Shown here in pieces: positions 1 through 31,878 of a stretch of 31,878 bases of DNA (position 1 is its first letter; every line of letters begins with the position of its first letter). The translations under genes were made by a program, and so were the position numbers. This stretch comes from a virus: IMG/VR virus record IMGVR_UViG_3300045988_091287; one strand, 5' to 3'. The notes under the pieces are model-generated. The model made no database searches. It was not told the origin of the DNA and saw nothing but the letters and a program-made list of their open reading frames with translations.

Positions 1-55
1 TTTGCTTTCTTTCCTCGGCCTCCTCGAGAAGTCGAGAACACGGGGTATATATCTA
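1..55. repeat. Terminal overlap, copy 1 (identical to 31824-31878); circular-assembly signature
   Basis: Exact 55-nt identity read by eye: tttgctttctttcctcggcctcctcgagaagtcgagaacacggggtatatatcta. Confidence 0.95.
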
Positions 56-107
56 CGTCAATATATTCTCCGCATATATATTTTTTCTCTCTGTACAGAC
101 ATCGCAT
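1..107 (-). CDS. N-terminal segment of the HUH Rep gene, continuing across the circular junction from 31878 (nt 1-55 duplicate 31824-31878)
   Basis: The minus-strand frame upstream of GTG 41-39 (equal to 31864-31862) stays open to ATG 107-105. That ATG is preceded by AGGAGG (120-115) with a 7-nt spacer and by an in-frame TAA at 128-126. This adds MRCLYREKKYICGEYIDVDIYP to the N-terminus. Confidence 0.6.
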   Translation of the reverse strand, partial: MRCLYREKKYICGEYIDVDIYPVFSTSRGGRGKKA

Positions 108-134
108 ATATATTCCTCCTATCGCTTAGTGTAG

Positions 135-209
135 GTAAGGGGGAGAGGGGATAAAGAGCGGCGGCTTGTTAGCCGCCTTAAAGAGAAAGCTCCTCCCTCT
201 CCCCCTTAC
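135..209. repeat. Nested inverted repeat: perfect 15-bp outer arms enclosing a 7-bp inner hairpin
   Basis: Outer arms are gtaagggggagaggg (135-149) and ccctctcccccttac (195-209). The inner hairpin is ggcggct-tgtt-agccgcc (160-177). The structure lies between the target-2 gene and the Rep start. Confidence 0.8.
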
Positions 210-343
210 AATCCCCCTCGCCCTCCGCTTTCTCCATAGACACAACAGATTTATTTTTTGTGCATAAAGATAATATCCATTACAAGCCCTGCAACGCTCA
301 GACCGAGCGATTTGTTTTTTGTACTATATATAAAGGGCACAAA

Positions 344-376
344 AGCGACTGCCTTTGATTTTGACAGACAGTCGCT
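344..376 (-). terminator. Possible rho-independent terminator after the DGR target-2 gene
   Basis: 8-bp stem agcgactg (344-351) / cagtcgct (369-376), extendable with a wobble pair. On the minus strand it is followed by TTTGTGCCCTTT. The loop is large, so this is only moderately convincing. Confidence 0.4.
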
Positions 377-389
377 CTATTATGGAAAA

Positions 390-935
390 TTATTCAGCGG
401 ATATAAGCTGCGCCTGTCGGCGCAATGTAAGATTATCAGAATTAAATAAGCAAACCGGGGCGAGCCCGTTACTGTAGTTCGCACCGACGTAGTTGCTGAT
501 AGCTCCTGTCGGGTGGACGTTACGCACGATGTTAGCGTTGCCAGTGTCGCACCTCCAAGGAGTGAGCGTCCACATACATTCTTCAAACAGCGGTACATAG
601 TCTCTATACTTGCGGTACTGCTCGCAGGAAAGGAGCGTTATATAGTCCTCGCACGTTCCGTAAGCCTTGTCGCCGTTGTCCGCAGTAAGGTTTGATGTCT
701 GTTTTATAAGGTGTTTTGCGTCGAAATGCTCCTCTAGCACATCTTCATTGAGAAAGCGACGGAGCGTTGACGTTTTCCAGTTGTTACAACCGTCATTGTA
801 ATTATCGTTGAAACGTTTTTCACACCAACAATCGGCCGTTATTGCTAGATAGTTGCCGCCGATAATATCGAGGCATATAAAACGTATACCATTATATACG
901 AACTCCTCACCGGGTCTTAGTTTGATCTCATTCAT
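390..935 (-). CDS. DGR variable protein 2 (free-standing 181-aa ligand-binding-type domain with a C-terminal VR)
   Basis: The C-terminus ...WTLTPWRCDTGNANIVRNVHPTGAISNYVGANYSNGLAPVC is encoded by VR2, which matches the TR. It is paralogous to the C-terminus of the 462-aa target. The start region has a SD (aggaggaattacaATG). Confidence 0.8.
   Translation of the reverse strand: MNEIKLRPGEEFVYNGIRFICLDIIGGNYLAITADCWCEKRFNDNYNDGCNNWKTSTLRRFLNEDVLEEHFDAKHLIKQTSNLTADNGDKAYGTCEDYITLLSCEQYRKYRDYVPLFEECMWTLTPWRCDTGNANIVRNVHPTGAISNYVGANYSNGLAPVCLFNSDNLTLRRQAQLISAE
409..424 (-). promoter_or_regulatory. GC hairpin with 4-nt loop downstream of VR2 (candidate DGR target-recognition hairpin)
   Basis: tgcgcc-tgtc-ggcgca, with a 6-bp stem. 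It lies 30 nt beyond the GC-rich end of VR2, the same arrangement as after VR1. Confidence 0.55.
451..548 (-). repeat. DGR variable repeat 2 (VR2)
   Basis: Matches TR 12622-12716. Substitutions are seen only where the TR has T on the plus strand (A on the coding strand). There is one extra codon within 484-498. Homology stops after gccagtgt. Confidence 0.85.
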
Positions 936-946
936 TGTAATTCCTC

Positions 947-1345
947 CTATGCAAATATTATTTCACGCAGTTCTATGCCCTTTATATTTTTCAGAGAGAA
1001 GTAAACCTCCTTAGCTGTTACGTAGAAAATGTCCATTCTGCACTTATTCGCTACATCTTCATCGGCGAAATAAGACAACACCCTGTACGTTTCCGTGCCT
1101 TCTAGAGCAATATCTCGCCGCCTTAAGTAAATCGGTTCTGCCTTACTAACGCACATTCTTAGAGCGGCTGCAAGTGTTTTCCCTGCACGCCTAGCAAAAG
1201 ATATTTCCTTTGGCAATGGCTTATTGTAAAAAATGTAGCCTATCTGCCAATCGAAAAGAGATATATTAAGGCATTTGTTGATTTTCTGAACTGTTTCTTC
1301 AATCTCTTGTGGATATTCCCTCATTGGAACAACTTTCGTTTTCAT
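947..1345 (-). CDS. Hypothetical early protein (132 aa)
   Basis: Long ORF in the operon orientation, overlapping the upstream gene by 4 nt (ATGA-type coupling). No motif recognised. Confidence 0.6.
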   Translation of the reverse strand: MKTKVVPMREYPQEIEETVQKINKCLNISLFDWQIGYIFYNKPLPKEISFARRAGKTLAAALRMCVSKAEPIYLRRRDIALEGTETYRVLSYFADEDVANKCRMDIFYVTAKEVYFSLKNIKGIELREIIFA

Positions 1346-1557
1346 AAAATCTCCTCTCTTACGGTATCGGGTTTTGTTATCGTTACGCTGCTTGTATTCT
1401 TGTCGGCAAGCTCAACGTAAAGAGCGGGCTTGCCGTTGATTATTCTATAAATCAATGCCGATATACATTTATAATGAACATCTGATCTTGCCGAATAGCT
1501 ACGATCAATTACAGGGCATTGCTTTATAAACGCTTGTTTTGCTTCTTCGCTAGTCAT
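1342..1557 (-). CDS. Hypothetical early protein (71 aa)
   Basis: ORF with SD gggaggagcagcactATG, tightly packed in the operon. Confidence 0.55.
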   Translation of the reverse strand: MTSEEAKQAFIKQCPVIDRSYSARSDVHYKCISALIYRIINGKPALYVELADKNTSSVTITKPDTVREEIL

Positions 1558-1693
1558 AGTGCTGCTCCTCCCATTCTTTCTTGTGCCGCTCTAATCGGCG
1601 TTCAAACTTACTCGAACATATGCAGAGCGCAAAGCAGATAAGAGCAAGCACGATTGCAACAATGACTAGCAGTATAGTAGTCAGAACGGGCAC
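1550..1693 (-). CDS. Possible small single-pass membrane protein (47 aa, GTG start), not in the ORF track
   Basis: Hand translation: (M)PVLTTILLVIVAIVLALICFALCICSSKFERRLERHKKEWEEQHYD. It has a hydrophobic helix followed by a charged tail. It fills the gap between two genes and overlaps both neighbours. The SD is weak and the start is non-ATG. Confidence 0.3.
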   Translation of the reverse strand: MPVLTTILLVIVAIVLALICFALCICSSKFERRLERHKKEWEEQHYD

Positions 1694-2082
1694 GGCATTC
1701 TCAGCTCCATTTCTCTTTCAAGTTCTTCAAAGCCTGCTTTTGTGTTTCTGTGATTTTTGTACTGTTTCAAAAGCTTTTGACATACGGTGTAAAGGCTGCA
1801 ATAGTCCTCATAGGTTAATCTTTGACGCTCGACGAGGCGCTCGTTCTCTTTTGCGGTCTCTGCACCGTGGAGCAATTCGCTGTACTGCTCGGCAGTAAGC
1901 TTAATAACAACGTGGAACGGGCGGCTCTCAGAGCCTCTCTTGCCTTTTCTGAGTTCGTAAAGTCTATTTCTAATAGAGTTTTCCGTTCTTCCGAGAGCCG
2001 AGGCGATGTCAGCTAGGCTCTTTCCGCTGTCTGCGAGTTTTAATGCCTGCTTGTCCTCGGCGGCAGTCCACTTTTTAATCAT
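1681..2082 (-). CDS. Putative DNA-binding protein with an N-terminal Myb/SANT-like or sigma-r4-like HTH
   Basis: WTAAEDKQALKLADSGKSLADIASALGRTENSIRNRLYEL. The ATG at 2082 is preferred over the track TTG at 2088 (AGGAGG at 2097-2092). Confidence 0.6.
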   Translation of the reverse strand: MIKKWTAAEDKQALKLADSGKSLADIASALGRTENSIRNRLYELRKGKRGSESRPFHVVIKLTAEQYSELLHGAETAKENERLVERQRLTYEDYCSLYTVCQKLLKQYKNHRNTKAGFEELEREMELRMPCPF

Positions 2083-2084
2083 AA

Positions 2085-2423
2085 TCAATTAGCCTCCTGT
2101 TCGTTGTCGCAGGATAGCGCCGCTACAATTCGCTTGATAGGTGAGGCAGCGTCCCGCACTATTATCTCGGCTTCTCCGTCAATATGATTTTCGAGAAGGT
2201 TAATTTTCTTCGAGAGTGTAGATGATATGTTTTCTATGTAATTTGATACATATTCTACAGCTCCGAACTCTGCCGCCTCCTTGACGATGTTCGCCGCTTT
2301 GTATTTCGGGCACTCAACGCCCGCTAAGCGGCACATCTTTGATTTTACGGCTATAAGCTTTTCTGCGTCCGCCGTAAGTTTTGCGTATTTACTGTCGGGA
2401 ATTTCGATTGTTATTCTTTTCAT
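2085..2423 (-). CDS. Hypothetical early protein (about 112 aa)
   Basis: The likely start is ATG 2423 (MKRITIEIPD...), preceded by gaaacggagagatttcacaATG, a degenerate copy of the early-gene initiation motif. Confidence 0.55.
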   Translation of the reverse strand: MKRITIEIPDSKYAKLTADAEKLIAVKSKMCRLAGVECPKYKAANIVKEAAEFGAVEYVSNYIENISSTLSKKINLLENHIDGEAEIIVRDAASPIKRIVAALSCDNEQEAN

Positions 2424-2561
2424 TGTGAAATCTCTCCGTTTCTCTGTTACCAGGATTATATAATGCAAACTCCCTGCACGGGTAAAGCCTGCTCCATTCA
2501 ATGCACTTAAAGCAATGCTTACAATCCTTGCAAGTCAGCTCCTTGCGCTTACCGTTGCTAC

Positions 2562-2735
2562 TCAAAGCTCACTCCTTAAACAGCTTATAGCGTCTATTGC
2601 CTGTTGAATGCCGCTGAGTGCTTCATCTATGTTGTCCTCGTTATCTTCGTCGATATAACGCCCTTTGCATATTGTCAGTTCGTCGTATATCGTTTCGAGC
2701 TGTTCTTCGATTTCCTTAAGCTTTGTATCATTCAT
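2562..2735 (-). CDS. Hypothetical small acidic coiled-coil protein
   Basis: MNDTKLKEIEEQLETIYDEL... The ATG at 2735 has agggtg upstream. The track alternative is a GTG at 2759. Confidence 0.45.
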   Translation of the reverse strand: MNDTKLKEIEEQLETIYDELTICKGRYIDEDNEDNIDEALSGIQQAIDAISCLRSEL

Positions 2736-2749
2736 TGTGTTCACCCTGC

Positions 2750-4117
2750 CTATATCCACTTAAATTGACCGTCATTTTGTATAGCTATTTCTGCGTCGTA
2801 TTCTTTTTCAAGACCCGTGCCCGTCAAATCGACAAGCTCGCCAAATTCATCAAACGCACATGGTCTTGCGTCTAGTAACGCCTTTGTACTGCCGAACTTC
2901 GATATCATTCGCGAGTTTGTACCTTCGTCCGCGAAACTGTCAAATATGTTCACGTTGTGCTTTAGGCGGAACAGCTTGTACAACTCTTCGCGATAGCCGA
3001 AGCTTTCCATACAAGTCCGCCAGGCTCGGGGGTGCGTTTGGCGTAAAATAGATAAGTGATTATCCTTATACTGAATATCTGTGCCGCACATAATACAGCC
3101 GTTGCGCTTTATATGCTGCTTGTTTCCGTCGGCGTCTGTGTATTCAATATCGTAGAGCGGAGAATATTCAAGATCATACTTGCGTATGTATTCCCACACA
3201 TCATCATCAGTCCAAAACGCAAGCGGGTTGACGTGGTAAAATGCGCCGTCTTTAATGTGTGGTCTGTGACTTGCGAAAATATGTCCACGTGTCGCTATGC
3301 TTGTAAGCCTTGAATGGCTTTCAGACGCCATAAGGCCTTTAAATATAACGTCAACACCTAATTCGGCTTGCAGGCGTTCGGACGGCTCTTTTTTTAGTAA
3401 CTTGCAGCAATGTTGTGAAAACTTGCATTGACTGAGAATGCCGTAATACTCTTTTAATTCGTCTTTTTCTGATAATGTTTTTGAGTATTTCAAGAAACAT
3501 TCTATGTTAATTCTGTGGGCGTCAAGCCTGCTTGCTGCCTTGCCGAGCAACGGTGCGCCGTATTGTTCTATACAATAAGCGAACGTCTTTTTTTGTCCTG
3601 CGAAAAAGCAATTACTGTGATCTAGCACATAATCTCGTTTCTTGGCGGCAGCTATCAATGCCTTTTGACCTTTTAGCTTGCCGTCGGGCTTTAAAATCTC
3701 TTCGAGTGAGTTCTCCCGTTCAAGCTCCTCAACGAGTTCACGTGCGAAATGATAACGCAATTCATCTTCTTCGAGTTGTGATAATTTCGTTTCGTGAAAT
3801 CTATCGGAGAAATGTTCACGCCCATATTTTCGTGCAAATTTCAGACTTTCGGGAAATTCAATGCCCGTGTTGCCGAAAATGCAATGTACTGTTTTGAACT
3901 CGTCGGGAAAATATCTCTCGATAAGATCGGCGACAACCTCACTATCTTTTCCGCCCGAAAATGCGATTGCTGCTTTGTGCCGGCAGAGCCTCAACGCTCG
4001 CTTTATTACTTCAACGGCTATTCGTTCTTTTGTTTCAAGCGATAGCTCCCTAGTGTATGTATTGATTTCTCTAAATGAATACGACGACTTTATATAGTTG
4101 CCTATATTTTCAGACAT
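2750..4117 (-). CDS. PP-loop ATP pyrophosphatase / PAPS-reductase-family protein (DndC/IbrA-like size)
   Basis: PP-loop motif AFSGGKDSEV near the N-terminus and a C-terminal Cys cluster (NGCIMCG), about 455 aa. The ATG at 4117 is preferred over the track GTG at 4126. Confidence 0.8.
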   Translation of the reverse strand: MSENIGNYIKSSYSFREINTYTRELSLETKERIAVEVIKRALRLCRHKAAIAFSGGKDSEVVADLIERYFPDEFKTVHCIFGNTGIEFPESLKFARKYGREHFSDRFHETKLSQLEEDELRYHFARELVEELERENSLEEILKPDGKLKGQKALIAAAKKRDYVLDHSNCFFAGQKKTFAYCIEQYGAPLLGKAASRLDAHRINIECFLKYSKTLSEKDELKEYYGILSQCKFSQHCCKLLKKEPSERLQAELGVDVIFKGLMASESHSRLTSIATRGHIFASHRPHIKDGAFYHVNPLAFWTDDDVWEYIRKYDLEYSPLYDIEYTDADGNKQHIKRNGCIMCGTDIQYKDNHLSILRQTHPRAWRTCMESFGYREELYKLFRLKHNVNIFDSFADEGTNSRMISKFGSTKALLDARPCAFDEFGELVDLTGTGLEKEYDAEIAIQNDGQFKWI

Positions 4118-4122
4118 TGAAA

Positions 4123-4539
4123 TCACTCCGTTTCTTGTTTCTTATATTGCTTTTCGCTGTCCATTCTCGCACCGCAGCAAGGGCAATACGGCGTTGCGTC
4201 GCCCTCATTGTTGCCGTGTTCGCCGCACAACGAGCAAAAGGGTACTTTGACCGTTATGCGTTTTTTTAAAATTATAGTTGCTTTGTCTATGTTTTCTTCG
4301 GTAATAGTGCGATAGCCTTCCAGTATGCCGACATTGTCCGTGTTCACGACTTTCGTTCGTTCCTTGTAGACCCAACGCCCGTGTTTCACTTCTTGTACGT
4401 CTACGACAGGTTGTTCATTGATTATGTCAGCAATACTGCTGTTGTCACCCAGAATACCCGTTATGCCCTTTTCGTATATTGGCATACACGCTGCTGACAA
4501 TTCATCGATCAGAGACTTAGCGTCAATATATGTTTTCAT
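4123..4539 (-). CDS. Hypothetical protein with a C-terminal zinc ribbon
   Basis: CSLCG...YCPCCG (CxxC...CxxC). The ATG at 4539 is preceded by gaggaggaaaacc. Confidence 0.6.
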   Translation of the reverse strand: MKTYIDAKSLIDELSAACMPIYEKGITGILGDNSSIADIINEQPVVDVQEVKHGRWVYKERTKVVNTDNVGILEGYRTITEENIDKATIILKKRITVKVPFCSLCGEHGNNEGDATPYCPCCGARMDSEKQYKKQETE

Positions 4540-4744
4540 GGTTTTCCTCCTCATTTACTTCGCATAAAATATCATTTCGCCGCTTTTCAAGCCACTTTTC
4601 ATACTCTACCTTAACGGCGGGGTCTGAGAAATAACGCTCTACTGCCCGCAGCGTTGCCCGAGCGAAACCGTCGGCAACGTGAGAGGGAATGTCGGAGGGC
4701 TTAACGTTCAGCCTCTCGGTTTTAACTATCATCATATCGGGCAT
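4523..4744 (-). CDS. Hypothetical early protein (73 aa)
   Basis: ORF in the operon orientation with SD aaaggagggcggaacaATG. Confidence 0.5.
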   Translation of the reverse strand: MPDMMIVKTERLNVKPSDIPSHVADGFARATLRAVERYFSDPAVKVEYEKWLEKRRNDILCEVNEEENHENIY

Positions 4745-4763
4745 TGTTCCGCCCTCCTTTCGG

Positions 4764-4958
4764 TTATTTCTCAGCTCTGCACGAGCAGTAGCTACATATG
4801 CTGTTAAAGCTCATATGGTTGTAATCGCTATCGTGTGCGCAAAAATCGCACTTGCCGTCATAATAGCAATTCTCACAACACATATGATTAAAATATACAC
4901 ATTCTTTGCAGCCCTCGAGGGCGCAATCAAAGTTATAATGCAATGGTTTGTCTGACAT
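4764..4958 (-). CDS. Cysteine-rich small protein (64 aa, 11 Cys and 4 His)
   Basis: MSDKPLHYNFDCALEGCKECVYFNHMCCENCYYDGKCDFCAHDSDYNHMSFNSICSYCSCRAEK. Cys and His were counted by hand. Confidence 0.5.
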   Translation of the reverse strand: MSDKPLHYNFDCALEGCKECVYFNHMCCENCYYDGKCDFCAHDSDYNHMSFNSICSYCSCRAEK

Positions 4959-4968
4959 AGCACCGCTC

Positions 4969-5304
4969 CTATGCTTTGCCTACTTTGCCATAGCGGAAAT
5001 AGTTGACTACGGCGTATATAAAAAGCTTGTTCGTGGGCTTGCTGTCAATGCTGAAAAGCTCCGAAAATATGCGGGGTCTATGCTCGTATGCTCGGTTGAT
5101 AGCGGTGCGAATGTTTCTCTCAACAGCGCCGCTCTTTATGTTATCTTCTTTGGCGATAATATCGTAGACTTCGCCGAGATTATCAACCTTTCCTGCGTTT
5201 ATAGCAAACACGGCTCTGATGATGTAGTCAATTCCCGTATACCCTGCGGAAACGCCAATGCGCACGAGCAGCTTATAAACCTCTGCTTCTGTCACTTTCT
5301 TCAT
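4969..5304 (-). CDS. Spo0A C-terminal (DNA-binding effector) domain homologue without a receiver domain
   Basis: IGVSAGYTGIDYIIRAV...VYDIIAKEDNIKSGAVERNIRTAINRAY...SKPTNKLFIYAVVNYF aligns by eye with B. subtilis Spo0A IGVPAHIKGYLYLREAI...[28 protein letters not shown]...AKPTNSEFIAMVADKL. Confidence 0.8.
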   Translation of the reverse strand: MKKVTEAEVYKLLVRIGVSAGYTGIDYIIRAVFAINAGKVDNLGEVYDIIAKEDNIKSGAVERNIRTAINRAYEHRPRIFSELFSIDSKPTNKLFIYAVVNYFRYGKVGKA

Positions 5305-5310
5305 TTGAAA

Positions 5311-5934
5311 TCACTCCGTTTCTATGTTTTGTGGGACGTTTTCCTGCGTCCACCGTCTGAACGCCTCTAAGCCTGCTCTTGCCTCTTTCTGTTCCTGCAA
5401 GGTAACTTTCATTTTCTCCTTGTACTGGAACTTACGATAATCAACTTGTCCGACGTTTGTTTCTTCTATGTAGTTCTTTATGCCGAGCTTGCTCACTTCC
5501 TCAGCAGGCTTTGCTATGCGTTCGGCAAGCAGCGCCTCTTGAAGTCGCTGCATACGCTTTGCACCTACGCCGAATTGCTCGGCAGTCTGAATAAGGGCAA
5601 GCTTGACATTGGCTGCGAGAACGGTTTTGTTATCCTTGCTGAAATCTGAGCAGCGACGAGCTACAAAAGCGTTGATCTTGTCAACGTCAATAGAACACCT
5701 TTTAACGCCCTGTTCTAACTTGAAATCAAGTACGCCGTCACGATCCTGCTCGTTTGCCGTCTTGCAGCTCTCGGCATATGTATCAATCCACTCAATGCAG
5801 CGCTTTGAATAGAACTGCTTTGGAAACTCTTTGTTAAGAGTAAGCAAGATTGTGCAGAGCAGCTCATAGTTTCTCGAAATAGCTATGAAAGCAAGACGGT
5901 TTTTCTGATAGTCCTTAAACTTTCTGTTTGTCAT
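5311..5934 (-). CDS. Hypothetical early protein (about 207 aa)
   Basis: Long ORF. The ATG at 5934 is preceded by the conserved gaaacggagtgatttca motif. No family recognised. Confidence 0.6.
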   Translation of the reverse strand: MTNRKFKDYQKNRLAFIAISRNYELLCTILLTLNKEFPKQFYSKRCIEWIDTYAESCKTANEQDRDGVLDFKLEQGVKRCSIDVDKINAFVARRCSDFSKDNKTVLAANVKLALIQTAEQFGVGAKRMQRLQEALLAERIAKPAEEVSKLGIKNYIEETNVGQVDYRKFQYKEKMKVTLQEQKEARAGLEAFRRWTQENVPQNIETE

Positions 5935-5965
5935 TGAAATCACTCCGTTTCATTTTTTTGTCCGT

Positions 5966-6193
5966 TTAGGCTTCTCGCTGATACTTACCGCTCAACTCGC
6001 CGTCGTCGAATAAGTATTCCATAGTGAGCTTAGGGAAAAATGTTCTGCGTATCGTCTGAGCTTCCTTAAGCTTTAACCTGTCGGGGTTAGACAGCTTTTC
6101 AGATACCGTATTGACGTTAAGCCCGAGTACGGCGGCTATGTCTTTTCTTGCTATGCCGTAGCGGCTCAGTTCCGCTTCAAGGTTTCTGTACAT
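5966..6193 (-). CDS. Cro-like XRE-family HTH regulator (75 aa)
   Basis: MYRNLEAELSRYGIARKDIAAVLGLNVNTVSEKLS... The ATG at 6193 has AGGAGG at 6206-6201. It is divergent from the CI-like gene. The track start at 6253 lies in the promoter region. Confidence 0.7.
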   Translation of the reverse strand: MYRNLEAELSRYGIARKDIAAVLGLNVNTVSEKLSNPDRLKLKEAQTIRRTFFPKLTMEYLFDDGELSGKYQREA

Positions 6194-6215
6194 ATAAATA
6201 CCTCCTTTTTGTGTG

Positions 6216-6306
6216 TTCACCCACCGTGGTGAATTTTCTATATTATATACCATATTTGGTGAATTGTCAAGCCTTTTTATAAAAAATTTTTGTTTATGGG
6301 TGAATT
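6216..6306. promoter_or_regulatory. Putative operator set: GGTGAATT x3 plus an inverted half-site
   Basis: GGTGAATT occurs at 6228-6235, 6258-6265 and 6299-6306. The inverted TTCACC at 6216-6221 forms TTCACC-N6-GGTGAA with the first copy. The sites overlap both divergent promoters. Confidence 0.5.
6242..6270 (-). promoter_or_regulatory. Early lytic promoter (consensus sigma-A type) for the cro-like operon
   Basis: On the minus strand: TTGACA (6270-6265), a 17-nt spacer, then TATAAT (6247-6242). Confidence 0.65.
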
Positions 6307-6310
6307 GCTC

Positions 6311-6339
6311 TTGATTTTTCTATATAATTGTGATATAAT
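6311..6339 (+). promoter_or_regulatory. Repressor/lysogeny-module promoter with an extended -10
   Basis: TTGATT (6311-6316), a 17-nt spacer, then TGaTATAAT (6331-6339). Confidence 0.65.
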
Positions 6340-6361
6340 TACAGCATTGGAGGTGCTTATA

Positions 6362-6823
6362 TTGGAAAATTATACATTAGGTGACGTTGAGCAGAAACTA
6401 AAAGATTACATTTTGCAAAATTATAAGAGCTTGAGAGAGTTTTGTATGCAAATAGATCGTTCATATTCTACGATTGATAATATGCTTAAAAGAGGGCTAG
6501 TCAACAGCAGCGTTTCTCTTGTTCTTTACGTTTGCGATAGATTAAATCTTAGCATTGATGATTTATTAAGTGGGAATATCGTAGAAAGAGGCGCTGACAT
6601 TTACCCCGAAATAACCGATAATGAACGCCTCATCATTATGGAATACAGAAAACACCCCGAAATGCACGCAGCGATTGACAAGCTCTTAGATATACAAGAG
6701 CTAAAAATAACAATAAGTCAGAAAGCTGCTCGTAGTGGTGATGATCGTGCGGTTGACGCTTTGAAAATGACTTCTGACCGTGTGGCTAAGTTTGAAAACG
6801 CTGAAACTGACGACGATATTTAA
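6362..6823 (+). CDS. CI-like XRE-family HTH repressor (ImmR-type, no S24 peptidase domain seen)
   Basis: HTH KSLREFCMQIDRSYSTIDNMLKRG. The likely start is the in-frame TTG at 6362, 6 nt after GGAGGTG (6349-6355) and downstream of the promoter. The track start at 6290 lies upstream of the -35. Confidence 0.8.
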   Translation: MENYTLGDVEQKLKDYILQNYKSLREFCMQIDRSYSTIDNMLKRGLVNSSVSLVLYVCDRLNLSIDDLLSGNIVERGADIYPEITDNERLIIMEYRKHPEMHAAIDKLLDIQELKITISQKAARSGDDRAVDALKMTSDRVAKFENAETDDDI

Positions 6824-6838
6824 TTACATAATAAAATA

Positions 6839-6865
6839 CCTCGCAGGGTACACTACCTTGCGAGG
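6839..6865 (+). promoter_or_regulatory. Stem-loop between the repressor and immA whose 3' arm overlaps the immA SD
   Basis: cctcgcaggg (6839-6848) pairs with ccttgcgagg (6856-6865): 10 bp with one G-U pair. GAGGTG (6862-6867) is the SD for the TTG start at 6875. No T-tract follows. Confidence 0.4.
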
Positions 6866-6874
6866 TGATAAATA

Positions 6875-7444
6875 TTGTTATATGGTTCGTACAAAAATGC
6901 TCGTAATGCGGCGTGGCAATGCCTGCTTGATTTTGATATAAGGGAGTTGCCCGTTAAGCCCTCAACGATCGCTAAGCAATTAGGTATAAAGATAATAAAG
7001 AACAGTTCTATCAATGAGTTGTCAGAGGGCGAAAGCGGCGCAACATATCTTATTAATTCAAAATGGTATATCGTTTATAATGATACAGAGCCCAGGCAGC
7101 GCAGCAGATTTACAGTAGCCCACGAACTCGGGCATATTCTTTTAGGGCACATTATGTGTGACAAACACTATGCTCGTACATTTGATACGTCACGCCCGAC
7201 TATTGAGCAAGAGGCGGACGTGTTCGCAGCTAGATTGCTTGCCCCTGCGTGTGTGCTATGGGCTTTAAATGTTCACACGCCGCAAGATATATCAGAATTA
7301 TGCGACATTTCGCTTGCAGCGGCGCAAGTGAGATCGGAGCGAATGGAAATCCTATACTCTCGGAATAAGTTTCTTCAAAGCCCGCTTGAAAAGGCGGTTT
7401 ATGATAACTTCAAAGAGTATATACAAAAACAAACAGCGAAATAA
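6875..7444 (+). CDS. ImmA/IrrE-family zinc metallopeptidase (anti-repressor protease)
   Basis: HEXXH motif in VAHELGHILLGH. It sits directly downstream of the XRE repressor, as in ImmR/ImmA pairs. TTG start. Confidence 0.85.
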   Translation: MLYGSYKNARNAAWQCLLDFDIRELPVKPSTIAKQLGIKIIKNSSINELSEGESGATYLINSKWYIVYNDTEPRQRSRFTVAHELGHILLGHIMCDKHYARTFDTSRPTIEQEADVFAARLLAPACVLWALNVHTPQDISELCDISLAAAQVRSERMEILYSRNKFLQSPLEKAVYDNFKEYIQKQTAK

Positions 7445-7470
7445 TTCGCTGTACATAAGGAGTGTTTATT

Positions 7471-8001
7471 ATGGTGAACTTCGTACTTACTATTTTCTTA
7501 GGTTGGACGGGCTATGCCCGCTTTCGCAAAGGACAAATCGGACTAGGTATCTTGTGGCTATTTACTTGTGGTTGTTTTTGTGTAGGGTGGATAGTTGATA
7601 TTGTGGGCGCTTACAAGGAATATAAGAGCGGCTCTGTTTCTAGTGCGCCTGCAAGTGTTCGTATGGATATGCAATTTTACGATGTTGTTTCGGACTTTCA
7701 CACAAAGGTTGTAGGAGTTACGTTTAAAAATGACGACGGAACAGACAGACAGAAAATTATAAGCGGGTGTGTTCCAGGGCAGGATATAATTTTTAGACCA
7801 ACACCTACTAAAAAATATCCCGAGGCTATCGGCGTATTTAACGCCAAAGGAAAGCAGCTCGGAAACGTAAATGCAGAGTTAGCAAGCGATTTGATACATA
7901 AATATCCTAACAACAAAATGAAAGTTACAATTTCAGATATAACAGGCGGCGGAGACAAGAATTACGGTTGTAATCTTCACGTCGTTATCTACAAGGCATA
8001 A
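7471..8001 (+). CDS. Membrane protein with an N-terminal TM2 domain fused to a C-terminal HIRAN-like domain
   Basis: TM2-like: LGWTGYARFRKGQIGLGILWLFTCGCFCVGWIVDIV. HIRAN-like: VVGVTFKNDDGTDRQKIISGCVPGQDIIFRPTPTKKYPEAIGVFNAKGKQLGNVNAELASDL. The ATG at 7471 is 8 nt after AAGGAG. Confidence 0.6.
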   Translation: MVNFVLTIFLGWTGYARFRKGQIGLGILWLFTCGCFCVGWIVDIVGAYKEYKSGSVSSAPASVRMDMQFYDVVSDFHTKVVGVTFKNDDGTDRQKIISGCVPGQDIIFRPTPTKKYPEAIGVFNAKGKQLGNVNAELASDLIHKYPNNKMKVTISDITGGGDKNYGCNLHVVIYKA

Positions 8002-8018
8002 TTAAGGAGGCGGGCAAA

Positions 8019-9635
8019 ATGGCAAGAGCCGCAAAGCAAGACAATAATTCAGAAATAATTGACGGCGTGATATATGCCCGCTATTCGGAAGGTCCTAACC
8101 AAACGGAGGCAAGCATAGAGGGGCAAGTTCGAGAGTGCAAAGAGTATGCTAAGCGAAACGGCATACGAATTATAAACGTATACTCGGACAGCAAGCACAC
8201 GGGCACGAACGATAACCGAGCAGAGTTTCAAAAAATGCTCCGTGATAGCAGGCGTGGCGGTTTTTCCGTTGTTGTAGTATGGAAAATAGACCGTTTCGGA
8301 CGTAATCGTGCAGAAATGGCACAAAATAAAGCCCTACTAAAGTTGCAAGGCGTTAAGGTCGTATCAGCGAAAGAGTACATACCCGATAGTCCCGAGGGAA
8401 TAATACTTGAAAGCGTACTCGAGGGTATGGCGGAATATTACTCCGCCAATTTGTCGCAGAACATAAAACGAGGTATGAAAGAAAATGCTCTGCATTGCAA
8501 GAGCAACGGCTCCGGAAAGAGCTTAGGTTACATTGTAGACAAAGACGGGTATTTTGAAATTGAGCCAAATGAGGCAACGATAGTCAAGACAATATTTCAG
8601 AAGTACGACGAGGGAATGAAGATTGCCGACATATGGCGTGAGATTGTGGCAAGCGGTGCAAAGACAAAGAGAGGTAAAGACTTCACGCAGTACGGCATAT
8701 CTCGTGTGCTGAGCAACAGGGCATATATAGGCGAATACCGCTACGGCGATATTGTAACGCCCGGCGGAATGCCACGCATAATAGACGATGATCTATTTAA
8801 TAGAGTGCAAGAAAGACGTGCGCTGAGCAAAAAAGCTCCCGCAAGCAGGCGGAGCAATAGTGATGTTGATTTTCTTCTGACCGGTAAAGTGTTCTGTGGG
8901 CATTGCAAAGGAACTATGCGAGGAATGAGCGGAACGAGTAAGACAGGGCGCAAATTCTATTATTATGCTTGCCACGATAAAATCTTCAAGCATAATAAGT
9001 GTACTAAAAAGAATGTAAAAAAAGAATGGCTTGAAACTGAGGTTACACGAATAACAAGAGATGATATACTCAACAAGGAAACAATAGAGTTTATTGCTGA
9101 TCGAGTAGTTGAGATACAAAGGCAAGAGCAAGAGGATAAGTCAATGCTCCGCTACTATGAGCAACAGCTCCGTGATACTCAGAGCGCTATTAACAACATA
9201 ATGAAAGCGATAGAGGCAGGAATTATAACAAGCTCAACGAAAAGCAGATTATTTGAGCTCGAGGAGCAGAAATCTATAATTGAGGGCGAAATAGAAAGGG
9301 AAAAAATAATAACGCCCGTAATTGAGAAAGAACAGGTTATTTTCTCTCTCGAACGTTTTTTCGGTGGAGATATAAATAATAAAGAATATCAACGTAATAT
9401 TATTGATATGTTCGTGAATAAGGTTATATTATATGACAACAAAATAATAATCACATATAATATTAGTTCACAAAATGAAATATCTGTTGATGTGGTGGAA
9501 CAAGCGGCATTTGCGGCATTAGATGAGTGTTCGTCTAAGCTCTCGTTACCTCCACCAAATGTTGAAAAGACGAACACAACAAATATATTCTTTGTGAGTG
9601 GTCTTTTCGGAATAATAACAACGCCTCATGATTGA
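8019..9635 (+). CDS. Large serine recombinase (phage integrase)
   Basis: The N-terminal resolvase domain has the catalytic Ser context IYARYSEGPNQTEASIEGQ. It also has a recombinase domain, a Cys-rich zinc ribbon (CGHCKG...YYYAC) and a C-terminal coiled coil. 538 aa. Confidence 0.9.
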   Translation: MARAAKQDNNSEIIDGVIYARYSEGPNQTEASIEGQVRECKEYAKRNGIRIINVYSDSKHTGTNDNRAEFQKMLRDSRRGGFSVVVVWKIDRFGRNRAEMAQNKALLKLQGVKVVSAKEYIPDSPEGIILESVLEGMAEYYSANLSQNIKRGMKENALHCKSNGSGKSLGYIVDKDGYFEIEPNEATIVKTIFQKYDEGMKIADIWREIVASGAKTKRGKDFTQYGISRVLSNRAYIGEYRYGDIVTPGGMPRIIDDDLFNRVQERRALSKKAPASRRSNSDVDFLLTGKVFCGHCKGTMRGMSGTSKTGRKFYYYACHDKIFKHNKCTKKNVKKEWLETEVTRITRDDILNKETIEFIADRVVEIQRQEQEDKSMLRYYEQQLRDTQSAINNIMKAIEAGIITSSTKSRLFELEEQKSIIEGEIEREKIITPVIEKEQVIFSLERFFGGDINNKEYQRNIIDMFVNKVILYDNKIIITYNISSQNEISVDVVEQAAFAALDECSSKLSLPPPNVEKTNTTNIFFVSGLFGIITTPHD

Positions 9636-9649
9636 TTTCATGAGGCGTT
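9620..9649. terminator. Bidirectional terminator between the convergent integrase and endolysin genes (12-bp perfect stem)
   Basis: aacgcctcatga-ttgatt-tcatgaggcgtt. The integrase stop TGA (9633-9635) lies in the loop, and both sides are T-rich when read outward. Confidence 0.65.
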
Positions 9650-9654
9650 TATTC

Positions 9655-10473
9655 TTACTTAATAATTTTGATTACCTGTCCTGCATAGATAAGATTAGCA
9701 TTTTTTATGTTGTTGTCCTTAACGATTTTTGCGACTGTCGTTTTATATCTTGCGGCTATCGCCGAAAGAGTATCACCCTTTTTGACTGTATATCTAGTTA
9801 CTTTCTTTTTAGGTGTGTCTTTTTTCGGCTCCGACGGTGTAACATTTTTCTTATAGCCGTTAAGCCCTGCGGCTTTTATGATTGACGGGAAATTGACTTT
9901 TGCAGTATCAAGGTCAACGCTGCCTGTAACGCCGTTTACTCTCCCTGTAAAGCTGTGCTGGTGCATTTTATGCGCTATTGACGGGACTCGGGTGATATTC
10001 GCACACCATATTGCATAGCGACTTCTGATAGCTGCCGACACTTTGGCGGTGAGAAAAGCTTCGTAAGAATAGAGCATACAATAATATCCCGCCGCCTCAA
10101 CAACGCTAATAAAAGCTTTGATGATGTCGTCACGCAGTCCGGGCATATTATATTGTGCAGCTTCTTCTATGTCGAGCGCAACAGGCATAGAGAATGGGCA
10201 TTTAGACTTGATGAGATTGACAAAGCCTGTTGCTTCTCTCTTTGCTGCCTCTACTGTATCTGCATACATATAGTGATAAAAGCCTATGTTAAGTCCTGCG
10301 GCCTTTGCGTTTGCATAATTACGCTCGAACTTTTTATCAATCTGCCGAGGATAAGACATTATGTCGCCGTAGCTTGATCGTATCATCACAAAGTTAATGC
10401 CGCTTGCTTTGAGCTTCCTTGCGTCAACGTTTCCGTTATGCTGAGATACGTCTACGCCTTTGTATGTAGCCAT
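9655..10473 (-). CDS. Endolysin: GH25 muramidase with a C-terminal LysM domain
   Basis: GH25-type N-terminus: [31 protein letters not shown]. LysM: [43 protein letters not shown]. Confidence 0.9.
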
Positions 10474-10476
10474 TTT

Positions 10477-10656
10477 TTATTCCTCCATTTTCTTGTAGTA
10501 GGACTTGATCTTATTGATCTTGTCGGCATTATCTGTCAAGAGCTTTTTAACGTCGGTAAGATTGATTTCGTAAACGTCCGAAATCTCATCATATGTCATA
10601 CCGAACGCAAAGCTTTTGAATATTTCATTTTTTTCCTGCTCTGAAATGTTTGTCAT
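10477..10656 (-). CDS. Small 59-aa protein between the holin and endolysin (not in the ORF track)
   Basis: Hand translation: MTNISEQEKNEIFKSFAFGMTYDEISDVYEINLTDVKKLLTDNADKINKIKSYYKKMEE. The ATG overlaps the holin stop (TAATG) and AAGGAGGA lies 8 nt upstream. It ends 3 nt before the lysin ATG. Confidence 0.5.
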   Translation of the reverse strand: MTNISEQEKNEIFKSFAFGMTYDEISDVYEINLTDVKKLLTDNADKINKIKSYYKKMEE

Positions 10657-11102
10657 TACTGTTCTCCTCCTTGGCTTTCTTCAACTGTTATTTTTAAACG
10701 GTGTACGATTTTAACGAGAAATGACGGCAACGGCACGCCGAGAACGGAAATGTTTTCAAGAATGCTTATACACTCATTGATGATGAGCCATATTGTGACG
10801 ATTACGCCGAAATAATAGCTAAATCCTATATCAATTCCCACCGAGGACAGCCCTTCGCTTATGAGCCAGTCCGTGACACCCGCTACGCACACTACAAGGA
10901 TATAGCAGAGCTTTTTGACAGCTCCGACAATCCCTATTCGGCTACTTAGATCACTCTTATACCACGCTTTCGCAAGCCCGCTCAGATAGTCTATTATCAT
11001 AACGGCGATCAGTATAAGCAGCGGCATAGCTATTACGCCGAAATATGCAGACAGACCGCCTAGGACGGCGGCGACAATGCCCTTAAATACGTTTTCTTTC
11101 AT
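10656..11102 (-). CDS. Holin (phage_holin_4 / toxin-secretion holin-like)
   Basis: Several TM helices: GIVAAVLGGLSAYFGVIAMPLLILIAVMIIDYLSGLAKAW... Located upstream of the endolysin. Confidence 0.85.
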   Translation of the reverse strand: MKENVFKGIVAAVLGGLSAYFGVIAMPLLILIAVMIIDYLSGLAKAWYKSDLSSRIGIVGAVKKLCYILVVCVAGVTDWLISEGLSSVGIDIGFSYYFGVIVTIWLIINECISILENISVLGVPLPSFLVKIVHRLKITVEESQGGEQ

Positions 11103-11261
11103 TTATGCCTCCTTGCCGTCGTCGAAATCATATCCTGTGATTTCTGTATACTCTTCGGCTGTGATCCACTTGTGCACTACTGCGTCATATACCTTGCGTA
11201 TATCCCACAAACCACGCTCGTAGTAGTCTTTGACCTTAGCATATTTCTTACTCTGTGACAT
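11103..11261 (-). CDS. XkdX-family small protein (52 aa, not in the ORF track)
   Basis: Hand translation: MSQSKKYAKVKDYYERGLWDIRKVYDAVVHKWITAEEYTEITGYDFDDGKEA, showing the typical Y-x-x-G-x-W ... IT-x-EEY-x-x-ITG pattern. GAGGAGG lies 9 nt upstream. Located just before the holin. Confidence 0.65.
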   Translation of the reverse strand: MSQSKKYAKVKDYYERGLWDIRKVYDAVVHKWITAEEYTEITGYDFDDGKEA

Positions 11262-11433
11262 TTTCAAGCACCTCCTCTTTTTCGTTTTCGAGTTCTACAT
11301 CAAACACCATTGCTATATAGTCAATATTAGCGGCGTTTCTGTCGTTTTCCACCTTAAGTGCGGCGCTTTTCTGTCGCTCTTTTATAAGCTGGTCTTTTAC
11401 TGATATGTAGCCAAACATAGCTATTCCCTCCAT
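11248..11433 (-). CDS. Hypothetical small protein downstream of the RT
   Basis: 61-aa ORF overlapping the RT stop. No motif recognised and the start is uncertain (MFGYISVK... is possible). Confidence 0.4.
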   Translation of the reverse strand: MEGIAMFGYISVKDQLIKERQKSAALKVENDRNAANIDYIAMVFDVELENEKEEVLENVTE

Positions 11434-12464
11434 AGATTATAATAATATTCCTGCATACTATCTATCAGCTTATAGCAGTTCCCTTTGCTTGCGTGCGAAG
11501 CCCAGGACTTGAAACACTCGTCAACTTGTTCTCGGTTCATTGCGCCACGTTCACATAATTGCACAAGCTTTGCGAGCTTGCGGCGAGCTCTCGTGACCTT
11601 TTTCGGCAATACACGCATTATGACCTTTCCTGTACTTGTAAGCCTAAAACTGAAACCTAAGAAGTGTATGGGCTGTTTAATCGGGAATAATTGAGTTTTC
11701 TTCTTACTAAATTTTAGCCCTAGTTTCTCGAGTTCTTCGCCTATGTGCTCTTTGCAAAATGTCAAATATTCTTTGCTTTGATGTATAAGTATGAAATCGT
11801 CCATATAACGAACATAATACTTTATGCCTAGTTGCTCTTTAATTAAATGGTCGATGTCGTCTAATACTGCAAGCTGAATAAGCTGCGTGACTTGCGAGCC
11901 TAAGCCCATTCCTTTTGACGGGTCAACTCCTTGCGTAAAGCTGTTTATAATTCTTTCGGTTTCAGCATACGCCCAATCGTCAGAAACTCTTTTCCGAACA
12001 GCAGCGCAAGCGACGCTGTGAGGCGTAGAGCCGAAATAATCCGAAATATCACACTTAATAATATAACCGTTAAGACCCGATTTTCTATAAAATCGCTGCA
12101 TATGACATTTCAATCGCTCACGGGCGAAATCTGTTCCTTTACCCTTTTGACAAGCGCAATTATCGTATATAAAAGATCTCGTTATCTGTTCTGTAAGGTA
12201 ATTATCACATAACGAACGTTGAAACACCCTGTCTTTTATTCTTGTGCTTACGATAACACGTTCTTTCGGCTCGTAGATTTTAAAAACGGTATAATCACCG
12301 ATTTTGTACTTTCCGCTCATAAGCTCGTCTTTTAGTTTATAACAGTTTGTCAAGCCGTTCTTAACGAAACCCGCTGTGCTATCTTTCCACATCACATTTC
12401 TTCTGCATACAAGCATTGCCTTATACAGATTTTCAAAGTCACATACATTCTCTTTTACTGTCAT
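11421..12464 (-). CDS. DGR reverse transcriptase
   Basis: RT motifs: YEPKERVIVSTRIKDRVFQRSL, YDNCACQKGKGTDFA, KCDISDYFGS, GLGSQVTQ (the SQ motif typical of DGR RTs) and RYMDDFILI. It lies immediately downstream of a TR with adenine-specific differences to two VRs. Confidence 0.9.
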   Translation of the reverse strand: MTVKENVCDFENLYKAMLVCRRNVMWKDSTAGFVKNGLTNCYKLKDELMSGKYKIGDYTVFKIYEPKERVIVSTRIKDRVFQRSLCDNYLTEQITRSFIYDNCACQKGKGTDFARERLKCHMQRFYRKSGLNGYIIKCDISDYFGSTPHSVACAAVRKRVSDDWAYAETERIINSFTQGVDPSKGMGLGSQVTQLIQLAVLDDIDHLIKEQLGIKYYVRYMDDFILIHQSKEYLTFCKEHIGEELEKLGLKFSKKKTQLFPIKQPIHFLGFSFRLTSTGKVIMRVLPKKVTRARRKLAKLVQLCERGAMNREQVDECFKSWASHASKGNCYKLIDSMQEYYYNLWRE

Positions 12465-12621
12465 ATTATCTCTTCTACAAAACTTACGTTGTTAATAGTG
12501 ATACTTACTCAAAAAGTAAATCACATCAACGTTATACTTTCACCATATCGGCTAGGATAATAGTTCCTTGTGTGATTGCATTGATTTCAGCTATTGAGCC
12601 TACTTTAAGCTAGCATTATCA

Positions 12622-12734
12622 CAATCCGGGGCGAGCCCGTTACTGTTGTTCGCATTGTTGTTGTTGATAGCTCCTGTCGGGTTGACGTTACGCACGTTGT
12701 TAGCGTTGCCAGTGTTAGGAGTACGCAGCCACCA
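12622..12734 (-). repeat. DGR template repeat (TR)
   Basis: Non-coding copy between avd and the RT. In the target frame it reads WWLRTPNTGNANNVRNVNPTGAINNNNANNSNGLAP, with 13 Asn codons (12 AAC, 1 AAT). There are 34 A positions on the coding strand. Confidence 0.9.
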
Positions 12735-12766
12735 CAAAGCAGAAATAAAACAACTATTACCCTAAT

Positions 12767-13180
12767 TTACTTTCCGTATCTATCGTAATCGGACTTTCTC
12801 CAATTACGCAGTAACACTTGAACTTCGTTTACAAGTCTAGTCCAATACTCAATACGTTTGCTTTCTATACTGAAAACACTATATGCAATGTCAATCATAC
12901 TTAGTAAGGCGTATGTTTCAGCAAGAGCTTTCGTCTGATACTGTCGCCTTAGCTGATAATCTTTCTTGTTATCATCATTAACGTAAATAGAATTGGCTGC
13001 ATTAACGTTGCTACTCACATCAATGGCGCAATCAACGATTTTAGCAGTAATGCACCACCTATAACGCTTAGGAAAGTTCTTTTCATTTGAACATATCTTA
13101 ATTGTATATGCGGCAAGCTCTCTCGCTTTGGTTACTACTAATAACTTGCCCTCAGTCTGTTTTGATTTTACAACTGACAT
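12767..13180 (-). CDS. avd: Accessory variability determinant (Avd-like four-helix-bundle protein)
   Basis: 137 aa, basic and helical, with the FPKRYRW and AN-rich helix pattern of the four-helix-bundle/Avd family. It sits between the target gene and the TR. Confidence 0.75.
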   Translation of the reverse strand: MSVVKSKQTEGKLLVVTKARELAAYTIKICSNEKNFPKRYRWCITAKIVDCAIDVSSNVNAANSIYVNDDNKKDYQLRRQYQTKALAETYALLSMIDIAYSVFSIESKRIEYWTRLVNEVQVLLRNWRKSDYDRYGK

Positions 13181-13194
13181 TGCTTTCTCCTTTC

Positions 13195-13212
13195 CGCCCT
13201 CTACCGAGGGCG
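13195..13212 (-). promoter_or_regulatory. GC hairpin with 4-nt loop downstream of VR1 (candidate DGR target-recognition hairpin)
   Basis: cgccctc-tacc-gagggcg, with a 7-bp stem. It lies 25 nt beyond the GC-rich end of VR1, in the target-avd intergenic region. Confidence 0.6.
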
Positions 13213-13220
13213 ATTATTGA

Positions 13221-14609
13221 TTAAATAATGCAACAAGCCGGGGCGAGCCCGATACTGCCGTTCGCACTGGTGCTGATGATAGCTCCTGCCGGGTTGACGC
13301 CACGCACGTTGCTAGCGTTGCCAGTGTAAGGAGTACGCAGCCACCAATAGGATGGCGTGCCGTTACTTTGATACTTAATGCGGTTCGTGTCGTTGCCATC
13401 GTTTTTGCTCGCAAAGTCTGAGTAGTTTTTATAGTATGGGTACGCTGCACCCTCATCAACGCTATTTTCAAAATTTCCGTAAACTTCGGAACGTGAAAGC
13501 AAGAATATTTTCTCCGTGCTTGTTTTAGAACCTCCACCGTCAGTAAGTGTGTTGAGCGCCGTTACTTTCGTGACCTCGCCGAGAACTGAAATGAAATCGG
13601 GGTCTACGCCACGCAGAAAGCCGCTTTCAGTGTCTGCCCAGGACGGCTTGTGTGAAAACTTGCTCTGCCTCGTCCACGTTCCGCCAGGAGCGGCAGAGCT
13701 GTTAAGCCTCATTCTGAGATCACTCTCAGCCCAGTTGTTAGAGCCATAGCGAGCACGCTGAATGTGATTGAGGTCTGACACGGTGCCGTCTGCCGTTCCG
13801 AGCGACGTTCCCTCTGAGCCCTCCTGAACAGATACAGTTTCAATAACCGCACTAGCATTAGCATTAACATACGTCGAAACCTTTGTAGCTGACGCCTGCT
13901 GCTGATACGCCCACGGAAACATAATCTGACCCGCAGCGGGTACAGGTTTTGTAAGCGTAAACTGATATGTTTTGCCTCCGCCGTTTTCCATGTCATATCC
14001 CGCAGGCAATGTAAAATTGTATGTCCCCGCTGGAAGTTCCTCTCTAGCATAATATATAGCCTCCGTGTTGTCGAACTGTATGTTCTGATAGAGATCGTGA
14101 AGCTGCAATGTGAGAGAGTGCTTGAACTGACTATCGGCGGGTGTGTCGTGATCTATGCCGATTACATCAAATACAAGTTTGTTAGCCGTTTCGTGCACAA
14201 GCACCTCGTCGCCTGCTTTCGGTGTACCCGTTACTGTGATACCATACGCTGAAAGCTGTACAGGCTCACCATTGAAATGCCACTCAGCGCCGTTATATGA
14301 AAACTCATACTCCCCGTTGTGTGACGTACCTACCGCCGCTATGAACGTGTCTGCGGCTACTGTGGCACAAGCGGTAATGCCGCTTGTGCCCCCTGTGTTG
14401 CCGACGGTTGCAGTTATCGCAGTTTCTTTTTCGGCTATGATCTGATCGCCGATAGCAAACACCTTGTCTGCCATACCCGCTCTTACGATAGCCTGCACGT
14501 CTGCAAAGCTGTTAATTTTAAAACCGCCCGTGTTCGCTGCAATCGCAGCTACCGAACGAGCTATGCCCTGCATAGTGCTGTCTCTTACGAGGTCTATTGT
14601 TTCTGCCAT
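13221..14609 (-). CDS. DGR variable protein 1 (tail-fibre / receptor-binding-type protein with a C-terminal VR)
   Basis: 462 aa, the last gene of the tail module. The C-terminus ...SYWWLRTPYTGNASNVRGVNPAGAIISTSANGSIGLAPACCII is encoded by VR1. Confidence 0.85.
   Translation of the reverse strand: MAETIDLVRDSTMQGIARSVAAIAANTGGFKINSFADVQAIVRAGMADKVFAIGDQIIAEKETAITATVGNTGGTSGITACATVAADTFIAAVGTSHNGEYEFSYNGAEWHFNGEPVQLSAYGITVTGTPKAGDEVLVHETANKLVFDVIGIDHDTPADSQFKHSLTLQLHDLYQNIQFDNTEAIYYAREELPAGTYNFTLPAGYDMENGGGKTYQFTLTKPVPAAGQIMFPWAYQQQASATKVSTYVNANASAVIETVSVQEGSEGTSLGTADGTVSDLNHIQRARYGSNNWAESDLRMRLNSSAAPGGTWTRQSKFSHKPSWADTESGFLRGVDPDFISVLGEVTKVTALNTLTDGGGSKTSTEKIFLLSRSEVYGNFENSVDEGAAYPYYKNYSDFASKNDGNDTNRIKYQSNGTPSYWWLRTPYTGNASNVRGVNPAGAIISTSANGSIGLAPACCII
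13234..13346 (-). repeat. DGR variable repeat 1 (VR1)
   Basis: Same length as the TR (113 nt). All 13 mismatches fall at TR plus-strand T (coding-strand A). Confidence 0.9.
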
Positions 14610-14611
14610 TG

Positions 14612-14800
14612 TTATTCCTCCGTTTCTTTATATGTCAACGATAAACTTTTATCGCTGTTTACTGATAGTAAAAAATTCTTGTCGTGATAAATGTCTTTCA
14701 CGGCCTTTTCTGCTTCTGCTGCCGCTGCGTTTGCGGCTGTTGCTGCCGCATTAGCTGATTTTACGGTTTTCCTCGCAATAGCGGTTGCTTCTAAGTCCAT
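14612..14800 (-). CDS. Hypothetical small Ala-rich protein in the tail-fibre region
   Basis: 62-aa ORF tightly packed upstream of the DGR target. No motif recognised. Confidence 0.45.
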   Translation of the reverse strand: MDLEATAIARKTVKSANAAATAANAAAAEAEKAVKDIYHDKNFLLSVNSDKSLSLTYKETEE

Positions 14801-14815
14801 TATTTGTGCTGCCTC

Positions 14816-15013
14816 CTATATCTTTACCCAGGATAGAGCTTCACCGTCGAAAACGAAAACCTCGCCTGTGTCGATTTCAAAAAAAGTCGAGCCGTTTCCG
14901 ACTTTGTACCCGCATATCATATCCGTAGGCTTGGTATCGGTTGACTTTCCTCTAAGTTCCAGTATAGGCGCTCTGTCCGTGAGTGAAGTTGTCGCCTTGT
15001 ATATAGTTATCAC
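14816..15013 (-). CDS. Hypothetical small protein in the tail-fibre region
   Basis: 65-aa ORF with SD (aggagggttaatgtgATA context). No motif recognised. Confidence 0.45.
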   Translation of the reverse strand: MITIYKATTSLTDRAPILELRGKSTDTKPTDMICGYKVGNGSTFFEIDTGEVFVFDGEALSWVKI

Positions 15014-15024
15014 ATTAACCCTCC

Positions 15025-15705
15025 TTATAACGTTTCACATACGGCATAAGGCTTGCCGTCGGTTATTCTTAGTTTAACAATGAACGTTGCTCCAGTATCA
15101 TTATTTTTAAGAGCTATGCCGTCAATAACATCACCTACGATCTCAGCGGCTTTATTAGCCCGCTCAGTTGCGGCATTAGCGGTAGCTATTACTGTATTGA
15201 CTGCTCCTGTAAGGCTTTCTCTTGCCGTGTCTGCATTATCGGCGGCAGAGTTCGCCTTGCTTGCGGCGGCTGAGGCTATATCAACAGCTTTGCTCGCTTC
15301 ATTCAAAGCCTCAGCAAGCGCCTTATACTCATTCGTAGACGTTATCTCGTCGTCTGATACTGCCGAGCGCTGCACCGCAATATAGAAATACTGCGTTGTA
15401 AGTAGTGAGCTTTCTTTGTACAGAGATATTTCAGCGATAACATAGCCTTCAACTGCTAGTATCTGTTCTGTGAGTTCTGCTACGATTACGTTATTTTCAA
15501 TAGTAGCGTTGTTGAATACTGCTTTCTTATCTGCCTTAACCGCTCTTATTCGTGCTGTAATACCGCTGTCAAGCGTATACGGCTTACCGTTATCTGTTAT
15601 CGTAATATTAACGTAGCGGCTGCTGCTGTCACCTTGCTTGGCGAATACTATCGGCGGAGCTGTCGAACGTGAAACATCAAGCGATATGCTTGTTGAACTT
15701 TTCAT
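15025..15705 (-). CDS. BppU-like baseplate upper protein (N-terminal Ig-like domain) with an Ala-rich coiled coil
   Basis: N-terminus ISLDVSRSTAPPIVFAKQGDSSSRYVNITITDNGKPYTLDSGITARIRAVKAD... resembles the BppU_N pattern. Located after Tal. Confidence 0.6.
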   Translation of the reverse strand: MKSSTSISLDVSRSTAPPIVFAKQGDSSSRYVNITITDNGKPYTLDSGITARIRAVKADKKAVFNNATIENNVIVAELTEQILAVEGYVIAEISLYKESSLLTTQYFYIAVQRSAVSDDEITSTNEYKALAEALNEASKAVDIASAAASKANSAADNADTARESLTGAVNTVIATANAATERANKAAEIVGDVIDGIALKNNDTGATFIVKLRITDGKPYAVCETL

Positions 15706-15710
15706 ATAAG

Positions 15711-16082
15711 TTAGTCCTCCTCAATCATAAAAGAAAGTGCGTCAATAGCGCTAAGAGGCATTTCTCTTTCTGCTATATCAGATAGCTTTATTGTTGATAT
15801 TTCCACCTCTGAAAGCTCTAAAGCTATATCATTTATAGCCTCGCATATCTCATTGAATGCTTTCGGGTCGTCTTTGGCTGAAACACTTGTTTTGCCGCCC
15901 GCCTTATTCTTTATGATCTCATCACGAGATAAAACGAACGGCTCTAATGCCCGCTCTATCGCAATTTTGTTTTTGATAATAGCGTATGATGTTTTGGACG
16001 GCAATTCGATTTTCTGCTTGATTAACGTTTTGATCTGCTCTAGCTTCTGCTCGAGTTCAGCGTTTGATTTCTTGATTTTCAT
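15711..16082 (-). CDS. Hypothetical tail-module protein (123 aa)
   Basis: ORF directly downstream of Tal. No confident family. Confidence 0.5.
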   Translation of the reverse strand: MKIKKSNAELEQKLEQIKTLIKQKIELPSKTSYAIIKNKIAIERALEPFVLSRDEIIKNKAGGKTSVSAKDDPKAFNEICEAINDIALELSEVEISTIKLSDIAEREMPLSAIDALSFMIEED

Positions 16083-16083
16083 A

Positions 16084-19056
16084 TTATCCCGCCTTTTCGA
16101 TATTGATTATTCTGTTTTCGAGGTCTTTAATGTATGCTAGCAACAACGGTACAAATTCCTCGTATCTGAGCGCATATTCTTTTCCGTCGCCGTCTACATC
16201 AACGAATGCAGCGAACTCAGAGGCGCTAATACCTGCTTTTTTCATAGCTTCAAGCACGTTTTGTGCCGTGAAGCCTGTGTGTGTTCTGCCGCTTAACGCT
16301 ATATCGCTTGTATAATTGAACGATACAGGCGTTATATTTTTTATAACGCTTAAATATCGTTCGGAAAGTGGAACGATATTTTCTTTTTTTCGTTCGTCGG
16401 ACGTTACGGCAACGGGCGAGCCGTTAGCATAGATGTTTGAGCCCACAAGTTTGAGGTTATAAGCGTCCATACCAACAAATAAGCCATTACCATTGACCCA
16501 CCTAAATGCTATCGTTCCTGTGCAGCATATCCCGTAGCCGTCGTCGATATCAAGATAACCTTTCCGAATATAAAGGCTGTGATTTTGCACCCAGGTGTCA
16601 CACCGCATTGTTATTGAGTTTCCGACAACGTAAGTGTTACAGCTATTAGCGGTAATGCCGAGATATAATCCCGCTCCGTATGTTGCATTGTTGTTCCAAT
16701 ACCTAAGCCCAGTGTTCCCGCCCCATGCAACGCCGACGTTATCATCAAAATTAAGCAAGCTTTTGATTTTTCCGTTGCCAAACTTAATATCGCCATAGAA
16801 ATAATGCCTGCAATCCATATCAGTTGCCGCACTTTGAATATTGCACTTATAATATGTTTCCCAGCCGTTATCATATGCACCACCTAGGGTTATGCCATGA
16901 TAATTACCCGAAGCCATAATTCCAAGTTGATAGTAAGTGTTGCTATACCCAACAGGGGTGATATATGCAAGTCGTTTATTATCTCTGAAAAATTCAAGCT
17001 GATTTCCGTGCACATATAAGTACGTTAAATCGGTAGTTGCGGTTGTAAGAGATCCTGTAATCGTTGCACTGTTTAACGTTGCACTTTTTGCCGTTATAGT
17101 TCCATTGGCGGTGAGCTTAAAATTGTCGCTTTCAACAACAAACCTGTTAGAAGTAAGCTTGATCGTTCCTGCTGATTGATTTATCTCGGATACAAGATTA
17201 GACTTGCTCACCTTAAGAGATATGCTCTGCGAGTTCTGCGTTATCGACGATTGCATAGTATTCATTGTCGATTGCATATTGTTTACAGTAGCTTTAGTAG
17301 CGTATGTCGTGCTTACAGTTTGTGTTATATTGTTTTCTGATACTTCAATAGCTGCTGTTACGTCCTCTGTCTTAGCGTAGCTTTCAAGAGTTTGGCTTAC
17401 GGATAATGTGATACTATCAGCAGTTTGACTTATAAGCGTTTTGAGTGAGCTTTCAGCCGTTGATATGGCGTCAGTGTAGCTCGTTGTGATCGTGCTTTTT
17501 AACTCTTCGTCCGCAAGCTTGAAAGCCTGCTCGACGCTTTCTTTTGCGCCGGTTATGTTGTCCTCAATGGATTTTTTAAAACTCTGAGATATGGCGTTCG
17601 CCTGTACGCTATCAGCCGCAAGGAGTGCTCCATTAAGTGTGCCCACCGTTATGAAGTCTGCTACTATTGCGCCGTTCATTGTTATAGCAAGCCCATAATC
17701 GCCGTTATACCCGTTTTTTGAGTAGCCTAAGCCCGCTGAGTTCCAGCGCCACACACGGACGGCGCTTTCAATGTCGGGGCTATCAAGTATAAGTATTTCC
17801 TGCGGGCTTTCCGCAGGGTGTAAAACTACATAGCCGCCGCTGTTGCCTGTTATAAGGTTTGTCGCATTTTTTATGGCCTCTTTGAGCTCTGTTGACGCAT
17901 TTGCAAGCCCCTTTTTCACAAGCGTGGTAATTCCCGCTATTGCCTTATTCTGATCTAAGACAGTTTGAGCAAAGTTGCTCTTAGCGTCACCGAGCTCGAT
18001 TGACTTGTATTTCTCGGCTAATACGTCATATACAGTCTTAATTACCTTGGCTTTTGCTGATACGCCGAGCTTTGCAAATTTAACGGTTACAGTATCGCAG
18101 AGCTTAACTTTTTCAAGTGGCGCAATATTTTTGTATTCCTCAGTCTGCCACAACGAAACAAAAGAGGCAGTAATGCTTACGCTCGGAACTCCGAGGCTTG
18201 TGTGTGCTTTCAAATACGTTTCCGCTTTTGTGCGGAGTGTTGCCGGTGTTATCTCGTCTCCCTCTGAAAACTGATCGGAAAGATTTATGATATACGCCTT
18301 TTTATGTCCGAGTTCCGCCGCCTCATTGATCGGCAATACTTTGTCTTTGAGATATACGAATTTGTCCTCTGATGTAGTTTTACCGTTGCCGTCGTCTTTC
18401 TGCTCTGTATAAGTAGCATATGGCATTATGTGAGTATACGTTGCTGTTATATTTTTATCTTGCTTAATGTCAGTTAAGTTCTTGCCGTACTCGATCGTTA
18501 CGCCCGTGTCTGAGCCTCTATGTGAGTGTAGCTTTATAACGTAATTATCAAACTCGTACTCGCCGCCCCATATATCAAGCACCGAGCCTTGTTGACCCCC
18601 GAGGGCAGCTCTGATTGAACACGGCTCGGAAAGGTCAATAGTATTGAGCGTTGCTATATCGCTTAATGCTTTAAACTTGCTCTCGAAAGCACCGTCAGAT
18701 ATAGCTTTTGTGATAGCCATTTGAGCGGTAGCCGATTTAAGCTTAAGCTCTGCAATCGGTATGCCGTTGAGATCGTAGCTTATATGCTCTGCTTTAATTG
18801 ATACAATGCCGTTAAGTGGCTTTGAGCAACTATATATACGGAACAACTGAGGGTCGCTTGTGTCATTAGCCTTGCATTTGATGATGTTGCCCTCGTTTAT
18901 GTACGCATATATATTGCCCGTTATAGGATAGCTGATTGACAGCTCATACGAGCCGTTTCTTTCTTCGGTGACTTCGCACGATATAGCGTCGGTAAGAAAA
19001 CCTATGCCGTTTCTTGTGAAATTTTCCTCTGATTTATCATATAAAATAGGAATCAT
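16084..19056 (-). CDS. Tail-associated lysin/tip protein (Tal) fused to a fibre region with a C-terminal S74 intramolecular chaperone domain
   Basis: Prophage-tail-type N-terminus MIPILYDKSEENFTRNGIGFL. The last 105 aa, SDERKKENIVPLS...HTGFTAQNV...YEEFVPLLLAYIKDLENRI, match the S74 auto-processing chaperone pattern. ATG 19056 overlaps the Dit stop (ATGA). Confidence 0.8.
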   Translation of the reverse strand: MIPILYDKSEENFTRNGIGFLTDAISCEVTEERNGSYELSISYPITGNIYAYINEGNIIKCKANDTSDPQLFRIYSCSKPLNGIVSIKAEHISYDLNGIPIAELKLKSATAQMAITKAISDGAFESKFKALSDIATLNTIDLSEPCSIRAALGGQQGSVLDIWGGEYEFDNYVIKLHSHRGSDTGVTIEYGKNLTDIKQDKNITATYTHIMPYATYTEQKDDGNGKTTSEDKFVYLKDKVLPINEAAELGHKKAYIINLSDQFSEGDEITPATLRTKAETYLKAHTSLGVPSVSITASFVSLWQTEEYKNIAPLEKVKLCDTVTVKFAKLGVSAKAKVIKTVYDVLAEKYKSIELGDAKSNFAQTVLDQNKAIAGITTLVKKGLANASTELKEAIKNATNLITGNSGGYVVLHPAESPQEILILDSPDIESAVRVWRWNSAGLGYSKNGYNGDYGLAITMNGAIVADFITVGTLNGALLAADSVQANAISQSFKKSIEDNITGAKESVEQAFKLADEELKSTITTSYTDAISTAESSLKTLISQTADSITLSVSQTLESYAKTEDVTAAIEVSENNITQTVSTTYATKATVNNMQSTMNTMQSSITQNSQSISLKVSKSNLVSEINQSAGTIKLTSNRFVVESDNFKLTANGTITAKSATLNSATITGSLTTATTDLTYLYVHGNQLEFFRDNKRLAYITPVGYSNTYYQLGIMASGNYHGITLGGAYDNGWETYYKCNIQSAATDMDCRHYFYGDIKFGNGKIKSLLNFDDNVGVAWGGNTGLRYWNNNATYGAGLYLGITANSCNTYVVGNSITMRCDTWVQNHSLYIRKGYLDIDDGYGICCTGTIAFRWVNGNGLFVGMDAYNLKLVGSNIYANGSPVAVTSDERKKENIVPLSERYLSVIKNITPVSFNYTSDIALSGRTHTGFTAQNVLEAMKKAGISASEFAAFVDVDGDGKEYALRYEEFVPLLLAYIKDLENRIINIEKAG

Positions 19057-19781
19057 AACGTACACCACCTTGGCACGATTTCGGCTTTTGTTACTGAGCC
19101 AGTAAAGCTTATAGCGTTAGTACCTGGAGAAAGTATCGGGAAACCGTCACCGCTCATTACGTTGTTTTGCAAACTTTGACCCTTGTATGCGTTCATTGTT
19201 TCGCTGTCTATTTCGATGTAGTCGGACACATTTTCAAAGGTGAATGTGTCTGAGTTTATATGCAATGAAATATTACCGCTGCCGTATATCTTGATATATG
19301 GCTTTGCGGCGAGCATTTCCGCATTTTCTAGCGTTGCGCCGCCGCTTGGTATTTCGACAGCAGTTTGACCCTCGAACGAATAGCGATACGGCTTGCAGTT
19401 AAAACTTATAGAACATTCTCCGTAATTTCGTAGCTCCTCTTTAATGTCTACACCACCGCTATATGAGCCATATCTAAAATATCTTACATCGTAGCTATCC
19501 CAAAGCTGAGCGTACCTGCTATCAGAGAGCAGCCAGTTCTTGACCTCACTCACGAGCTCGTCAAAGCCCCTTGCGTCACGCTTAACCAAACATAGTTCAT
19601 AGGGGATTGTTACATTAAGATAGCGGCCGTTGTCTTGAATAAGGTCTCCGTTTCGTCCTGGAACACTTGTAAACGTCACATCTCTTGCAGGCGCATTGTA
19701 TGAGCCTTTGCTTTTGATTATTAAGTTAAAATCAAGGGAGCTCTTTCCCTTGAAATATAAAAACGGTAATTTTACACTCAA
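19053..19781 (-). CDS. Distal tail protein (Dit, siphovirus tail component)
   Basis: LPFLYFKGKSSLDFNLIIKS...FTSVPGRNGDLIQDNGRYLNVTIPYEL. Located between the TMP and Tal. Confidence 0.75.
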   Translation of the reverse strand: MSVKLPFLYFKGKSSLDFNLIIKSKGSYNAPARDVTFTSVPGRNGDLIQDNGRYLNVTIPYELCLVKRDARGFDELVSEVKNWLLSDSRYAQLWDSYDVRYFRYGSYSGGVDIKEELRNYGECSISFNCKPYRYSFEGQTAVEIPSGGATLENAEMLAAKPYIKIYGSGNISLHINSDTFTFENVSDYIEIDSETMNAYKGQSLQNNVMSGDGFPILSPGTNAISFTGSVTKAEIVPRWCTL

Positions 19782-21949
19782 CCGAAAACAGCTCCCTTTC
19801 TTTTAATTATTTCTTCTATTTGTTGTAGGATATACTCTATAAATTCGTCTATATCCTTTTCTGTCTTATTCTCGATGTTCTCGATATTGACAGAAACATT
19901 AACATTTACTTGCGGTTTACTTTCTGTTTGAGCGGTAGAGCTTTTCCGCTCCTGGTATTCTTCACGCTCTGAGGCTGTGAGTACCTGTTCGCCCTTATGC
20001 AGTAATGCGGGGTATTCATCATATGGTACATAATCAAGACCTATTCGCAGCCGTGATATATTCGGAATATTAAGACTATATCCACCCACGCCCGGCACCC
20101 AGTCGGGTATTTCGAGCGAGTTAATGCCGTTGATAAATCCGTTTATACCATCTATGATCCAGTTTATCGGAGCTTTGAAGAGTTCTCCAATACCCGAAAA
20201 AATGTTGCCGAATATGTCTACAATGTTTTGCCATGCACCACGCCAATTTCCAGTAAAAACATTCTTGACGAAATCAATAATGCTATTAAAAATCTCCTTG
20301 GCACTATTGAATACTGTTTTAATACTTTCAAATGCGCCCTTAAATCGGTCACTGATAGTGCTTGATACCGCTTTGAAAGCCGCCTCAAGAGGAGGTAATA
20401 GTGCCTCGAACAAATACTTGATAACGTCCATAAGCGGCGGCAACAGGCTTTCAAGCAGCGTTGTGATCGGTTCGAGGATATTTACGAGCAAGTCAAGCAA
20501 CGGCTGCAATGCAGGCAGTAACGTGTTAAGTAGGTCGATAAGTACAGGCAGTATAGCGTTTATTATCTCTGTAACAAGCGGCAATACTGAGTTTATAAGC
20601 TCTATCAGTACGGGCAATATATTGTCTACCACCGATTGAATAAACGGCATAAGAGCGTCAAATAACTGCAATAATACAGGCAATATAGCCTCTATAATCT
20701 GCATTGCAAGCGGCAATATAGCGTTAATGAGCTCAATCAACAGCGGCATTACTGTGTCTACAATTTGAACTAATATAGGCAAGAGTGACTGCGCAACTTG
20801 TAGAATTACAGGCAGAATTGTTTCAACTATTTGTATTGCTGTCGGCAGAATAGCTTGTAAAAGCTCTATAAGTACCGGCAGTATAGTTTCAAGTATCTGC
20901 ATGAATATCGGTATAACGTCCGTTATCAGCGATACCACCGACGGCAGGACAGTTTGTGCAACTTCAAGCAATGGCGGCACAAGCTGTTGAATGAACGTTA
21001 CGAGAACAGGCAGAACAGCTTGTATAATGCTTTGTAGTGGAGGCACTAGTGTTTGTATCGCGGTTAATAGAATTGGAAAGATTGTTTTCGCCAGTTCGAA
21101 TAAGGGCGGTATAGCACTATCAAATACTTCTGTAACAACAGGAACAAGCTGTTCTACGAGAGATTGTACTTTCGGCAAGCCCGCTATAAGCATATCGGCG
21201 AATTTCTGTATTATAGGAATTGCCGCCGCTCCTATTTGATTTTTAAACCCGTTGAGTGCGTCTTTAACGTTAGCTATGGTATCACCGAGCTTAACACCCG
21301 CCTTAACTGTATCTTCGGACATTACTATGCCTAAATCGTCGGCTTCTTGTTTTAAGTCCTTAATACCGTCTGAGCCTGCATTAAGCAGAGGCAGCATTTC
21401 CGTGTACGTTTTGCCTAGTAGGTCATTTCCGATAGCGTTTCGCTCTGCGCCCTCTTCCATATCAGCTAATGCCGCTGTTATGGCGTCGAATTGCTGCTCT
21501 GTTGTCATTCCGTTAAGGTCGTCAAGAGACAGTCCTAGACGTTCTAATGCAGTCTGAGCAGTAGCCGAGCCTTGATTAGCGCTATCTATGGTATCAGTCA
21601 TTTTCTTGATACCATTTTTGAAACTATCTACACTAGCACCGCTTTGATCGGCTGCGTGTTTCCACCTTTGCAGTTCTTCTCGGTTTATCCCTGTTCTTTC
21701 TGAGAGCTTGTCTATGTAGTCCGCCTGTTCGGCTGTTGACATAGCCATTTTATAAGCTGAACCGCCGAGAGCCGTTGCTCCTGCGATAGTTGCCGTTCCC
21801 ATTGTGACAGCGGCCTTGCCAATCGTTCCGAATGCCTTTCCGATTTTTGACCCTGCACTCTCACCTTTTTGTGTTGTTTTGTCTATTTCTTCGTTAGCTT
21901 TCTTGTTGTCAATGAAGATTTCACCGAAAAGAGAGAATATGCTTGCCAC
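19778..21949 (-). CDS. Tape measure protein
   Basis: 723 aa, downstream of the G/GT chaperone, with a long helical region of 11-residue repeats. Confidence 0.9.
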   Translation of the reverse strand: MASIFSLFGEIFIDNKKANEEIDKTTQKGESAGSKIGKAFGTIGKAAVTMGTATIAGATALGGSAYKMAMSTAEQADYIDKLSERTGINREELQRWKHAADQSGASVDSFKNGIKKMTDTIDSANQGSATAQTALERLGLSLDDLNGMTTEQQFDAITAALADMEEGAERNAIGNDLLGKTYTEMLPLLNAGSDGIKDLKQEADDLGIVMSEDTVKAGVKLGDTIANVKDALNGFKNQIGAAAIPIIQKFADMLIAGLPKVQSLVEQLVPVVTEVFDSAIPPLFELAKTIFPILLTAIQTLVPPLQSIIQAVLPVLVTFIQQLVPPLLEVAQTVLPSVVSLITDVIPIFMQILETILPVLIELLQAILPTAIQIVETILPVILQVAQSLLPILVQIVDTVMPLLIELINAILPLAMQIIEAILPVLLQLFDALMPFIQSVVDNILPVLIELINSVLPLVTEIINAILPVLIDLLNTLLPALQPLLDLLVNILEPITTLLESLLPPLMDVIKYLFEALLPPLEAAFKAVSSTISDRFKGAFESIKTVFNSAKEIFNSIIDFVKNVFTGNWRGAWQNIVDIFGNIFSGIGELFKAPINWIIDGINGFINGINSLEIPDWVPGVGGYSLNIPNISRLRIGLDYVPYDEYPALLHKGEQVLTASEREEYQERKSSTAQTESKPQVNVNVSVNIENIENKTEKDIDEFIEYILQQIEEIIKRKGAVFG
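20380..21226 (-). repeat. About 20-24 tandem degenerate 33-nt (11-aa) repeats inside the tape measure gene
   Basis: Example protein blocks: AIPPLFELAKT, IFPILLTAIQT, LVPPLQSIIQA, VLPVLVTFIQQ and so on, with (I/L/V)(L/V/I)P recurring every 11 residues. Boundaries are approximate. Confidence 0.7.
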
Positions 21950-21954
21950 GCTGA

Positions 21955-22655
21955 TTAACGCCCCCTGTCTGCCTCGATTATCGGCATAAACTCGTCTATG
22001 ATCTCTTGCCCTGTTTTCTTATGTGTTGAGGGCTCGGGTGCGTATTGGCGTCGCTCCGTGCGTTCTGCACCTATTGTTTTATTCAAAAATTCTTGATAGC
22101 TTATAGGACTATCAGCACCTTTAAGCTTACTTACTGCGTCATTGGCTAGCCACAACGGAAACAACCTTTTTTCTATGTCTGCTTTCGCCGCCTGTTCCTC
22201 TTTACGCCGAGCGGCTGCTATAAGGCTTTCAAGCTCTGAGAGCGGTAAGTCTGCTATTAGGTCAAAGCAATAATACTTATTGAGCAGTATTAGTGTCTCA
22301 GCTCTACTTTCTTTCGTAGAGCAGAGCTGAAAAAATTCAGAACGCCGCTATCACCTATAAGCTCTTTGATTACCTCGATAGCGTCAAGCTTTTCAGCTTC
22401 TTCGACGCTTACGCCCTTATAAGCCGCTACGAACTCAGCGAGAAAATCTGATACACTGTCGAGCTGAGGCAGTATTGCGGCGAACATTTCTGCACCTACT
22501 ATAGCTGCCTTTTCTTTTGTGAGCTGTTTCATAGCCTCGTCCGGGGACTTAGCCTCTGCGAATATATCAAGGTTCTTAAGCTTGTCGATAACAGGCTTAA
22601 TGTCGAGCTTAGCTGTGATTTTGAGCAAAATTGCCATTGACTTTATATTGAGCAT
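21955..22655 (-). CDS. Tail assembly chaperone GT-type fusion made by a -1 programmed frameshift
   Basis: The -1 frame is open from the slippery site to 21955. It joins ...VLNFF to QLCSTKESRAETLILLNKYY...LFPLWLANDAVSK... The frame offset was checked: (22655-22164) mod 3 = 2. Confidence 0.65.
22290..22655 (-). CDS. Tail assembly chaperone (G-type, zero-frame product)
   Basis: 121 aa, acidic, located between the major tail protein and the TMP. Confidence 0.7.
   Translation of the reverse strand: MLNIKSMAILLKITAKLDIKPVIDKLKNLDIFAEAKSPDEAMKQLTKEKAAIVGAEMFAAILPQLDSVSDFLAEFVAAYKGVSVEEAEKLDAIEVIKELIGDSGVLNFFSSALRKKVELRH
22329..22335 (-). promoter_or_regulatory. -1 ribosomal frameshift slippery heptamer T TTT TTC
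   Basis: Zero-frame codons are AAT TTT TTC (22337-22329), in the X XXY YYZ register, 12 codons before the G stop. Confidence 0.65.
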
Positions 22656-22672
22656 TGTTTATTCCTCCGTTC

Positions 22673-23254
22673 TTATGCGTGCGAGGCTTCGGCTGCTTTG
22701 CGCATTGTGAACTCGCTTACGTCTGTTATCTGCCAGAGATCGCCGTCAAGATCGTCAACGGTGTAGTGCGCCGCAAATTCGAGCGCAAGCTCACCCTCGG
22801 CTTTCTGAACTGCCTTTGCCGATATGCCACCCTCGTGCATAGCGTTATACACCACAATTTTCTTATACTCGCCGTCAAGAGTGCGACAGAACATCGTTAC
22901 ATTTTTGAGATAGTCGCTGCTTTCGGGTACGCCCATTTTCGGATTTTTTATGGTTTTGCCGTCACCCTCAATTCGTGCGAATGGCATAGCTAGCTTTAAG
23001 TTCTCCTGTGACATACAGATAGTAGTCACTTTAAGGCTAGCCGCCTGTTCTTCGATAGGCTGTAAGCCTGCTGTCTTGCCGTTTCTGCCGTCAAACTCAA
23101 TATCTCTGAGAGTTGCCGTCGCCGTGAACTCACCGCCGCCACGACACGGCGCAAGCGGTCTTTCAGTGGTTTCGCCGTAGTCAAGGACTATAACGCCCTC
23201 GTCGATCTGTATTTTTTCGATTTCTTTTTTTGTGAGGTTTTTCACTATTGACAT
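22673..23254 (-). CDS. Major tail protein
   Basis: 193 aa, immediately upstream of the chaperone pair, with a strong SD. Confidence 0.7.
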   Translation of the reverse strand: MSIVKNLTKKEIEKIQIDEGVIVLDYGETTERPLAPCRGGGEFTATATLRDIEFDGRNGKTAGLQPIEEQAASLKVTTICMSQENLKLAMPFARIEGDGKTIKNPKMGVPESSDYLKNVTMFCRTLDGEYKKIVVYNAMHEGGISAKAVQKAEGELALEFAAHYTVDDLDGDLWQITDVSEFTMRKAAEASHA

Positions 23255-23653
23255 TTAGTCGCCCTCCTTATTGTAATAAAATACTCTTGCCGTCCATTCT
23301 TGGCGGCGATGATTAATGTCAAACTCCGCCTCTTGCAGCGGCGTTTCTTTTTCAAAGTTTAAATGCCCGCTTAGTTGCGGCGCTTTGATAATTGACTTAT
23401 TAAGCATATTTCGCAAGTTATCACACACGTCGATTATATCTTCTCCATTGTCAAAGAGCTTATCGTTTCCGTACACATCGACATAAAAGGCTATAAGTTC
23501 TGCGTCCTCGTCTGTGATACCTGTTCGTATAGGCGAATTGATTACGCAGTATATAGGCTCGTTGTCTTGTGCGGCGTCCTCAAAGTATGCGGGTATGATC
23601 TCATTGAACATACCGACTATGCTCGTAAATAAGCTTTTTGACAACACCGACAT
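23255..23653 (-). CDS. Tail completion / tail terminator-type protein (positional call)
   Basis: 132 aa, between the gp10-like gene and the major tail gene. Assigned by synteny only. Confidence 0.45.
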   Translation of the reverse strand: MSVLSKSLFTSIVGMFNEIIPAYFEDAAQDNEPIYCVINSPIRTGITDEDAELIAFYVDVYGNDKLFDNGEDIIDVCDNLRNMLNKSIIKAPQLSGHLNFEKETPLQEAEFDINHRRQEWTARVFYYNKEGD

Positions 23654-24187
23654 TTAGTCGTCCTCCTCATAGTCCTTATCGTCGATTTTTGATTTTGCTT
23701 TTTCGATTTCTTCCGAAAGCAGTTTCAAATACTCCTCTTGCGCTGCTCGTATCTCGGAAATATTGTTGTATACAGAATTTCTAAGAACGTGCGTTGCTGC
23801 TTGTCCAGGGTGATTTACGTTGTGTCCGTACTTCGTAGCTGTACTCTTATCGTACATTGTCTTGCTCGAATGTATAAGGTGCGGTTTTGTTCCCTCTTCA
23901 ATCCACCACGGCGACGAATGCGAGGGCTGCTTGCCTCGCTTCTTGACTTTCTGCCAGCCGTAGAAACCTATCTGCATTTGCGGCTGCCCCGTCTTGCGGT
24001 CGATGAATACCCACGATGCTATATGATTTTTAATTCGCTTAGTTCTAAGCGGTACATCATCACGAATATGCTTTCTTATGACTTTACCGCTAGCTCTTAG
24101 TGCAGATTTCGCAAGCCCTGCCATTACTTTCTTGACTTCGGGCGATGTATCAACGAATATAACTTCTGATTTCTTAGACATTTTCAT
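23654..24187 (-). CDS. HK97 gp10-family neck protein
   Basis: The NHPGQAATHVLRNSV motif resembles the gp10-family HxG...pFL signature. Its position in the connector block is consistent. Confidence 0.55.
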   Translation of the reverse strand: MKMSKKSEVIFVDTSPEVKKVMAGLAKSALRASGKVIRKHIRDDVPLRTKRIKNHIASWVFIDRKTGQPQMQIGFYGWQKVKKRGKQPSHSSPWWIEEGTKPHLIHSSKTMYDKSTATKYGHNVNHPGQAATHVLRNSVYNNISEIRAAQEEYLKLLSEEIEKAKSKIDDKDYEEDD

Positions 24188-24485
24188 TTACCAACGCTGT
24201 GCATATGATTTCAAGGTTTTCGGCTTTTGTAGGGTACGAACGCAATATGCGGTACATATCGCCGCCGTACTCGAAATATTCCTCTTTGTGATACTCAGAG
24301 GCTTTTATTTCTACGCAAAGCTCGGGCTTATATCCTGCCGTCTGAGCCTGGTAGAACTCATTGCGCTTTATGCCTTTCTCATTGCAGAAAATTTCACGCT
24401 TTTCATACTCGGTCTTGGTTGGTCGCCTCATAGCGTCGAGCTTTTTGACAGCTTTACAAAGATAGCCTATATCACGCCATAGCAT
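24174..24485 (-). CDS. Head closure / head-tail adaptor protein (SPP1 gp16-like)
   Basis: 103 aa with the typical size and position. Contains the ...REIFCNEKGIKRNEFYQAQTAGYKPELCVEI... pattern. Confidence 0.6.
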   Translation of the reverse strand: MLWRDIGYLCKAVKKLDAMRRPTKTEYEKREIFCNEKGIKRNEFYQAQTAGYKPELCVEIKASEYHKEEYFEYGGDMYRILRSYPTKAENLEIICTALVNENV

Positions 24486-24487
24486 AG

Positions 24488-24796
24488 CTATTCCTCCCTA
24501 GTTTCAAGATACTCGTCGCTCAGCGTAAGCTTGCGTTTAAGCATTTCATAACTTTCACGATACTTAGGAGCGTCGGCATTATCAAGTCCGAACTCGGCTT
24601 TCACATATGCGGAGATAGCCCGCTTAATAAGCGGGTCATCTTCATCACATACTTTATCACGCCTTATGCCCTCGAGCTGTAAATCAGCTCGAGCGGCTGA
24701 TATAATGTCTTTGATCTCATCATCAAGGCGAGTATGATTGATACGGAGCGCCGCTCTGAACGCAATCACATATTGTTCCGATATATTGTCTTTCAT
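24488..24796 (-). CDS. Head-tail connector protein (gp6-like)
   Basis: 102 aa. AFRAALRINHTRLDDEIKDIISAARADLQLEGI is typical of gp6-like connectors. It directly follows the capsid gene. Confidence 0.65.
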   Translation of the reverse strand: MKDNISEQYVIAFRAALRINHTRLDDEIKDIISAARADLQLEGIRRDKVCDEDDPLIKRAISAYVKAEFGLDNADAPKYRESYEMLKRKLTLSDEYLETREE

Positions 24797-24816
24797 TATG
24801 CAGCACTCCTTTTAGG

Positions 24817-26028
24817 CTACTTCGCTTTCTTCACGCCGTATACAACGGTTTCGGGCTGTAATGCTCCGCTCCATATGCCGTAGGCGGTGTAATCGTTGCG
24901 GCGCTTAGCACCGCTCACGTCACGGGTGATAGAAATGCGCTCGTGCTCATTCATCTTGTAGTATCTGCTGAGGTTTCCTATGATGAAGTCACCGTCATTA
25001 AGGTACGGGTCAGCCTCGACAGGATATGTAGCAATGCTTTTAATGCCTGCTCCGTTGATAGGCGTGTAGATGTAGTTTCCATTTGCGTCCTTAGTGAACG
25101 ATATATCGTTGATGATAGAGTTTGAAACGTATATCTTAGCGCCTACAAGGTGCTTTTTGCTCTTGAACTTGCCGAGAGCTACACCGATAGCGTCGAGAGC
25201 CGTTCCCTCGTATTCGTACTTAACAGCGTCTTTTGATATACCGCTGAGCTGATCGTCTGTTGAGCCTGTTCCGTAGATAGTTTCGGTAACGCTCTTATCT
25301 TCCATTTGTTCCGTGAGTTCGCCCATAAGATATGAGATAAATTCCTTGACAGCCATTGCTTCAAGTCTCCACGAAACAGGGATAGTTGCCGCAATCTCGG
25401 AAATAGACAGCGTAAGGTCTTTCCATTCGATTGACGTTTCGGGTGTCTTAGCATTTTCCTTTACATTCTTAGGCTTTGTGATTGTTGAACGATACGGGAA
25501 CTTTGTAAGTCCAGGAACAGCAGTCTTAGACACATCACGGAAAATAGGCGATACAAGCCCGATATGCTCGAGTAGCGAAAGGTTCATATCGGTTGGGATA
25601 AAAAGTCCGCCATTATTTACGCCGTCAGCCGAACCGCTCGGCGCAACGAATGTTGTTGCGGTAGTGGTGAGCGCCGTGTCAAGCGCTCTGCTTTCTTTTT
25701 CAGTCAGAGAGCGATTAAGCAACGTCTTAGCGAACGCTGATTTATATTCCGGCGTGGCTAATACAGCCCTAGGCTCAGAACTCTCTGCCTCGTGTCCTTC
25801 GTTGCGCTGCTCTACGAACGGATTAGGGATTGAGCTTGATGTTTCGCTTGCCTCGCCGAGTGCTGTCGCCCTGCGGTCAAGGTCTGAAAGCTCGGCGTTG
25901 AGCTGCCTCAGTTCCTCCGTGATATTGTCGATGTTGATTGCGTTTCCGTCTGCGTCAACGCCTTTTTCAAGCAGTTCCCTTATTTCTGCTTTGCGGCGGT
26001 TGATCTCACTCTTTCTTTTTTCAAACAT
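24817..26028 (-). CDS. Major capsid protein, HK97 family
   Basis: 403 aa with an N-terminal coiled-coil delta-like region. It follows the prohead protease. Confidence 0.85.
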   Translation of the reverse strand: MFEKRKSEINRRKAEIRELLEKGVDADGNAINIDNITEELRQLNAELSDLDRRATALGEASETSSSIPNPFVEQRNEGHEAESSEPRAVLATPEYKSAFAKTLLNRSLTEKESRALDTALTTTATTFVAPSGSADGVNNGGLFIPTDMNLSLLEHIGLVSPIFRDVSKTAVPGLTKFPYRSTITKPKNVKENAKTPETSIEWKDLTLSISEIAATIPVSWRLEAMAVKEFISYLMGELTEQMEDKSVTETIYGTGSTDDQLSGISKDAVKYEYEGTALDAIGVALGKFKSKKHLVGAKIYVSNSIINDISFTKDANGNYIYTPINGAGIKSIATYPVEADPYLNDGDFIIGNLSRYYKMNEHERISITRDVSGAKRRNDYTAYGIWSGALQPETVVYGVKKAK

Positions 26029-26043
26029 TGTTTTTCCTCCTCG

Positions 26044-26646
26044 TTAAATATAAGTCATTGCTATTGCTACTTTTCTGCGGCGTTCCTGCTCCAGTTTTTC
26101 AAAATCTTTCTGCCGCTCCGTCTCGAAAGATTTCCTCGCAGAAATCGACGTCTGCTCATATGCCGGCATATCCACCGCTGAGACATCATATAGCTTTCTT
26201 ATCTTAGTTACTCTCCTGGTATGAGTTTCAGCGTCGTACTCCTCGCCGTCGTCCGCTACCGTGAAAGCAAAAGACATCTTGTCAATATAGCCTCCTCTGA
26301 TTTCTTCCCATAGCTTGCGCCCCTCGTCCGTTCCCGATAAATCGGCGGTCACGTCTACGCCCTCAGAGTTAAAGTCAAGCTTAAGTGTATTATTTCTAAG
26401 GCGAGCGACTACCTTTCCGCTGTGGTTATAGTTCATAATCACATCTGATGTATCGCACCCTATGAATGCGTTGCGGTCGATTACCTCGAAATACTTGACG
26501 CCCTCAAATTCTGCAAGGCAGGTGGGGCTATCAAATACAACGGCACGTCCTTTTACCTGGTACGCAGGCGTATTCTCGTCGCTAGACGGAATGGCAGCGA
26601 CGGACGAGAAAACTCTATATTCTCGTTCTCCTGGTTTGAATGGCAT
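26044..26646 (-). CDS. Prohead protease, HK97 family
   Basis: 200 aa. The VKGRAVVFDSPT...MNYNHSG...DKMSFAFTV pattern matches, and it lies between the portal and capsid genes. Confidence 0.85.
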   Translation of the reverse strand: MPFKPGEREYRVFSSVAAIPSSDENTPAYQVKGRAVVFDSPTCLAEFEGVKYFEVIDRNAFIGCDTSDVIMNYNHSGKVVARLRNNTLKLDFNSEGVDVTADLSGTDEGRKLWEEIRGGYIDKMSFAFTVADDGEEYDAETHTRRVTKIRKLYDVSAVDMPAYEQTSISARKSFETERQKDFEKLEQERRRKVAIAMTYI

Positions 26647-26648
26647 TG

Positions 26649-27890
26649 TTATTCCTCCTCTTTTCCGCCCTCTTGCGGCGGTTGATCGTCTGAACTATCT
26701 CCGAGCTGATATTCATCGGCTCTGTCTGCATTAACCATATTTAGCGTTTGCACACGACGAGCGCCTTCCTCTCCGCCTAGCGGTGACATATTATAAGCTA
26801 AAAGTACGTTATCAACTGTGATAGCTCCTATGTCAGCGAGAAACTTCAAGGCGGTCGTTTTATCGGAGAGCTTTTCGTTTTGGAGGGAGTTTCCCTCGAA
26901 AATAATCTCGTTTCCGTAACCCATTTCACGAGCTGAAAACAGACCATTTGTGAAAGCCTGTGATAGCTGTGCGTAGAATGGCGCTATCTCACCGTTGTAG
27001 AAAGACGACGCCTGCTCGGGCGTTTCCTTGTTTTGTACAATTTCTTCCGATACGCCAAAATAATCGTATATTTCAGATTTGATATATGCAAGCTGACCTG
27101 TCGGGATAGGTGTTTGTTTGTCCGTTATAGGCGTGTATTCGTATTTGTTGTCAGTAACGATAACGCCCGCTCCGTTATTGTCCATTTTAAGATTATCACG
27201 GATAAAATCATCACGGCGGCGGTTGAGATCATCTGTCTTTGTGGTTGACTGCACTTTCAGAATACCACGCACAACGCTGACTAGCTCGGCCATTTTCCCC
27301 ATAGATTGATTAAACGTATTTGCTGTTGCAAGTACGGCGGTAATAGGCTTATTACTATCGCCGAAAATATCGTTATCGTTGAAATTTCTGCCGATATGAA
27401 TAAGATCGGTATACGGCAAAGTATATACATTGCCCGTCGCAAACGTCATTTTGCAGCAAAGTTCGCCGCTGACGTTTATAAGCTCAATAGAGCTTGCGTT
27501 TACGTTATACAGCGCCTCGAGGGCGCCTGTTGCTGCATTCCATACAGGATATACAAACGCATTATTGTATATCTTGTATTGTGTGGCGAGCCGGTAATAG
27601 AATTTATACGCCGTCGTATATGGGTTAGGTCGGAATTGTAGCAAGCTATTATATCGACTATTAGCAACATCTGCAAACTTGCCCTCGCCTCGGCGTATGT
27701 GCCGAGGCCTTACGTCCGCACATCTGCGTGCGAAAGCGTCAACGGCGGCACGAACTGTATTTATGTCATATGCGTTTCCCGAAAACGGCGCAAATAACGT
27801 CTGATAGGTATTTAGCAAGCGAAATTGTTCGGACGTATTAGCATTTTTGTTTTTGCCGAAAATTGTTTCAAAAAGCCCTCGTTTTCGCAT
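26649..27890 (-). CDS. Portal protein, HK97 family
   Basis: 413 aa, immediately downstream of TerL, with an acidic C-terminus. Confidence 0.85.
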   Translation of the reverse strand: MRKRGLFETIFGKNKNANTSEQFRLLNTYQTLFAPFSGNAYDINTVRAAVDAFARRCADVRPRHIRRGEGKFADVANSRYNSLLQFRPNPYTTAYKFYYRLATQYKIYNNAFVYPVWNAATGALEALYNVNASSIELINVSGELCCKMTFATGNVYTLPYTDLIHIGRNFNDNDIFGDSNKPITAVLATANTFNQSMGKMAELVSVVRGILKVQSTTKTDDLNRRRDDFIRDNLKMDNNGAGVIVTDNKYEYTPITDKQTPIPTGQLAYIKSEIYDYFGVSEEIVQNKETPEQASSFYNGEIAPFYAQLSQAFTNGLFSAREMGYGNEIIFEGNSLQNEKLSDKTTALKFLADIGAITVDNVLLAYNMSPLGGEEGARRVQTLNMVNADRADEYQLGDSSDDQPPQEGGKEEE

Positions 27891-27900
27891 TTCAAATCAC

Positions 27901-29574
27901 CTACCCTACGTTGTACATATAATCTTCGTAATCTCTGACATATACCACCCAGGCATTAAGTAGAGATACCATACCGTCTATTCTTCGTTTTTCGGAAATC
28001 TTAACGGGCATTATGTTATTAAGCCCTTGCTCTTTCTTACCCGTGTTAGATAGACACCACTTAAGCACGGGATTGTTATTATAATTCACAAGCTTGTCTT
28101 GCAGCGCCGCTCCGAGTTCTCGCATAGGCTGAGAAAATGTATAAGTTCCTTGAATTACTTTATCCATTGTGAAACCGTTAGCGGTCATTTCGTCCACCCA
28201 GTAGCCGGCAAGCGCCCGGTCGTAGCCGCATTTCCAACAGTCAATCTTATATCGCTCACGCATTTGTACAAACCACGCTGTAACATCACTATAATTGACA
28301 CGAGCACCTTGACAGGCGGTGAGCAATCCTCTTTCAGCCCATAGCTTATAAGGAGCTTCATCGTTACTATGACCGCCACTGCGTTGCTTTTTGTCGGCAA
28401 GCTCATCAATTCGGGCTTGTGGCAAAAAGTAATGTTGCAACACATATACTGTCTTATCGTTCGGTTTGCGGATAAGCAACGTAGCGCAAGTGAGGTCGGT
28501 CGTTGATGATAGGTCACAACCGCCGATAGCGTATGTGTCGTAAACGTCCGCAAGGTCAAATGTAGCCTCGTTGTTGATTACGTCGAAAGGCAGCCACGCC
28601 GTACTGTCGTTCTCTCGCACGTTAAAGTCCTTGCAGAGAACGCCTGCTCTGTCAGCAGGGTTTTTCTTGGCTCGCTCGACGAATGATCTAAGCGTTTCAA
28701 CTTGCTTGATCTTGCCGAGCCCTGGATTAGCTTTAATCCACATTTTCGGGTCAAGCCACTCCGAGCGTTCGTCCAGCTCGTAGAGAATGGGCAGAAATGC
28801 TTCGTCTACTTCTTCGCCGTCAGCTACTCGACAGGCGTACTCGTACATATCGTCGAAAATACATTCACGCACCGTTCCCGCTGTTGTAATCATCACAATG
28901 AGCGGTTGACGGCGTGAAGATGTTGATTGCTTCATAACTTCGTACAAGTTTCTATCTCGAATAGCGTGCAGCTCGTCAATGATTACCCCGTGCGAGTTAA
29001 GACCGTCAAGGGTGTTACTGTCAGAGGCAAGCGCTTCAAATTTAGAGCTTGTCGCCGCAAAGTATACATCATTGCGGCGTTTTTTTATAACAGCTCTGAG
29101 CTCGGGCGATTGCTTAATCATATTAACAGCTTCCGTAAGTGCTTTGCGAGCTTGGTCTTTCTTAGTCGCTACTGAGTATATCTCGGCTGCACCCTCATAG
29201 TCAGCGACGAGTAAGTATAATGCAATGCCTGCCATAAGCGTTGTTTTGCCGTTTTTTCTGCCGACAAGGAACATCGTTTCTCGAAAACGGCGATAACCTG
29301 TTTCTTTGTCGAGAAAACCAAAAAGAGCTTGAATGTAAGCCCGCTGAAAGAGTTCAAGCTCGAGCGGCGCTCCGAGGTCGCCTTGCGATTGCTTGCAGAA
29401 AGTTTCTATAAAACTAATAGGACGTTCGCCTGTTTCTTCGTCAAAATAATACTTGAAGTTCTTCGGCGGACGATCTATTTCTTTAAGCAGCCGTGTATAA
29501 ACTTTCCGCACTCGTGCGGAGGTTTTTATTTTGCCTCGTTTAATCAGCTCGACATATTCACGGATATAGTTCAA
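27901..29574 (-). CDS. terL: Terminase large subunit
   Basis: 557 aa with Walker A in LVGRKNGKTTL and a nuclease-type C-terminal half. The TTG start overlaps the TerS stop (TTGA). Confidence 0.9.
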   Translation of the reverse strand: MNYIREYVELIKRGKIKTSARVRKVYTRLLKEIDRPPKNFKYYFDEETGERPISFIETFCKQSQGDLGAPLELELFQRAYIQALFGFLDKETGYRRFRETMFLVGRKNGKTTLMAGIALYLLVADYEGAAEIYSVATKKDQARKALTEAVNMIKQSPELRAVIKKRRNDVYFAATSSKFEALASDSNTLDGLNSHGVIIDELHAIRDRNLYEVMKQSTSSRRQPLIVMITTAGTVRECIFDDMYEYACRVADGEEVDEAFLPILYELDERSEWLDPKMWIKANPGLGKIKQVETLRSFVERAKKNPADRAGVLCKDFNVRENDSTAWLPFDVINNEATFDLADVYDTYAIGGCDLSSTTDLTCATLLIRKPNDKTVYVLQHYFLPQARIDELADKKQRSGGHSNDEAPYKLWAERGLLTACQGARVNYSDVTAWFVQMRERYKIDCWKCGYDRALAGYWVDEMTANGFTMDKVIQGTYTFSQPMRELGAALQDKLVNYNNNPVLKWCLSNTGKKEQGLNNIMPVKISEKRRIDGMVSLLNAWVVYVRDYEDYMYNVG

Positions 29575-29939
29575 GCCTGCTGCTTCCCTTTCGGCTTCTT
29601 AATGGCGAACTGCAACAGCGCCTCGCCTGCTTTGTCGGCGTCAGCAGCTGGCACTACCTCGTTGAGCTGCTTAATGATTGTCGTGTAGTTCTTAACCATA
29701 GCATTGTACTGAGAAATCAATGGGTGTGCACGATCTATGCTATAATTACCTTGCGGCATAGATACAAGCAGCCCGTCGCTGTCTATGCGCTGCTCCATTT
29801 CTGCTAGTTTTTCTTGCATAAAAACAGCCCGTTTCATCAAGTCCTCGTTGATTTTAAGCTTATCTTTCGGCATATTTTTATACAAATTCTTAAGTTTGTT
29901 TAACTCTTTTCTTCTTATTTTAAATACGTCCTCATTCAC
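29571..29939 (-). CDS. terS: Terminase small subunit (P27-family-like)
   Basis: 122 aa, of typical size and position upstream of TerL. GTG start 11 nt after AAGGAG. Confidence 0.65.
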   Translation of the reverse strand: MNEDVFKIRRKELNKLKNLYKNMPKDKLKINEDLMKRAVFMQEKLAEMEQRIDSDGLLVSMPQGNYSIDRAHPLISQYNAMVKNYTTIIKQLNEVVPAADADKAGEALLQFAIKKPKGKQQA

Positions 29940-30078
29940 CTTAAAATCAGCTCCTTTCTGTTTGAGTAGGGGGGTCTATATGCACCCGTGGAGGCTCAAA
30001 AAGGACTTATACGCGGTTCTCAAAAATAAGCCTCATGATTTTGCACCCGGGGGTGTATTTGTGGGAAAAAATTTCCGT

Positions 30079-30288
30079 TCAGACCTCACGCACGGTGGCA
30101 ATTTCTACCGCAACAGCCGTCAGCGGATTGATAATCACTTTGTTTCCGTCAACTGTGTCGAGCAGCACGCAGCCCTCCTCGAGTGCGGCACATAGCTCGT
30201 CCTCAAACTCTATGCCATTGTGAGCAATGACCGTATATTCAATCGCTGCTCCTGTTGTTGCATATATCGTTATGTCCTGCACTTTCAT
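30079..30288 (-). CDS. Hypothetical small acidic protein
   Basis: 69-aa ORF with SD agaggtg. It overlaps the HNH 3' end by 50 nt in another frame. Confidence 0.4.
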   Translation of the reverse strand: MKVQDITIYATTGAAIEYTVIAHNGIEFEDELCAALEEGCVLLDTVDGNKVIINPLTAVAVEIATVREV

Positions 30289-30580
30289 CGCTGCACCTCT
30301 TGACTAAGTTTCCGTCTGCGTCGAACATAAGCTCTCGGTCTACTGCTAGAGTGCCCTCGTGTTCTATTGCGTGACAATTTCTGCATAGCAATTCGAGGTT
30401 ATCTTCGCTTAACGCAATAGAGGGATTGTTGATATTCTTAGGCGTTAAATGTATCTTGTGGTGTACGATCTCGCCAGGAGCTCCACACCTTACGCATAAG
30501 CCGCAATCACGCTTATACACATAGGCTCGCAGTTCACGCCACGGCTTTGAGTTATAAAAATCTTTTGCAAATTCTCGCAT
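30239..30580 (-). CDS. HNH endonuclease (terminase-associated)
   Basis: CGLCVRCG...IVHHKIHL...N...CRNCHAIEH. Located just upstream of the terminase genes. Confidence 0.85.
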   Translation of the reverse strand: MREFAKDFYNSKPWRELRAYVYKRDCGLCVRCGAPGEIVHHKIHLTPKNINNPSIALSEDNLELLCRNCHAIEHEGTLAVDRELMFDADGNLVKRCSDESAGHNDICNNRSSD

Positions 30581-30699
30581 ATTGTGCGTCCCACCCCTCG
30601 CTTATCTTAATATGCTCTATACCCTTGTGCATTGCTGCACGTTTCCATACTACGATTATACGGCGTTTATTTAATTATTTCCATACGGAATATTTTCGG

Positions 30700-31113
30700 C
30701 TATATAGACATCAACGTAGGTGCGCCGTAGTATCTGAGCGCAAAGTTAGCAACTGCTTTATTACGCAGGCTGTAAAGGGTCGATAAAGACTCTATGTGCA
30801 TTGCTGCGAGTATCTGTTCTTTCGGCTTTTTGTCAACGTACCAAAGACGGAGTATCTCTTGTCCTTCGTCGTCGAGCTGCGACAATACACACTCTATGTC
30901 AGATATGAGGTTTTTCGTCCTCTGTAAGCAACGCTTAAGCTCTATTTCCTCTAGCCCACATTCGAGATACTGTTCGATAGATTTAACGTTGCTATACTTA
31001 GGCTTACTGCTTGCCTGTGCGATATGGCTCGCTCGGCCATTGATATTTTCTATTGCTGCGTTAAGCGCAGGAATAGACCCGAGCAACTGTTCGGCTGACT
31101 TAAAATAATTCAT
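30700..31113 (-). CDS. Putative late-gene transcription activator with a sigma-70 region-4-like HTH (ArpU/RinA-like position)
   Basis: C-terminal LRLWYVDKKPKEQILAAMHIESLSTLYSLRNKAVANFA. Located upstream of the HNH and terminase genes. The ATG at 31113 is preferred over the GTG at 31122. Confidence 0.55.
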   Translation of the reverse strand: MNYFKSAEQLLGSIPALNAAIENINGRASHIAQASSKPKYSNVKSIEQYLECGLEEIELKRCLQRTKNLISDIECVLSQLDDEGQEILRLWYVDKKPKEQILAAMHIESLSTLYSLRNKAVANFALRYYGAPTLMSI

Positions 31114-31114
31114 A

Positions 31115-31878
31115 TCATTCACCCCTTATTTTCTTCGTTAGCTTTCTGTTTGTGATTTTGCGCATTCGCAATGATATGTAAAATCCGCCGTTAATGTCAT
31201 TGTAAAACGGCTTCGCTTGCGAAAATTCATATCCTGGATAGAGCTTTTCGTATTCTAAATTTCCATCGTATTCTCCGAACGAACTAAGCTCTTTCACTTT
31301 TCGAGCGGACAAGCGCCCGTCCCTTTTGCTCTCTATCGGTTTGTCGAGATTTCGGGAACACGTCCAGGAGTAACCGATAGTTTCTCCTATGTCCTCGTCC
31401 GTAGCGGATTTTTTCTTTCTGCCTTTGCAAAAATAACGAGATAGCCCCTCAACGCCGCATTGATCGAATTGCAAAACCTTAATGTCAACATAGCCTTGCC
31501 CCCATAGCTCTACAAGCACCGGAGCAGGCATATCACCACAATTAACGATCGTATGATGATGATAGCGGCCGTTTCTGCTTCCCCTTTCTGTTACCGACAT
31601 ATATTTCAGCGACGGCAAGCCGTGCTTTTTTCGATAGCGCTTAAGACGGGCGATGAAATTACGAAATTGTTTCTTGACCGCTTCATCATTCCCAGGCAAA
31701 TGATCTCCGTTGTAGGTCAAGTGTATGCAGAGATCGGAGCTAGTGAAGTTCGTCATAACGAGCCGTGAGAATTTCTTTTCACGGTTATGCTGATTAAGCC
31801 TCTCTTGCGCCGCTGATGAACATTTTGCTTTCTTTCCTCGGCCTCCTCGAGAAGTCGAGAACACGGGGTATATATCTA
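31115..31878 (-). CDS. HUH rolling-circle replication initiator (Rep); the 5' end continues at nt 56-107 across the junction
   Basis: Motif 1-like is CIHLTYN, the HUH motif is RYHHHTIVN and the Tyr motif is LSRYFCKG. The track ORF 31115-31864 begins at an internal GTG only because the contig ends. Confidence 0.7.
   Translation of the reverse strand, partial: DIYPVFSTSRGGRGKKAKCSSAAQERLNQHNREKKFSRLVMTNFTSSDLCIHLTYNGDHLPGNDEAVKKQFRNFIARLKRYRKKHGLPSLKYMSVTERGSRNGRYHHHTIVNCGDMPAPVLVELWGQGYVDIKVLQFDQCGVEGLSRYFCKGRKKKSATDEDIGETIGYSWTCSRNLDKPIESKRDGRLSARKVKELSSFGEYDGNLEYEKLYPGYEFSQAKPFYNDINGGFYISLRMRKITNRKLTKKIRGE
31824..31878. repeat. Terminal overlap, copy 2 (identical to 1-55)
   Basis: Exact 55-nt identity with the window start. 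Confidence 0.95.

Follow-up and report, generated by a model that had tools for sequence, protein, structure and literature searches.

Organization of the retroelement locus

The window, that is, the whole stretch of 31,878 nt that was analyzed, comes from a phage with siphovirus-type tail genes and a serine integrase, relatives of which were found in Clostridia MAGs. It is a temperate phage of the human gut and a very common one, with its exact reverse transcriptase (RT) sequence present in 693 blocks of an assembly collection. From the list of open reading frames and the alignment of the repeats, a diversity-generating retroelement (DGR) was delimited on the minus strand, in the order target gene, Avd, template repeat (TR), predicted structured spacer RNA and RT (Table 1). 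This cassette is flanked by tail genes (Tal, BppU_N) on one side and by XkdX-holin-endolysin on the other. The TR adjoins the RT gene on the same strand, with its end 156 nt upstream of the RT start. A previous reading made from the sequence only had described this same order in a Firmicutes-type temperate siphovirus, between the tail-fibre and lysis genes, and had called the architecture BPP-1-type. All of this was borne out, as the ORFs are those described, the spacer measures 156-157 nt, and the relatives of the RT and Avd agree with such an architecture.

Table 1. Features of the retroelement and of its second target in the window
Feature	Position	Strand	Details
Target gene 2, 181-aa single-domain DUF6273 protein, early gene region	390..935	-	ORF; Pfam DUF6273, E 2.6e-7
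GC-rich hairpin, 6-bp stem, 4-nt loop	409..424	-	27 nt downstream of VR2
VR2, second variable repeat, 98 nt versus TR 12622-12716	451..548	-	9 substitutions and one 3-nt insertion
In-frame 3-nt insertion in VR2 versus TR	487..489	-	within AAC-AAC-AAC-AAT run; exact placement ambiguous
DGR reverse transcriptase, 347 aa	11421..12464	-	R69, LGSQVTQ 188-194, YMDD 220; Pfam RVT_1
Predicted structured spacer RNA between TR and RT	12464..12618	-	match to Rfam RT-2, RF03077
TR, template repeat	12621..12734	-	non-coding; 13 AAY codons in target frame; ungapped comparison
Avd-like accessory protein, 137 aa, pI 9.5, four-helix bundle	12767..13180	-	AlphaFold and Foldseek
GC-rich hairpin, 7-bp stem, 4-nt loop	13195..13212	-	in target-Avd intergenic gap; 21 nt downstream of VR1
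Target gene 1, 462-aa protein, C-terminal DUF6273 domain carrying VR1	13221..14609	-	ORF; Pfam
VR1, variable repeat at 3' end of target gene 1	13233..13346	-	114 nt, ungapped versus TR
GC-only 13-mer, IMH-like element at VR1 3' end	13238..13250	-	exact-match count

Template and variable repeats

The TR and the variable repeat of target gene 1 (VR1) were compared exactly, without gaps, at an offset of 612. They differ at 13 positions, at all of which the TR has a T on the plus strand, that is, an A on the coding minus strand, and the 80 non-adenine positions are identical in the two repeats. With 34 A in the 114 nt of the TR, the hypergeometric probability that 13 of 13 mismatches fall on A is 2.1e-8 (1.5e-7 when computed as 0.3^13). 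The hand alignment of the sequence-only reading had listed these same 13 positions and no mismatch outside adenines, and in both respects it was right; only the length had to be corrected, from 113 nt starting at 12622 and 13234 to 114 nt starting one nucleotide earlier in each case.

In the frame of the target the TR reads WWLRTPNTGNANNVRNVNPTGAINNNNANNSNGLAPDC, and a recount gave the 13 Asn codons reported before (12 AAC and 1 AAT), a design that allows 15 possible amino acids at 13 positions per event with no stop codon. VR1 ends 12 nt before the stop codon of its gene. Four other genomes share the TR at 100% identity but have different variable repeats, and between near-identical genomes VR1 changes at isolated and dispersed adenine sites.

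A third copy of the repeat, which had been mentioned only in passing and lies outside the region covered by the sequence-only reading, proved to be real and was named VR2. It is located in the C-terminal third of the small target, around 12 kb from the main cassette. Its nine substitutions are all at TR adenines (p = 3e-5) and its non-A positions are all as in the TR, in such a way that the exact alignment of the three copies, proposed by the previous reading as a check, found substitutions between TR, VR1 and VR2 at TR adenines only.

The three repeats have in common a GC-only 13-mer, GGGCTCGCCCCGG, of which there are exactly 3 copies in the window (at 455, 12626 and 13238), and their sequences diverge within 5 nt after it. 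On the coding strand, the 13-mer is followed by A in the TR, by C in all VR1s and by T in almost all of the VR2s examined, and for this reason the TR/VR1 mismatch at 12625 is probably a fixed IMH/IMH* difference and not a product of mutagenesis. Of the 13 mismatches first taken as mutagenic, 12 are thus kept, and leaving 12625 out, 12 of 12 sites are on adenine (p = 1.1e-7). Downstream of each variable repeat there is also a GC-rich hairpin, an equivalent of which, with different stem sequences, follows the VR in 27 of 41 related elements; a strict scan found none downstream of the TR of the window. A hairpin in this position is reportedly functional in BPP-1, and by analogy those described here may take part in target recognition.

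The reverse transcriptase

The motifs EPKERVI, LGSQVTQ and YMDD were found in the RT, in agreement with the 347-aa protein with EPKERVI, GLGSQ and YMDD predicted previously. Its best match in the PDB was the RT of the BPP-1 DGR (8ub7_A, E 2e-29), aligned over residues 25-341, essentially the full length, and group II RTs reached only about 1e-8 in the same search. DGR RTs carry the signature [I/V/L]GxxxSQ in place of QGxxxSP (PMC7826257). The LGSQVTQ of motif 4 has a T instead of the canonical S, a conservative change, and keeps L and Q; the canonical SQ is present in 51 of the 59 RT relatives that were scored. Two positions of the BPP-1 enzyme (bRT), R74 and I181, promote adenine mutagenesis (PMC7826257), and they align with R69 and L188, both conserved in kind. 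An equivalent TR/VR/RT layout was found at 68 of 80 loci encoding RT relatives, where a TR lies just upstream of the RT and shows its own A-only mismatches to a VR.

The scores against other RT families were low: 95 bits for TIGR04416 (group II; NCBIfam cut-off 300), 63 for Drt3a (cut-off 200) and 31 for retron St85 (cut-off 235), with Drt2, Drt4 and Drt5 lower still. In addition, an Rfam search of positions 11000-15000 found no intron or retron RNA. The best PDB relative, the motifs, the family scores and the TR/VR pairs of the relatives support that the RT belongs to the DGR family, as the sequence-only reading had proposed.

These data bear on a quite different explanation, in which the repeats would be an ordinary duplication or gene-conversion tract after drift that happens to lie beside an unrelated RT of a group II intron, a retron or an Abi/Drt system. 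The weak matches below threshold to group II maturase, Drt3a, Drt2 and retron models could be cited for it, but any RT-domain protein gives such matches, and the families concerned stay far below their cut-offs (95 versus 300 bits for group II). The nearest solved structure is a DGR RT, 68 of 80 relatives have an A-biased TR/VR pair, and neither an intron RNA domain, a maturase or endonuclease extension nor a retron msr/msd was found, the adjacent RNA matching RT-2 instead. Drift, for its part, would not restrict all 13 differences in VR1 and all 9 in VR2 to a single template base. We consider this explanation refuted at the level of sequence, with practically no probability left to it.

Avd and the spacer RNA

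The Avd-like protein matched the family models below their cut-offs, both in NCBIfam (DivGenRetAVD, E 4e-7, 30 bits versus a cut-off of 80) and in Pfam (bAvd, E 3e-4, 21.6 bits versus 40). Its AlphaFold model (pLDDT 84.6) has four helices, and the top 14 PDB matches found with Foldseek all belong to the Avd / 23S-IVP family (2gsc, 2rld, the Avd chains of 8ub7, and 4dwl), with target-normalised TM scores of 0.81-0.87 and rmsd values of 2.1-2.8 Å. Hence the 137-aa basic helical protein that had been recognized as Avd-like is modelled as a four-helix bundle, and the structural comparison that had been suggested for it led to 4dwl and the Avd chains of 8ub7.

With cmscan, the spacer between TR and RT matched the whole of the Rfam RT-2 model at 38.3 bits (E 1.3e-7), slightly below the gathering score of 40, two internal segments of the model being much shortened. 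The spacer of a related element (L011) reached 40.9 bits, above the threshold, and in a set of 22 spacers compensatory changes were detected in 14 of 16 predicted pairs of the 3' domain.

The target proteins

In the large target, the DUF6273 domain covers residues 283-461 (Pfam, E 2.6e-20). A profile search matched the protein to the N-terminal DUF6273 domain of an IgA protease from T. ramosa (9qa6, E 7e-10), and a Foldseek search with the full-length AlphaFold model (mean pLDDT 81) retrieved only this same domain of 9qa6, and no Mtd or other C-type lectin. The assignment of DUF6273 as C-type-lectin-like comes from published work (PMC10743442). From the position of its gene at the end of the tail module and from its DUF6273 domain, the 462-aa protein is probably a receptor-binding protein. 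The sequence-only reading had deduced a programmed hypervariation of the receptor-binding tip; hypervariation at the Asn codons of the TR was indeed found, and the tip itself is suggested by that position and that domain.

The gene of the small target is located just upstream of that of the replication initiator, on the other side of the circular junction, across which contiguity was found. In the phages nd4, nd12 and Toutatis, a gene distant from that of the RT codes for a DUF6273-type protein, with which the small target shares around 28-29% identity. The small-target gene also circulates in about 40 related phage genomes (IMG/VR contigs), which we read as having no cognate TR or VR1 because no second match to the A-masked TR/VR pattern was found in them. 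The 3-nt insertion of VR2 is present in the window and in two related genomes (L289 and L291) and absent in five others (L290, L292, L084, L091 and L107); among genomes with identical TRs, VR2 keeps this insertion and its central codons, and adenine sites change on both sides.

The insertion counts against VR2 being rewritten by this element, since a full-length homing event should erase it. It could be explained if VR1 were the sole live target and VR2 an orphan copy in a recombining early-gene module, no longer rewritten by this TR. The contigs with the small-target gene and no second A-masked match would fit such a situation, as would a 2-nt deletion in the VR2 of L107 and the low number of distinct sequences (only 33 of 61) among ungapped VR2s. 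Nevertheless, we hold it to be unlikely. The VR2 of the window equals the TR of the window at every non-A position, including a window-specific T at ACACTGG, and the VR2 of another contig (076469) has the C of its own TR. The GC 13-mer and the downstream hairpin are both present at VR2, and five genomes with 100% identical TRs show four different VR2s that differ at A sites only. Finally, in four collinear genomes the density of variable sites in VR2 is 14 times that of its flanks, and 7 of the 39 differences from a genome 99.8% identical to the window are in VR2, including transversions typical of A-to-N change. We therefore keep VR2 as a second target of the element.

Evidence for activity

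The diversification of VR1 was analyzed in 24 homologues of the target at least 93% identical. The entropy was 2.41 bits at the 13 Asn codons of the TR, 0.12 at the other VR positions and 0.09 elsewhere, and all 24 have different VR1s. At a larger scale, the 90% cluster of the target contains 743 distinct sequences, in contrast to the recurrence of one exact RT sequence described above. Three non-A columns distinguish the TRs of four near-identical phages, and in every case VR1 has the variant of its own TR, whereas these VR1s differ among themselves only at TR-A columns. Such mirroring of non-A variants in the cognate VR1 implies a transfer from TR to VR after those lineages split. Moreover, another genome shows only 3 differences from the window in 17,617 nt, and one of them is at an adenine site of VR1.

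A single assembled genome cannot show activity, and in five 99%-identical genomes VR1 is nearly constant, with 1-3 sites differing, as would be expected of a fossil cassette that no longer diversifies and whose VR differences are inherited relics. We regard this as very improbable. The ORF of the RT is intact and has its YMDD, and the TR is identical to both VRs at all non-A positions, where a fossil would gather differences. The mirrored TR variants and the different VR1 in each of the 24 homologues also speak against it, and so does the concentration of the differences among 99.8-99.98%-identical genomes in VR1 and VR2, at A sites. From this comparison of assemblies, adenine-specific diversification is apparently ongoing, and we conclude with high confidence that the locus is a complete, apparently active BPP-1-type DGR, carried by a temperate siphovirus of 31.8 kb whose host is one of the gut Clostridia.

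Proposed mechanism

By analogy with BPP-1, one RNA spanning the TR and the structured spacer would be transcribed, and the RT and the four-helix-bundle Avd would assemble on the spacer. With priming at the TR 3' end, cDNA would be synthesized by an RT that is faithful at C, G and U but misincorporates opposite A, and the cDNA would then replace the homologous VR. Three features would serve for targeting: the GC-only 13-mer at the VR 3' end, the bases next to it, which are specific to the VR (IMH) and differ from those of the TR (IMH*), and the GC-rich hairpin 20-30 nt downstream of the VR. Two genes would be rewritten in this way, those of the 462-aa DUF6273 protein of the tail module and of the remote 181-aa DUF6273 protein of the early region. 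The priming chemistry, the complex of Avd, RT and RNA, the role of the hairpins and the receptor-binding function are modelled here on the biochemistry of BPP-1.

Two linked variations on this scheme can be proposed, to which we jointly assign a low probability. According to the first, conversion is patchy, and retrohoming may often replace only short tracts of the VR; the insertion of VR2, which adds an NNC codon to the (AAC)3AAT run, could be a product of slippage of the RT on the repeat. According to the second, the small target is diversified in trans, and it could be a portable orphan-VR module rewritten by the DGR of a co-resident phage.

Comparison with known systems

The prototype of these elements is that of BPP-1 (mtd-avd-TR-brt), with which the present one shares the order of a target with a C-terminal VR, Avd, TR, spacer (predicted here to be structured) and RT, as well as the adenine-only mismatches and the AAY codon design of the TR. 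Both have a GC-rich 3' element with VR/TR divergence just after it (IMH/IMH*) and a GC-rich hairpin with a 4-nt loop after the VR; bRT and the RT of the window align over the full length, and the Avd model can be superposed on 4dwl and on the Avd chains of 8ub7. By contrast, the target domain is here DUF6273, whereas Mtd is a C-type-lectin protein, to which no match was obtained by sequence or by Foldseek. There are two targets, one of them around 12 kb away, motif 4 is LGxxxTQ instead of the IGSLTSQ of bRT, and the phage, a siphovirus that encodes a serine integrase, has a Gram-positive gut anaerobe as its host. The spacer also differs, since in BPP-1 it was assigned the RT-10 motif (Weinberg et al., PMC5737381) and here it matches RT-2. 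RT-2 (RF03077) belongs to the series RT-1 to RT-19 described in 2017 by Weinberg et al. (PMC5737381), who speculated that further RT motifs belong to DGRs; an explicit DGR assignment of RT-2 was not found in that paper. In the window, the whole-model match to RT-2 fills the TR-RT gap exactly, the position that RT-10 has in BPP-1.

Also comparable are the Faecalibacterium prophages Lelie and Toutatis, and CP11, temperate phages of gut Clostridia in which two proteins, one large and one small, are diversified by a DGR; each contains DUF6273, with the VR at the C-terminal end of this domain (PMC11792537). The window resembles them in host, in lifestyle and in its two DUF6273 targets, Lelie has a phiC31-type serine integrase (PMC11792537), and the small target is homologous to the DUF6273 protein of Toutatis (28% identity). 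However, the RTs are only 33% identical, the genome is smaller (31.8 kb versus 53-55 kb) and the DNA is otherwise unrelated, the only megablast match being MT835664. The human-gut phages nd4 and nd12 also have two DGR targets (PMC10743442), but their large target ("tentaclin") has its VR near the 5' end and Ig-like domains, whereas in the window each of the two VRs is C-terminal and the N-terminal region of the large target differs from theirs. Pairs of DUF6273 targets, one large and one small, have already been described for DGRs of gut Clostridia phages (PMC11792537, PMC10743442), and the present element is a clean case of a system that is well known and not new.

Template and Variable Repeats

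The window carries a real and unusually clean diversity-generating retroelement (DGR), whose features are collected in the table below. In an exact comparison, the template repeat (TR) and the variable repeat of the large target gene (VR1) align over 114 nt with no gaps, at an offset of 612 nt, and differ at 13 positions, each of them a T on the plus strand, that is, an A on the coding minus strand. The non-adenine positions are identical throughout (80 of 80). Given that adenines make up 34 of the 114 nt, the probability of finding 13 of 13 differences at adenines by chance is 2e-8 (hypergeometric). Translated in the frame of the target, the TR reads WWLRTPNTGNANNVRNVNPTGAINNNNANNSNGLAPDC, with 12 AAC codons and one AAT codon. 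A sequence-only reading had aligned both repeats by hand, and its alignment and 13 mismatch positions were reproduced exactly by the computed pairwise comparison; its ORFs and motifs were also confirmed as given. A further 34-nt direct repeat between the reverse transcriptase (RT) gene (12222-12255) and the target gene (14457-14490), 74% identical, was judged a chance match.

Coordinates of the features discussed in the text
Feature	Position	Strand	Description
Small target gene	390-935	-	181-aa DUF6273 protein, contains VR2
Hairpin	409-424		GC-rich, 4-nt loop, 27 nt downstream of VR2
VR2	451-548	-	third repeat copy
VR2 insertion	487-489	-	3 nt
PAPS_reduct gene	2750-4126	-	early region, 455-458 aa
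Spo0A_C gene	4969-5304	-	early region, 111 aa
Immunity-region difference	~5930-6660		177-aa and 95-aa ORFs
RT gene	11421-12464	-	reverse transcriptase
TR	12621-12734	-	template repeat
Avd gene	12767-13180	-	137 aa
Hairpin	13195-13212		GC-rich, 4-nt loop, 21 nt downstream of VR1
Large target gene	13221-14609	-	462-aa DUF6273 protein
VR1	13233-13346	-	3' end of large target gene
Replication initiator gene	31115-31864	-	

The third copy, VR2, shows nine substitutions with respect to TR positions 12622-12716, all nine at adenines (p = 3e-5), together with an in-frame insertion inside an AAC-AAC-AAC-AAT run. Upstream of 548 the similarity on the VR2 side is found at the protein level only and includes non-adenine differences, so that VR2 falls around 19 nt short of VR1 on the 5' side.

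All three repeats are closed by the GC-only 13-mer GGGCTCGCCCCGG, with no other occurrence in the window, and diverge at most 5 nt past it. The 13-mer is followed by A in the TR, by C in all the VR1s seen and by T in almost all the VR2s seen, in a way that resembles the distinction between IMH and IMH*, the boundary elements of VR and TR, in BPP-1, the Bordetella phage with the prototype DGR. This pattern makes the mismatch at 12625, one of the 13 listed in the sequence-only reading, probably a fixed boundary difference rather than a product of mutagenesis. A hairpin follows both VR1 and VR2, and of 41 related elements, 27 have a comparable one after the VR, with a differing stem sequence. By contrast, a strict scan detected none after the TR of the window, nor after the TRs of 32 of the 41 relatives, with mean hairpin scores of 9.8 after VRs and 1.9 after TRs. 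By analogy with BPP-1, these hairpins may help in target recognition.

Location of the Cassette, Probable Host and Spread

Positions 1-55 of the window are an exact repeat of 31824-31878, so the assembly is circular and complete, and the genome measures 31,823 bp. Gene order on the minus strand starts with the replication initiator, large terminase, portal, major head protein and major tail protein, continues with the tape measure, Dit, Tal (994 aa), a BppU_N-domain protein and two small ORFs, and ends with the DGR target, Avd, TR, spacer and RT, followed by XkdX, holin and a GH25/LysM endolysin. The plus strand encodes a large serine recombinase and the lysogeny module, and no sheath gene was found among the tail genes of the window. 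This order places the DGR cassette between the tail-tip and lysis genes of a temperate siphovirus, upholding the setting assigned to it from the sequence alone.

In a genome-collection scan, the nearest relatives of the RT (57-69% identity) were found in MAGs that bear the labels Ruminococcus sp., Eubacteriales and Clostridia, the best one (69%) in a Ruminococcus sp. MAG. A host among the Clostridia would fit these labels. An unannotated sequence from human faeces, MT835664, is 97% identical. The exact RT protein is present in 693 blocks of a public assembly collection, and the large target belongs to a cluster (P0127) that holds 743 distinct sequences at 90% identity; so widespread a phage lends itself well to studying how DGRs behave in their natural setting in the human gut. 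Four of the 693 RT blocks have contigs larger than 0.2 Mb, with the phage in its prophage state, and could reveal the host. In the relative L024 (RT identity 68%), a tmRNA gene (8302-8666 of that locus, minus strand) is located around 2.3 kb downstream of the RT, which suggests that the phage there integrated beside ssrA.

Other genes were also noted. One early-region protein has a Spo0A_C domain, according to the Pfam annotation of its identical gene in the relative L289; Spo0A is the master regulator of sporulation, and finding its DNA-binding domain on a phage would be of interest if the host is a spore-forming member of the Clostridia. Another, with a PAPS_reduct domain, may be an enzyme of DNA modification or of nucleotide metabolism. 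In the immunity region, the relatives L290 and L292, otherwise 99% identical, have an HTH_3 repressor and a BetR-like gene where the window has its two ORFs, so that a whole module of the lysogeny switch has been exchanged.

Reverse Transcriptase, Avd and Spacer RNA

The best solved relative of the RT is chain A of 8ub7, the BPP-1 DGR ribonucleoprotein (residues 25-341, E 2e-29); group II intron RTs matched it at only about E 1e-8, and all the non-DGR RT families in NCBIfam were far under their cut-off. Residues R74 and I181 of bRT have been shown to promote adenine mutagenesis (PMC7826257), and they align, respectively, with R69 and with L188 of the window RT, the latter being the first residue of the signature motif. 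This motif, [I/V/L]GxxxSQ (PMC7826257), reads LGSQVTQ in the window, with a conservative S-to-T change, and the canonical SQ is present in 51 of the 59 RT relatives scored. The strongest family test for the RT is the repeat context of its relatives: 68 of the 80 IMG/VR loci with an RT relative (30-100% identity) have an adenine-biased repeat pair, with at least 80% of the mismatches at adenines on the RT strand (100% in most), and with one copy directly upstream of the RT.

The 137-aa protein gave only sub-threshold matches with Avd HMMs, and sequence and profile searches of the PDB gave no match. Its AlphaFold model is a four-helix bundle (pLDDT 84.6). The 14 structures that Foldseek ranked highest for this model are all Avd / 23S-rRNA-IVS family proteins; 4dwl, which is Bordetella Avd, and 8ub7 Avd chains are among them, with target-normalised TM scores of 0.81-0.87. 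These matches, together with a pI of 9.5, bear out the basic, helical, Avd-like protein read from the sequence alone.

TR and RT are separated by 156 nt that match the whole Rfam RT-2 model (RF03077), from 3 nt past the TR to the start codon of the RT, at 38.3 bits (E 1.3e-7) for a gathering score of 40. In a relative whose RT is 48% identical, the spacer reaches 40.9 bits, above this threshold. In an alignment of 22 spacers, compensatory changes were found in 14 of the 16 pairs predicted in the 3' domain; RNAalifold on this MAFFT alignment covers the 3' domain only, the 5' part being too poorly aligned. Weinberg et al. located RT-10 at the equivalent position of BPP-1 and conjectured a role in DGRs for further RT motifs (PMC5737381), a conjecture that the locus of the window supports for RT-2 as a putative DGR RNA. 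A literature search pairing RT-2 with DGRs gave no match.

Evidence for Diversification of the Targets

The variation of the targets was analyzed among related genomes. In 24 distinct large-target homologues at least 93% identical and from different assemblies, the mean entropy was 2.41 bits at the 13 positions of TR Asn codons, compared with 0.12 bits at the other VR positions and 0.09 bits in the remaining 421 residues. The 743 sequences of the target cluster likewise contrast with an RT that recurs unchanged in 693 blocks. Similarly, in 61 ungapped VR2 homologues from IMG/VR the entropy was 1.21 bits for the TR-adenine columns, against 0.18 bits for the others. In four near-identical phages the TRs vary at three non-adenine columns and each VR1 has the variant of its own TR, the mutual differences between the VR1s being confined to TR-adenine columns, which requires transfer from TR to VR later than the split of these lineages.

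Four further genomes, 99.1-99.98% identical to the window over 17.6 kb, have TRs 100% identical in all. One of them has 3 differences from the window in 17,617 nt, one of them at a VR1 adenine site, and in another 39 nt differ, 7 within the 98-nt VR2 and 1 within VR1. The density of variable columns in four collinear genomes was 0.32 in VR2 versus 0.023 in its 3.8 kb flanks. These comparisons, made between assemblies and not within a population, are strong indirect evidence that the DGR diversifies its targets.

The VR2 insertion is common to the window and the relatives L289 and L291 and absent from L290, L292, L084, L091 and L107, with the TRs, where visible, all of the same length. In L291 the insertion and the central codons are kept and the adenine sites on either side differ from those of the window, and in the VR1s of five near-identical genomes just 1-3 scattered adenine sites differ. 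As a full-length replacement of the VR would erase the insertion and re-randomise all the adenine sites, conversion looks patchy here, for which short cDNA tracts, variable crossover points or heteroduplex mismatch repair are possible causes.

The five codons that span the insertion are all NNC or NNT, as an AAY template would yield, suggesting slippage of the RT on the perfect (AAC)3 rather than later replication slippage. A TR variant with five AAY codons, which could account for the additional codon of VR2, had no exact match in IMG/VR. Several phages thus show length changes inside VR2, namely this insertion, 3-nt deletions in L093, L114-L118, L134, L135 and L148 and a 2-nt deletion in L107, two of them falling within the (AAC)n run. 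The deletion in L107 would frameshift the small target, which would then be either a pseudogene or an artefact of mixed-population assembly.

The Small Target and Its Template

The small-target gene is located among the early genes, around 12 kb from the TR. Directly downstream of it, on the other side of the circular junction, lies the replication initiator, and in relatives, too, it is followed at once by the replication-initiator gene. Its product shares 28-29% identity with proteins of nd12, nd4 and Toutatis whose genes are distant from the RT, and the combination of a large target with a remote small DUF6273 protein is known in Lelie/Toutatis, CP11, nd4 and nd12 (PMC11792537, PMC10743442).

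All the IMG/VR contigs were scanned with a 38-nt TR/VR pattern with masked adenines. Around 40 small-target contigs (20-145 kb; loci L246-L287) gave a single match each, corresponding to VR2, and in the two close relatives of the window the same scan found TR and VR1. With three exact or masked patterns, a cognate TR was detected in around 70 small-target phage contigs only for the two closest relatives of the window; the stretches compared around the small-target genes of those phages end short of the tail/lysis region. These approximately 40 phages may have an orphan VR2 without cognate template, or their contigs may be incomplete.

Comparison with Known Systems

Neither in mechanism and architecture nor in its combination of a large with a small DUF6273 target does this element go beyond published work, and knowledge of DGRs is unchanged by it. 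Its modest extra value lies in the near-identical genomes that vary at VR1 and VR2, in the retained in-frame indel and in the link between RT-2 and the DGR spacer, the window helping to place this Rfam motif as a DGR spacer RNA. With most of their differences in VR1 and VR2, dozens of near-identical genomes are ready data on the VR tract replaced per event, and they also bear on how one TR serves two unlike targets.

The Foldseek matches of the full-length model of the 462-aa target included neither Mtd nor any other C-type-lectin structure; they were one multi-domain PDB match, 9qa6 (the DUF6273 domain of an IgA protease), and DUF6273 phage proteins in BFVD. The assignment of DUF6273 to the C-type lectins is that of PMC10743442.

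The element works like the DGR of BPP-1, and the defining features tested were found in the window, except that the spacer RNA falls under 2 bits short of its curated family threshold and that the target model had no match with a C-type-lectin fold. DGRs have been reported as common in phages of Faecalibacterium and other gut Clostridia (PMC11792537), and the closest described relatives are the gut-phage DGRs of nd12, FP_Brigit, Shimadzu and Lelie/Toutatis, with RTs 42%, 36%, 35% and 33% identical to that of the window, respectively; these DGRs, too, pair a large DUF6273 target with a small one.
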